The position numbers were made by a program, and so were the translations under genes. A DNA stretch of 64,000 nucleotides from contig OZ025693.1 in NCBI GenBank assembly GCA_964019335.1, forward strand, positions 248,001 to 312,000, read 5' to 3'. Under the pieces are notes generated by a model. The model was not told where the DNA came from. It searched no databases and worked only from the letters and a program-made list of their open reading frames with translations. Below, one piece after another: positions 1 to 64,000 of the stretch. Within the stretch, counting starts at the first letter, position 1; each line of letters opens with the position of its first letter. This stretch comes from Diplonema japonicum (Eukaryota; Protista; Euglenozoa: Diplonemea).

Positions 1-422
1 ATTTTTCATTTCTAATTTCCCCTTTTCTTTTTTTTGCAGTTCCCTCCTTCGCTTGCTGCTAAAGTAGGGGGGGGGGGGGGGGGGACTTGATATACCAAAT
101 ACTCTGTGCACCTAACAAAACAGAAGATAAAAAGAAAACAGAAAAAGAAGAAGAAGAAAAAAAAAGGCAAGGTAAGAATTTTTTAAAGAACTTTTTTTTT
201 TTCTTTCCCCTGGCAACTGTTCGATTCTAAAAATAAAAATAAAAAAACACAAGGCCCCCCTGTGGGAATGTAGAGGGAAAAAAAAAAAAAAAAAGAGTAG
301 GTTTTTTTTAGCATTTATTTATACACACGGTATATCCTGGGATAAATACTGCATGTGTTACCACTACTCTTTTTTACTGTATTTAACAAGTACTCTGAGC
401 AGTACTTGTTAAATACAAATTG

Positions 423-462
<40 letters not shown>

Positions 463-536
463 ATGCGGCGCTTGCTTTGTTTATGCGGCATCAAGTGGAT
501 TTTAACACAATCGGCGAAGTGCGTTAATAATCCCAA

Positions 537-577
<41 letters not shown>

Positions 578-681
578 ACGACAGAAAAAGCATCAAGAGC
601 CAAACTGCAAAATCGAATAGGTACTAGAGCCCGGATTGTGGAATAAAAAAAAAAAAAAAGGCGCCATGTGAGACCTGCAAC

Positions 682-717
<36 letters not shown>

Positions 718-858
718 GAAAGATATCTTGCGGGGCTGAAGGGTGTGTGTGTGTGTGTGTGCGGCCAATTAAATGACGCGAGTTGTGCTATTTCCCAGCA
801 ACAACATCAAACAAAAAAAAAAAAAAAAAAAAAAAAAACCCTCTCCCTCCCCTCCCTT

Positions 859-2382
859 TCAAACAGGCACGACCAAAAATCGCGATATTTGATCAATAAA
901 CACACGTAGCTCAGCATCGGTCGGAAAACCAAAATGATAAGATTTATCCATAGCCGACTGTGGCCTCCGGGGAGTGGTGGGGTGCACCTCTAACACAAAC
1001 GGAGTAGAAGAAGAAGGAGACGACCGCAAGCGCCGCACCAACTTGGCAGACTTAAGATAACATGTTCCCCTAACTACGGCTTGAGGTGTGGCGTCGGCGA
1101 AGTAATGCAAAAAACCAGCAGGTGTGATGACTATCATACGTTGCTTGTAAGCTTGCTGGCCAAGAACACGTTTCCCAGCACGTTTTGAGAGCCATCCGTT
1201 CCACGAACATCCCAGCACAGCGTCAACATATAACAACGAGCTGAAAAATGATTCGTACCAAATATTCTTGTCCCGCTGGTCCCTCGGCGACGTTATATCC
1301 GTTCCTTGTGCATCGAACAGCGCTTGGTACTCTTCTTCTGTGAGTTCCAACGTGTTGGTTTTCGTTTTGACAGGTGACGATGGTGGTAATGATGCTTCAG
1401 AAGAACCGCTGGGAGATTGCGGAATCCGTATCCATTCCTCTGCTGGGGTTTTTTCGAGTTTTAATATACTGCTCACAACGTGTAGCTGGCTTGCTGCAAT
1501 GCACGGGAGGCAGCATTGCAAGGCTGGTGTTGTTGCTTGGGAAACACGGTCGCCGCGGCCTTCAATTTTCTGTCTGGTTTTTCTCGCAAGGCGTGTGATG
1601 CGGTTCCTCGCCTTTTGGATGTCGATGTCGCACCCGACTTCTTCTTCCGGAGCAACCGACACCGCCAGGACAAGGTTCCCCGTCCCGCCCGGTCCCTTCA
1701 CAACAATATCCTCCACATGATCCACACGGTTCCCCCCGGCTTGGTACTGAAACTTCCGAGCGATTTGTTGGTACGCAAGTTTTCCCTTTACAATTTGAAC
1801 CCTCCCCGCTGGCGACAACGCTGAAATTTCAACAGCCCAGGATTGTCCGTATTGAAGCCGCATTTCACCAAATGCCGATTCATAATCTTCAATATTAAAG
1901 TATATATCAGGGTACGTGTCTTCATATGTGATTTCCTTTCCGTTGTTTGGGCTGCGTACTTTTCTAGGCGATGCGAAGACCTCCTTGGAGACCCAGTGGA
2001 GGGCGGTTTGGGTGGCGTTGCTTACGACAGCAACGGTGAGGGAAAATTTCCAGTTCGTGATGACGTTGAGGTACAGAGTGTGCTCCCAGTTGACGTCTTC
2101 GGTGTCGGAGAGCCAGGTTTCCTTTTCAGTGCGTCTGCGGACGATGGCCTCTTCCTTCATTAGCGATCCCAGCAGGCCTGTTCTTCGTACCACGAACCAC
2201 ACCATGTCGTCTACCTCGGAGTTGCTCTCGCCCACCATGCCGCAGCCCTCTGCTATCGCCCGCCAGTCTACGTCCTCTGGGTTCTGCGGGTCGCCTTCTG
2301 TGGAGCTGTTCCACCGCGTGCCTTTGAGGGAGTTCAAAAGCATCATGACACCTTCCATTTCTCCTATCTTTCTCGAACTCAT
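859..2382 (-). CDS. KIAA0930/DUF2045-family protein with C-terminal PH domain
   Basis: Motifs VNWEHTLYLNVI, VFASP and TYPDIYFNIEDY resemble DUF2045. The C-terminus (WNGWLSKRAG...FLHYF...YHFGFPTDAELRVFIDQI) is PH-like. ATG at 2382 follows a poly(A) tract. Confidence 0.7.
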   Translation of the reverse strand: MSSRKIGEMEGVMMLLNSLKGTRWNSSTEGDPQNPEDVDWRAIAEGCGMVGESNSEVDDMVWFVVRRTGLLGSLMKEEAIVRRRTEKETWLSDTEDVNWEHTLYLNVITNWKFSLTVAVVSNATQTALHWVSKEVFASPRKVRSPNNGKEITYEDTYPDIYFNIEDYESAFGEMRLQYGQSWAVEISALSPAGRVQIVKGKLAYQQIARKFQYQAGGNRVDHVEDIVVKGPGGTGNLVLAVSVAPEEEVGCDIDIQKARNRITRLARKTRQKIEGRGDRVSQATTPALQCCLPCIAASQLHVVSSILKLEKTPAEEWIRIPQSPSGSSEASLPPSSPVKTKTNTLELTEEEYQALFDAQGTDITSPRDQRDKNIWYESFFSSLLYVDAVLGCSWNGWLSKRAGKRVLGQQAYKQRMIVITPAGFLHYFADATPQAVVRGTCYLKSAKLVRRLRSSPSSSTPFVLEVHPTTPRRPQSAMDKSYHFGFPTDAELRVFIDQISRFLVVPV

Positions 2383-4085
2383 TTTTTTTTTTTTTTTTTT
2401 TTTTGTCGCCGACAGACAGAGGCCAGGCCCCCTTCGGCTCCTGTTGTTGTTATGATATGAGATGACGGGAAAAAAAAAAAAAAAAAAGAAGAGAAACAAA
2501 GAAAAAAAAAAAAAAACCACTATGATGGGAGGAAGTTGTTAAGCAACGAACCCCACAAAAAGAAAAAAAAGAACGGGGGGGAAAAAAAAACAAAAAAAAA
2601 ATGTGGGCCGACGTTCCGCAGCACCAAAAAAAAAGGGGGGGCAAATTGGGAGGATAGGTTTTTTTTTTTTTTTTTTTTTTTTTCCCTCTTTTTTTTTTTT
2701 TTTTTTTCTTTCGGTGGAACTGCCTTATGAGAACATTCCGGGGAGAGGGAGGTGTGCAGAGGAAAAAGGTGCAACAAAAAAAAAAAGACCCCACACACGC
2801 GCCGCAGTATTTTTACGGGGAAAAGAAACAGGAGTCCCGTGTGAGGCTTGAGCCCCGTGTGAGGTTTACGTATATGGTTCTCTCCTTCTTCCCATTTCCT
2901 TGTTTTATTTTTCTTAAGGAAGCTTAATGAACAAAGAAAGACGCTGAGCAAGCTGGGGGAGAGACAAGAGAAAAAAAAAAGCTGGTACATCTGTTTTCGT
3001 ACATAGGAAAAAAAGAGGGGGGGGGGGGGGAAACAAAAAGTGAGGAAAGGGTCAAAAGATGCCAACTACTGCTGAAAGGTGGGAGGAACCGATTTCAGTA
3101 AATTATTATCAGCACTCAATGGTGACCTTGTTTTCTCCCCTGTGAAAAGACAAACGGGGGGGGTGTTGAAGACTTTCCCCGTGAAGAAAGGAAAAGGAAA
3201 AAAAAAGCAGGCCAGGATTCGAGGAGTCAGCGGTAAGAAATAAGTAGGAAAAAAAAAAAAAAGAAAATACCACGCCAACTCTGCAAATATTTACCTTTAT
3301 CTTTATTTTTTTTTTATAGTAACAAAAGGAAGAGGGCGGGGGGGAAAAAAAAAAAGTAGTGAAGGAGGATTAAAAAAAAAATCGATTAACTTTCGGGGGG
3401 TAAAGAACAATCAGGCGTGGTGGGCCAGTTGCTCCCCCTCGGCATTTTTTTTTTTTTTTTTTTTTTTGCTCCTTCTACTTCTTTTTCCCTTTTCCCATAC
3501 TTCGGAATGTTACAAATGCAAGATTACAAAAAAAATAAAATAAGAAATACCGGGAGGAAATGGAGAACAAACAAAATTAGAACCAATAATCCCCATCACC
3601 CATTACAGAGGGGGGGAACCCCTGAAAGAAGCGTCCACATTTTTTTTTCTTTTTCTTTTTTCCATTACTATTTTCTTCTTGCGGCGGCATTATGTTACAT
3701 GGTGCATGGGGGAGGAGGAAAAAAAAACCCCCCCCCAGCTGATAAAAAAAAAACAAAAAAAAAACTACCCAGTAGGGCCTTTTTTTTTGTTTTAACAAAT
3801 ACTATTTGTCGAGAAAAATAAAAAATAAAAAAAGAGAGACATTTAAAAATAAAACAAAACTAGTTGATGGCAGCGTAATGAGTTTATTTTTTAATTGGGT
3901 AAATAATACCGCTCGTGCGCACAAACAAAACCAAAAAAAAAAAACCCCCTCCCGGTTCTTATTTTCTTTTTTTGTTTCTACACTAATGAAAAAAAAAAAA
4001 CACGGAAGAGAGAAAAAAAACCCCCCACTATGATCCCTCCCACACACTTTTTCATTTCACCCCCCCCCCCTTTTTATTTCATCCA

Positions 4086-7000
4086 TCACGCCACAAGTCT
4101 TTGCTTCAAAAGGGCAGCATGCAAGATACGAGAGGCCAGCTGCTGAACCTCATTGGGGGTGGATTGGAGAAGTTCCTCATGGGTACGGACGCACTTAACA
4201 CCCCAGACCAACGGTGTGGACTGCTTCATGCCGACAAGCGTGAACCCCCTTACAGTGGCTGCTGCCATGTATTCGAAGTTTGAAACGTCTCCCTGCACCA
4301 TGGTGCCGAGGAGGCAGATGACATCCATGTTGGTCGTCTTGGAGATCTGGGCGGCGGTGTAGGGGAGCTCGTAAGTCCCTGGGACGACTTCTTCCGTGAT
4401 GTTGTTGATCTTGACACCTGCATCGAGGAGTGCGCCTCTGAGTTCCTCCAGCACGGCAAGCACCTGGTTCTCGTTCCACGACGTCCTCACTAGGCAGACC
4501 TTCAGGGACTTCGCTTCCGCTGTTGTGACTTCTCCCACCTTCAGCAGTTTCCCCTTTACAACCTTGCCCTTCCTTGTCCCAAGCCCCCTGCGCATGCACG
4601 CCATGTGCAGTGCCGACATGGCCAATGAGTAGTGCAGCTCGCTGCCCTTCTCTGCCCTTTCCCTAGCTTGTTCCACCGTGTGGCACGTCAGAACCCCGAA
4701 CAGCGTCGGGACAGAGTGCTTGATCCCAACCTTTTGTGTGATTTTTCATTTCATTTTTTTTGTAGCACACCTCTTGCAGTCCGAAGCTTGACGCCTCACA
4801 CGCTGTGTCGAAGCGTGCAGTTGTGTCCTCGATAAGAACGCCTTGTTGTTGTTGTTATTGTTGTTGTTGGTTTCATACCGACTGCGATGACTGACATCAC
4901 GTTGCTCTCCTCGATGACCTTGCTGGCGGCGTGCGGGAGGTCGAACGACGTGGGCACATATTGCGTGATGATGTTCGCCTCGGTGAGGCCTGCCGCCTTG
5001 AACACGCTGGTGATCCCCTCAACCATCTGGTCGACAAGCTGGATCTCCTCATCGGAAGTCGCTACAATCCCGATGCTCATGTTCTTCGCCTCCGTGACAG
5101 AGGGAGCCTTCAGGGTGCGTGGGATATCCTTCACAAGTTCCCCAGCAAGGGCGGACCTCAGCTCGCTAGGAGGGATCTCTCTGGTCTCAACGGCTTCTAA
5201 CTTCTTGATGGAGGTCTTCTTGTCGCTGGTGTAGCGGTGCAGCATCGCCATGTGGATCGCAGACATACCAAGCGACTCGTGCAGCACGCTCCCCTTGCAT
5301 GCGCCTTCCCTCGCTTGTTCTACAGAGAAGCATGTCAGCACACCGAAAAGCATCGGCACACCAGTCTTCTCCTGGGCCTTCAGGATGCCGTGCGATGCCG
5401 CCTGGCAAATGTACTCGAAGTGCTTGGTGTCGCCCTTGATGAGGATGCCCATGCACAGCACGACGTCCACGCCCTCACTCTCCGCCATCAGCTGTGCGCC
5501 GCTCGGGAGCTCGAAGGACCCGGGCACCACCTTCTCGACGATGTTCGCACTTTCGATGTTGTTGCTCTTCAGCACCTCAGCCACGCCGTCGCGCATCTGC
5601 TCCACCATCGATTCGTTCCACGCAGTGCGCACAATGCCCACTCTGATAGCCTTCGCTTCTTCCTTGCTGGGGAGCTTGAGCGTCTTGGGGAAGTCCATGT
5701 CCTTGATCACCGGGCTGGCATCCACAGCGGGAGGTACCCCGAAAACCAGCGGCTTGTACGCGGGCTTGCTCACACCCAGTTCCTTAGCTAAGGCCGCTTG
5801 GTGCAGCACAGAGAGGGCCAGGGGGACAGGGATCTCCTTTGCACGGGCTGCGAGATGCTCGTCATTCACGCAAAGCAGCATCCCAGACAGGATGGGGCAC
5901 GAGTGGCGCAGCTGTGACTCAACAATGCCCAAGGCCTCGGACAATGCCACGTACTCGAAGTGTGCAGTGTTGCCCTTGATGAGCACACTGCATGTCACGA
6001 CGACATCAGCACCACCCGCAGCCGCCTGCGACGCTGCGTAGGGGATCTCAAAGGAGCCTGGCACCCTGATGACGGTGATGTTCTCCTCCTTCACGTAGAA
6101 GTCACCCAGAGACTTGGTGAGCTCGTTGACGATGTAGTCCACGACACCCTGGTTCCACGTCGTGGCAATAATGGATACCTTCAGGTCCTTGGCAACCTCC
6201 TTGGAAGGCAGGTACACCTTGCTGGAGAGCTCCTGTGCCTGCGTCTCGTTAGCGGCGCAGGACTGCGTCATGGCGTTGGCCAGGGGAGACGAGGGGAGGG
6301 TGCTTTCCTTGGGCGGGAAGCAAGGCATCACACCTCCCTTGGGAGGCGAAACAGTGTGAGACTGGCATGCAACCTGGAGAGTAGACAGGGCAAGGGAGTA
6401 GGCAAGCTCTCCGCCCTGGCTGCACCTGTCGATGGCCATCTGCTTGTGCTCACAGGCAAGAACACCGAAAAGCACAGGGGTGTTGTGCTCGATCTGGACA
6501 AGATTGAGCCCGTTGGCAACAGCCGAAGACATACAAGTGAAGGCTTGGGGAACATGCCCGCCCTTGATGGTGATACCGAGGCACAGGATGGCGTCAACCT
6601 TTCCAGTTGCCGCGATGGCCTGGGCCGCGAAGGGCAGGTTGTTGGCACCGGGGACGATAACCTCGCTGATGTTCTCTTCAACAACGCCAGCCTCAAGCAG
6701 CTCAGAGACGATCTGCTTCTGGAGGGAGTGGAGGGGGACACCGAACCACACAGTCTTCACAATGGCGATCCTGAGCTTAGGCATCAGGGCAACGTGAGAG
6801 CGATCCGACAGCTGAAGGCTGGACTTCACACCAGAAACAGTGGAGCCAAGGCCGCCCTCTCTGAGTCTCGTCTCGTGGTTGCGCTTGTCGGTCAGGTACC
6901 TTGTGTTGAACTTGTTGTGCTCGCACAGCAGTGGCACTGTTTCTACCTTCAACTTACCCTTCAGGGCGCTGAGAGCCTTCTCTTTAAGAGGGCTGTTGGT

Positions 7001-8263
7001 CAGCAGCTGCACAGTGCTCTTGACGCCAAGTGCAAGGATGATGTCAGCACATGCGTCGAAGTTCCTGAGGTCCTCCTGGAAGCCCAGCTCCCTGTTGGCT
7101 CTGTACGTGTCGAAGCCCTTCGCCTGCAGTTGGTAAGCGTGCATCTTGTTGACAAGACCGATGCCCCTACCCTCGTGTCCTGTCATGTAGATGACGACAC
7201 CGACGCCTTTGTCGCTGATGTGGCTGAAAGCCTGGTCGAGCTGGTCACCACAGTCACACCTCATGCTGCCCATAAGGTCGCCCGTGAAGCACTCGGAATG
7301 GATCCTGACAGGGACAGGTTCCTTGGAAGCCGCCACGTCGCCCACAGTCATGATTATGTGCTCGTTTTGTGTGACGTGCTCCTTGAAGCAGACCATGTTC
7401 CATGTGCCGTGGAACTTCCCGTTCCTCGTGATGGGGATGGTGCACTCAGCGACGCGAACGACACCACTGCTCGGGGTAAGGAACCTGAGAGGCTTCTTGT
7501 AGAGGTAGTTTGAGAGGGCGTCGATGGTGATGCACGGGATGTTCAGCCTCCACCCGAGCCTCTTGCAGTCGTCAAGGCGCTTCATGCTGCCGTCTTTGTT
7601 GACAAGCTCGCCAATAGAACCGACAGGGAACTTGTTGGCAAGCCTGCAGAGGTCGACGGAAGCTTCGGTGTGGCCACGACGATCGGAGATACCACCACGC
7701 TTAGCACGGAGGGGGAAGATGTGCCCTGGACGACCGAAGTCAGACCCACGTGCCTTGGGGTGGGCAAGGGCGTGGAAAGTGATCATACGGTCGTAAGCGC
7801 TGACACCGGTAGTGAGACCACTGTTGCCTTCCTTATCGCAAATGTCAGGGATGAGACCGGAGTCAAGGGGGACAAGGGGCTTCAAATCAGTGGTGACGGT
7901 GAAAGCGGTACCCTTGGAGTCGGTGTTCACCACAAGCATAGGGTCCAGGCCGAGTTCGTTTGCCCTGTCCTCCGTCATAGGCGCGCACAGGATTCCCGTG
8001 GTCTCGTTGACCATCATGGCGACCATTTCCTCCGTCAGGTCCTGAGCGGGGACGATGATGTCTCCTTCGTTCTCCCTGTCTTCGTCGTCCATCACGATCA
8101 AAGGGCGGCCATTCCTAAAGGTCTCGATAGCTACTTCAATAGACGCCATCGGCCTGTTGATGATGTGGTTGTCGTACATCTTCGATATCGCAGCGCCCAC
8201 AGCGGCCATCCCCGCAGCAGCTGCGAGCTTTGTCTTCAGATCGTTATTGTTCATCGCACTCAT
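4086..8263 (-). CDS. ribBA-ribH: Riboflavin biosynthesis fusion: RibB (DHBP synthase) - RibA (GTP cyclohydrolase II) - five lumazine synthase (RibH) domains; 3 exons, ~1366 aa
   Basis: RibB motifs DDEDRENEGD and RRGHTEA; RibA motifs RIHSECFTGD..SMRCDC and EGRGIGLVNK; five RibH-type VPG(A/S/T)xELP-like repeats. GT-AG introns 4842-4878 and 4731-4770 join ORF 4796-8383 to ORF 4086-4676 in frame (IAVGVLIEDTTARFDTACEASSFGLQEVGIKHSVPTLFGVLTC). Confidence 0.93.
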
Positions 8264-8392
8264 CTTTATTTTTTTTTTTTCCCTCCCTTTTTTTTTCTTC
8301 TTCTTCCCTCCCCCGAACGTTTGTCCAAAGTGAGAACAAAAAAAAAAAAATTCCATAGACACAAAAAAAAAAAAAAAAAACAAAAAGAAAAT

Positions 8393-9352
8393 CTAGTTAT
8401 GTATTGCAATGCTGATTGGGCTTCCCGGTAGTTCTTGCACAGCGCCAATGCACAATGATAAACACAGTGCCTCCCCGAGCTCCCTCACCTTCTTTGAATC
8501 GTGGCTTGGCAAACATAAAAGCAGATGCCTGTCATATACGCACAGATTAGTAGAGGTGGTGCTGATGGGTGTGATCGCTGCAAGGATGTGGACCGCCTTG
8601 AGCAGGTGCTCCTCGGTTTGGGGCGATCGCACAACACCGAGTAGCAGTGTAGTGAACGAAAGCTCGCAGGGTACCCCGCCTTCAGAGACGTAGACGATAA
8701 TCTGTTCGATGTGAAGGGGGGTCATGTCCCCATGGGTGTTCAGCACCAAACGCAGGTAATCTCCTTCGGGTATCCGGCTGGCCACGTTTTCTGATGAGTT
8801 TCCCCACCAAAAGGCTCTTTGTATAAAACTCCAAACCAATTCTGGTAAATAAAACCGCGGAAGCTTCAAAGGGGCTGTGGGAGCGGAGAGGATCCGATGG
8901 TTGAAATCCTCTTGGAGACTATCACTGCTGATCTCAACAAAGCCACCGTCGAGAGCCACGGCAGCTTGGGAGGCAAGTTCTCGTATTTTCTGATTTTTTG
9001 CATCTCCACACAGCAGGTCCATCTCGCCATGATAATCCACAAGCTCGTGGACCTCCATCCCAAGACCGCCTTCCCGTGCGTACTGGAAGAACAACGCGTT
9101 TTCAGCTACAAGCGCCACCGTCATGACCAGGGCTTTTGTCTTCTGGGAGGTGCCATCGTTTCTTATCGCCCGTTTTATTTCCTCGTACACCATCCTGCAC
9201 CCTTCCTTGCTCGCAGACGCCACTCTTAATATCTCTCTTTTTACCCCTCCCTCCACCACATCCCCGCCGCCTGAAAGCCCTTCTCTCACTATATTGGAGA
9301 CTTTACTCGCGGGGCTCGACTTCCTGCGCCACATTGGAAACACCCATTCCAT
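8393..9352 (-). CDS. ENTH/VHS-like protein, tepsin (AP-4 accessory)-like
   Basis: N-terminal segment (REILRVAS...KTKALVM...YHGEMDLLCGDAKNQKIRELA) resembles the tepsin ENTH domain. ATG at 9352 follows an A-tract. Confidence 0.6.
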   Translation of the reverse strand: MEWVFPMWRRKSSPASKVSNIVREGLSGGGDVVEGGVKREILRVASASKEGCRMVYEEIKRAIRNDGTSQKTKALVMTVALVAENALFFQYAREGGLGMEVHELVDYHGEMDLLCGDAKNQKIRELASQAAVALDGGFVEISSDSLQEDFNHRILSAPTAPLKLPRFYLPELVWSFIQRAFWWGNSSENVASRIPEGDYLRLVLNTHGDMTPLHIEQIIVYVSEGGVPCELSFTTLLLGVVRSPQTEEHLLKAVHILAAITPISTTSTNLCVYDRHLLLCLPSHDSKKVRELGEALCLSLCIGAVQELPGSPISIAIHN

Positions 9353-9480
9353 TTTTTTCCCCCCCCTTCTTTTTTTCGTGTTTTCTTTGTTTTGTTTTTT
9401 TTTATTAAACATTTTTTTTCTTCTCCCCCGGTCATCGTATTGGAACAGTCAAGAACTCCTCTCTCCCCTCCCGTTTTTTT

Positions 9481-10173
9481 TTATTTTATATTATGTATCC
9501 ATTCTAACAAAGCAGGCTTTGCGGTGGAGCTGTGTTCTGGTGTTATCTCATGCGGGCCGGTGTGTGTGTGGACCTCTGGGTGTTGATACCGTTTCAATAA
9601 CAGCGAGGAGTCATCCGCGAAAGGGTCCGTCGGCGACACAAGATGGAAAGAAGGTGTTTGCAAAGGGTAGGACCGTGGCCGGCTATCTTGCAAGGCAAGT
9701 TTAGCGGCGGAGGTGACAGCGCTGTCGCAAGCTCCATGGAGGAGCACCGCGAAGCGAGGGAGGTGTTTTTTAAGCTTTTCATCCATTTTTTCCACACCAC
9801 CCATAATATCGGTGACAACCGCCGCGCCCTGTGAAAAGCCAACCAGTCCGTCGATGGGCTTTATTTCGCAAAGTTTTTCCATGACCAGCTTACTGGCCTT
9901 CCGTGTGGTGACCCCTTCCCCGTACCATTCCCAGTACCCGTCCCCTGAACCCCCATCCCATGCCTTTGCCTTCACAGTACCCTCGATATAAAAAAGCTCA
10001 ATTTTATCATCGTCATGCAGGCCTAGTGTTCTGCATTGCAGAGCCATCACGTCCTGGTTGCTTCCTTTGCCATGGAGGCAGGCCAACCGAAATTTTGTGG
10101 AGCGTTCTCTCTCAGGAGTCAAAAGGGCGTCTTCGTCGCGTTCCTTTAGAATACAGCACCAAGATGAACCCAT
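9481..10173 (-). CDS. FSH1/OVCA2-family serine hydrolase
   Basis: CLHGKGSN, nucleophile motif GFSQGA, Asp in SPTD, His in HTGPH. The N-terminus MGSSWCC suggests dual acylation. Confidence 0.85.
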   Translation of the reverse strand: MGSSWCCILKERDEDALLTPERERSTKFRLACLHGKGSNQDVMALQCRTLGLHDDDKIELFYIEGTVKAKAWDGGSGDGYWEWYGEGVTTRKASKLVMEKLCEIKPIDGLVGFSQGAAVVTDIMGGVEKMDEKLKKHLPRFAVLLHGACDSAVTSAAKLALQDSRPRSYPLQTPSFHLVSPTDPFADDSSLLLKRYQHPEVHTHTGPHEITPEHSSTAKPALLEWIHNIK

Positions 10174-10262
10174 TGCTTAGTGTACGTCTCTCCCCCTCCC
10201 TTTTTCGTTCATTTTCTTTTTTTCGCCATACAAAAAAAAGGGGTTGTGGAAAAAAAAAAAAT

Positions 10263-10679
10263 TTACTCCGAGTGTTCAAGTTCCATATAAGCCGTTCTCA
10301 TTGTGTCGGGTATGTGCGTGGGTTTTTCCGTAACGGGGTCGGTCCACACATGGACAAATGTTCCCACAGCGCTCGGGGTGTCGCTGGTTTCATCGAACAA
10401 GCCTATTTGGTACGTGCAGCTGCTGGTCTTCCCAAGCTTCACCACAGTTATACCGACATGGACGTCTACCGGGAATACAAGCGGTTTCTTATAGGTGCAG
10501 GAAGAGTGGACTACGAAGGGTCTTGCAGGCAGTTCAAACGCTTTCTGCTTGCCAAGAAATGTACACACCGCCGTATCCATGAAGCTATAATATTGGACGT
10601 TATTCACATGGCCAAAGGCGTCTTGGTCCATCCAACGCGTGGGGATGGTGTGCCAAAATCGGTAGAAAGAACGATTCAT
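10263..10679 (-). CDS. Hot-dog fold acyl-CoA thioesterase (4HBT/YbgC-like)
   Basis: Signature TRWMDQDAFGHVNNVQYYSFMD; also GTFVHVW. Confidence 0.88.
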   Translation of the reverse strand: MNRSFYRFWHTIPTRWMDQDAFGHVNNVQYYSFMDTAVCTFLGKQKAFELPARPFVVHSSCTYKKPLVFPVDVHVGITVVKLGKTSSCTYQIGLFDETSDTPSAVGTFVHVWTDPVTEKPTHIPDTMRTAYMELEHSE

Positions 10680-10788
10680 CTTTTTTTTATTCTTTTTTTT
10701 TTTTGTTTTCACACCACACACCACCCCAACCCCCTCTGACGGCGTTATTGAGACAATAATGAAAGGGGGGGGGGGAATATTTTTTTGT

Positions 10789-12861
10789 TCACCAAGGAAT
10801 TTGGATGACGATTACAGGGCCCATGTGCGATATCCACACACCCACAATGAAAAACATGAGGATCATAACGATTTCCATGAGCTCTGCGATGGCCTCGTCG
10901 CCTAGAAGCGCTGCGTAGCCGGAGAAGTAGGCAGCTGTTTTGCTCCAGATCGATTTGCGGGACTGCGGCTCCGTCTCCTCCCGCATGATGACATCTGAGG
11001 TGAAGAGGACCCTGGACGTCTTGACTCCAGACGGCTTGCGATAGACACCCCAGCCCTCCTTGCGCCCGAACCGCACAGCAACATATAATATCGACTCAGC
11101 CGTGTAGAAGACTGTGTTCCCGTTGGGGGTCCCGTTGTAGAACACGGATGAGGTCCGGTTTCCATTGAGGTAGGTTAGGACACCCTTCCCATGGGGAACA
11201 CCTTGCTTCACTTTCCCTGTGTACTGAATGGATTCACCAGGTGATATTATCGTGAGATTGCCTTCCCCGTGTGCGGCCCCGATGCGGGCAACAAGGGTCT
11301 TCTCAAGTGTTCCGTGAAACGGGTTTCCGTTCAGTGTGCCGTTCACGGTTCCGGTAACGGAAGTCCCATCGAAATACCCGGAAAGGACCGTGTTTGTTTT
11401 TGGGTCGGTTAAGGTCCCGTACCCTTTGAGTTTTTCACCGTGGCATGTGCCGGTGTACGTCATGGGAAAGAGTGTTACGTTGCATAGACCGACAGGTTTT
11501 GTTGCACCTATTCTGCCGTTTTTCCATTTGATAAACGGACAGGTGTCGAAAGTGATTTCATAATCGAGCTCGACGTGCCCTTCAAAAGTGTCTTCGGAGC
11601 TCCTTTTCGGTGCGGTTGAGACGCGTTCCCCGTTGCACGTTATCTCGTATTCCGACGGGACACCTTTGTCCCACCATGCTGATATCTTGCAAGGCGAGGA
11701 CATCAGTACACCGCGTCCGTGGTATTTGTCATGGTGCCACGACCCGGAAAAACCACCGCAAGAACAGTTTAGCGTTCCTTCACCATGCCTCTGTCCGGTC
11801 TGGAACTCCCCTCGGTATTGGCATTTGTTCGGGCCGCGGGAAATCCCTCTTCCGTGCGGGTGTCCGTTTTTGAATTTTCCGGTGAAGGTAGTGTTAGGTG
11901 TTTGAAGGTGACCAAACCCGTGAGGTGTTGGTTCGTTAGGTTTCTCCGGATCGATTTCGATTTGACCAGTGTACGAGTACTCGGGTAGGGAAAGATACCC
12001 AGATGACGGTGTTCCCCTGTAATAGTGCTCGTCGGTCTGCCCGAAGATCTCTAGGTGGGGCTCCGGATCCGGTTTGTTCTCGAGAAGCCGCTTGGCGATT
12101 TTTCTAGCGCGTCTTTTGAACTCTGGTTCAGATTCAGAGTTTTCAGGGTCGAAGAATGCAATTGCGTGGCCGTCAAACATTCTTCTTAGCTCCGGGAAGT
12201 CGTTCACATCAAAGACCTTACCGTCCATGGAGTCCCATTTTTTCTCAGTTTTCGGTGTTAACGATGCTTTTGGAACATCCCATTGAAAGGGGATAGTGTC
12301 GTAGCCATCTGTAAGATCTGCCTTGCCTCTTTTAAATGTCTTGTGGTCGTAGTCTTCAAAATCCGGATCGGTTTCAGAGTCTTCTTCATCATTGTCGTTT
12401 TCATTTTCGTTGAAGTTCAATGGTGCTTCTTCTTTTTGTGGAGGGGGCGGTGGTGTCATGTCTTTGAGTTTGTTCTTCAGCGCTTCCATGATATCCTGGA
12501 CTACCTTGTCCCTCCCGTCGAAGGATGTTTTTTCGTTTTGTGTGTTTTCCTTGACTTCTTTGTACTGTTCTCTGTCCATTTTTTCCTTCCACGCCGCGAC
12601 CCCCGGGTTGCTCTCCATCAGGTCCTTCAAATTGAACTCGAAAACCTTTGTTTTTGTGTCTTGTTTTTTCGCGATCTTGTCCTTCGCGTGTTTCTCCAGC
12701 AGGTTCCTTGCCGTTCTGAGGGCTTCGTTGCCGTTCTTGGGGTATTTTTTGGTTATGTCTTTTCGGGCCTTTTCGAGTTCAGAGACCAGACCCTCATAAT
12801 CTTCCTCAAAACCAGCCTCGCCGAAAGCCAGCAATGTGAGCAATGCAATGAGAAGCTTCAT
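10789..12861 (-). CDS. MORN-repeat protein with signal peptide and C-terminal transmembrane helix
   Basis: Leader MKLLIALLTLLAFGEAG; repeats such as YRGEFQTGQRHGEGTL and YTGKVKQGVPHGKGVLTY; hydrophobic C-terminus IVMILMFFIVGVWI. Confidence 0.8.
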   Translation of the reverse strand: MKLLIALLTLLAFGEAGFEEDYEGLVSELEKARKDITKKYPKNGNEALRTARNLLEKHAKDKIAKKQDTKTKVFEFNLKDLMESNPGVAAWKEKMDREQYKEVKENTQNEKTSFDGRDKVVQDIMEALKNKLKDMTPPPPPQKEEAPLNFNENENDNDEEDSETDPDFEDYDHKTFKRGKADLTDGYDTIPFQWDVPKASLTPKTEKKWDSMDGKVFDVNDFPELRRMFDGHAIAFFDPENSESEPEFKRRARKIAKRLLENKPDPEPHLEIFGQTDEHYYRGTPSSGYLSLPEYSYTGQIEIDPEKPNEPTPHGFGHLQTPNTTFTGKFKNGHPHGRGISRGPNKCQYRGEFQTGQRHGEGTLNCSCGGFSGSWHHDKYHGRGVLMSSPCKISAWWDKGVPSEYEITCNGERVSTAPKRSSEDTFEGHVELDYEITFDTCPFIKWKNGRIGATKPVGLCNVTLFPMTYTGTCHGEKLKGYGTLTDPKTNTVLSGYFDGTSVTGTVNGTLNGNPFHGTLEKTLVARIGAAHGEGNLTIISPGESIQYTGKVKQGVPHGKGVLTYLNGNRTSSVFYNGTPNGNTVFYTAESILYVAVRFGRKEGWGVYRKPSGVKTSRVLFTSDVIMREETEPQSRKSIWSKTAAYFSGYAALLGDEAIAELMEIVMILMFFIVGVWISHMGPVIVIQIPW

Positions 12862-12886
12862 GTTCCACCCCCCCCTTCCCACAACC

Positions 12887-13957
12887 TTATGTGCAATGAA
12901 ACAAGAAAAAAAACAAGTAGGGGGGGAGAAAAAAAAGAAACTGATCGAAAATTCGCATCTCGCTTCTAGGGACCCCTTTACATATGTGTGGGGATGTGGC
13001 TTCATCGGATATTCTCCTAGCGGACTCTAGGTCACCCTCACGGGAGTACGCCAGGGCGAGCTCACGCCATAGAGAAACGTGGTATCGCTTGTTCCCAAAC
13101 CGATCGTAGACGTAACGAGGGAGCGTGGCGAACCCATCATGCTGTTGCAACCGGATAGCAAGGTCTGGTCGGCCTACCCGGTTGTAAGCATGCATTAGAG
13201 ACGCGTACAAAGTCGCAGTTAAAATGACAGTGCCGTGGTACTCATTAAAAATATCTGTTAAATCATCTGCGGTGTGTGCGTGTGGGAATAGACCCGCAAG
13301 TGTAGCGGTGACAGGGGCCGGGTTTGCAGGATCTGCCCATTCCCGAGAAATTTCATCCCACAACCCCGCAGAGGCAAGCACGCGAAGGTAGCACGTGAGA
13401 TGTATTATATTTGCTTCGAGACGGATTCCCGAGTACAAATGCCGGCCCCATTCCACATCGCCCAGCCTTGCGCAAAGATCCAATGCAGCTCCGTAGCAAG
13501 GGGCGTCTGCGGTGTGTTTGATCTCGTTCCAGATTGTCTTGCAGTCGTTAAGAACAGTCCGTCGGTCTTCTCTTTTCCCGCATCGTGTCAGAGCCGATAG
13601 CAGTATGGCGCCCCATGTTGGGTCGGTAACGGGTTCTTTGTTTAAATATTTGCGGATTTCTTGTATTGATGAGTAACCGGCTGGGTCTTGGACCTCACCC
13701 AGCCTCTGCACGGCTGCTGATAGGGTTGCGATGTCGGGGGTGTTCGACTGGTGCAAGGTAGCGAGGACGCTTTGGCTTGTCTTGCAGTTTCCGATTTCCC
13801 GCCTAGTAAGGTAATGTACTCCCCCGCCTTTTATCGGAGATACTGGTCTGTCGTGCCCCGTGTTTGTTATGGAAATGTTGCCTTTGTTCCACTTCGTTTG
13901 CCGGCAGTCTGAGTGGAGTTTTCTTTTCGTTATGCTACGCAGTTTTAAAAACTGCAT
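12887..13957 (-). CDS. Pentatricopeptide repeat (PPR) protein, probably mitochondrial
   Basis: PPR-like units (CYGAALDLCARLGDVEWG, LYASLMHAYNRVGRPDLA) and a basic N-terminal presequence-like segment. Confidence 0.75.
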   Translation of the reverse strand: MQFLKLRSITKRKLHSDCRQTKWNKGNISITNTGHDRPVSPIKGGGVHYLTRREIGNCKTSQSVLATLHQSNTPDIATLSAAVQRLGEVQDPAGYSSIQEIRKYLNKEPVTDPTWGAILLSALTRCGKREDRRTVLNDCKTIWNEIKHTADAPCYGAALDLCARLGDVEWGRHLYSGIRLEANIIHLTCYLRVLASAGLWDEISREWADPANPAPVTATLAGLFPHAHTADDLTDIFNEYHGTVILTATLYASLMHAYNRVGRPDLAIRLQQHDGFATLPRYVYDRFGNKRYHVSLWRELALAYSREGDLESARRISDEATSPHICKGVPRSEMRIFDQFLFFLPPYLFFFLFHCT

Positions 13958-14071
13958 CTTTTTTTCTTCTTTTTTTTTTGGTGTTACGAATAGAGGGAAG
14001 GCGGGGGGGGGGGGGGGGGGGGGAAGAGGAAAGATTTAAAAGAAAGAAAAAAAAAAACAAATAAATCTTTC

Positions 14072-14680
14072 TTACTTCCGAACTTTCTTGTTCAACTGTG
14101 CCGCCATCATTGCCTCGAACTCGGTTATTTTGTCGGTTTTTCTCTTTTTTTTCTCGTTTTGTTTCTGTTGCGCCTCCCGCTTGGCCTTGGCCTCTCTAGC
14201 GGCTTCTTCGGTTTTTAATTTCTCAGCTTGCTCGTTCTTCGCGATTTCTTCCTGCAGCTCGGCGTCAGACTTTCTGTGGCTGCGATTCTCCCGCTCTATC
14301 CACTCCTGATTCTTGTCGAGGAACTGAATTACCGTCCCAGCCCCGCCGCTGATTTCCTTCTGGATGTCACATGTATTAAGGAGGCCGGATACAGGGGCAT
14401 CCTGAGGGGTAAATTCGGCAGTTAATTCATCCTGGTCAACATATTCGGGTTCCGGCTCGTTAATCTTGGGTTTACCCTCAAACGGCGTTCTAGATATGTT
14501 CCCGGTGATGAAGTTGTTTGAAAGGCAGTAGTAGAAGACTTTGCCCTTCGCTGCATCGTGCCATTCCTCCCAATCCTCTTTCTTCCTCAGCTTGACACAG
14601 CCTTCCGTCGCCTTTGCGTGCTGCCGTTCGCTGTATTCCTTGCGTTCCTGCCTTGCCTGCTCGGCTGGGGTGAGACCCAT
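14072..14680 (-). CDS. Hypothetical protein with WW-like motif and Lys/Glu-rich coiled coil
   Basis: WEEWHDAAKGKVFYY resembles a WW domain. ATG at 14680 follows an A-rich tract. Confidence 0.6.
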   Translation of the reverse strand: MGLTPAEQARQERKEYSERQHAKATEGCVKLRKKEDWEEWHDAAKGKVFYYCLSNNFITGNISRTPFEGKPKINEPEPEYVDQDELTAEFTPQDAPVSGLLNTCDIQKEISGGAGTVIQFLDKNQEWIERENRSHRKSDAELQEEIAKNEQAEKLKTEEAAREAKAKREAQQKQNEKKKRKTDKITEFEAMMAAQLNKKVRK

Positions 14681-14792
14681 CTTCTTTTCTTTTTTCTTTT
14701 TCTTTTTAAAAAAAAACCCCCCCTCCACTTTACTCAAATTTGAAAAATCGAAAGTACTAAAAAAAAAAGGGGGGAGGAAAGGAAAGTAATGT

Positions 14793-15516
14793 TTAGCTTT
14801 TCCGTTTGGGTGTACACCATTCGGAAAAGCCTGGGTCATAAGCATCAAGGGTGATGGATTTGTAATTCTTACGTGGGTTGAGGTCGGGGAGCAGTAAACG
14901 GATAAAATGCCGAGCGAGCCAACGTGTGGCAGATCTACGGACGAGGTCGGGTGCCCCAATCACATCGTGGAAGCTAATTAGAAAGATAACAGGGGAAAGC
15001 GGGTAAAAGGCCTCGAAGGTGAGGACTGAGTCGGGAAAAGGGAAACGGGCCCGAGTTTCTTTAAGGCGGTGGCGTGCCTCTGCTTCTCGGATATGCAGCC
15101 TCCCACTCATCCCGCAGTACGGGTGTTCTGAAACATCCAGTTTGCACCAGTCACATTTCTCACTGCTGTTGAACTTCCCCGTCTTAGGTGTGCCTGTTTT
15201 GGTTAGTTTTGTCAGCTCTTCTCGCATCTTTGCCATCTCCATCTCCATGGTTTCCAGGTTTTGGTTTTTCTTCTCGAGTTCTTCTACCCTTTTCAACAAT
15301 TGGGTCATCACGTGGGTCTGTTCGCTGTGCGCTGGGTCCTGAGGGAAGTGTCCCCCCCCCCCCCCCCCCCTTTTTTTTTTTAAAATACCGTGTCATTGCC
15401 GCGTTTCGTGAACTTGGAGTCCCCCACCACGCTGAAGATCGGGAAGGGTGGACTACTGCTCTGTGCTGCGGTCGCTGCGTCGCAACTTTTACACTTTGTT
15501 CCGGAGAGAGATGATG

Positions 15517-15550
<34 letters not shown>

Positions 15551-15645
15551 CTTTTCTTCTTCCTCTCACTATATACACACCATCCGTTCGCCGCATTCCA
15601 AGCACTCATTGTTGTAACATTTTCCACATTTCCCGTTCCCTCCGG

Positions 15646-15679
<34 letters not shown>

Positions 15680-15772
15680 TACATCATATATCAACTCGGC
15701 TGTATCGAAATACCCTTGGCATCTCGTGCATCTTGCTTGGGGTTTGTATTGTTTCGCCTTCAAAGCAGGCAT
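14793..15772 (-). CDS. Cys-rich putative zinc-finger/coiled-coil protein; 4 exons
   Basis: GT-AG introns 15647-15682, 15518-15580 and 15339-15388 give one open frame containing CTRC, CGKC, CLEC, CKSC, a coiled coil and CDWC...PYCGMSGRLH. Confidence 0.65.
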
Positions 15773-16469
15773 TTTCTTTTCCCTCCTCTTTCTTCCCCTC
15801 ACCCCCTTTTTTTTTTCTTCGACAAAATGGGGCAAGATAAAGGGGAGAAATAGAACAGGGTGTGTGGGGGAGCAGAAGAAGGAATCTCTTACTGGTAGTT
15901 TCGCAGTCGTAATTACAAGATGTTCTGCAAAAAAAAGGGGGGGAAAGAGAAAGGCCTAAGATGAAACGTGTGCTTTTTTTTTTTTTTTCTTATTTTTTTT
16001 CCCCCCCATCTAATGGTCCCACGCAATATGTGCGAGACAATGAATCAGTCATTTTCACGATAAGTACATCACAAGAACACCCCCCCCCCCCCCATCCCTT
16101 CAGTTTTTTTTTTTTGCTTTCTTTCATTAGAGAGAAACATTTATCAATGCACAAAAGACTTTAACAACACGGGGAGGGGGGGGGGGGGGGGGGCATAAAG
16201 GACTGGAGTTGATGTATCAGTCAAAGTCAGATTTTTCTTATGTCCCCTGCGATTTCCTTTTATACTGAAGCGTTTTGGTTGCACGCAACAAAGCGGCAAC
16301 CCAGTGACCCCTCAGAAACCAACAAAAAGAAAAAGAAGAAAACCAGCGGTCCTTTATGGGCTTATTCGCTTTTTTGAAAAATAAAAAGTTGTCTCGATTT
16401 TAGTGGTGCCATGCAGTATGTGACACAGCGGCCACCCTTGTGAAACTTCGCCCCGAAGCCTCCCAAGTC

Positions 16470-16814
16470 CCCTGTGGTCCCGTAGAAAGTAAAAGTGGAG
16501 AGGTAAAGAAAGCTTGGAAATTGAAATAGGGAGAGGGGCCACAGAAGCAATTAAACACCAACTGGAGAGTTGTGCGAGGCTTGCTTCACTGGCACGATGC
16601 CGCGGGGAGGCTACTTGCCTGACCTGGTGAAGCCACCTCCTTGTTCGATGTAATGGGATAAGGGACTCTCCGTTGAGGGCGATGCTAACTGGCGCCACGC
16701 GTAGGGTGGGCTCTCCACCCCCGTCCATGTTTCCCCACGTGTACGGCTTTAGAACGAGAGTTTCCCTTTCGCTTGTGTTTCTCCAAACCACAATTACCAG
16801 GAACCACCACAGGG
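16470..16814 (-). ncRNA. Candidate structured RNA (long nested helices), identity unknown
   Basis: Nested pairings 16470-78/16806-14, 16554-63/16687-96 (G-U rich on minus strand), 16564-70/16665-71 and 16583-89/16627-33. Confidence 0.35.
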
Positions 16815-16952
16815 AGGTTGGAAACATTGGTCCCCTAAAAAAAAATTTATAACAATTGGAAAGTAAAATGGGGACAACAACACAAACACTTTTTTCTTTT
16901 TCTCCCCCCCCCCTCATGTCGTCGTCTTCTTTGTTTTTTTCTTAAAATTCTT

Positions 16953-19076
16953 TTAACGCCCGAAAAAACCCCATTTTTTCTTCTCCTTCTGGGGCTGCGC
17001 TTTCAAGAACAACTCCTTGGCGAGATGAAGACGAAGAGCCAACGGCATCTCGAAGTTAAAATCCTTGAACTTTTCAGCCTGCCCAAGGAGGTCCACAGCA
17101 GCATCAAAATCACCGCTGGTGTAGTGCAGGCAAGAATACTCAAAAATCGCATATGGAAGAATCCAGCTTTCGGTTTTAAGAAGCTTTTTCCATTTTTTCG
17201 TGGGGTACTTCTCCGTGAGGTCCCGGTAGGCTGCTCTTGCCACGTCTTCGTCACCCGTCTCCTTTGCAGTGTTTGCTCTGATCAACTCAAGGATCGAGAT
17301 TTGCTCGTCATCTACAGTACTCTTGTAAGTCTCGATTGCCTTAGAAGCAAGGTTTTCGACTTCTTTGAGTTTTTCCAGTTCCATTTGAGAGAATGCGTTG
17401 AAGAGCATCATCAGTTCGATACCAGGGTGGAGGGTCTTTTCGAAATTGGTTTCTGTCCACATCTTCACTTTCCTTTCGATGAACTGCTCTACAGAGATCG
17501 TCCTGCCGCCGAACTTCTTCCCAAGGTACGTGAGGGACTGGTTGTAATATTTCACGGCGGATGCCTTGTCCCCTGCTTCGTCGTGGCAGGTTGCTATCGC
17601 GTAGCAGTTGAAGCACTTCGACCATTCCGACTCCTTCAGCAATAGCTCAAAAAATGGAATTGCGGCTTTGAAATCCAGTTTGTACATATGACACCAGGCT
17701 AATTCATAGTATGACACGTGGGTCAGTTGAATGAATTCTTCCTTTCTCCCAAGGCTGATCGCTTTTTGGAAGTTGGCTGTCGCTGCGTTCACGTCTCTTT
17801 TCAGTCTCGCTACCCTCCCGGCGACCCATAAATAGATGGCAGAGTTGCCGTGTTGTTTCAGCATCGTTTCGACGAGGGAGTCGGCTTTGGGAATTGCGTC
17901 CTTTGTGAGAACCGACGCAAAGGACGGGAGCAGACCGTGGAATCCTGTCAAGAATAGCCCCGCCACCGCGGATCGACACCCACCCCCTTCCAAAGCTTTG
18001 TTGAGATTGTCGAAACCCGTTTCACGATCGCACATAAAACCGAACAACGACAGCAACGCTAAAATCCTTGCAGGCATCGCAGAGAGAGAACAATTTATAG
18101 CACCAAGACCGAACTGCAAACCCCCGATGGTGTTGTACTCGTAAAAATGATACACCTCAGGGCCCCATTGTCCGAGCTTCGGGCCGGCTGGGGTGGCGGT
18201 TTTCCCGGGAGGGAGTCCTTTTGGAGACGTGGACGGAATTTTGGATTTTTTCAAAGTTGAATCAACCTGTTTGGAAAGGGCTTCGATGTCAACGTAACCC
18301 CTGCGAAGTCCGATCCCAGCTCGGACATGCGACATTATACTGTCCTCCGTCAACAGCAAGATAGATTTTAAGAGGTTCGCGTCTGTCGCTGCAACACGCG
18401 CACGAATGTAACAGTTTGTGACGGGCTTCGATCCGGACCAAAGTGACTTAATCGAGGATGCTATGTTAACAGGCGGCGCGATTTGGTTTGCGATGCATTG
18501 TGTTCGCGCAATGCGTCGGCGAGCCTCCTTCATGTCCTTTGGTGCGAAGGACATTACAGCGCGAAGAAACCCCACCGTTGCCCAGGCAACGCTAGCCAAC
18601 GGGTCCTTTGTCGACATTTCCTCATACAGAGCTTCTGCTTTGGCGTACTCGTTATTCATGAAGAGGTTGACGCCTTCTTGAATGCGTTCGTCGATCTTGT
18701 TCTGTTCTTCCAACGACAGTGCATGTGCGGCTTCAATGACACTTTTGTCCAATACGATTTTCTCCACCTGTTCCAGCATTTCTTCGATGTCCATGACAAG
18801 GGTGAGCGTGTCCCCTGCCTTTGCCATCTCCTTGCTGAACTCCGTATCGTTGGCTACGATAACGTCGTTGACTTCCAAAATTCTCATTTTTGGTTTCACA
18901 CCGGCTTCCTCTGCAGCACTGCCTGCTTCCACGCTGTCGACCATCATTGTGTCCACATCCCTCACCCAGCCTATTTTGCCGTCTTTCTTTGTTAATGTTA
19001 ATTTCAACAGCCTTTCATCTTGCGTGTTATTTGCTTGTTTCAGCAACTCCGCGTCACGGGAATCCAGCTCAGCCAT
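16953..19076 (-). CDS. PDZ domain + TTC39/Iml2 (DUF3808) TPR protein
   Basis: N-terminal PDZ (VEAGSAAEEAGVKPKMRILEVN); TTC39 motifs LLSLFGFMCDRETG, HVSYYELAWC, ESEWSKC and FNFEMPLALRLH. Confidence 0.82.
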   Translation of the reverse strand: MAELDSRDAELLKQANNTQDERLLKLTLTKKDGKIGWVRDVDTMMVDSVEAGSAAEEAGVKPKMRILEVNDVIVANDTEFSKEMAKAGDTLTLVMDIEEMLEQVEKIVLDKSVIEAAHALSLEEQNKIDERIQEGVNLFMNNEYAKAEALYEEMSTKDPLASVAWATVGFLRAVMSFAPKDMKEARRRIARTQCIANQIAPPVNIASSIKSLWSGSKPVTNCYIRARVAATDANLLKSILLLTEDSIMSHVRAGIGLRRGYVDIEALSKQVDSTLKKSKIPSTSPKGLPPGKTATPAGPKLGQWGPEVYHFYEYNTIGGLQFGLGAINCSLSAMPARILALLSLFGFMCDRETGFDNLNKALEGGGCRSAVAGLFLTGFHGLLPSFASVLTKDAIPKADSLVETMLKQHGNSAIYLWVAGRVARLKRDVNAATANFQKAISLGRKEEFIQLTHVSYYELAWCHMYKLDFKAAIPFFELLLKESEWSKCFNCYAIATCHDEAGDKASAVKYYNQSLTYLGKKFGGRTISVEQFIERKVKMWTETNFEKTLHPGIELMMLFNAFSQMELEKLKEVENLASKAIETYKSTVDDEQISILELIRANTAKETGDEDVARAAYRDLTEKYPTKKWKKLLKTESWILPYAIFEYSCLHYTSGDFDAAVDLLGQAEKFKDFNFEMPLALRLHLAKELFLKAQPQKEKKKWGFFGR

Positions 19077-19330
19077 ATAATATTTGGAATTTTCTGTGTG
19101 AAGGTAAATGTAAACATATGAAAAGGGAAGGAGAAAAAGTTTTTTTTTTTTTTTTCCCTTAAATCTTTTTTGTTGAAACATATGCAGGGGGGAGGGGGAA
19201 GAGTGTGAGAGTGTGTTGAGATTGTTAAACAAAAAAAAAAAAACTTTTTTTTCGGTTTGGTTCCTTTTGGAAAAAAAGACCTTTTTTTTTTCTTCCTTCT
19301 TTTTCTTTTTTTCAAAAAAAAAGCACGCTT

Positions 19331-22300
19331 CTAGTCTTCCTCAGACGAGTCGCTTCCGTACTCTGCAGCGAGTTCCTTTTCGCTGATTTCAAGAAGCTGC
19401 ACCTCGGGGGAGGATATTTGCACGGTCCTCACAACCCCAAGCAGGTTCTTCTGGACAATGTAGCGCAGCTCTCCAACCCCGCAATTGTTAAGCGATTTCA
19501 ACGGCATGATGGAGGAGTACACCTCGCGCAAAGTCTGCTTAGGTACACTGGGTGCCAGAACCATTCTGATCATCGCTTTGATGTTTGGAAGCGAACGCCT
19601 CTGGTTCAGCCTCCTGGAAACCACACCTACCTCTTTGAAACACCTCCACGCGGCATCACAATTACCCGCGACGGTATGATAAAGCCCAGCTGAATAATGG
19701 TAACACGGTGTGAGGAAAGGGAAGATTTCAATCGGAACGCTGAGTTCCGTCAAAAGTTTCGAAGCTTGTTTGAGATAATGTGTTGGGTTGCGCAAGTCCG
19801 ACTGCCCGACCAGCTTTTCAATCGCTAGGAGAAATCCCTGAAGCGCGTACAAAACACCGAAAAGACACAACGGCGTTTTGACAGACGGTATAGTAATACC
19901 ACTCACCAGCTCGGAAAGCCCACTGATGGAAGGGGTAGGTACCCTGGACAAACAAACACACTTCACCCCGATCAACAACGACACCAAGGATACGTCATGC
20001 ATATTGGAATCAGAGATTCTAAATGCAGCGCTGAGTCGGTCGGATTCTGTTGAAGAAAGCCACTCCCTTCGAGGCATGAAAGGGTTGAAATCCACATAAC
20101 CCACCGCAGCCAGCTTCAAAACAGACGTTTCAAAGTTCAACGCAAGCGCCGTTCTGAGTATCTCAGAGTAGCAATCCCATCTTAAATCTTTCATCGCCGT
20201 CGCCGATTCTTTACACGTTTTCAGATATTCGTAACCAGCTCGACCTTCACCAGAGAGTAAACAATATACCCCCAACGAGCACAGTAAGTGATGGTAATCT
20301 GAAGGCCTGGGAATGGCACCAACTTCGCTTTCCTCATATGACATGTTCAAAGCTTGATCTACCGTACACGCGATAACAGGTGTAATGGTTAGCATGTCAG
20401 GGAGCATGCACAGTGCTGAGGTTTCCAGTTGTTTTTCTATTTCCCACGATGTGAACATAATTAGTACGCCCAGCGAGGTGTTCCGGTACACCGGCGGGGG
20501 TTCGCATGAAGTAGGCCGTTTGTGAAGAAACTGAATAGCAGGGTGCAGGACCCCCCCGTTGTCGATCTCGTTCTCCGCGATTATCTCCGCCAGCCACAAG
20601 CACTGCTCGTAATTGTCCTGCCATAGGAAAATAAGAAACAATGTGGACACCGCTTGGGTGAGCCGGGGGTTTAAAATGATGTTTTTCGACCGGCAACAGA
20701 ATATTTTAGACAGTCTTGGTTCCTTCAAAGGGCAGTTAACGGCTTCCAACTCTCGAATCGCCGCTTCGGCCGCTCCGTTTAAATCTCCCAATTCGTACGC
20801 ACAGAGAATCTGGTCTATGGCGAGCGTCTCGCGTTGTTCCGACGTGGTCTCCCATATTTCGTCGCCAGCTCCTTCTAAACAATGTTTTACATCTGTCATG
20901 AACTCCAGCGCGCTGTGAAAATCTCCGTTCCGTATCGCTCCGTTCTTCGCAGATTCTGCGTACGGCAGCGCTTCGCCGAACTTCTCACACCCAATAAAAT
21001 GCTTGCAGATAACCTCCGAAGGTGCGTTGAGGCCAACCAACACACTGGATACAATTTCGTGAAGTTTCTTCCGTTCAGATGTTAACAGGGTTTTGTAAAT
21101 AATATCCTTGTCGATGGACCGCGTGAAGGAAAGCGTCGCGCCTTCCGAAATGATGAACTCAGTCTCACACAGGCTGGCGATGACCTGTTCGGGGCTTTCA
21201 AAAGAATCATCTTTCATGATGCAGAATTTCAGAACAGAACGCTGGAAATGGTATCCGATAACGGAGCAGACCCTCAATACAGATTTGATCTTTAATGTCA
21301 AGCCGTCCATGCGGCACAGCAACGCGGATTCGACTGTAGGTATCGCAGGGACAATGACGTCCTCAACATCCCGTTCAGACAGCGATACCACCTTCCCGTT
21401 CGGCAGAACAACGATTTTCCCAGCGTTGTACAAAGAGGTTGTGATTGATACAACGAGCCCTGGGACGCCGCCGGACTTATCCACAATCATGTCAACCAGC
21501 TTGCTATCGACATGGGTGGCTGTGAGGCAGTACAGAACCAATTCGATGACGCTTTCCTTGTCGAAATTGACAAGGTTAACCGTCGCACAGAGTTCTGACC
21601 TCATCATTGTATCCTGCATGTTGCACTCGATTCGCTCCATGAACATGCCTCCGATATCTGTCACGGACGCTGTCGATTCCGTGTCGTCTCGCCGAAGAGA
21701 TTCATCGTGTACAGAAGATTTTCTTGACACACGTCTGCTCGTTGGTCCTAACATTGTTTCCCCACATTTTTCTGTCATGAGGCAGTGAACCCCTCTTTGT
21801 ACCGCTGCGAAGATCAGCCCCCATGACGCATTATCAACATCTTGTGCGTCGTCTATAAGGAACACAAACGGCCACCCGCATTTTCTTTTGAACAACGCCA
21901 GCAACGCTTCATTGATCAGCTCTATTTTCTGCTCCGCGGGAAGCTTTTGATGCTCCTCGTCCGGTACCGGTATGCCCTCCAAACGCACCACATAGTGCAT
22001 CATCGGGATGAGATTCTGAAGCTGTTCATCGCCTCCACAATCAATTTTTACGTTGAACCCTTCCAGCATTGCCTTTACCCCGTTCCTCACTGCTGAGTAA
22101 TATGAAGTATCTCGCCCGCTGAAAGACATCGGTGTCACGTTTTTGTTGCCCAGGAGTTCTTGCGCCTTTGCCAACAGTGTTGATTTCCCGGACTTAGGTG
22201 TTCCCTTTATCAACAACGCCTTCAGCCCGATCTTTGTACTCCATTCTCTCGGTGTTGTTATTTCCTTCGGAAGCACGGCTCGGAACCTGCCATCCTTGGC

Positions 22301-24103
22301 GGATTCCACCCAACCCATGATGATGGCTTTTTCTTCACGCATCCCAACGACCCGAACCGTCTCGTCTGCAGACTCTTGCACTTCATTAAGATCAGCAGCG
22401 GAGTCTATCATACTCATAGACCCATTGCACGACGATAGAGAGTTTGGTTTGGTTTTATCCGACAAGTACGGTATTTTCTTGATAACGTTGCTTGAAGAGG
22501 ATCTACCCGATAAGGCTGATACGGTGGACCTGCTGGATATCGAGGAAGACGGGGTGAGGATGCTCCCCAAGCTGCTCACGGAGGACTGCAGTTCGGGTTT
22601 GCTATCCGTTGAGATGAACAGTTTCTTGAAGGGGTCCGTGGCTGAGTTCGTCTTCGGGGACGTCAGTGTACAGGCGTACACGGTGACCTGTTCGCTTTTC
22701 CCCTTGATGCGAACGCCACCATGTGATATGAAGTACGCCTGCCCACCTCGGTAGTACTTCACTGTGTCGGAGTCGCACATGACACTCGTCTCCCATTTGG
22801 CCTGATCGTAGCCATACTGCATCATTCTTGCTGCGACGTTGACGCCGTCGCCTAGAACAGTGTACTCCCTACGCCATTCCGTGCCAAGCATCCCGCAAAA
22901 CACCTTTGCCCTTGATATCCCTATCGCAGAGGGGCCTGCAAGCTGCTTTGCCAGTTTCAAGCTGCAGTTTACCGCTCTGTCTGCGTCGTCCTCGTGGGTG
23001 TGTCGCGGAATTCCAAACAGACACAAGCATATGACGCCCTTGTCGTCCATCACCACCTTGTTGATCACGCCGTCGAACTTCGAGACGTACTTCTGCACTA
23101 CAAGGAGGTTCTCGTCCGTCATCGAGAGCAGCTTCGGGACGGGGAGCGTCCCCGTGATCGAGTTGAACTTTATGAAGAGGGTTGAGACTGTGCGGAGCTC
23201 GCCTGGTTCCTGCGAGGCGAGGCTGTACACTAACGTGCTGAACATAAACGACGACAGAAGCTGCTTGGTGTCTGTTTCGGATTGCGTGCAGATGTCTTGG
23301 AGGTGGTCGGGCTTGAGCTCCTTTGTGAGGTTCGCGTCGTACTTAATGAACTGCTTGTAGTTTGCATTCTTCGTCATCTTTGAGATGTAAATGAAACCGA
23401 ACTCATCGAGGAGGGCGAGGATGGACTTCGAGACGACAGTTTGGCCGGTGATGGCAATGTTCGCTGCGGCACCAGATTCTTCAACCGCGCTGCCCGCAAG
23501 GAGGTGCTTGAAGACGCCATAACTACTACTGCCGCCGCCGCCAACGACAAGGCGCGAGACGGGTCCCGCACCCCCACCGATGTGGACATTCATTGAGTAC
23601 AAGATGCCTGCAATGGTGAAGGTGTACATCCCGACCTTCTCGTGGAGGACCGCGCAGCACTGTAGAGAGTTGTACACGTTCTGCTTGTTCTTCTCGTACC
23701 ACCCGCAAAGCATAGCGTCGCCGGAGAACTCCAACACGTCCCCACCATGCTCCTCTACCACCTTCAGCAGCTTTGCAAAGTAAGCATTTAAGTGGTACGA
23801 CAGCATCTCGGCGCCCTCTTTCGTGACAACCTGCAAGATGGCTGCGATGTTTGAGAAGCCACTGATGTCCACGAAGATCGAGATGGCGTACACATCTGTC
23901 GCGCCTACTTCCACCGCGTTCTTGGCGCCGATCTGCCTAGCGAGCACATGGGGGAGACACGACGCGAGCTGCCGTAGGTCTAGATTGTTCACGACGTTCA
24001 GAAAGTCCTTGTCCTTCCTCCCTTGCTTCCTCGCCCTGTTGCTCCAGTCCCCCGCCGTCAGCTGCGAGACCGGGGACATCATGGTCTCATTGTCGGAGGG
24101 CAT
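19331..24103 (-). CDS. Soluble adenylate cyclase (ADCY10-like): two class III cyclase domains + P-loop NTPase + helical C-terminus
   Basis: FVDISGFS, FSGDA, MDDKG, YTVLGDGVNVAARMM; Walker A GTPKSGKST; Walker B FLIDDAQ. Confidence 0.88.
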   Translation of the reverse strand: MPSDNETMMSPVSQLTAGDWSNRARKQGRKDKDFLNVVNNLDLRQLASCLPHVLARQIGAKNAVEVGATDVYAISIFVDISGFSNIAAILQVVTKEGAEMLSYHLNAYFAKLLKVVEEHGGDVLEFSGDAMLCGWYEKNKQNVYNSLQCCAVLHEKVGMYTFTIAGILYSMNVHIGGGAGPVSRLVVGGGGSSSYGVFKHLLAGSAVEESGAAANIAITGQTVVSKSILALLDEFGFIYISKMTKNANYKQFIKYDANLTKELKPDHLQDICTQSETDTKQLLSSFMFSTLVYSLASQEPGELRTVSTLFIKFNSITGTLPVPKLLSMTDENLLVVQKYVSKFDGVINKVVMDDKGVICLCLFGIPRHTHEDDADRAVNCSLKLAKQLAGPSAIGISRAKVFCGMLGTEWRREYTVLGDGVNVAARMMQYGYDQAKWETSVMCDSDTVKYYRGGQAYFISHGGVRIKGKSEQVTVYACTLTSPKTNSATDPFKKLFISTDSKPELQSSVSSLGSILTPSSSISSRSTVSALSGRSSSSNVIKKIPYLSDKTKPNSLSSCNGSMSMIDSAADLNEVQESADETVRVVGMREEKAIIMGWVESAKDGRFRAVLPKEITTPREWSTKIGLKALLIKGTPKSGKSTLLAKAQELLGNKNVTPMSFSGRDTSYYSAVRNGVKAMLEGFNVKIDCGGDEQLQNLIPMMHYVVRLEGIPVPDEEHQKLPAEQKIELINEALLALFKRKCGWPFVFLIDDAQDVDNASWGLIFAAVQRGVHCLMTEKCGETMLGPTSRRVSRKSSVHDESLRRDDTESTASVTDIGGMFMERIECNMQDTMMRSELCATVNLVNFDKESVIELVLYCLTATHVDSKLVDMIVDKSGGVPGLVVSITTSLYNAGKIVVLPNGKVVSLSERDVEDVIVPAIPTVESALLCRMDGLTLKIKSVLRVCSVIGYHFQRSVLKFCIMKDDSFESPEQVIASLCETEFIISEGATLSFTRSIDKDIIYKTLLTSERKKLHEIVSSVLVGLNAPSEVICKHFIGCEKFGEALPYAESAKNGAIRNGDFHSALEFMTDVKHCLEGAGDEIWETTSEQRETLAIDQILCAYELGDLNGAAEAAIRELEAVNCPLKEPRLSKIFCCRSKNIILNPRLTQAVSTLFLIFLWQDNYEQCLWLAEIIAENEIDNGGVLHPAIQFLHKRPTSCEPPPVYRNTSLGVLIMFTSWEIEKQLETSALCMLPDMLTITPVIACTVDQALNMSYEESEVGAIPRPSDYHHLLCSLGVYCLLSGEGRAGYEYLKTCKESATAMKDLRWDCYSEILRTALALNFETSVLKLAAVGYVDFNPFMPRREWLSSTESDRLSAAFRISDSNMHDVSLVSLLIGVKCVCLSRVPTPSISGLSELVSGITIPSVKTPLCLFGVLYALQGFLLAIEKLVGQSDLRNPTHYLKQASKLLTELSVPIEIFPFLTPCYHYSAGLYHTVAGNCDAAWRCFKEVGVVSRRLNQRRSLPNIKAMIRMVLAPSVPKQTLREVYSSIMPLKSLNNCGVGELRYIVQKNLLGVVRTVQISSPEVQLLEISEKELAAEYGSDSSEED

Positions 24104-24238
24104 TGATATCAACGGCGTGCATCACGCGCTCACACCTTGCGTACCTTCTCCTGTGAAATAGGGCTTTCTTTTATTTTTCCGGTTCGAATATATAAAAAAA
24201 AGAAAGAAAAAAGGAAGAATACATAAAAATACTACAAG

Positions 24239-25069
24239 CTATCTAGAAGGGGAGAGTATCCGTTGTGCAAGGGTGTCTTGCACCTGTTGGGTGAGGAGTT
24301 TTGCCTCAGTTGTGAGGCGTGAAGCTTCTAGAGACACGGAGTGTGCGGTAGCTTGCTTGTGGAGTTCCGCTGCGAGTGTGTTGCGTACGTCTTCGAGTTG
24401 TTGGATTTTTTGGTCCTTCTCACTCAACGCTACCTTCACCTCTGCGGATAGCTTGCTGAGAAGGTCTTGCATTGTGTGCAGTTCGGTCGTCCGTTGCTGG
24501 AGTGCCTCTGTTAGGGCAGTGACCTCGGCGGTGGCAGGGATTTCTATTATCTTTTCAACGATTTTCTCAACTTCCACCCGCACAATGCGCTCCACCTCAA
24601 TGGGCTTCTCCACCGTCACCACCTTCTCAACAGGAACTTCCACCACACGATCTACCTCTACTATTTTTTGAACAGGGATTTCGACATATTTCTCGACAAT
24701 TTTCTCGACAGGCACTTCAACGATTTTTTCAACGATTTTCTCGACTATTTTCTCAACGGGCACCTCGACGATTTTTTCAACGATTTTCTCTACTATTTTC
24801 TCGACAGGGACTTCCACTATCTTTTCAACCGGGACCTCTACTATTTTCTCGACGATTTTCTCCACCTCCACCGTTGTTTCGACAGGGACTGCAACAGGAA
24901 CCTCCACCTCTATGATCTGCATTCTCGGGGATGATTGCCTGCTCCCTGCTGTTGATGAGTGCCACCTCCCTGAAGAACTACTGCCCCTCCTTCTAGGAGA
25001 CATTTGCAGGGTGCCTCCCGGATACCCCAAGGTGTGCGTCACAACAGACCCATTGGCAAAACTGGGCAT
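24239..25069 (-). CDS. Articulin/alveolin(IMC)-like cytoskeletal protein with VEKIVEVP repeats and coiled coil
   Basis: Tandem [12 protein letters not shown] repeats (~24540-24910) followed by a heptad-rich C-terminus. Confidence 0.75.
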
Positions 25070-25531
25070 AGCTCATTTGGGTGTGATGCTGTTTGGGTGT
25101 TCTGTTTCCCCTCTACCCCCCCCCCCCCCCTTTTCCTTTTTTTTGCTTTATAACTTGCTTGTTTTAATGAAGGGTGGGAGAGGGGAGAAAAATCCAATAA
25201 TCTTTTAGTGTTACACTAACCCTTCTGCATGGAGTAGTGCTAGGCCGAGTAGAAGAGTGCTATGTGCCATTGGGCTCCATATGCCGCAGAGTGCGCACCT
25301 TTGGATGCGACCCAATTGGCCTCCTCGGTCATCAAGCTGTCGTTGTGAAAAAAGAAGAAAAAAAAACAAAACAAACACTTTTTGTGAAAAAATTGGGGGG
25401 GGGGAACGTTTCTTTTTTTGGTAAAGTTGTTACATATGCACCCCCTCCCTTTTTTTTTTTTGGAAGGGTTTTCAGCCTTTTTTTTTGTCCCCCTCCCATC
25501 GCTTTCGCCATATCAGTAGCTACAAAGAAAG

Positions 25532-25916
25532 ACGTCCCATGTCTCTAAACCATGTCTGGCACCCCCTTCCGTTAGGACACAGAAAATTGTTTCAAAATGC
25601 AATTCTTTTTTTCCGGCAATTGACCAAACGGGTTTTAGAGACATGGGGCGTGAATATTTTTGCTTTTTTGCACTGATTCAAGAGTGTACCCCCCCCCCCC
25701 CCTCCCCTGCCCCCGTAAGAAAAGAAAATTCGATAAAGTTTCAGTGTGCATGGGGGTGCTCACTGTTCAGAAAGAAAAAAAAAACCCCCCCAAAAAAAAG
25801 AAATCACAAGCGAAAATACCTCTAAACCCGTCTGTAATGAAACATTTCGCGGCTCTCTTCGATGATTGAACACCGGTTTCTATAGCAAGTTCAGGATTAG
25901 CAGACGGGTTTTAGAG
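25532..25916. repeat. Two related inverted-repeat hairpins (25532-25651 and 25820-25916)
   Basis: Both have a CTCTAAAC arm pairing with a GGGTTTTAGAG arm, with the same single-base bulge. Confidence 0.6.
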
Positions 25917-26119
25917 ATACAGGGTGTTAATAAAATAAAACTCTCTTTTTTTTTTTTCTTCTTCTTCTTTTTTTGTAGGCACGCACAGATGGGGTGTAAA
26001 AAAAATACCTTTTTTCTTCTCTTTTTCTTTTTTGCTGTTGCTTTTTAAGAACGAAAACAGGAAAACTGAAAACAAGGATCCGCTTACACCCCCTTTTCCC
26101 CCCCCTTTCCTCCTTGTTC

Positions 26120-27970
26120 TTACGTGATGATGCTGGGAGAGCATACGTTACCTTCAAAGGCAAGCCCGAGCTTGGCACCAGTGGAGTCCTTATCGCCAGC
26201 CTTCGAGGCGGGGAAGAGGCTAGCCATGTCCGAGAGGATCATCGCACGCTCAGCAAGGGGCCGGACCTTCTCGAAGGGGTGTGCGGAGACGTCGCTTGCA
26301 GCGTCCACATACTTTTCCAAGTACATTCTAATGGTAGCACCAGACACACCCGTCCCGCTCAGCCTGAAGATGATCCTGGACCCGTCCTTCATGATCCATC
26401 TGATGCCCTGGTTCTCGCTGGCCGGAGCAGTGGTGTCCACAGGGTCAACGTATCTGAAGTTGTCGCTCATCTGCAGCTCAAACCCTTCGGCAGAGTGCTT
26501 TTCTGTGTCCTTCACCTTCTCTTTCATCCCATCCATCAGCTTCTCTGCCACCTCCTTGGAGACCCCTTCGTAGTCGTACCTCGCGTAGTAGTTCCTACCG
26601 TATGTCTTCCAATGCTCTGACACCACATCCTCCACGCTAACCAGCTTCTCCTTCCCTTCGTTCTTCGCCGTCAGGATTTGCAGCCATGCCAGCACCGCCC
26701 ACATCCCGTCCTTCTCCCTCACGTGGTCGGACCCTGTTCCGAAGGACTCCTCCCCGCACACAAATGGTGTCATCTTCTCACCCTTAGGGAAGTAAGAGCT
26801 GCCCGAGTCCATTAAGTTCCCGAAGTACTTCCACCCTGTGGGTGTCTCGTACATCTTGAGCCCCTGCACTTCTGCGACCTTGTCGAGCGCGGCGGATGTG
26901 GGCATCGACCTTGCGCAGCCCTTCAGCCCGTCTTTGAAGCACGGGAGGAGCTTTGCATTGGCGGCAATGATAGCGAGGGAGTCGCTGGGGGACACGAAGA
27001 ACTGCTTCCCGGTGATCATGTTTCTGTCGGCGTCACCGTCAGCGGCGGCACCGAAGGAAGGGACGCCCTCACCGTTGCCGACCTTTCTGCCTTCCTTGTC
27101 GAGGCCCATCTTTTCAACGAGGGCGCGGGCGTGCGTGAGGTTGGGGTCGGCGTGGCCATGGTGGGCGGAGGTGGGGCCGCCGAAGTCTTCCTTTGGCTCG
27201 CCGTTGAGGATGCACGTGGCGTCGAGACCGAGCTCGTCGATGAAGATGCGTGTGGCGTACGGCCCCTGCACACCGTTCATGCAGTCGTAGACCATCGTGA
27301 AGTCGGGGCGGCTGACGAACTTCTTGATGGCGGGGAAATCAAAGCACTCCTTCAGCACCGCCACGTGGTCCTCCGCAGCATCGAACACCTCGATGTTGAC
27401 AGTACGGCCGTCGGCCTCAACAGTGGTGGTCCCGACCGTCGAAATGTCTGTCACAGTGAACTCCTCAAACGACTTGTAAGAGGTGATCTCCTTCGTGTGT
27501 TTGAAAATGCAGTCTGTAACCTTCTCAGGTGCAGGGCCACCGTTTTCACAGTTGTACTTGATACCGAAGTCTTCGTCGATGCCTCCTGGGTTGTGGGACG
27601 CAGAGAGGATGAACCCACCGAAGGGTACGTTGCCCTTTCCACGGCTTCTGATCACAGCGGAGACGGCAGGGGTCGAGAGGAGGCCGTCTTTTCCTATCCA
27701 TATGGTGGAGACACCGTTGGCAACAGAGATCTTTATGATGGTCTGGATGGCCTCCTTGTTAAAGAATCGTCCGTCTCCGGAGACGACGACAGTGCCCCCC
27801 TTCACCATGTCGGCCTGGTCCTCCAGAAGTGCATTGTACACTGACTGCACGAAGTTCTCAAGGAAACCTTTCCCCATAAACTCCCTCGTCTTCTTCCTCA
27901 GCCCAGAAGTTCCCGGCTTCTGCCCGCCGGCCACCGCAACCGTTTCAAATACTTTCGGCGTGAATCCCAT
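26120..27970 (-). CDS. PGM: Phosphoglucomutase
   Basis: QKPGTSGLRKK, phosphoserine loop SASHNPGG, metal loop DGDADR, CGEESFGTGSDH. Confidence 0.97.
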   Translation of the reverse strand: MGFTPKVFETVAVAGGQKPGTSGLRKKTREFMGKGFLENFVQSVYNALLEDQADMVKGGTVVVSGDGRFFNKEAIQTIIKISVANGVSTIWIGKDGLLSTPAVSAVIRSRGKGNVPFGGFILSASHNPGGIDEDFGIKYNCENGGPAPEKVTDCIFKHTKEITSYKSFEEFTVTDISTVGTTTVEADGRTVNIEVFDAAEDHVAVLKECFDFPAIKKFVSRPDFTMVYDCMNGVQGPYATRIFIDELGLDATCILNGEPKEDFGGPTSAHHGHADPNLTHARALVEKMGLDKEGRKVGNGEGVPSFGAAADGDADRNMITGKQFFVSPSDSLAIIAANAKLLPCFKDGLKGCARSMPTSAALDKVAEVQGLKMYETPTGWKYFGNLMDSGSSYFPKGEKMTPFVCGEESFGTGSDHVREKDGMWAVLAWLQILTAKNEGKEKLVSVEDVVSEHWKTYGRNYYARYDYEGVSKEVAEKLMDGMKEKVKDTEKHSAEGFELQMSDNFRYVDPVDTTAPASENQGIRWIMKDGSRIIFRLSGTGVSGATIRMYLEKYVDAASDVSAHPFEKVRPLAERAMILSDMASLFPASKAGDKDSTGAKLGLAFEGNVCSPSIIT

Positions 27971-28403
27971 TTCTTTTTATTTCCTAAGAAGTGATGGGGG
28001 GGGTTTTTTTTTCTCGTAATGTAGGGGAGGAGGGGGGAGGGGGAGAAAAGAACGGACAATATAAGCCAATGTAGAAATACATTGAAGCATGAAAGGAAGA
28101 TGAAGAAAAAAAAATCACTATGATAGGAACGAAGTGGTTAGCAACGGCCCACCATAAAATAAAAAAAGTTTGTATGAAGAAAAAAAAAGTAAGTTTTTTT
28201 TTTTTTTTTAAAAGCTGCTGGGGGTGGTAGATTAGCAAAAGGCGGCACAGCAGCCAAAAAAAAAAAAGAGAACAAGAAGAAAGAAACACCCCCCTCCCCC
28301 ACCCACCCGTACGATGTAAAATGTTTCAAAAAAGCGAATAAAAAAAAAAAGTTCTGATCGGAAGAGAGGAAAAAAAGAAAGGAAAAAAAAAAAAGTTTTT
28401 TTT

Positions 28404-30622
28404 TTAAATCATGGATCGGACCTTGGCGACAACGGACTCGCTGTCATACTTCTGGTGGAATGCGTGCTCCCAAAGACCACCTTCACCTTCTCTGTGGACG
28501 CCGGTGCTAGCGAATTTAGGTGCGAGGCCACGGGTGAGCAGCCACGTTCCGAATCGTGAACCAAGGCCGGTCTTGGTGTTGAGGGGCTCGACAATGAGAA
28601 GGAAGCCAGCCTTGCCGACCTTTTGAATCATCTCCTCATCGACAATGTTGAGGGTTGTCTTGTTCACAAGACCTACCGAGATGCCCTCCGCCTTAAGCGT
28701 CTCCACAGCGTCGAGACACCTGTACAGGGCGTCACCATAAGCCATGATGTACCCCTTGGTGCCCTCTCTGATGAGGTCGTCCTTGCCAGGGATGAACGGC
28801 CTCTCAGGGGAGTAGAAGGGCGACCCGTCCTCCTTCAGAATTGCAGGTGTTTTCGATCTCGTGGTGAACAGGAAGCGAAGGCCTTTCATTGAGTAGATCG
28901 TCCTCAGGCACGACTCCACTTGAGCGGCGTCGCAAGGGAAGTATAGGCGTGTCGTCTCGTCGTCCGACAGCCCGTTGTCTGCGAACATGTTGTTGATCCC
29001 GAAGTGGCACGTGTTGTCCGCCATGTCATCAACACCAGAGTGGCTGAAGTGGCACAGCACGTTGGACTTGTTCAGCCTGGCCATCGTCACCTCAGAAATG
29101 ATCATCTCCAAGAACGCCGCGAAGGTGCTGAAGATACCCTGTTTGTGTTTTTTTTCTTCTTTTTTTTTTTGCCCCCCTGTACGCTTTCATACCTGTTTCC
29201 CTTCCTCCATCCCGAACCCGGCCGCCGCCGAGAAGTTCCCCCTCTCCATGATACCCGAGTGGCAGAAGATCTCAGGGTACGGCTTTTGCAGCTGTAAAAA
29301 AGAAAAAAGAGAAAAAAAAGGTTTTGTTTGGATTGTATGTTGTAAATAATACCTTTGCCAGCCCGGTGGAGCTGCCGAGGTCGGAGTCGATGGCCATGAC
29401 GGAGGCCTTGCGCTGCTCGGGGGTCATGGGGGCCATGATTTTGACAAGCGTCTCGCCGACGGTTGTGCGCATGGATCCCATGGCACCGCATCCGAGGTAG
29501 GAGGTCTTGGGGCACTTTGCCTTCTCGACCTTGGTGAGGACGTCGGCAGCCTTGTCGTACCCCCGCTCCTTGAGGTATTCGATGGCCTTGGCGGCAGGGA
29601 TGACATCGTGGCCAAGGGTGGTGGCCTCGACACCATTGATGCCGGGGGCCATTTTTCTTCTAACGACAACGCCGGAAGGGCCGTCGGTGATAACAGCAGC
29701 ACGCATCTTGGCGAACAGTGCGTCAAGATCCTCGCCGTCAACCTCGCAGGTGTCCATGCCGTGGCCTTGCAGACACTTCACGCAGTCGTACCCTGGGAGG
29801 TACTCGCTGGGCGGGCCGGTGATCGTGATGTCGTTGTCGTCGATGAACACCTTCACGTTCAAACCCTTGGCGACAGCGAGCCTCGCGGCCTCTGCGTCGT
29901 TCCCCTCCTGCTGCGACCCATCAGACCCGAGGCAGATAGCCACCTTCCCAGGGTTCGCCATCGCGACACCGTTCACAAAGGGCCACATGTGCCCCAGCCT
30001 GCCGCTGCTGAACTTCACACCAGATGTCATCCCGAGCTCAGGGTGGCCCGGGAGCTTGAAGTGACCCCTCCTGTAGTCGAGCAGCTCGTGAGCGGGCAGG
30101 TCCCCGTTGATGGCAGCCATCATGTACTGTGTGATGACACGGTGGCCTGCCTCGTCGAAGAAAATCGGCACGAACTTATCGGGTCTATGGGAAATACATT
30201 TTTTTTTTGCCCCCTTCTTTTTTTTTTTTTCTTGGATACACACCTGCCACGGAAGAACGTGTCCAAGACCACAACCTCGGGGACAGTGTCGAAGGCACCA
30301 CCAGTGTGCCCACCGTACCCACTTGCTGAACCCGTGGCAGAGAAGGCGACTGTGGTTTGTTGTTTTTTTCTTCTTTTTTTTTCCTCTCATTATGGCAAGG
30401 AAACTGCATACTCAAGGCATCTCTGCACAGCTGGATGTTTGCCTTCAGCTGCTCCCTGAGCTCTGGTGTGAGCTTCTCTACCTTCCAAGGGTCGATTTCC
30501 ACCTTCTTATACTGTAGGGTGTGTTATGATCCATGTCAGCAGGTTCATACCGCTCCAGGGAATTCCTTAATAGGGAACTCCTGCACAGTCGTTTTCCTGC
30601 GCTTCTCAAGTGGCTCACTCAT
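28404..30622 (-). CDS. Transketolase-like ThDP-dependent enzyme; 6 exons, ~647 aa
   Basis: GGHTGG, LPGHPE, SGRLGH, ThDP motif SDGSQQEG...DDN, GIMERG and HFSHSG. GT-AG introns 30512-30550, 30350-30411, 30185-30243, 29292-29352 and 29139-29192 restore one frame. Confidence 0.88.
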
Positions 30623-31000
30623 TTTTGGTTTCTCTTTTTTTTTTCCTCCTTTCACAATATGATATTTTCAGAGAGCCTTTTGTTTTCAGCGAAAAAATAA
30701 AGGTACAAACTTAAAAAAAAAAAAAAGAATTCCACAAAATCCCCTCCCCATACTCTTTTACAGTGTTCGACACTTTCTCTCCCTATTTCTTTTTCTTTTT
30801 TTTTTATAAAAGTTTTTCTGCTATCGTTTAAAATAAAAGTAAAGCAAAAAACCCCTCCGTCTCACCCTTTTCCCGTCTCCCTTTTATTGATTGATAGGAA
30901 GAGGGTCGGGGGGAGACAATAGGCGGCCCTCTCTCTCCCCCCCTTTTCTTTTTTTTTTTTTTATATTAGGAGATGGACATCAAACACATGATCGCAAAAC

Positions 31001-31042
<42 letters not shown>

Positions 31043-31052
31043 CTCCACCCAC

Positions 31053-33094
31053 TCACAAGAGGCGGCGCTTCTTCTCAGGCTGCCCTGAAGGCTGTTCATC
31101 TTCTGAAGAAAAATCGCTCGGTGTCAGCCTGATGGCTTCATCCACGGTGGAGTCAGGCGGGGGTGTAGCGGTACGGGGTCTTTCGGTGTTGTTGTTGTTG
31201 TTGTTGTTGCTATTATTCATCATTGCAAGACCAAGCTCTGCTGCGAGCTCAGGTGCGAGGCCGGTACTGGAAACAGTTTCAAATACAGGCGCTGTATCAG
31301 ATTTTGGGACAGCAGGCGGGGTGAAGCACGCCTCTTCCGCACCGAGACTGAAGAAACCTTTTGAGACAGATGGCGGCGGCGATGCCTCAAGTACGGGGCT
31401 CTCCTGACCACCTGTTACCCATGATGGCAAACACCCTTGACTGACTAAACGTATCATAGGCCCCCTCACCCCATCCCCACCCTTTAAATCTTTTATCATG
31501 TATCTGAACTTTTCCAATGCAGGTGTGAGCGACACGCTAGTGACTGTTGGTCCCGCTTTCAAACCCATGTACACCACACCAGCAGTGGGGTACGCATCGT
31601 CATCATCGTCTTCTAGTGGTGGTGTTGTTGTCGCCTTGCCGATGTTTAGTCTGTTCTTCGCAAGCCATTTCGACGGGGGGGTGAGCTCCTTCGGGTTCAA
31701 GCTGACCTCCACACCACGGCACATTTCCTCGATCAAGCCCGGGAGCGCTCGGATCCGAGAATTAACGTACCCGCCCCATTGACGGAATACGTCGTTGCTG
31801 GCACCCACAACCACCACTTCAAGGAAGTGTTTGTACGCACCGAAGAAGTCGAACGGCGCGGAAAAGAGCATCCAAGTGGCCTCGTTCCCCTGATTGTGCT
31901 TAGAGAGGATTTCAGCGCCACGTGAAAGCTCCGAACTGTGTTGATTTTTTTTTTTTTTTTTTTTTTGATTCTTTTTATATCATACTTGAGTTGACGGAGC
32001 TGCGGTCCGTTGATGTTTCTTGCGTTGTTTGTGAACGGGTAGGCGGGGTTCACTATGAGAAGCATCTCTTGTTGGTTTGCAACGAAGTTTTCCTCCGCCT
32101 CGGGGGTGACGGACACCACGGGTCGGTCGGGAATGGTATTCCCCGACGCAAGAAGACGGTCCGTCTCCGCCTTGTAGTGTTGGAACCACTCCGTGACCAC
32201 CTGTGAGCAGATATAGAACGGTCTCCGCTGACAGATATTCGCCACCATGATTGCAACAGTGCCACCGCCTAAGAACCCGTGCATGTTGCTGTAGACACCG
32301 CGTTGTGTAGCCCAGTGTTTGATGGCGCGTGTTGCGGCCCAGAAAACCGACATGTTCGGGATGCTGCGGGCCACGATCTCTCCGTTACGCACCCCTGCCA
32401 GGGAGTGGCAGGTTTTTTCGTCGATGTTCGCTAGGAACTCGTCGGTGACCATATCTTCAGGGTTCTCATGCTCGGGGAGGTTTGCAAACGCAAGATCAAT
32501 ATGAACTTTCTTCCACTCCATCTTAATAACCGGTACAATGGCCTGTTGCACACTGTGGATTGCCGGTGCGGGTTTCAGCTCTTGTTTCAATATCGCAGGG
32601 AACGATGTAAAAAAGTTGTCCCGTAGATCCGGGCCTCCCGTTGCGACGCATAATAAATCAGTGTCGGCATCCTGGAGTTGAACGTCAAGCCGGACACTCC
32701 CGTATACATATACTGCGGCATTGGTCGCTTTTACTTCCTTTTTTTTTTTTTTTTTTTTTTTTTGTTTTGTTTCTCCTTCACACCTTTGCCCACGTTTGCA
32801 AGATGTCGTTTAGTGTATCGAGGAGCTTTTTTCGCGTCCCGACTTGAACTTCCGTTTCCAGATCGCTTTTAACTACTACGTTCAGCATTGAGGCGGTAGC
32901 TTGTTCGTCTGCAGGGGTGGGTCGGGTCAGGTCGGGATTCTATGTTTTCTTTTCGATTTTTTGAAGGGGGAAAAAAAAAGGGGGGGGGGAGGTGTGTGTT
33001 TGTGTGATTTCTTTTTTTTTTTTTTTACCTTCCACGGTTGTGTATCCACATTGAGAATTACATCCCCCAGCACACTTTTTGCAATCGTCGCCAT
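31053..33094 (-). CDS. PAP: Canonical-type poly(A) polymerase (divergent); 4 exons, ~618 aa
   Basis: YGSVRLDVQLQDADTDLLCV catalytic motif, VPVIKM..IDLAFA, IKHWATQRGVYSNMHGFLGG and NPAYPFTN. Introns 32940-33028, 32738-32783 and 31936-31985. Confidence 0.88.
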
Positions 33095-33609
33095 TTAGCC
33101 CCCTCCCCTACTTTTTCCCCTCCCCCTCCCCTCCTTCTTTTCTTTTTTTTCTGTCAGTTCTTTTGTAAGGGTTGAATAATTAAAAGGAAAATTTTCGATG
33201 GGGGGAGGAAAAAGGAAAAACTGACCCGGGGGGGTTTTTTTTTCATTTCATTTTTCTTATATTTCCTTTTTTTTCTTTTTTTTTATTTTGAACACGGAAA
33301 ATTGGGATGTCCGCCACAAAGGAAAAACAAGAAAAAAAGCAAGAAAAACGATGAAGATACCCGGCCACATATTGCATGGGGCGGTGCCGCATGTATGATG
33401 TGGAACAGCAAAGAAAAGGGAGGAAGAAAGAAAAAAAAAAAAAAAAAAAAGAAACATTTTAGGTTTCGTTGCACACGTTTGGTTTCAACCATCACAGGTC
33501 CCTGTGATGCTTGCAACACGGCCAAACAAAATGAAATCACACCTTCGAACAATGAATATGAGAACAAGAAAACAGTTCTCTTTTTTTTTAAAAAAAAGAA
33601 TAATCACTC

Positions 33610-34221
33610 TTAGTGCACGCTGTGGACGGCGTCGTTGGCGAGCCCGCACTTGTTCTCACCCATGACGATGCGGTAGTAGCCCGACTCCCCCCAGCTGGGG
33701 CCCCAGGAGTTCTTGATCTTCCAGTAGTTGACGCCGTTCTCCTCGCCGTAGCCGACAATGAGGACCGCGTGGTCCAGGCTCTCGGGGTTGCACAGCCTGG
33801 GGTTGTCGATACCCTTCTTGTAGTCCTGCATGGGCCCCGCGTTGATCCCGATCGTGATCGGGCCCACCTTCGGGAGCTGCGTCTTGATGTCCCCCTCCTC
33901 CGACGCCTTCTTCGACACCTGGAACCAGCTGCTGATGTTCGCCGCAGTGGGGTACATCCTGTCCGTGTGGCACACCCCGCCGATCCCGAACTCAGATGTG
34001 TAAGGGTACTGCTCCTCGCTCGCGATACCCTTCTTCTTGATGATCCAAGGGAAGGCCCTCTCCTGAAGACCTCCGTCGCACCCTGCGTTGCCCCCTTCCT
34101 TGTCGCACGCCACCAGCTCCTGCTCGCTCAACGACACAAGCTTGTTCCCTCCCAAGAACCATGTCCCTTCGATGTCACCAGTTGTTCCGAAGGTCCAGCA
34201 ACTCCCGCACTGACCTGTGTG

Positions 34222-34256
<35 letters not shown>

Positions 34257-34690
34257 CTATATGTGTGTGTTCCCTCCCTCATACCCTGGTTCTTCACCTT
34301 GGTCACAGCCCCCAGAGGAACCCAATCGAAGTCGGTGCTGTTGTCCCCAATGTTCTTGTGGTGCGGAAACCTCTTGCAAGCGGTGCACTCCCCGTTCCAC
34401 CTCGGGGCATCTTCCTCAGCCTTCTGCTGGGCCCTCCCCAGGTACAGCTGCTTGAACTCCTCGGGGGTGAGGTCACTGAACTTGGTCACCCCGTGTGCAG
34501 GGTTCCCGCTCCCCGCCACCCTCGCCAGAGACTGCTTGAAAACCCCGAACCTCCTCTCCTCCTCCGCAGCAGAGCGGTACACCTTCCCGTACACCTGCTT
34601 GAAGGTGTCGAACTCTGCACGGGCAGCGTCACCGCTGCTTCCCATTGCGAACGCCACACACGGCAGCGCTAGGAGACTGAAGGCCTTCAT
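33610..34690 (-). CDS. Papain-family cysteine peptidase (cathepsin F/L-like), copy 1; 2 exons
   Basis: Signal peptide; prodomain HGVTKFSDLTPEEF; splicing out intron 34215-34284 gives NQGQCGSCWTF; LDHAVLIVGYG and YWKIKNSWG. Confidence 0.93.
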
Positions 34691-34827
34691 TTTCACGGGT
34701 TCCTGGGAAGAAGATGAGATAAGTTCATTCAGGTTGGTTGAGGGGAAAAAAAGAAGGAAAAAGACAACTGTTGAGTGACGAGAGCGTAATAGAATCATAA
34801 AATCCTGATTAAAAAAAAAAAACCCCA

Positions 34828-36006
34828 TCATGGCAACGCCACATGAAACCCACCCAGCACAGGGTCCTTTTTCACCCATTGTTTCGAAAGCTCACAATCC
34901 TTCCACTTTTGCAGACCATCGGGATCATTGTATGCTGCCGCCAGCCCCTTCAAAGCGGTATACGAGGGCTTTGAAAGCTCTGTGAAATCTTTGTAAAGAG
35001 ACGAAGCAATATCAAGGGACAAGTCTGGCAGTGTGGAGATGAAGTCTTTGGAGAAGGACGCTTTCGCAAGTAAGGGTGTTGCACGGCCGGATGAAATTGC
35101 TTTGGCGGTGGCGCCGGCTTTGTACCCTGTGCATGAAACGAAACAGTCCTGGCCGCCCTTCCAGGAAACAGAAGAGTAGCCACACATCACACGGTCGCCT
35201 GCAAGCATTTCCGGGGCGGAGAAAGCATAGGCTTGATCCGTGGCCGAAACAGAGATGGTTTCCTTCGATCCTCGTCGGAGGGCTGCTTGCACGCTTGGAC
35301 CGTCGAACACGCCGCCGATGACAATGCTCTGCAGCTTTATAGGGTGAAGCAGGCTTCCCAGCAAGGTCCCTTGCACACCGACTACGTTCCATTTTGCGAT
35401 TTTATCACTGCAGGACATTGAGATCGAAGCTTGTCCTCGGCCCGGTTTGTTGCGTGTTACCCCTGGTGTGGAGTCACCGTTGTCCAGGAAGATATATGTT
35501 GAGACTGTTTGCGGAGGGGGGGAGGCGATGTTGATGGGCGGGGGTGACGTGAGTCGAGCGACCCTTCTCGCCCCTGTTTCGATTTTCTTTTCGGTTTTCC
35601 GGCGTTTGGCCACGGGTTCAGATTCTTTGTCTCGCGTTATGCAGCAATCACCGCATGGAGTCTGCGATACATATAAACACAAGGGGTCTTTTAGTCTTAA
35701 TTTCCCGTTTTCTGCAACCAATACAGATGTTTCAGAATCTTTCTTCCATTTCTTAACTTCTTCAAGTAGGTACCTCATGAAGCCCCTTCTGCACACCACC
35801 TCTGCGTGGCCATCTACCACGGCGGTGCCGTTTAATGGGATCTTCCCGCCACTTACGCACCCGCTTCCTGAGCCTACGGCCACTACCTCGCCACCTATCA
35901 GCATCCCTGCTATTATTGTCTTTTCCTTTCCCTGCGGCTTTCCCTTCGCCGGCATCTTCTCGACATAGCTCAGCACTTTCCTTGCTACTTCGTTGGGGTC
36001 GTCCAT
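34828..36006 (-). CDS. ADAT1: tRNA-specific adenosine deaminase 1 (ADAT1/Tad1-like)
   Basis: DGHAEV, PCGD and SMSCSDKIAKWNVVGVQG; no dsRBD visible. Confidence 0.85.
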   Translation of the reverse strand: MDDPNEVARKVLSYVEKMPAKGKPQGKEKTIIAGMLIGGEVVAVGSGSGCVSGGKIPLNGTAVVDGHAEVVCRRGFMRYLLEEVKKWKKDSETSVLVAENGKLRLKDPLCLYVSQTPCGDCCITRDKESEPVAKRRKTEKKIETGARRVARLTSPPPINIASPPPQTVSTYIFLDNGDSTPGVTRNKPGRGQASISMSCSDKIAKWNVVGVQGTLLGSLLHPIKLQSIVIGGVFDGPSVQAALRRGSKETISVSATDQAYAFSAPEMLAGDRVMCGYSSVSWKGGQDCFVSCTGYKAGATAKAISSGRATPLLAKASFSKDFISTLPDLSLDIASSLYKDFTELSKPSYTALKGLAAAYNDPDGLQKWKDCELSKQWVKKDPVLGGFHVALP

Positions 36007-36083
36007 CTTTTTTTTTTTTTTTGCCCCTCTCCCTCTTTTGTGAAGTAAGATTTCGAGGAAAAAAAAAAAGAACAAAAAAATAT

Positions 36084-37670
36084 GGCATCGTTTCAAAAAA
36101 AAACCCCCCCCCAAAAAATGAGGCCAATTGACACTTTCAATATTTCTCTAAGTACTTTTTCCCAAAGAAAAAAAATTCTACAACTTTCCCGGCCCAGGTT
36201 AGGAAAGAAAACACCCCAGAAAATGGGAAAGTGAGTGTTACTAGTACCCAGAAAATTCAGTCCTAGGGGCAAAAATGGGTTTTTTCACTTTGCACAAATT
36301 CAGTAAAAGAGGGGGTGACAAAAATGGATGCTTTTAAACTTGCTGTTGAGAAGCTAGGGGTAAAAAAAAATGGTATTCGGACCGAGAAAGGGTAAATGGG
36401 AACACCACGGCGATCAGGACACTCGCCACAGAGGTTTTTGAGAAGCTCAGTGGCAACGACTGTGCTGCACTAGTTTGTGACGTAGTGTGTAAAGGGGAAC
36501 TTCTAGCGGCACTTCTGCTATCATTTTCTGGTTGATTTAGTAGCCAACAAGACACCACACGGCGCCAATTGGTCAGAGGCATGAGGCTTGACCACATCAC
36601 ACATGATGAAATAAGGGCAGCTGGCTTACTGTTGGAAAAGTCTTGTTCCACAGTAGCATGGGCACAGAAAAAAATAAAGAAAAAAATGGAGTGGATACTC
36701 TGGACTGACGGTGGGCGTCACTTTCGTGCAAAGGGATTTTGCTACTTTGTTCTTTTTGGTCTTCGTTATGTATATCCCGATCGGACGTTTTCCCTGTGGT
36801 TTCTGGGGGAGAAACACGGCAAAAACAACAGGGACAGCCACTTTGGTGTGCTCTCTCGTGTTTGGTTTTGGGTGCCTCGTTCCACAACAATTAAAACTGT
36901 GGAACAAATAGCTAACATCACCAATACGATACGGTGCGCCGTGCATGTAGTTACTGATGTCTTTGGCCCGTACAAAAAGAAAATTCTTGAGTTTCCGGAT
37001 TTTACAGGTGCATATGAGCTCAGGAGCACACCGGAGGGTGTATTGCTACGTGCGCGTCCACGAGCTAGAAGGAACTAAAGTACATCATCAAAGAACTCGC
37101 TGCAGACAGGGCAGAGAAAAGGCCCCCAGTCTAAGAATCTTGTGATGAGTATGAGGACGTTCCTGATAGCCTTCCCGGACTTGAAAAACGAGAAAGAATA
37201 GTAACCAAATTACAAAAATACTCGACACGCCATGACAAGCCCAAAGCACCAAGTACACCTACGAATGAGCCTCTTAAAACCCCCCAAAATGCGGTAGAAG
37301 GCCTAATAGTATGAAAAAGAAACGAGGTCGCCCACTCAGCAGCAGCACATCTCAGCCGCAGAAGACTAGGAAATGAAGGTTTCCACTTCCAACATCATTT
37401 CAGCCACCTTCTAGCAGTGAGTTCCGCTATTTCTTGCTATTGAAAGCATACTCTCTGACTTTACCAAAACCACTAAAACCGATTTTTACCCTAAGACTGA
37501 ATTTTTCATAGGTCAAAATAGCACCCTTGAGCGATTTCTGACCCGGGTTCTTTCTTAATATGGGCCGGGAAATATGGAGAATTTTTTTAAAGGGGGCGGC
37601 ATGCCCAAAGATGCAACGAAAGTGTCAATTGGCCTCATTTTTTTTGGGGGGGGGTTTTTGAAATCGACCC
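36084..37670. mobile_element. Decayed Sola-like DNA transposon with long imperfect TIRs and candidate 4-bp ATAT TSD
   Basis: TGAGGCCAATTGACACTTTC (~36119) is inverted at ~37618-37637, with further mirrored blocks over ~200 bp. ATAT at 36080-36083 and 37671-37674. Confidence 0.8.
36569..37078 (+). pseudogene. DDE transposase fragment (Sola2-like)
   Basis: WTDGGRHFR and EKHGKNNRDSHFG resemble Sola-type catalytic Asp motifs; the ORF is truncated and lies inside the TIRs. Confidence 0.65.
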
Positions 37671-37996
37671 ATATAGAAAAATAGACGTCAGTTTTCTTTA
37701 TTTGTTACCTCCTTTTTTTTTTTTTCTTTTAGACAGAAATGGGGGTTATCCGCGCAAAGGAAAGAAGAAAACGTAAAGACAAACGAATGCGATCACATTG
37801 CACGGGACGGTGCCACGGGCATGTGGAGGAGGAGGGGAAGGGGGGGGGCAAAGGTTTTTGTTGCACACGTTTTGTTGCAACCATCACAAGTCCATGTGTG
37901 CGAACATGTGATGCTTCCAACGAAATTACACCTTTGAAACAAAACGAGGAAAAGAAAACAAGATTCTCTTATAAAAAGAATAAAACAAAAGCACTC

Positions 37997-38608
37997 TTAG
38001 TGCACGCTGTGGACGGCGTCGTTGGCGAGCCCGCACTTGTTCTCACCCATGACGATGCGGTAGTAGCCCGACTCCCCCCAGCTGGGGCCCCAGGAGTTCT
38101 TGATCTTCCAGTAGTTGACGCCGTTCTCCTCGCCGTAGCCGACAATGAGGACCGCGTGGTCCAGGCTCTCGGGGTTGCACAGCCTGGGGTTGTCGATACC
38201 CTTCTTGTAGTCCTGCATGGGCCCCGCGTTGATCCCGATCGTGATCGGGCCCACCTTCGGGAGCTGCGTCTTGATGTCCCCCTCCTCCGACGCCTTCTTC
38301 GACACCTGGAACCAGCTGCTGATGTTCGCCGCAGTGGGGTACATCCTGTCCGTGTGGCACACCCCGCCGATCCCGAACTCAGATGTGTAAGGGTACTGCT
38401 CCTCGCTCGCGATACCCTTCTTCTTGATGATCCAAGGGAAGGCCCTCTCCTGAAGACCTCCGTCGCACCCTGCGTTGCCCCCTTCCTTGTCGCACGCCAC
38501 CAGCTCCTGCTCGCTCAACGACACAAGCTTGTTCCCTCCCAAGAACCATGTCCCTTCGATGTCACCAGTTGTTCCGAAGGTCCAGCAACTCCCGCACTGA
38601 CCTGTGTG

Positions 38609-38643
<35 letters not shown>

Positions 38644-39077
38644 CTATATGTGTGTGTTCCCTCCCTCATACCCTGGTTCTTCACCTTGGTCACAGCCCCC
38701 AGAGGAACCCAATCGAAGTCGGTGCTGTTGTCCCCAATGTTCTTGTGGTGCGGAAACCTCTTGCAAGCGGTGCACTCCCCGTTCCACCTCGGGGCATCTT
38801 CCTCAGCCTTCTGCTGGGCCCTCCCCAGGTACAGCTGCTTGAACTCCTCGGGGGTGAGGTCACTGAACTTGGTCACCCCGTGTGCAGGGTTCCCGCTCCC
38901 CGCCACCCTCGCCAGAGACTGCTTGAAAACCCCGAACCTCCTCTCCTCCTCCGCAGCAGAGCGGTACACCTTCCCGTACACCTGCTTGAAGGTGTCGAAC
39001 TCTGCACGGGCAGCGTCACCGCTGCTTCCCATTGCGAACGCCACACACGGCAGCGCTAGGAGACTGAAGGCCTTCAT
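37997..39077 (-). CDS. Papain-family cysteine peptidase (cathepsin F/L-like), copy 2; intron 38602-38671
   Basis: Appears identical to 33610-34690 (offset 4387), including the intron. Confidence 0.93.
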
Positions 39078-39443
39078 TTTCACGGGTTCCTGGGAAGAAG
39101 ATGAGATAAGTTCATTCAGGTTGGTTGAGGGGAAAAAGAAGAAACAAAAAAAAGACAACTGTTGAATGACAAGAGCGTAATAGAATCCACATTGGAAGAT
39201 AAAGAGAAAACGGATGCCTTGATAGATAGCCCCCACCCGTGGCAGGGGCCTTCCCTCTGCATGCTGTTTTCTACGTTTAAAGAAGTTGTCCGGAGGGTGG
39301 TAGGGGAGAAAGGGGAAGGGGGGCGTGTTGGTGGTGGAGAGAAGTGATGAAATGAAGAAAAGAAAAGGAACTGAAATATCAGTTCCCTTTCGTTAGATCT
39401 TCTACCCGCTCCCCCTCATCCTCTTCCTTTTTGAGGGTAAAAC

Positions 39444-40559
39444 CTACTGGGCGAGGGCGAAACCGACACGGGCGTTGGTGACGTCGAACTCGAGATAGTA
39501 CTTCCTCATGAAGATGTCACCGAAGATCCAGACGGGGCCCATCGGGGGGGGCACGTCGATCCCCATGAAGCCGCTGAGGCAGGTGGTCTGGGCACCCTGC
39601 TGGATCTTCATGATGTAGTCGTCCTGCTTCAGGGTGAAGGTGTTCCCGAGCATGGTGAGGGTGAGGTCCGGGAGGGAGTTCTCCTTGGGGCAGGTGGTGT
39701 ACTGGCACTCACCGGTGGGGCCCTCGTTGCAGCCGAGCTGCGAGTTGATCTTCTTCGCCACCTCCTTCGGGAAGGCGAGCAGGCTCGTCCCGGAGTCCAT
39801 CACCGCGTGCACGTTCTTCCCGATGGACTGCCCGTTGAAGGACACGTCGTCACCGTTCAGCTGCCAGTAGCCCTTCTTCGCTACGGGGACGTACACGAAG
39901 GGGGTGCTGTGGTGAGCAGGGTTAGTCCCCCCGATCGTGAGCTCCCCGACGTGGCTCCCGTCGTTCGTGAGGTAGAAGGCGAAGCTCCCGGTCGACACCT
40001 TGTGCTGCTGCATGAGCGCGAAGAAGGGGGGCGTCACACCGTCCACCGCGATGTTGGGCCACCCCATCCCGCAGATCCCGTCGAAGTGCGCCACGTCCCA
40101 GGTGATCCCAGGCATCTTCGTCGCCTCCCCGAAGTTCAGCGTCACGTTCACCCCCGCAAGCCCCAGCACGTCCCTGTCGATGATCCCCTCAAGGGCCCCG
40201 CTCCCGTACTGGATCGAGAACTTCGTCCCGTTCGCGACGTACGTCGCCGACTTCTCCGAGTGGTACCTGTTGTCCCCCGTCACCTTCGGCTCCGGTCCCG
40301 GCACCCACAGGTTCGAGCTCCCCGTGTCGAAGATCACCTTGAAGTGCTGCGGGGGGGTCCCCAGCGTCAGGGGCCCGTAGTACTGCGCGTTCTCAAAGTC
40401 CGTGATGGGGACAGACGGCACAGCCGCACCGTACTTCGCGCTCAGCACAGCGTGGTCCGCCGCAAGCGACTTCTGCCCAGCAGTCTTCGCGAGAGGGATG
40501 TTCATGACCGCAGAGGCGGACACAGCACCCAGCACAAGGCACAAGGCACGCGAGCTCAT
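39444..40559 (-). CDS. Aspartic protease (cathepsin D/pepsin family)
   Basis: Signal peptide; QYYG, FDTGSSNLW, MDSGTS and WIFGDIF. Confidence 0.95.
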   Translation of the reverse strand: MSSRALCLVLGAVSASAVMNIPLAKTAGQKSLAADHAVLSAKYGAAVPSVPITDFENAQYYGPLTLGTPPQHFKVIFDTGSSNLWVPGPEPKVTGDNRYHSEKSATYVANGTKFSIQYGSGALEGIIDRDVLGLAGVNVTLNFGEATKMPGITWDVAHFDGICGMGWPNIAVDGVTPPFFALMQQHKVSTGSFAFYLTNDGSHVGELTIGGTNPAHHSTPFVYVPVAKKGYWQLNGDDVSFNGQSIGKNVHAVMDSGTSLLAFPKEVAKKINSQLGCNEGPTGECQYTTCPKENSLPDLTLTMLGNTFTLKQDDYIMKIQQGAQTTCLSGFMGIDVPPPMGPVWIFGDIFMRKYYLEFDVTNARVGFALAQ

Positions 40560-40760
40560 TGTTGATAGCTTATTCCTGTGATGGATTGGGAGCACAACTT
40601 CTGGGCAAAGAAAATGGAAAGGATGTTGTCATCTCTCGTTGATTCTCTCAATAAAAGAAAGGGATTTTTCCTTATGTTTTCCCTCTTTTTTTATAAAAAA
40701 AAATTACAATTCTTGTCTCAGTGTTGTTAAAAAAAAGGGGGGGGGGGTGAGGAAACCGCA

Positions 40761-43700
40761 TCACACTATAATTCTCGCCTCGCGCCTCCAGTGTCGTTTT
40801 CGGAAGGAGCTAGTTGGCTGCACCTCCACGTTGTACGCACTGTCAAAGTAGTCAGCATACCACCTAGGTTTTGTTTCCCCTTTCTTCCCTCTAAAATTGC
40901 AAGCATACCATCCGTGATCGTCCCCGCCTTCTGTTTCCCACTCCGAGCACCACTTGTACCCTACGGGGGGCTTTATAACGGTCTTCACAGGTTTCTTTTC
41001 TCTTCCGCTTTTGTCGCTCCACTTCCAGCAGTCCATCAAGCCCAGGTCGGAAGACCACCCCGTCCCATGAAGGTACTTTTGATTCTCGGTTACCTCTATG
41101 AGCGACAGGGAAACGGGGCCTGGTTTAGCAGACCGGGGCGAGACGTCGGATTTCTGTTTGAGGCGGTTGGCCAGCTTGGCTGCGACTCTTCGCTCCTATT
41201 TGGTTTTTTTTTTTTTTTTTTCCCTCTCTTTTTTCTTTTCCCATACCAGCGCGATAAAACTCGATTTCGTCCCCGAGCGTGGTGAAGTTTCAGTAATCGG
41301 TTCATCAACTGCATCTGCAGCAGGCCGCATGGCACGCAGCCAGCGCCGCCTCCTTACGAAGTCCAGCTCATGGCGATGTTTGTGGAACGCGCTTTTAAAA
41401 TCGACGGCATAAAGCCACCCGTCCTTGCCACCATTCGTTGCGTCCGTCGTCCAAGAGCTGGCCCAGACCATTCCCTTAGGGAGCTGAATTCTGGACTTCG
41501 GTTCGGTTTTCTTGCCGCGTTGGTCGGACCAGTTGGTGCGATCGACAAAGGGAAGCATTCCATTAGACCACCCGACCCCTATGTACCATCGTTGGTTCTC
41601 ATAAGTCTCTTTCCACACGATCCCTGCAGACTGCCGCTCTGGGTCGTAGTACTTCGGGTCGCGCACCCTTGCTAGCGATGACTTCAGCATCACTGTTTTT
41701 TCGATCAGTGACGCCGCGTCTGAAACCCCATTCAGAACCCCACTGACGGGCTTTGCAACTGCACCCACCAACCCTTGCCCTGCACCTTTTAGCCCACCCA
41801 TGGCACCGCCATGCAAGGCACCGACTATGGGGTCCTTTAGCAGGCCAACAACCCCGTCAAAAACACCCTTCACCGCCGTCTCCAAAGGATTGTTCTTCTC
41901 GGCCTTTGCATCGACCGCCCGACGTGTTCTCCAGTCCTGGTCAGCCACTGATTCAATGGCCCGTGCGGAGCCCCTTGTCACCCCTGCCACCGTCCCGAAG
42001 ATCCCGCCCACTGATTTTCCAACAAGGGATCCTGTACCCTTCAGTATCCCGGTTCCGAACTCTACTGGAGACCGTGACAGTCCCATTGCGGGTAGGACCA
42101 CGAAGTCGCGGACGCCAGTTGTGATGTTTGAGAACAGCCCCAACGGGTTCCCAATGGCTTGGATGCGGCCCACCATGCCTGCGAGATTGTGAGAGGCTTC
42201 GAATTGCCGTGCGTAGTTCGTGGCCAACCTATGCAGCAGCATTCCAACATTGTCCCTCCCATGGTTCACGGCCACCTTGTCGAGCGTTACCTCGCTGTCC
42301 TTCACGCTGGGAAGTGCCAAAGCGAGGTTCCCCAAGCCCAGGCCATCGCGGTAAGGGTCTCTTCCTTCCTTCAGCCTGTCTACTGTTAGCGTGAAGTGGA
42401 TCTCACCAAATGTTAGAGCATCGAAGTAGATGCGTCTTGCAAGGATGCCGGATTCCACCACACACTTTTCCGTGTAGTGCTCTGTGGAGTAGCATGTTGC
42501 CTGCGCGTACCTCAGCCCCAACGCCACGTTGACCTCTCTTCTGAACTCGAAGAACTCCCACAGGAACCTGTCGCCGATGGAAACCTTGATTGGGTCGACC
42601 TCGAGGCCCACATGCTGGTAGTGCAGCAGGTTGGAGTTGTTCAGTCTGCGGAGCGATGTGAAGTGCAATGCTGGCCTGTCTTCTTTGTTGTCAAGAATGG
42701 ACACGACAACGGGGAACAGCGGCTGCGACTCGCTCATATCGTCCAGCTGTAAGCGTTGCAGGTTGAGCTGTATCATCTCTTGACCGTTGCCACGGTATAC
42801 TTGTGTGAACAGCCCGTGTAGGGTGAGGCAAGCCACTTCACGACGCTCCTCTTGTCTGACCAATGACACTGACAAATGTTTCACATCTATCTTTGTATTC
42901 AGCACGCTGATGTCCGACTGCGATGCAGCAAGCTTCAACACCTGCTCGCCCATGAGGGGATCTGTGTACGCGATTAGCTCCAGGACACGATCGTCCTTTG
43001 TAGGGCTCAAATGGCAGTATACATCAGAGGCAGGAAGCGACACCACTGCCTCCTGACGCCCACCCAGACCAAACACATCTATCGGTGCAGTCACCACGCC
43101 GCCCGCCTCAAACTGTATCGTTTGCTTCCCTGACACATCCTCCCAGCACAACGGTGCTGTTTCCCTCTGCTTCACATCCACTGCCGTGCCCTCATGGCCC
43201 GTTTGCCAGAATTTCAAAATGTACGGTGTTCTGTTCACAACCAAGAAGGGCGCGATCGTGGGCACGATCAACACGTACAGCGTTGTGTCCTCCTTGATCG
43301 ACACTCTGATGTGTACTTTCTTCCCATCCTTCTGCACCACGTGCAGCACCACATCTCCCACTTGGTTCAAACACACGCTGCAGCTCTTCTCTGCCCCAGC
43401 ACCGAAGCAAACAAACTGGCTTAAAACCCCTGTCTGTTGGCTATGATACGGAACAGGGGTATTTGGGGGCAGCTCCACAACGCCTGAGGAGGAGATCAAG
43501 TCCATGGAGAACGACGTTTTGTTGAAGATGACCCACCTTGGGAGAAGCTCCACTACGCGTGTGCGGTAGCCCTGCTCGCCTCTTGAGAAAGCTGTTCTGT
43601 ACGCTATGGCCAGCGAGTGGCCCTCCTTCTGTGGGTCGGTGAGGTATGCTAAGCCTTCGGCTCCAAGAATGTGCAACTGCAGCTCCTCCGACACAGCATC

Positions 43701-46700
43701 GGTGCCTGTGATCTGTAGCGTTACTTCGAGTTTCTGTTCACCCAACAGACGAGGCGACACCAGGACCGGCGAGTCAGCCTTGCCGGGAAGCTCCACCGAA
43801 GCACCGCAGCAGTCGAGTGTGAGGTTGAAGAGAGTGTGGTTCACGATCCAGAAGCGGGAGGTGAGATGGGCCTCCCTCCTTGAGAGGTACGTAGTGTCAA
43901 CCCAGACAGGGAGGACGTTGCTGGTTTCACCCAGTAGTCTTGTGTTGATCACGTGGTGTTCGGTTCTGTCGCGCGTCTTAATGCACGTGCGTTCAGTACT
44001 AGCAAGATTCTCGCCTCCCGGCTGGACGAATGACGTGGACATGTACAGCGACTGCGTAGGATCTACGGTGGTGAGATGCACGGCTTGCGAGGTTTCAAGA
44101 AGGGTACTGGCAAGTGCAGCCCCTGCTGTGTCCGAATAGAACTCCACGCTCATCGCACGCCCGGTAAGGTTGGTGACAGAGAACGGGGGGCAAATCTTCA
44201 GCTCCGTCCTATCGGTGACGTCGTCCCTGTCGACAGTGACGACGAAGTAGTTGTCTGCGTCAGGTGCTAACAGCGGGACCTCAATCGAGCCACCTCTCGT
44301 CAAGCAGCTGTGCACGAGCTCGCTATACGGCAGGGATGGGATGGCTGCCTCCGTAGTGTTGGGGTCGTGGTACACCTTCATCTTCTTATCGAGCATGTGG
44401 TCCGGGACAGAGAGGCAGCCCCCACTGGGCAAAGTTCCCAGCTCGCCCAAAACGACAGGTATCTGAAGGGCGTTGTGCACTGAGACGGACGTCTTGACGG
44501 AGATCACTTTTACGCCGCCGTCAAGTTTGAGATCTGCCACAACACCGCAGGATAGCACAGACAAGCCCAGCCTCGAGGTGTTGATAGTGTACACAACGTC
44601 GTCGTACGGCGTGGAAATGCCGATGGAAGAGGCACTCATGGAAGACGCCTTGCCCATGGCGTCGATGGTGGAGGTCAGGCCCTTCTTGCCTTGGGTGTAC
44701 TGGATGGCACATGGCAGGGTGTTGTCGATTCTGGTAGGATACTTCTGCTGCGGGTCAGCGCTGAAGGAGGAGGTGTCCGTGGTAGGGCACTGCAATAACT
44801 CGCTGTGCTTGGTAGTGTCCCACAATGAAACCGCCCGCTTCACACTCTGCAAGTACGACGCAGACATGACCAGGTCAAGACCTCTTGCAGCTGTGATAGT
44901 GACCTTTGCAGATGCCTCTTCAACGAAGTTGTAGTCGATGCCTACTGGTGCTTCGTCAAGGACGGGCTCCCATTCACATCCATGTTGGTTATAGTGGTTA
45001 ACAAGAATGTGGAAAGACGTCCTGAGGTGGAACACAGCAAAGTTGAAGGCAATATCGCGTATTTTTACCTCGAACAGCGGCAGGTTGACGTCGTTCTGCG
45101 AGTCGTCAATGATGCACACACCTACCACAGGCACCTGCACCTCCATCTCGATGTTCTTTCGTCGCCGTGCCTTCACAAAAGGCCTCGTGGTGCTGCCAGC
45201 GCCAAGCGCTGCAATGATCCTTGCGATGAACACCATGTCGCTGTGGGCCACGCGCACCGATATGTTCGAACTGATAATTTCGATGGCTGAAACTGCGGCT
45301 TTGCCCTTGATAAACGCATCGAGACGGAGCCTCTCTACAAGGTACGCGCTGTTGTCTTCTCTCGAGACTTCGAGTTTAGATATCATGACGCTCCCGAAGG
45401 TCTGCAGAGTGCTGCCATCCACGGCTTGCCGCTTGCTCCCATCGCCATGCAAGTCTACCGCAAGCATCAATCCCCTGTCACCGTCTGAGAGCTTGCCCCT
45501 CAGAGTGAGGTCCGTCGTTAGCTTCACAACTCGCCCACTGCGCTGTGTTAACTCATCGCTCACATCCTCTTCCTTCTCTTGCTTCGGATTTTCGTACACT
45601 TCAAATTTGTTTCTCAAAGGATCGGCCATCAGCCCTGCAGACGGGCCGCCCAAGCTTACATACTCGTGCAGCGAGGATTCATGAGATAACTTGAAGACGC
45701 ATTGCAGCACAACAAGCACGACACCATCCTCTATGTGGATTGGCTGCCTCTTCTTGTCCTGCATCTTGACAAGGTTCACGTTGTACCCGCCACCTTTGAT
45801 TGTGACGGTGTTCTTGTCGGACTTGATCAAGAGCATGGTGTGTTCGCCTAGCTCCAGGTCAGACGTCAGCGTTGTATTGTCTGAAATGGTGATGATAGTG
45901 ACCTGCTTCATGTTGGCAGGCAGGCCGCGTGAAACACGTTCGAAGGGCGCTATCACGAAGTCGGTGACATTCAACCACGTTGACGGGCTGATCGAGAAGT
46001 TCGCCGCTGCTGCGAGTTGCACATTGGTGACAGTTTCACCGACCGCATGTGCCGTTTTCGTTGTGGCGACTAAGCTGCTCGCGTGCAGCATCTCATCAGG
46101 AGCGTCACCTTCGATCCCTCCAGTAGTTGTTACCATGTTCACTTCGAACCTGCCTTCCGTGGCCATCGAGTCCCAACACCCGCTGACACCATGCGCACTC
46201 GACCTCAGTATCAACGGAGGCGAAAGGTCGACAGGTACAGCAACCGTGACAGATACAACAGGGCACTTGAAGGAGCATTTGAAGGACAGAGGTGTCTCGT
46301 CGTTGACGGGTTGTTGTACTGCTTGTGGTTTCCCCCATTTCCCCGGTACTTGCAGGAAGTTGTGACTTAAGATGGTCACGCACTCTTGCCACACGTCTTG
46401 AGAGAGTTTTACCGCCATGGGGCTGATGTCGGTGGTTGCTTCGATCGATGAGTGGTAGATATTCCTCTTTCCTGACCCACGTGCATGAAGAGGTGACTCT
46501 AGCATGTGGACTTCGTCCCCGTTCATAGCGCACGAAATGAGGCAGTCGTCCACGGCAGCCACAAGGCAGTCTCCCTCATCCTCAAGGTGGTTCTCGAGGG
46601 TCATGAGCCCGAGGTCGATGGTGAGGTGCGACGTGGCGTCGGGCCTATTCGGAATGATGAGCACAGGGTGCTCGACACGCAGCGAGAGGCACATCGCAGA

Positions 46701-49700
46701 CACCGCCGCAGCACGTGCCTCGTGGGATATGATGGTCTGCGTCTCTTTAACAGCTTCCGCCACATGCCCTTCAACAACAGACTGCAGCTTTTGCACAAAC
46801 GGCAACAAGAACAGAAACCTCACAGAGTGCAACGTGCAGCTCAGCTTATGCGTGTACATCCTGCTCTTAATGGACTCGTAGGTGAAGCTAATCACGCTCC
46901 CTTCCTCTGGCTTCGCCAAGCCGAGTACTTCCAAGCTCGTCTCCTCGTCGTGCACTTGCACATTGCCCAAATTCCCCATGACACTCATATGGCCATTCGC
47001 CTGCAGGCACTGCAACTTGCACTCCCCGACCTTCACCCTTGCCAATGTGCTTACCATGGTTTCCAGCAAGTTAATGTCGATGTGCGTGAGCTTCATTGTC
47101 AGCATGCCATGCTTCGTGCTTAGGTGCGGTCTCAAAAATGACTCGTTCCTGCTGAAGGATGGTGACTGTATCAAAGGGAGTGCCTCGTCGGGCTCCCGCG
47201 GTATAAGTTGCAAGAGTTCGTTCAACCTCTTGGGGAAGACGTGCAGCACGAGTGGAGCAAGAATCACCTCAACACGCGGTTTTGAGGGCGGTACTGACCA
47301 GACCTGGGTGACGAAAGTCGCCTTGGAGCCGTCCGCGGGTTTTAAGATATGCGTGGCCTCTCCTTCCCCTTGGAGATCCTTCACGGCAAGGACAGCCACC
47401 TCGATGGTGGCGTCTGTCTGCCCTGAGCCACGCTGGTTCTGAACGCGTGTCTGAATATTCTCCATGGACATTGAGACTGTCTCCTCGCCGTTGTTAGCTT
47501 CAAAGATGACGCACAGCGCAGGGCACGACGCGTCAATGCTGATCGTGCCTGCAGCCTCTTCTTCTTCATCCTCGAAGCTACTTCTCACAGACACCTGGTC
47601 CTCCTGCATCGGGTACAACGGGCTGCTCGGGATGTTGAGCTCGTTGATGTTTTTCTGCACGACGTCCTTTATAAACAACCATGCATTGGGACTGAGGTGG
47701 AGCGCGAACGAGGGAAGGGATGTTTTCAGCATCAGATCGGGAGTCTCGTCACAAATTACCACAACGCGGGAGACCGCCACCAACCCTGTGGTGTCCTTCA
47801 GCAGGACGGCACGCTTCTCTTGGTTGCACATCAGTGACAATGAAGTGAACTCCACATCAATGCAGTCCAGGATCCTGCCGTCCTGTTCTCTGATCGAACT
47901 GTTCACCGCGAGTCTCTCAAGTTGTAAGTTCAAGCAGTGCGCCGAGTCAAGCGCAGCAGGTATGACCACAGTGGGGTTGTCCCATGATATGTCAATCTTG
48001 CTCACAGTGCCCTTTTGAACGCTTTGTGTTGCAGCCCGTGCCGCGGACTCCTTACCCTTCTCCATGAGGCTGTGTATGGGGCTGTTCAGCACCAACGACG
48101 CTACCTCGTCCCAGAAGCGGTGTTTGTAAACAACACAGAAGCCGCCTATCCTGCCTTCAACATCGCTACTGTGGCGCACCGTCGTTCCAGGAGGAACGTA
48201 GTCTGTGTGAGAGCCTACACCGTGGTAGTTCGTGACTTGGAAGGACACGAGCTTCTCGGAACCAGCGGTGTCTAGAACCTGGATGTAACGGTCGTCTTCT
48301 TGAGCTGTTCGGGCATCTGTAGCGCACAGCCTAGCGAGGGACGTGTTAATGGTCGTCGACGTGGTTGTCTTCTCAAACTTCAAAAGCAGGTCGTGTGCAG
48401 AGCACAGCATCAGGTCGGTGGAATCCACAGCCAGCAGCATGGCTGAAACGCGTGCAATGTTGAAATTCAAGACGGTGCCTTCAGAGACTTGCTGCTTGGC
48501 GTTCTGGATTGCCTTGGAGTGCGTGGTGACAGAGGACATGACATTGACGCTTTCGGTGTTGTTGAAGAAGCAGAGCAACTCAGACCATGCGTCGGGCAGG
48601 ACAGTGAACAGCAGCGTGTTCAGCGACACGTCACCCTGTTTGATCTCACTGCTCTCTGTGCGTATGGACACAGCGAAGAAGTCGTCCTGTGCCTTGGCAT
48701 CACTACCACATTCAAGCAAAGGTTTGTTCGTGCTGTTGACGATGCTCAGTGCGTGCAGGGTCACGTCGACCTGCTTGTCGCCGTATGTGTCCGACTTGAT
48801 GTGTGGGTGCAACTGCTTCCCGTTGATACGGTGCGCAGGGAGCTGGATGTTGATGTCCTCGAAGCAAAGGTCAATGTCCTTCGGTTCATGGTGCGTGGTT
48901 ACCACAGGTGGCACGCCGAGAAGGTTCAAGCAAAACACAGACAGCACAGCAACATAGTCGGCCTGCGTCAGGTTGATGGAGAGGGAGGGTGCGTGGAGCT
49001 TCACGCGCAACCCTGCTGCCTTCTGCGGCTCACCTTCGATGCTCAACAAGCTAGAGATAACTAACTCAAAACTCGTTTCCTGCAGCACGTTGGGAGTAGT
49101 GTCTGAGAGGATGCGGATGCCGGTGTAGTTCATAAATATCTCATTCCACACAACAGATTCGTCAGCTGTGTTGGTCTCGAAACGCATGTCGGTGTTTAAA
49201 ACCAGAGAACCAAGGTGCACCTTCAACGACCCGAGCTGTGAAGGCTCCTCAGGCAGGTAAGCTAGTGGGTCGTGGAGCTTCAGAGACACTTTGGGCGGTC
49301 CTGAAGGCGGCGGAGGTGAGTGGAGGAACATATCGCTCACACAGAGCAACCGGTGCACGTGCCCTGCTTTGAAGAAATCGAGCATCGCATCGAACTGCGG
49401 GAAGTAAAAAACGATGCACGGTTGCCAAGCTTCAATCGACAGCAGCGCAGCCCACGTGCTGTGGGTGCCATCGTCCCCCGGAGTGTCAACCTTGATGGTC
49501 AAGGGGTTCGATGGGTTGTTGTAGGACACAACCTGCTGCGTCGCCAGAGGCTGGTAGAGGTCACGCAGCTCCGCTTCTTCCAAGTACGTCTCGACGTTCA
49601 TTCCAACAGTGTAGCTGGTTATAGTCACATTCGCCCCGATTCCTGCAATGAGCAGGCGGTCTCTATCTTCGTCAAGCACGAGCAACCGTGCTTGCTTCAT

Positions 49701-52514
49701 CATAATCTTCACGACCGCTTCAGGCGCGCCTCTGTTCAGAACCTCCATGACAGCAGGTGCCTCACGTGTTGCTTTGTCAAATTCGTTCAAGGATCTCCAT
49801 ATGAACTCTACGCAATGCACGAGCGGGTTGCCAACAGCAACGTCTAGCAGGTCGAAGCGACACACAATCGAAACAGGTTGGAAGTCCTCTTTGAGGATGA
49901 CAATGCCCACAGGTACCCCTGTCCCTGCTCCTGCCCCGTATGATGTTTTGATGAAGGTAACATTGTCCTCAACGAGAGCAGTCGTTGCGTGGATGTCGCT
50001 TGTGTCGACAGCGATGTGCGACCTGCTGTCGGAGAGCGTCGCCGTGATGACAGTGCCCGAGGCAGAGACGATGCAGGGCACCGTCTCGTCCTCCACACGG
50101 ACGACAACACTCTTCAGAGTGAACGTCAGTTTGTTCGTAAGAACAGGCGCGGGGGCTATCTTCAGTGAGGTTGTCATTGACTGGTCGGCCAGTGTCTCGT
50201 CCCAAGATTCGCTCTCTTTCTCTTCTACTGCCGTTCGCTCGAACGCTTTACACAGAAGCCCTACCACCCGGACATCCTTTAAGCTCGCAGCTACTTCAAC
50301 CTCCTCGCAAATGCACTCCACAGTGACGTACGGGGTAGAAGGCTTGGGAACATGCGCCCTTCTGGCAGTGCCTTGTATGGCAACAGGTTTTAGAAGATAC
50401 CTCTTTGAAGGGGATTTTGTGAGGTAGTCCTTTATATGCCCGACGGTGATGTAAGCTGAGTCGAAGTTCAAGAGGAATGTGTCAGAGGTGACATGGCTGG
50501 GCTGCAGCATGCTGGTGTCGCTCAAGACAAGCCTGCCGCAAGAGACAAGCACCATGGGTGCCATCTCAGACGTCGTGTCGTCCATCAGAATGAGGTTCGG
50601 TGCCACGATATCTGTAGAGAGCGCCCAGTGTTTCTTGTTCACCTCCTTTAGCTCCGCCTTGGCGTACTTCAAGGCTGTCCTTCCGAGGTTTTTAACGAGC
50701 CTCAGCTCGCTCCGCATAGGTGGGATGAGGAACTCCTTTAGTGAGAACAAGGCCTGGGGGTCGCAGAAAAACGTCATTGGGGCTAGATCCGAATGCACTG
50801 CCAGGTCGAGCTCTGGTCTATCAGCAGGCCGCTGCTCCACTCGAAGCTTCAGCAGCGGCATGTTGTTTGCGTTGTTACTCTGCACCAGGTGCGGGAACAC
50901 AGCGTCCCTCGAAGGAATCTTCACTTCGAACGAATGCAAGGAGATGTCTGCCTTGACCCCTCGTTCCCTGCCAGCGGTTGTCAGCTCGAAGTTGTTGAAG
51001 GCGCCCTTTACGTCGCCCAAACTCTCCACCCCTGTGAGGGTTAAACTGCACCCGGTCATTGTCAGTGTTAGTTGCCATAGTACAGCATTAGCGTCGATCG
51101 GAAGCTCGTCGGTTTCTTCTTTATCGGTGTCGGCTTTAGAGTCGTCAGGGGTGGGGGAAGGGGTGGGGTTTTGCTGTCGTTTGTTCCGCCAGCTCAGTAA
51201 GGTCCCTCCCTTTTTCGGGGAGGTGGTTTTCGATCTATTATATACGGAAGCACGGCACGCCTTGATGGTGGCTAGAGGAAGGCAGGTCTGCAGCATGTCG
51301 TAGCTAGCCTGGTCCGCTTCGGACAGCGGGTCGTCAGAAATAAGTTTGCTGTGAAGAACTTCATAGCGTTCGATGTCAACTGGCAACGGGGATGGTGCCG
51401 GGTAATCAGTCTCGGTGGGGTCTGTACCGGACATAACGGAACAGATAGCATACCGCCACCATGCAGCGGCGTCGGCGGTGTAACCAGTGTTCTGCCGCCG
51501 TCGCTGCACATCAGGATTACGACCGAGCGTGGGACGGCAGAATGGAGGCGGGCGGACGGACAACTGGTAAGGTTCAAACCCGTGCTTCACCTCCATGGCG
51601 ACATCGATCAACGCCGAGTACTGCTCACGCGTGAATGACAAATCAATGCTAGAAAGATGCACCGACGACGCAACCGGAGGAAGAGACCCCCGGTACCTTT
51701 GCATATCTATCCTAACACCACACGTCACCGGTTGCAAAACAACGCTCGACTCATCAGGTTTGTCAAAGTTCACAACACCATGCCCCTGCGCCAATATGGC
51801 TCTGTTGCGAGGCGAGCTTGTACAGTCATTGACAGGCAAGACAGGTATAATGTAGAAGGAAAGATCCTGGACATGAAGCAGACGGTATATCCGAGGATCC
51901 TCCGGGTTCAGCTGAAATTTCTCAGCCCAATCCTTCCCTGTTGTGGCAAGCCCAACGCTCCGCATAGTAACTCCCATTGCCTTCCCGGTGTATGGTTGTG
52001 AGATGCAGTCTTCGTACCGAAGGTGTACGTTATTCACGACGATTTTGAGGTTTTCCAAAATGGCGCCTTTTAGTTTGGCGATCCAGCCTGACGATGTAGA
52101 GGTTGTTTGGTCAGAGATGCGGGAGGCCTCCCATGCTGCGAGGTTGGCTTGTTTTCTGCGTTGAGCAACCTCGACACCACTCCATTTCTTTCCTTTCAGA
52201 GGGAGTACCAAGCCTTTAACCCCTTCCAGTGTTACCACCACGGACTCTTTTTTCAGGGATGACCAGGGGACCTTGAGGTGTAGGCTGGTGACATTGCCCC
52301 ACATTAGGGCCCATGGCATTCCTAGTCCGTCTTGTAGGAGGCCGTCGACAGCTTCGGCCTTCAGCCTCACGTTGTGGATGACAAGGTCGCCTTGCCATAG
52401 TTTTAGTTTAACTTGTTTTTTATCGAGCCCGTCTAAGTATTGTCCAAGGTATTCCAAAATAAACGCGGTTACTCTTCCCTTGATGTCTGGGAGGACTTTG
52501 TCAAAGATTCCCAT
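40761..52514 (-). CDS. VPS13: VPS13-family lipid transfer protein (~3900 aa) ending in two dysferlin (DysF/Pex24-like) domains
   Basis: Chorein N-terminus (LEYLGQYL...LWQGDLVI...VHLRYED), VAB-like repeats, Gly-rich C-terminal region GLVGAVAKPVSG. Intron 41196-41246 joins a last exon with a second ENQ..W...GW.Y....R.R.W.R domain. Confidence 0.92.
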
Positions 52515-52983
52515 TTTTTTTTTCCTTTTTTTTTTTCAAGCAGTGTGTTGCATTGTGGATTTTTTTTTCTCTCCTTGTGCTGTGTTTTTTTTTTGGGGGG
52601 GCAGAGAAACAAAAAAAAAAATTAAAGTGGGGAGAACAAAAAACAAACTACACATCGAGGGATATTTTGCGACAAAAGAAAAAAAGAAAAGAAAAAGAGT
52701 TGACTTGTTATGCTTGTGTTGTTGCAAAATCGGTTTTTTTTTTTTTTTTTTTTTTTCCTTTGTAAGGTATTCCCGAGTGCTACCTTCTACTCTTCTTTTC
52801 TTTTTCTTTTAAAGGGAGAAACAAAAAAAAAGGCTAAGTGAACGGGGGGGGGGAAAAAAGAGGGTGTTTTCTAGTTCTGTTTTTTTCCCTTTTCGTTCTC
52901 GTGACTTGAGATTATGTCTTTTATTAATTCAAAAAAATTTTTAAAGGAAGAAGGGCGTGGGAGGAAACCTACCTTTTTTTTTT

Positions 52984-53016
<33 letters not shown>

Positions 53017-53072
53017 TAGGGAAGGACCACTACCAAGTTTCCTCCTCTCTTTCATTCTTTTTTCTTCTTCTT

Positions 53073-53109
<37 letters not shown>

Positions 53110-53837
53110 CTTCCTGCTCAGTTAGCTCCAGCAACGATAAATATTAGAATGTTGTTGCTTAGTGAGCACTTGGGCACTTTGCAAGATGAAAGGTGGAAGA
53201 AAATAGAGAAATAAAGAAAAGGGGTGGGGGGAAAAAAGAAATAAAGAGAGAAAGAAACATGAAGGTAATCCACGGAAACAAGAGTTCAAAAAAAAAAAAA
53301 AAAAAAAGAGAAGACGGGAAGAAATGGGGGGAGAGAGGAAATAGAAACAAACCTATCGTTTCTTCCTTCCCACACTCCTCCTCACTCCGCTCCCTAAAGA
53401 GGATTTTTTTTTTTCTTCTTTTTTTTTTTTTTTTGTGAGACAGGATTTTCAAATGGACTACTGTCACACCCATTTTCCCCCACTCCGCAATTCTTGATCT
53501 TTCCAGAAAAAAAAGGAGAGGACATGATGCCTTATTGTTTCTCTTCTTACATGATAAAAGTAAGGAGGAGGGGGGAAATATAGTTGTTGTTTTTTTTTTT
53601 TTTTTACAGACCATTTTTTCTTAACTGTCTTCCGAACTAAGATGTCGAAAAAAAGAAGAAAATAAAAGAGGGAAACATAAAAAAAGGGGGAGGTGGGAAC
53701 ACAATAATTGAAACGCGAAATAGCAAAGCTTTATCTTCCCTTTCTGTCTCTTGGGAAATTTTATAGCTTTTCGTTCTTTGAATAAGAAATAAAACAAAAT
53801 GAAAATTGCACGCGCTATGACTCATAAGCATGTACCT

Positions 53838-55387
53838 CTAGCAGGTACCCTGCTGCTTCCCGGGACCCCAGTAGTCAGGGCCCTCACCAGGGATCCACGA
53901 GGGGCACTTCTCGGCCATGTGGCTGTAGACAGGTGCCTCGTTGTAGTTGTTGAAGTTCAGGGTGTAGGGACCCACAAGCTGGCAGTTCTGGTTCTCAGGG
54001 TCGCTGGTCTGGCAGATCTCAGGCCTCCCGGAGTTCATCTTCGTCTTGTCGAAGATGTTCAGGTCGTAGTCGTCCAGGTTGGTCAGCTCACCGCAGTTCA
54101 CAGTGTCGTTGCCGAACAGGCCACCAGCCTTCCACATGCTGCACACGAACACACAGCACACCATGGACCTCCCCTTCACAGGCTTCCCGTAACGGGTTGT
54201 GTCGTAGATCCACGAGTCCTGCTCCACAATGGTGGGGATCACGTCAGACGACATGTTCAGCTGCGTCTCGGCGTACATGAACATCTCGGCGGCAGTCAGC
54301 CCGGTCGTTCCAAGCCTCTTGTTCCATGCCTCCTCGTACAGAAGCTGGCCAACGGAGGGCACAATGTAGGCGGCGATGGGGAACAGGATCTCGATGTGGT
54401 TCCACTCCAAGCAGGCCTCGAAGTCAGGGGGAAGGCAGGGGTAGTTGTTCTTCACAGTGTCGATCCACCCCCAGAGCATGGTGTGGTACCCGTACTGGAG
54501 ACCCTCGCTCTTGTAGAAGTGGTCCCACATGGCGGTCACGTTCAACTTGGCACGCTGGGCAGGGTCAAGAGGGGCCCACACAGCGTTGTAACCAGCCGCC
54601 TTCGCCTGCTGGATCCATATGTTGTAGGGAGTGCGCTGGATTCCGTTCACAGGCCAGTACGAGGAGTTCGTGGTGCTCTCAGTGATCCAAAGCTCGTTGT
54701 TCGCGTCCCTCATGGCAACAGTGGTGTGCCCGGTGGTGGAGCCCATGGCCCACCCAAGCATGGGGTCAAGACCATCAAGACGGATCACACCGATGAAGTC
54801 ACCAGTCTGGATGAGGTCGGGGTTCACACCAGTGATGCCGGTGTTCTTCCTGGGCTCCATGAAGGGCTTGATCCTCTGGTAGTTGCTCAGGAAGTAGATG
54901 TTCTCCTCCATCACCTTCTGGTCGGGGAAGTCAGGGTAGTGACCGGCCTCAGGCTGAAGGAAGAGCTGCACGGTGTCGAGAAGGTCGACCATGGTTTGCA
55001 CCTCATCGTGGATGAAGGCGAAAACCCTGATACCCTTCTTGTTCAGGTCGTAGTCGACAGCGGTGGTGGCCCTCTGTGCCTTCCACACGATGGTGTGGCT
55101 GGGCTCCTCGTGCGAGAGCTTCATGAAGTGAGCCCCGTCAACAGTGGCGAGCATGTAGAAGTCACCAGTGTGGAGCACAGAGCACTCGGTGGCGTTGAAG
55201 GAGATGGTGATCTCGGTGTGCTGCTCGTTCCACACAGCCCTGGCCATGTTGTTCTTGCACCCCTTTCCAGTCCAGGTGGCGGTGGCGCCGTTGGGCATCA
55301 CGGACGTCTTGAAAGGGGGCAGGAAGCCCCAGTAGGGGTAGGCCTGCTCACCAAGAGGGTGGAAGGGTTCGCCTTCCTTCCTCACCT

Positions 55388-55429
<42 letters not shown>

Positions 55430-56025
55430 TGGTCAAAAGGAGGCATAAATGAAAATGTTGTGTGTAAGAGTAGAAGAAAGGTCCCATCAGAAGAATTTAC
55501 GAACAGAGGAATGAAAGGTTTGAATCAAGCCAGAAAGGTCATGCAACTGGTAATCAATGTGTCATCAAGTGGGTGGGGGGGGGGGGGGGAAAAGCAAAAG
55601 AAAAAATGTGAGTGAGAAACAAAAACAAAGAAAAAGGTACAAACCTTCCTGAGAGCAGAGTTGTGCCTCTCAGCAGTGGCCTTCGCCTTCTTCACGAATG
55701 AGTCGACGTTCTCGCTCTTCCCAAGGCTCTCCAGGTCCTCCGCAAGGGACACGGTGTCGATCCCAGAGGCACGGCCCATCCACGACAGGATCCTGTAGAT
55801 GGAAGGGATGTCCTTCAGCTGCTCAGAGGCCCACGAGGCAACCCTCTTCACAACCTTCAAACGAAGAGTGTGGAACTCCTCCTTCCCGGTGAAGGGCTCC
55901 CCGCCCTCCTCCATCCACGAAACGAACTTCTTGTCCCAGTCCCCACCAGAGGCTTGGAACATGGGGGCCTCCAAGAGGGCAGCCGAGCTGGCCCCGATAA
56001 GGGCGAGAAGGATGAGTTGTCTCAT
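53838..56025 (-). CDS. Secreted permuted papain-like (NlpC/P60-type) protein, copy 1; intron 55386-55644; 642 aa
   Basis: Signal peptide MRQLILLALIGASSA; IQTGD..., GHTTV (His), ES, and downstream VCCVFVCSMWKAGG (Cys), i.e. the His-before-Cys permuted order. The 381-nt exon 1 and 1548-nt exon 2 splice in frame. Confidence 0.75.
55483..55573 (-). ncRNA. Candidate intronic box C/D snoRNA, copy 1
   Basis: Minus strand CCCA-CT-TGATGA...CTGA-TGGG: box C 55567-55562, box D 55490-55487, 4-bp terminal stem; conserved in all three paralogous introns. Confidence 0.55.
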
Positions 56026-56882
56026 TATTTATATGATACCTTTGAAAATACTGAGGTGCAGTGAATAGATAAAAGGAAAGGAACAAAGCAGAATTGGCCT
56101 AAGCAACAGAATAGAACGCTTTGGGTGAAAGCCTGGGCTGAGCCATCTAACGGTGCTAACAGCTCCACAGGTGGGCAACATCAGCTTTCTGGCCCATGTC
56201 TTCAAAACTTCTTGTAACTAGGCAGGCACGTGGTTAGTGAAAGCCAACTTCGGTAAAGGTGATATCATTGTGTTGCACGTCCACACGAGGGTTCAATAAG
56301 GCCACACGCGGTATTCGGGAGGCTGCACAGTTCACAGACGTAGCAACAGAGAATAGATCGGATAAAACGTTATTTTCTTTCTTTTTTTTTCTTTTTCTTT
56401 TCTTATTTTCGGTTTCTTTCTCTTTGAGTGTGGAGAACACATGAGGTGGCTGTTTCTTCCTCTCATAAATTCTTGTGACTCGAGGTGTGTAGGCTTTTTT
56501 TTTTAAAAAAAGCTACATTATAAACAAGGAAAGACACCAAACCAAACTACCTCCCCTATTTATTTCTTTTTTTTTTTCCTTTCCATTTTCTCTTTTTAAA
56601 TTCTTCTCTCACTGCTCAGGTGCCCACCCCCCCACACCGACAATGTACAATGAATAATGGCATGCTGCTGGGAAACGAGGGGCTGGGCAACACTGACTAT
56701 ATTAGAAAGAACCTCACATGACGAAAGACAAGTAAATAAAGAGAAATGAGAAAGGTACGGGGGAGGGGGAAAAAAAGAAAAATGAATGGGGAAATACATG
56801 GAAACAAAAATCTTTATTGAGACAAAAAGAAAGAACACTTTCGAAACGGATCATTCTAAATTGTCCCATGAAATATATTTAA

Positions 56883-58640
56883 CCCATAACACTCCGGGGC
56901 CTATCTACATAGGGGTCCCTTTTTTGCTCCTTTTCATAATTTGAGGGGGAAAATGGCAGCATTCAACCCCCGTTTGCAGGTAAAACGGGTTTTTTGGACC
57001 AGGATAATTAAAAAAAAAGTTCAAAACTTAATAAAAATACAAAGGGGATGAAGAGTTGAATGGCCGTAGGGTGCTCAAAAACGACCATGTCAAAATGGGT
57101 TGTGCACGGGGGGGTGTAAATTGAGCATCTTGGGACAAAAAAGGCAGCATCAGGACCCCTCAGATGTCTCAGACCGAGAGAAGTGCCTATTTGCGGGTGG
57201 AATATCGGCCTCGAAATCGTCAAGAGGCCTTTTTGGGGTGATGGAAGAGTGGTACGAAAAAAGCAAGAGGTGTTGGTTTCAGGTGTAGCATTTGTAGATT
57301 GTGCGTTTTGTGCATTCTTTCAACCTGCAGACCCTGGAGGTGCCCTCTTTGAGTGGCTAGCGGTCACGTTTGGTGTAATCTGGGGTATCGGGTGTGTGTG
57401 CACCACTAGATGGGTGCCGGGAGTGGTGCTTTTGCAACGCTGGACCCATCAATTAGGCTCTCTCGAAAGCGCTCTTTAAAGCAGCCAGGGTTGTGTATCT
57501 CTTTGGCATCCCTGAACCATATTTTATTTGAAGTGCATGGCAGTTAACTATTGTCACTTCTAGGGTCCACCAGAAGAGTCCGCAACACCCAACGAAATGC
57601 AAGCCCCTCACAGTTCTTTCACAGGGCTTCGGCCAGACCCACAGTCAAAAAGTAGCTATCGCAAACTACCGTGTTGTCATTTCCCCGGAAAGGCTCTGTT
57701 AACCCCAGCCCCGCTTTTTCCACAACACTGAAATCTTCAAGTGCGTGCCCCTCGATTTTGGTGGCGTGGATGTGAAAACGCAAAAGATAACCCGTGCTCG
57801 CGCAGTTTAGGCAGTAGATTTTTATGCCATATCTTTTACGCTTGAAAGGACAGTAGACCCGCAGCCCCCAATTGCCCCGTGAAGGTACGAGTGTCTCGTC
57901 AATGCTTAATTATTTTCCTGGCACTGCTGCATTTGCCCACTTGTCACTAATTCTGTCCAGAAACCCTCGTATCTTCACAACACATCACCGTTTGACTCTT
58001 CTGTGTGAGTGAAGTGGAGGCTACTTTTGATTTCCCAGTAGCGTCTCCTGGGCTTCGTGTTACTGAAAAGGGGGATTTTGTGGACCAATACGACTGCTGA
58101 TTCTGGGCACGCCGTAAACCCATCGCAATGCTCAATCCGAGTAAGCGGTAGAGTCCTGGGTCGAAATTTTATCAATCTCAGCGTCCTTTTGCTTGTTTGT
58201 CTCTTCTTGGATGACGTCTGTTAGCTTCTTATAAAACCGAAGGAATAACCATTTTGCGTCGTCAGGTTTCTGCGTACCACGGGACAGCTTTTTTTCTCCC
58301 CACTGGCCTATTTTATGGTCTCTATGGGTACCAACTCCCTTACCCATGAAGGTTGGACCTCGTCCGTAGCTGTTTTGGCTTTACCTTTGCGTTTTTTGGG
58401 AACAATTTGGGCACAGTATGCACACCCGTTTTTGCGTTTTTAGCCTATCTACTCGGATTTGGGACCCACTTGGTGGGTGGATAACAAGGTAAAGTGATGC
58501 AGCGCAGCATGAATTGCAGTTAAAAATAACTCCTCACTATAGTCGTTCTTGGAGACCAGGGGTCGTGGGGACGAAAAAGTACTTAGAGAAAAAAACGATT
58601 TTTCAAAACGACAAATATTTGCGCCTTGGAGTGTTATGGG
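56883..58640 (-). mobile_element. Decayed piggyBac transposon
   Basis: TIR CCCATAACACTCC at 56883 and its inverse ending at 58640; TTAA on the left, TTTAA on the right; internal frameshifted transposase. Confidence 0.88.
57600..58347 (-). pseudogene. piggyBac transposase remnant
   Basis: Hand translation gives VIQEETN, IAMGL...SYWS, RRYWEIKSSLHF, SIDETLVPSRG...PFKRKRYGIKIYCL...GYLLRF and VCDSYF across frameshifts and stops. Confidence 0.82.
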
Positions 58641-58956
58641 TTTAAAAAAAAAGGAAGCAAAGAAGATTTAAATTTATTCTACATATCTCCCAACCTGTTA
58701 AGCCCGATCAGCGTTTTCGCAGTAGTGACTAGTGATGTGCACTTCTCTACGAACCTCAAGAGCCTTCGGTAAGTTGAGCTTCTTCCGAATAGTTCTTGAA
58801 AAGCTTTTCAACCCCACCTCCTCGGACTTTGCTCGACAGGTTTTAGAGGTATGCAGCATAACATTTAAAAAAAAGGTGGGAACACAATTTTCGAACAAAA
58901 AATAAACAAAATGAAAATTGCACGCGCTATAACTTAAAAAAAAAAAGCATGTACCT

Positions 58957-60506
58957 CTAGCAGGTACCCTGCTGCTTCCCGGGACCCCAGTAGTCAGGGC
59001 CCTCACCAGGGATCCACGAGGGGCACTTCTCGGCCATGTGGCTGTAGACAGGTGCCTCGTTGTAGTTGTTGAAGTTCAGGGTGTAGGGACCCACAAGCTG
59101 GCAGTTCTGGTTCTCAGGGTCGCTGGTCTGGCAGATCTCAGGCCTCCCGGAGTTCATCTTCGTCTTGTCGAAGATGTTCAGGTCGTAGTCGTCCAGGTTG
59201 GTCAGCTCACCGCAGTTCACAGTGTCGTTGCCGAACAGGCCACCAGCCTTCCACATGCTGCACACGAACACACAGCACACCATGGACCTCCCCTTCACAG
59301 GCTTCCCGTAACGGGTTGTGTCGTAGATCCACGAGTCCTGCTCCACAATGGTGGGGATCACGTCAGACGACATGTTCAGCTGCGTCTCGGCGTACATGAA
59401 CATCTCGGCGGCAGTCAGCCCGGTCGTTCCAAGCCTCTTGTTCCATGCCTCCTCGTACAGAAGCTGGCCAACGGAGGGCACAATGTAGGCGACCTGCGGG
59501 AACAGAACCTCGAGGATGTTCCAAGTCAAGCAGGCCTCGAAGTCAGGGGGAAGGCAGGGGTAGTTGTTCTTCACAGTGTCGATCCACCCCCAGAGCATGT
59601 TGTGGTACCCGTACTGGAGACCCTCGCTCTTGTAGAAGTGGTCCCACATGGCGGTCACGTTCAACTTGGCACGCTGGGCAGGGTCAAGAGGGGCCCACAC
59701 AGCGTTGTAACCAGCCGCCTTCGCCTGCTGGATCCATATGTTGTAGGGAGTGCGCTGGATTCCGTTCACAGGCCAGTACGAGGAGTTCGTGGTGCTCTCA
59801 GTGATCCAAAGCTCGTTGTTCGCGTCCCTCATGGCAACAGTGGTGTGCCCGGTGGTGGAGCCCATGGCCCACCCAAGCATGGGGTCAAGACCATCAAGAC
59901 GGATCACACCGATGAAGTCACCAGTCTGGATGAGGTCGGGGTTCACACCAGTGATGCCGGTGTTCTTCCTGGGCTCCATGAAGGGCTTGATCCTCTGGTA
60001 GTTGCTCAGGAAGTAGATGTTCTCCTCCATCACCTTCTGGTCGGGGAAGTCAGGGTAGTGACCGGCCTCAGGCTGAAGGAAGAGCTGCACGGTGTCGAGA
60101 AGGTCGACCATGGTTTGCACCTCATCGTGGATGAAGGCGAAAACCCTGATACCCTTCTTGTTCAGGTCGTAGTCGACAGCGGTGGTGGCCCTCTGTGCCT
60201 TCCACACGATGGTGTGGCTGGGCTCCTCGTGCGAGAGCTTCATGAAGTGAGCCCCGTCAACAGTGGCGAGCATGTAGAAGTCACCAGTGTGGAGCACAGA
60301 GCACTCGGTGGCGTTGAAGGAGATGGTGATCTCGGTGTGCTGCTCGTTCCACACAGCCCTGGCCATGTTGTTCTTGCACCCCTTTCCAGTCCAGGTGGCG
60401 GTGGCGCCGTTGGGCATCACGGACGTCTTGAAAGGGGGCAGGAAGCCCCAGTAGGGGTAGGCCTGCTCACCAAGAGGGTGGAAGGGTTCGCCTTCCTTCC
60501 TCACCT

Positions 60507-60547
<41 letters not shown>

Positions 60548-61149
60548 TGGTCAAAAGGAGGCATAAATGAAAATGTTGTGTGTAAGAGTAGAAGAAAGGT
60601 CCCATCAGAAGAATTTACGAACAGAGGAATGAAAGGTTTGAATCAAGCCAGAAAGGTCATGCAACTGGTAATCAATGTGTCATCAAGTGGGTGGGGGGGG
60701 GGGGGGGGGGGGGAAAAGCAAAAGAAAAAATGTGAGTGAGAAACAAAAACAAAGAAAAAGGTACAAACCTTCCTGAGAGCAGAGTTGTGCCTCTCAGCAG
60801 TGGCCTTCGCCTTCTTCACGAATGAGTCGACGTTCTCGCTCTTCCCAAGGCTCTCCAGGTCCTCCGCAAGGGACACGGTGTCGATCCCAGAGGCACGGCC
60901 CATCCACGACAGGATCCTGTAGATGGAAGGGATGTCCTTCAGCTGCTCAGAGGCCCACGAGGCAACCCTCTTCACAACCTTCAAACGAAGAGTGTGGAAC
61001 TCCTCCTTCCCGGTGAAGGGCTCCCCGCCCTCCTCCATCCACGAAACGAACTTCTTGTCCCAGTCCCCACCAGAGGCTTGGAACATGGGGGCCTCCAAGA
61101 GGGCAGCCGAGCTGGCCCCGATAAGGGCGAGAAGGATGAGTTGTCTCAT
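58957..61149 (-). CDS. Secreted permuted NlpC/P60-type protein, copy 2; intron 60505-60768
   Basis: Near-identical to copy 1, with the same exon sizes. Confidence 0.75.
60601..60691 (-). ncRNA. Candidate intronic box C/D snoRNA, copy 2
   Basis: Same sequence as 55483-55573. Confidence 0.55.
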
Positions 61150-61828
61150 TATTTATATATGACCTTAGATACAGAGTGCAAGCTAACAATAAGTACGCTA
61201 AATAAATAAAAGAATAGAAAGGAATAAAGCAGAATTGGCCTAAAATAAAAAGATTAGAAAGCAGTGTGTAGCATGTGCTGAACCATCTCGCGGAGCTCAC
61301 AGCTCCCGCATGTGGATAAACATCAGTTTTCTATATCTTGTTATTCAGGACTTCTACTTAAAGTCACAGTGAGGCGCGGCACGTGGCTAGTGAAGATGCC
61401 GACTTCAGAATGGTGGCTCATGAGACATGGGGTTCCCCAGGTGATATCATTGTGTTGCACGTCCACACGAGGATTCAATAAGGCCACACGCGGTATTCGG
61501 GAGGCTGCACAGTTCACAGACGTAGCAACAGTGAAGAACAGAGGTTTACGAATAGCAGAAATGAAATAGAAGAATAAAACGTTTTTTCTTTTTTTGGCTT
61601 CTTTCTTATTCCAAAGCAATATGGTTAACAAAGGATAATAAACTTGTATTTCTTTCGGGCCGAGTGAAGTGGTTTACTTCTGTGCAGAGCGAAAAATCAA
61701 AACGACAAGCTTTACCATATTATTTTTTTTACGCCACAACAATGTGTTCATCCTGTTGTGTAGAACACGCTACTTTTATCATGAAGCAAGTACAGTAGCT
61801 GTTGTTTATCCGTGAAACTTGTTGTCAT

Positions 61829-63987
61829 CTAGCAAGTGCCCTGCTGCTTCCCGGGACCCCAGTAGTCAGGGCCCTGGCCAGGGATCCACGAGGGGCACTT
61901 CTCGGCCATGTGGCTGTAGATGGGGGCCTCGTTGTAGTTGTTGAAGTTCAGGGTGTAGGGACCCACAAGCTGGCAGTTCTGGTTCTCAGGGTCGCTGGTC
62001 TGGCAGATCTCAGGCCTCCCGGAGTTCATCTTCGTCTTGTCGAAGATGTTCAGGTCGTAGTCGTCCAGGTTGGTCAGCTCACCGCAGTTCACAGTGTCGT
62101 TGCCGAACAGGCCACCAGCCTTCCACATGCTGCACACGAACACACAGCACACCATGGACCTCCCCTTCACAGGCTTCCCGTAACGGGTTGTGTCGTAGAT
62201 CCACGAGTCCTGCTCCACAATGGTGGGGATCACGTCAGACGACATGTTCAGCTGCGTCTCGGCGTACATGAACATCTCGGCGGCAGTCAGCCCGGTCGTT
62301 CCAAGCCTCTTGTTCCATGCCTCCTCGTACAGAAGCTGGCCAACGGAGGGCACAATGTAGGCGGCGATGGGGAACAGGATCTCGATGTGGTTCCACTCCA
62401 AGCAGGCCTCGAAGTCAGGGGGAAGGCAGGGGTAGTTGTTCTTCACAGTGTCGATCCACCCCCAGAGCATGGTGTGGTACCCGTACTGGAGACCCTCGCT
62501 CTTGTAGAAGTGGTCCCACATGGCGGTCACGTTCAACTTGGCACGCTGGGCAGGGTCAAGAGGGGCCCACACAGCGTTGTAACCAGCCGCCTTCGCCTGC
62601 TGGATCCATATGTTGTAGGGAGTGCGCTGGATTCCGTTCACAGGCCAGTACGAGGAGTTCGTGGTGCTCTCAGTGATCCAAAGCTCGTTGTTCGCGTCCC
62701 TCATGGCAACAGTGGTGTGCCCGGTGGTGGAGCCCATGGCCCACCCAAGCATGGGGTCAAGACCATCAAGACGGATCACACCGATGAAGTCACCAGTCTG
62801 GATGAGGTCGGGGTTCACACCAGTGATGCCGGTGTTGTTCCTGGGCTTCATGAAGGGCTTGATCTTCTGGTAGTTGGTCAGGAAGTAGATGTTCTCCTCC
62901 ATCACCTTCTGGTCGGGGAAGTCAGGGTAGTGACCGGCCTCAGGCTGAAGGAAGAGCTGCACGGTGTCGAGAAGGTCGACCATGAGCTGAACCTCATCGT
63001 GGATGAAGGCGAAGAACCTGATACCCTTCTTGTTCAGGTCGTAGTCGACAGCGGTGGTGGCCCTCTGTGCCTTCCACACGATGGTGTGGCTGGGCTCCTC
63101 GTGCGAGAGCTTCATGAAGTGCATGCCGTCGACCGTCCCAAGGAGGTACACATCGCCAGTGTGGAGGACGGAGCACTCGGTGGCGGTGACAGTGATGGTG
63201 ATCTCGGTGTGCTGCTCGTTCCACACAGCCTTGGCCATGTTGTTCTTGCACCCCCTGTTGGTCCATGTCATGGCGGGGCCGTTGGGAACGACGTGCGCCT
63301 TGTCAAGGGGGATGAAGCCCCAGTAGGGGTACTTTGCCTCGCCAAGAGGGTGGAAGGGTTCGCCTTCCTTCCTCACCTGTGGTGTTGTGTTTTTGTGGTC
63401 AAAGGTGTAAAGAAAAAATGTTGTTGTGAGTGCAACAAAGGTCCCATCAGAAGAATTTACGAACAGAGGAATGAAAGGTTTGAATCAAGCAGAAAGGTCA
63501 TGCAACTGGTAATCAATGTGTCATCAAGTGGATGGGGGGGGGGGGGGGGAAGAAAGCAAAGGAAAAAATGTGAGTGAGAAACAAAAACAAAGAAAAAGGT
63601 ACAAACCTTCCTGAGAGCAGAGTTGTGCCTCTCAGCAGTGGCCTTCGCCTTCTTCACGAATGAGTCGACGTTCTCGCTCTTCCCAAGGCTCTCCAGGTCC
63701 TCCGCAAGGGACACGGTGTCGATCCCAGAGGCACGGCCCATCCACGACAGGATCCTGTAGATGGAAGGGATGTCCTTCAGCTGCTCAGAGGCCCACGAGG
63801 CAACCCTCTTCACAACCTTCAAACGAAGAGTGTGGAACTCCTCCTTCCCGGTGAAGGGCTCCCCGCCCTCCTCCATCCACGAAACGAACTTCTTGTCCCA
63901 GTCCCCACCAGAGGCTTGGAACATGGGGGCCTCCAAGAGGGCAGCCGAGCTGGCCCCGATAAGGGCGAGAAGGATGAGTTGTCTCAT
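61829..63987 (-). CDS. Secreted permuted NlpC/P60-type protein, copy 3; intron 63377-63606
   Basis: Same exon sizes; diverged at the start of exon 2. Confidence 0.75.
63443..63532 (-). ncRNA. Candidate intronic box C/D snoRNA, copy 3
   Basis: Boxes intact; terminal stem TCCA/TGGG (U-G replaces C-G); 1-nt internal deletion. Confidence 0.55.
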
Positions 63988-64000
63988 ATGCAATATGTCC

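What the first reader, a model, noticed from the sequence alone, without database searches (positions are those of the whole stretch)
4086..8263. Single-chain riboflavin 'megasynthase': RibB-RibA fused to five tandem lumazine synthase domains (a covalent pentamer)
Seen: after removing two tiny GT-AG introns (4842-4878, 4731-4770), one ~1366-aa frame encodes RibB (~8149-7500), RibA (~7460-6890) and five RibH domains (~6778-6362, 6187-5785, 5650-5236, 5083-4590, 4508-4095). Four of the five are preceded by a related linker (PSKEVAK, PSKEEAK, PSVTEAK, TTAEAK), pointing to internal duplication. Established: lumazine synthase works as a homopentameric ring (or pentamer-based capsid) and condenses the RibB product DHBP with a pyrimidine derived from the RibA product; RibBA fusions are common. 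Inference: exactly five copies means the whole ring is encoded in one polypeptide, tethered 1:1 to the enzymes that feed it, possibly allowing DHBP channelling. I know of no described natural RibBA-(RibH)5 architecture. Automated ORF calling splits the gene and would miss it.
Basis: partly seen in the sequence, partly recalled or inferred. Interest (0 to 1): 0.95.

Follow-up and report, generated by a model that had tools for sequence, protein, structure and literature searches.

The report
Single-chain five-domain lumazine synthase fusion
A marine protist (Diplonema japonicum) encodes one 1366-residue protein that joins the first two riboflavin-pathway enzymes to five diverged copies of lumazine synthase, an enzyme that normally works as a ring of five identical subunits, so the ring is apparently written into a single chain; no paper we could search describes this.

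Summary
On the minus strand, 8263-4086, three exons separated by GT-AG introns of 37 and 40 nt encode RibB, RibA and five complete lumazine synthase (RibH) domains. An independent Diplonema japonicum transcript ORF of 1366 aa equals the three exon translations exactly. The window is therefore D. japonicum, and the splicing is real.

The same RibBA-(RibH)5 protein occurs in seven diplonemids and in the free-living kinetoplastid Papus ankaliazontas. A euglenid and many Amoebozoa have RibBA plus one RibH. No other protein with more than two RibH domains ranked among the 150 listed hits out of 1.84 billion cluster representatives.

Each domain position is its own clade, with conserved, position-specific changes at active-site residues. 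Domain 3 is canonical. Domain 4 has lost the substrate-stacking Trp and the His. Domain 5 has lost the phosphate-binding Arg.

AlphaFold packs domains 1-3 confidently (pTM 0.88) but leaves RibBA loosely tethered (pTM 0.57).

Best reading: an intramolecular, asymmetric pseudo-pentamer with roughly two to four working sites. Ring closure is inferred, not shown, and DHBP channelling has no support. The five-domain fold could not be run. This is a new variant of a known kind, present in databases (labelled only "RibBA") but found in no searchable paper.

The parts
4086..8263 (-). Whole coding region of the RibB-RibA-(RibH)5 gene: three exons and two introns, with the stop codon at 4088-4086.
   Evidence: The product is identical to the D. 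japonicum transcript ORF P0001 (1366 aa).
4879..8263 (-). Exon 1 (aa 1-1128 plus the first base of the Gly1129 codon).
   Evidence: Exact substring of P0001, residues 1-1128.
4842..4878 (-). Intron 1: 37 nt, GTATG...AAG, phase 1, inside RibH domain 4.
   Evidence: Three other diplonemid gene models break at the same position. It fits the published D. japonicum intron statistics.
4771..4841 (-). Exon 2: 71 nt, encoding aa 1129-1152, the middle of RibH domain 4.
   Evidence: Its 23-aa translation is an exact substring of P0001, residues 1130-1152.
4731..4770 (-). Intron 2: 40 nt, GTGTG...AAG, phase 0.
   Evidence: P0006 ends exactly at this site in another species.
4086..4730 (-). Exon 3 (aa 1153-1366 plus stop): the C-terminal third of domain 4, linker 4-5 and domain 5.
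8159..8245 (-). N-terminal Ala/Gly-rich hydrophobic segment (aa 7-35), predicted helical. Possibly a membrane anchor or targeting signal.
   Evidence: Conserved in D. ambulator, D. papillatum and Papus. AlphaFold predicts a helix at residues 7-35. Function was not tested.
7499..8149 (-). [quoted passage not shown] It includes a lineage-specific insertion of about 19-20 aa at aa 128-147 (nt 7882-7823).
   Evidence: PF00926 at 222 bits. TIGR00506 at 198.7 bits against a cut-off of 177.45. Aligns with solved RibB structures and with M. tuberculosis RibBA 4i14; the acidic loop DDEDRENEGD and the GHTEA motif are present.
6869..7423 (-). RibA domain (GTP cyclohydrolase II, aa 281-465).
   Evidence: PF00925 at 171.8 bits. 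NF001591 at 204.4 bits against a cut-off of 148. The Cys-x10-Cys-x-Cys zinc motif is aligned with 4i14.
6782..6868 (-). RibA-to-RibH tether (aa 466-494), partly disordered.
   Evidence: pLDDT is below 50 for residues 470-484, and pTM is 0.57 for RibBA plus domains 1-3.
6365..6781 (-). RibH domain 1 (aa 495-633). Trp22 equivalent kept; Asn23 to Phe; Glu58 to Asn; a 2-aa insertion at the His88 loop; Phe113 and Arg127 equivalents kept.
   Evidence: TIGR00114 at 79.2 bits. Folded with high confidence.
6191..6364 (-). Linker 1-2 (58 aa), with conserved motifs and ending in LPSKEVAK.
   Evidence: The first half is disordered and the second half is confidently modelled.
5792..6190 (-). RibH domain 2 (aa 692-824). 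The substrate-side residues are canonical in this species. Phe113 to Ser, Arg127 kept, and the alpha4-alpha5 loop is shortened.
   Evidence: TIGR00114 at 78.5 bits.
5654..5791 (-). Linker 2-3 (46 aa), the least conserved of the four, ending in LPSKEEAK.
5243..5653 (-). RibH domain 3 (aa 871-1007), the most canonical copy. Trp, Asn, Gly-Ser-Phe-Glu and His are all present in all seven diplonemids.
   Evidence: TIGR00114 at 119.9 bits, above the 84.6 cut-off.
5087..5242 (-). Linker 3-4 (52 aa), with a strongly conserved motif (LRSALAGELVKDIPRTLKAP in this species).
4596..5086 (-). RibH domain 4 (aa 1060-1197), interrupted by both introns. The substrate side is degenerate (Trp22 to Asp, Gly55 to Thr, His88 to Arg). 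Phe113 and Arg127 are kept. It is the best-conserved RibH copy.
   Evidence: The exon pieces score 28.7 and 21.1 bits on TIGR00114.
4512..4595 (-). Linker 4-5 (28 aa).
4110..4511 (-). RibH domain 5 (aa 1226-1359). Trp, Asn, Gly and Glu are kept. His88 to Asn is invariant, Phe113 to Trp, there is no Arg127, and the loop is shortened.
   Evidence: TIGR00114 at 72.1 bits.

Best explanation
Shown:
- This is the nuclear gene of Diplonema japonicum for a trifunctional riboflavin-pathway protein.
- It has an N-terminal hydrophobic helix, RibB (DHBP synthase), RibA (GTP cyclohydrolase II), a flexible tether, and five diverged lumazine synthase domains joined by linkers of 28-58 residues.
- It is expressed as one spliced mRNA.

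Inferred:
- The five domains fold back on one another into a single pseudo-pentameric ring. The ring reproduces the homopentamer of ordinary lumazine synthase, whose active sites lie between neighbouring subunits.
- Because the subunits are now separate stretches of one gene, they have diverged. The ring is asymmetric.
- One interface has lost its catalytic residues on both sides if domain 4's substrate side faces domain 5's phosphate side.
- Domain 3's substrate side, paired with an Arg-bearing neighbour, is a fully canonical site.
- The other interfaces are modified: His to Asn in domain 5, and an altered loop in domain 1.
- About two to four sites are therefore expected to be active. The remaining domains are kept for ring architecture.
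- RibBA hangs on a flexible tether. This fixes the stoichiometry at one RibB and one RibA per ring and keeps the DHBP source close to the ring. No defined channel is predicted.

Origin (inferred):
- The ancestor was a RibBA-RibH fusion with one RibH domain, as still found in a euglenid and in Amoebozoa.
- The RibH unit, together with its N-terminal LPS-type extension, was then multiplied to five.
- This happened before the sampled diplonemids diverged, and probably before diplonemids and kinetoplastids split.
For: - Gene model and splicing: the exon translations equal transcript ORF P0001 exactly, and the introns are typical of the species.
- Domain content: Pfam finds RibB, RibA and five DMRL_synthase stretches. 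The local HMM finds five complete domains in each of four full-length diplonemid proteins. The missing 3' part lies in separate gene models in three further genomes.
- Exactly five domains also occur in Papus ankaliazontas. That protein is colinear with the window's protein over all five domains at 30% identity.
- All other RibBA-RibH proteins examined have one RibH domain.
- Each position is a clade, with SH-aLRT support of 100, 98, 90, 100 and 100.
- The catalytically degenerate domain 4 is as well conserved as RibA and domain 1: 64-67% identity at the deepest comparisons, against 57-63% for domains 2 and 3. It is therefore under purifying selection.
- Position-specific residue states are conserved across species.
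- The closest solved relatives are the fungal lumazine synthases, the first of which (1c41) is titled as pentameric.
- AlphaFold on domains 1-3 gives pLDDT 85.8 and pTM 0.88, with most linker residues confident. This means a fixed mutual arrangement of the three domains.
- With RibBA added, pLDDT is 85.5 but pTM falls to 0.57 and the tether is disordered.
- The conservation state of each phosphate-side face matches that of the substrate-side face of the preceding domain in all five pairs, including the ring-closing pair of domain 5 and domain 1. In the opposite direction only three of five pairs match (my inference).
Against: - Ring closure was not computed. Every full-length protein exceeds the 1200-residue limit of the structure tool, and no single reference spans the five domains because of the introns.
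- The structure tool returns no coordinates. A high pTM shows fixed packing, not that the packing is the pentamer interface.
- The face-pairing argument rests on five pairs and two possible directions. It depends on alignment around Arg127, where domain 3 has an invariant Lys/Arg two residues earlier.
- Published mutagenesis, as I recall it, shows lumazine synthase tolerates loss of several active-site residues. 'Dead' sites may keep some activity.
- The Papus domains are so diverged that positional orthology with the diplonemid domains could not be shown. Independent multiplication to five is not excluded.
- There is no protein-level evidence that the chain stays intact.
Confidence: 0.65

Rival explanations
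1. The five RibH domains do not close a ring within one chain. They assemble between chains instead, as domain-swapped pentamers, stacked decamers through RibBA dimerisation, or a 60-domain shell made of twelve chains.
For: - The linkers (28-58 residues) are long enough to reach more than the nearest neighbour.
- RibB and GTP cyclohydrolase II are dimeric enzymes (my recollection for M. tuberculosis RibBA, 4i14, the best solved match). This would bring two RibH blocks together.
- Some lumazine synthases form 60-subunit capsids (review PMC13151069).
Against: - Exactly five domains are kept in eight species across a deep split. That is expected if one chain equals one ring, and not otherwise.
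- Conserved position-specific faces imply a fixed neighbour order.
- Adjacent domains 1-3 are predicted to pack on each other within the chain (pTM 0.88).
- The closest solved relatives are the fungal enzymes, the first of which (1c41) is titled as pentameric.
- None of the five alpha4-alpha5 loops carries the capsid-type G(T/G)K(A/H)GN motif. The motif is recalled from the literature; the sequences were read.
Confidence: 0.15
2. The protein is a polyprotein precursor. After translation the linkers are cut, releasing RibBA and five different RibH subunits that then assemble into hetero-pentamers.
For: - Linkers 1-2 and 3-4 carry strongly conserved motifs, and each domain is preceded by a similar short motif. 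These could be processing sites.
- Polyprotein precursors are known in the related euglenids (my recollection: Euglena light-harvesting and RuBisCO small-subunit precursors).
Against: - AlphaFold models large parts of the linkers with high confidence, packed on the domains. They are not modelled as exposed loops.
- The same pre-domain motif occurs in single-domain fusions, where no release of multiple units is needed.
- Nothing observed requires cleavage.
Confidence: 0.1
3. Some of the diverged domains (1, 4, 5) have taken over another reaction. The obvious candidate is the last step of the pathway, as in the archaeal pentameric riboflavin synthases, which are homologues of lumazine synthase.
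For: - Archaeal riboflavin synthase is a pentamer with high similarity to lumazine synthase (review PMC13151069).
- Domains 1, 4 and 5 carry conserved, not random, replacements at active-site positions, and are under purifying selection.
Against: - Each domain scores far higher on the lumazine synthase model than on the archaeal riboflavin synthase model. TIGR00114 gives 72-120 bits for the uninterrupted domains. TIGR01506 gives at most 26 bits for a single domain and 43.2 bits for exon 1 as a whole, against a cut-off of 100.55.
- Diplonemid transcriptomes are reported to contain all pathway enzymes (PMC7052976). A separate riboflavin synthase is therefore expected.
Confidence: 0.04
4. The locus encodes two separate proteins, RibBA with three and a half RibH domains plus a small RibH protein, or the repeat number is an assembly artefact.
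For: - The raw ORFs are in different frames.
- Gene callers produced exactly such split models in three other genomes.
Against: - An independently assembled transcript gives the uninterrupted 1366-aa ORF, identical to the exon translations.
- D. ambulator, F. neradi and D. papillatum proteins are continuous across the same region.
- Removing the introns restores a gap-free alignment of domain 4 with domain 3.
- The five copies are only about 30-40% identical to one another by eye in the alignment (not computed), and each is conserved by position. Repeat collapse or expansion in assembly is therefore excluded.
Confidence: 0.01

Closest known systems
Homopentameric lumazine synthases of fungi (Magnaporthe grisea 1c41, Candida albicans 2jfb, C. 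glabrata 4kq6, S. cerevisiae 1ejb, S. pombe 1kyv)
   Same: - Same domain family and fold. Domain 3 matches them at E about 1e-28 to 1e-29, and the modelled domains superpose with target-normalised TM-scores of 0.77-0.90.
- The domains here have the Trp-type substrate-stacking residue and the N-terminal extension.
- They lack the capsid-type loop motif (recalled from the literature).
   Different: - The fungal enzymes have five identical subunits from one short gene, giving five identical active sites.
- Here the five units are covalently linked and only about 30-40% identical to each other (estimated by eye, not computed). Each has its own conserved substitutions, and several active-site faces are degenerate.
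- The block is also fused to RibBA.
RibBA-RibH fusion proteins with one RibH domain (about 600-690 aa): Eutreptiella braarudii, Physarum, Balamuthia, Arcella, Stenamoeba, Ceratiomyxa, Rotaria, Ditylenchus and many metagenomic sequences
   Same: - Same order RibB-RibA-RibH, and the same LP(S/T)-type motif before the RibH domain.
- 43% identity between the window's protein and the Eutreptiella protein over RibBA plus domain 1.
- This is the likely ancestral state.
   Different: - They have one RibH domain. A ring therefore needs five chains and brings five RibBA units with it.
- Here one chain carries five RibH domains and one RibBA.
Bifunctional RibBA (DHBP synthase / GTP cyclohydrolase II) of bacteria and plants, for example M. 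tuberculosis RibA2 (4i14)
   Same: End-to-end alignment of aa 40-462 with 4i14 at 309 bits, with the catalytic motifs present.
   Different: - The window's protein has an N-terminal hydrophobic helix, an insertion of about 19-20 residues in RibB, and about 900 additional residues of RibH domains.
- The NCBIfam bifunctional equivalog models score below their full-length cut-offs (429 against 569).
Whole-pathway fusions (RibD-RibE-RibBA-RibH, about 1000-1150 aa) in Indivirus ILV1 and many metagenome contigs
   Same: These are also long single chains uniting several riboflavin enzymes, including RibBA and RibH.
   Different: - They add different enzymes (deaminase/reductase and riboflavin synthase) and keep a single RibH domain.
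- Their oligomeric ring is not internalised.
Trimeric riboflavin synthase (two homologous barrels per chain) and other rings internalised by gene duplication
   Same: The principle is the same: a symmetric assembly partly written into one chain by tandem duplication, which lets the copies diverge. The riboflavin synthase pseudo-two-fold is described in review PMC13151069.
   Different: - The fold and the reaction are different.
- That case is a duplication to two copies, not a complete five-fold ring.

Membership tests
Lumazine synthase (6,7-dimethyl-8-ribityllumazine synthase; Pfam PF00885, TIGR00114) | Sequence match to the family model above its curated cut-off. | tested here: met
   - PF00885 finds five stretches at 462.5 bits against a cut-off of 26.7 in P0001, which is identical to the spliced product.
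- By exon, it finds four stretches in exon 1 and two in exon 3.
- On the stricter TIGR00114 equivalog model (cut-off 84.6), single domains score 79.2, 78.5, 119.9, 28.7 + 21.1 (the two searchable pieces of domain 4) and 72.1. Only domain 3 passes alone.
Lumazine synthase (6,7-dimethyl-8-ribityllumazine synthase; Pfam PF00885, TIGR00114) | Flavodoxin-like alpha/beta fold superposable on solved lumazine synthases. | tested here: met
   - The AlphaFold model of domains 1-3 has pLDDT 85.8.
- Foldseek's best hits are lumazine synthases with target-normalised TM-scores of 0.77-0.90.
- Foldseek reports one local match per target, so the fit of each domain was not confirmed separately.
- Domains 4 and 5 were not folded.
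Lumazine synthase (6,7-dimethyl-8-ribityllumazine synthase; Pfam PF00885, TIGR00114) | Active-site residues: an aromatic residue stacking on the pyrimidine (Phe22/Trp), Glu58, His88, and Arg127 from the neighbouring subunit (B. subtilis numbering, from the literature). | tested here: inconclusive
   Results:
- The complete substrate-side set is present in domain 3 in all seven diplonemids, and in domain 2 of this species.
- Arg127 is invariant in domains 1, 2 and 4.
- The set is not met by domain 4 (Asp, Thr, Arg in place of Trp, Gly, His) or by domain 5 (no Arg127, His to Asn).
- It is partly met by domain 1.

The protein as a whole can form at least one canonical composite site. The individual domains are not all catalytic.
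Lumazine synthase (6,7-dimethyl-8-ribityllumazine synthase; Pfam PF00885, TIGR00114) | Pentameric ring with active sites at subunit interfaces. | tested here: inconclusive
   - pTM 0.88 for the three-domain block indicates fixed packing of neighbouring domains.
- No coordinates are returned, and the five-domain chain could not be submitted.
- The count of five, conserved in eight species, is indirect support.
Lumazine synthase (6,7-dimethyl-8-ribityllumazine synthase; Pfam PF00885, TIGR00114) | Catalysis of the condensation of DHBP with 5-amino-6-ribitylaminouracil. | not testable with these tools
   This needs an enzyme assay or complementation of a ribH mutant.
Bifunctional RibBA (DHBP synthase + GTP cyclohydrolase II) | Both domains match their family models, in the order RibB then RibA. 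| tested here: met
   - PF00926 scores 222 bits and PF00925 scores 171.8 bits.
- TIGR00506 scores 198.7 against a cut-off of 177.45, and NF001591 scores 204.4 against 148.
- TIGR00505 scores 190.3, just under its cut-off of 205.85.
- The full-length bifunctional equivalogs fall below their cut-offs.
Bifunctional RibBA (DHBP synthase + GTP cyclohydrolase II) | Catalytic motifs: the RibB acidic loop and GHTE motif, and the RibA zinc-binding Cys triad. | tested here: met
   The motifs DDEDRENEGD, RRGHTEA and HSEC...RCDCG are all aligned with the same motifs of the solved M. tuberculosis RibBA 4i14. Which residues are catalytic is taken from the literature.
Archaeal pentameric riboflavin synthase (TIGR01506) | Match to the ribC_arch equivalog model above its cut-off (100.55 bits). 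| tested here: not met
   The best score is 43.2 bits for exon 1 as a whole. Single domains score 26.1 bits (domain 3), 14.3 (domain 1) and 14.6 (the exon 1 piece of domain 4), and nothing for domains 2 and 5. The score is always far below the lumazine synthase score.
Icosahedral (capsid-forming) lumazine synthases | The G(T/G)K(A/H)GN motif in the alpha4-alpha5 loop, without insertions. The criterion is recalled from the literature on pentameric versus icosahedral enzymes. | tested here: not met
   None of the five loops carries the motif in the alignments. The nearest solved relatives are the fungal enzymes, the first of which (1c41) is titled as pentameric.

The most novel reading that the evidence does not exclude
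The ring is a division-of-labour machine. Covalent linkage freed the five subunits to specialise, so that only two or three interfaces still make lumazine. The conserved but non-catalytic interfaces (around domains 4/5 and domain 1) and the conserved linker motifs have acquired new roles. Candidates are docking the tethered RibB for hand-over of the labile DHBP, and binding a regulatory flavin. This asymmetric arrangement would have been maintained since before diplonemids and kinetoplastids diverged. It would be a natural example of a homo-oligomeric enzyme ring turned into a single-chain hetero-ring with non-equivalent sites.
Probability: 0.3. Interest if true: 0.75.

Novelty: new variant of a known kind. 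Interest (0 to 1): 0.62.

Why it matters
Lumazine synthase is a textbook homo-oligomer, forming pentamers and 60-subunit capsids, and is a widely used scaffold for vaccines and nanocages. A natural version with the whole pentamer in one chain would matter for four reasons.

- **Subunit specialisation.** Once the subunits of a symmetric ring stop being identical, they can specialise. Here some lose catalytic residues while staying under selection. This gives a direct, testable system for how many of the five sites a ring needs.
- **Evolutionary route.** The route can be dated: one RibH domain in euglenids and Amoebozoa, five in diplonemids and a basal kinetoplastid.
- **Pathway stoichiometry.** The enzyme that makes the labile four-carbon substrate is held at one copy per ring.
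- **Protein engineering.** It offers a template for single-chain pentamers in which each position can be changed independently.

It also shows a practical annotation problem. The gene is split by gene callers in three of the four other diplonemid genome annotations seen here. In the fourth it is labelled only 'RibBA'.

Tried and rejected
1. **The look-up of encoding contigs was closed.** The genomic context and intron structure of the orthologues could only be inferred from where their gene models break.
2. **The five-domain fold was not run.** P0001-P0004 and P0128 are 1291-1377 aa, over the 1200-residue limit. The window has no single reference across domain 4 because of the introns.
3. **The spliced protein was not joined or submitted.** Exons were searched apart, by reference. 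Whole-protein results come from database protein P0001, which equals the exon translations.
4. **The metagenome scan found no further diplonemid locus.** I scanned for a further, possibly intron-free, diplonemid locus. The only hit was a TARA contig with an ordinary stand-alone 164-aa RibH.
5. **Positional orthology with Papus stayed unresolved.** In the tree the Papus domains have very long branches and no stable place. Position-specific HMMs give no diagonal pattern; each Papus domain scores best on the generic model or the domain 3 model.
6. **The 'careful' tree search did not finish in the time limit.** SH-aLRT values come from the quick search.
7. **P0127 is not a second multi-RibH architecture.** It has two RibH stretches, but the two repeats are identical and sit on a 1.8-kb contig, so it is most likely an assembly artefact.
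8. **Ring direction could not be read from the model.** The tool returns no coordinates. My first reading of the residue pattern favoured one direction. The fuller seven-species table favours the other. I report it only as an inference.
9. **Literature searches found no description of the architecture**.

Full report
**What is in the sequence**

The region 4086-8263 lies in a GC-rich (57-58%) stretch flanked by low-complexity A/T-rich spacers. The six-frame listing shows a 1195-aa ORF (8383-4796) and a 196-aa ORF (4676-4086), both on the minus strand and in different frames.

Reading 5100-4560 on the minus strand and translating all three frames shows how the lumazine synthase homology moves:
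- It leaves frame 2 after ...VIAVG at 4879.
- It resumes in frame 0 at 4841 for 24 codons.
- It resumes again in frame 1 at 4730.

The two skipped pieces are 4878-4842 (37 nt, GTATG...AAG) and 4770-4731 (40 nt, GTGTG...AAG). With them removed, domain 4 aligns without any gap to domain 3.

**Splicing is confirmed by an independent transcript**

A protein search with exon 1 returned P0001, a complete 1366-aa Trinity ORF. Its source accession is EP01064_Diplonema_japonicum.

The translations of exon 1 (1128 aa), exon 2 (23 aa) and exon 3 (214 aa) are exact, consecutive substrings of P0001. Only the Gly encoded across intron 1 lies between the first two. Exons were searched apart by reference, and whole-protein results were obtained with P0001.

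The window is therefore nuclear DNA of D. japonicum. Both introns fit what is published for that species: median intron length 41 nt, 98.3% GT-AG, 5' splice site (G)/GTATG, and an unusually A-rich 3' part (PMC12621601).

**Domain content**

Pfam finds DHBP_synthase, GTP_cyclohydro2 and DMRL_synthase, the last with four stretches in exon 1 and two in exon 3. It finds five stretches in P0001 at 462.5 bits. NCBIfam agrees.

A local HMM delimits five complete RibH domains at aa 495-633, 692-824, 871-1007, 1060-1197 and 1226-1359.

The RibBA half aligns end to end with the solved M. tuberculosis RibBA (4i14, 309 bits). The acidic loop, the GHTE motif and the zinc Cys triad are in place. There is also a lineage-specific insertion of about 19-20 residues in RibB.

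**Distribution**

Seven proteins in the 5.8-billion-sequence collection match the RibH5 region at comparable length, and all are diplonemid-type. They are:
- D. japonicum, D. ambulator and Flectonema neradi (transcripts).
- D. papillatum (KAJ9467862.1, named only 'RibBA').
- Three unnamed ENA genome models.

The three ENA models end at exactly the two intron positions. Their missing 3' parts, the end of domain 4 plus domain 5, are separate 203-207-aa models on contigs of the same lengths.

I also ran an exhaustive HMMER search of 1.84 billion cluster representatives with domain 3. Proteins with several RibH domains should rise to the top of that ranking. Besides the diplonemid cluster, it listed only two such proteins:
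- P0128: 1291 aa, five stretches, RibB + RibA + five RibH.
- P0127: two identical repeats on a 1.8-kb contig, taken as an assembly artefact.

P0128 is from Papus ankaliazontas (PhM-4), a free-living prokinetoplastid. It aligns colinearly with the D. japonicum protein over all five domains at 30% identity.

The euglenid Eutreptiella braarudii has the same fusion with a single RibH domain. So do many Amoebozoa, a rotifer and a nematode.

The simplest history is a one-domain fusion, multiplied to five before diplonemids and kinetoplastids split. The pathway was later lost in parasitic kinetoplastids, which are known riboflavin auxotrophs (PMC7052976). Positional orthology between Papus and diplonemid domains could not be shown, so two independent multiplications remain possible.

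**The five copies are old and individually conserved**

In a tree of RibH domains, each position forms one clade across diplonemids, with SH-aLRT support of 100, 98, 90, 100 and 100. Domains 2+5 group together, as do domains 3+4.

Identity between D. japonicum and the most distant species is 64-67% for domains 1 and 4, and 56-63% for domains 2, 3 and 5. It is 30-59% for the linkers. Linkers 1-2 and 3-4 nevertheless contain strongly conserved motifs.

It was therefore part of the duplicated unit.

**Active-site residues**

The positions known from the literature are Phe22/Trp, Glu58 and His88 on the substrate side, and Phe113 and Arg127 contributed by the neighbouring subunit. That the sites lie between adjacent subunits is stated in review PMC13151069.

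The seven-species table shows the following:

| Domain | Substrate side | Phosphate side (given to the neighbour) |
|---|---|---|
| 1 | Trp kept; Asn23 to Phe; Glu58 to Asn/His/Asp; 2-aa insertion at the His loop | Phe/Tyr113 and Arg127 kept |
| 2 | Canonical in Diplonema and D. papillatum; degenerate in the four other species | Ser at 113; Arg127 invariant |
| 3 | Fully canonical in all seven | Arg127 variable; invariant Lys/Arg two residues earlier |
| 4 | Invariantly degenerate: Trp to Asp, Gly55 to Thr/Asn, His to Lys/Arg/Ser | Phe113 and Arg127 kept |
| 5 | Trp, Asn, Gly and Glu/Asp kept; invariant His to Asn | Phe113 to Trp; no Arg127 |

Every domain scores far better as lumazine synthase than as archaeal riboflavin synthase.

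Suppose each domain's substrate side is paired with the phosphate side of the next domain, cyclically. The conservation states then agree in all five pairs:
- Domain 3 with 4: both canonical.
- Domain 4 with 5: both dead.
- Domain 2 with 3: both variable.
- Domain 1 with 2: both invariantly modified.
- Domain 5 with 1: both conserved.

In the opposite direction only three pairs agree. This is my inference from five pairs. If it is right, the conserved pair of domains 5 and 1 argues for ring closure.

**Structure prediction**

Domains 1-3 (window 6826-5219, 536 aa, nine-sequence alignment) give mean pLDDT 85.8 and pTM 0.88. Only residues 176-196, in linker 1-2, are disordered. The three domains are thus predicted in a fixed mutual arrangement, and much of the linkers is ordered. 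Foldseek matches the model to solved lumazine synthases with target-normalised TM-scores of 0.77-0.90.

RibBA plus domains 1-3 (1015 aa, 55-sequence alignment) keeps pLDDT 85.5 but drops to pTM 0.57. The RibA-RibH tether is disordered at residues 470-484. RibBA is therefore predicted to be loosely tethered, not docked, and a defined channel for DHBP is not supported.

The tool gives no coordinates. The five-domain chain could not be submitted, both because of its length and because no single reference spans it. Ring closure remains unproven.

**Comparison with what is known**

Known:
- Lumazine synthase domains, RibBA fusions and RibBA-RibH single-domain fusions all exist in databases.
- Diplonemids are reported to make riboflavin de novo (PMC7052976).

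Found in no paper in the searchable library:
- A natural chain with five lumazine synthase domains. A 2026 review of the pathway mentions no fused or tandem lumazine synthase.

I therefore rate it a new variant of a known kind. The sequences are public, but the architecture and its asymmetry appear undescribed.

**Limits**

- There is no protein-level or enzymatic evidence.
- The contig is not human.

Noticed in passing
window 8159-8245 (-), aa 7-35 of the protein: An Ala/Gly-rich hydrophobic N-terminal segment is predicted as one long helix. It is conserved in D. ambulator, D. papillatum and Papus. The F. neradi ORF starts downstream of it and lacks the first 38 residues. It could be a membrane anchor or a targeting signal for a compartment.
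   Followed up: partly
window 7823-7882 (-), aa 128-147: An insertion of about 19-20 residues lies inside the RibB domain and splits the Pfam match in two. It is present in diplonemids and much shorter in Papus. It is absent from Eutreptiella and from solved RibB structures.
   Followed up: partly
window 5087-5242 and 6191-6364 (-), linkers 3-4 and 1-2: These two inter-domain linkers carry motifs conserved across four diplonemid genera, for example ...GELVKDIPRTL.AP before domain 4. Parts of linker 1-2 (linker 3-4 lay outside the folded construct) are modelled with high confidence, so the linkers are probably more than passive tethers.
   Followed up: partly
proteins P0051-P0078 and P0146: Many metagenomic proteins of about 1000-1260 aa unite the deaminase/reductase (RibD), riboflavin synthase (Lum_binding), RibBA and one RibH in a single chain. 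One is from Indivirus ILV1, where it is named only 'deoxycytidylate deaminase'. That is nearly the whole riboflavin pathway in one polypeptide.
   Followed up: no
protein P0128 (Papus ankaliazontas): In the prokinetoplastid orthologue all five RibH domains lack the His88 equivalent. The RibB acidic loop is altered (DD-NAESEGD), and RibA has a 10-residue deletion. The protein may be losing activity or working differently.
   Followed up: partly
protein P0127 (ENA contig of 1789 bp): This is a 327-aa protein with two identical canonical RibH repeats. It is most likely an assembly artefact of a short contig, not a real tandem lumazine synthase.
   Followed up: partly
window 859-30390, mostly minus strand: The neighbouring genes are unrelated eukaryotic genes on the same strand: DUF2045, a MORN-repeat protein, TTC39/Iml2, an adenylate/guanylate-cyclase-domain protein, phosphoglucomutase and a transketolase-like protein. 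They are separated by short A/T-rich low-complexity spacers, consistent with euglenozoan head-to-tail gene arrays. There is no riboflavin gene cluster.
   Followed up: partly
window 41196-52514 (-): A single uninterrupted ORF of 3772 aa. It was not examined.
   Followed up: no
L001 (TARA_B100000963_G_scaffold351616_1), 4956-5450: The only metagenome hit is an ordinary stand-alone 164-aa lumazine synthase in a compact, bacterial-looking gene row. It is unrelated to the diplonemid architecture.
   Followed up: yes
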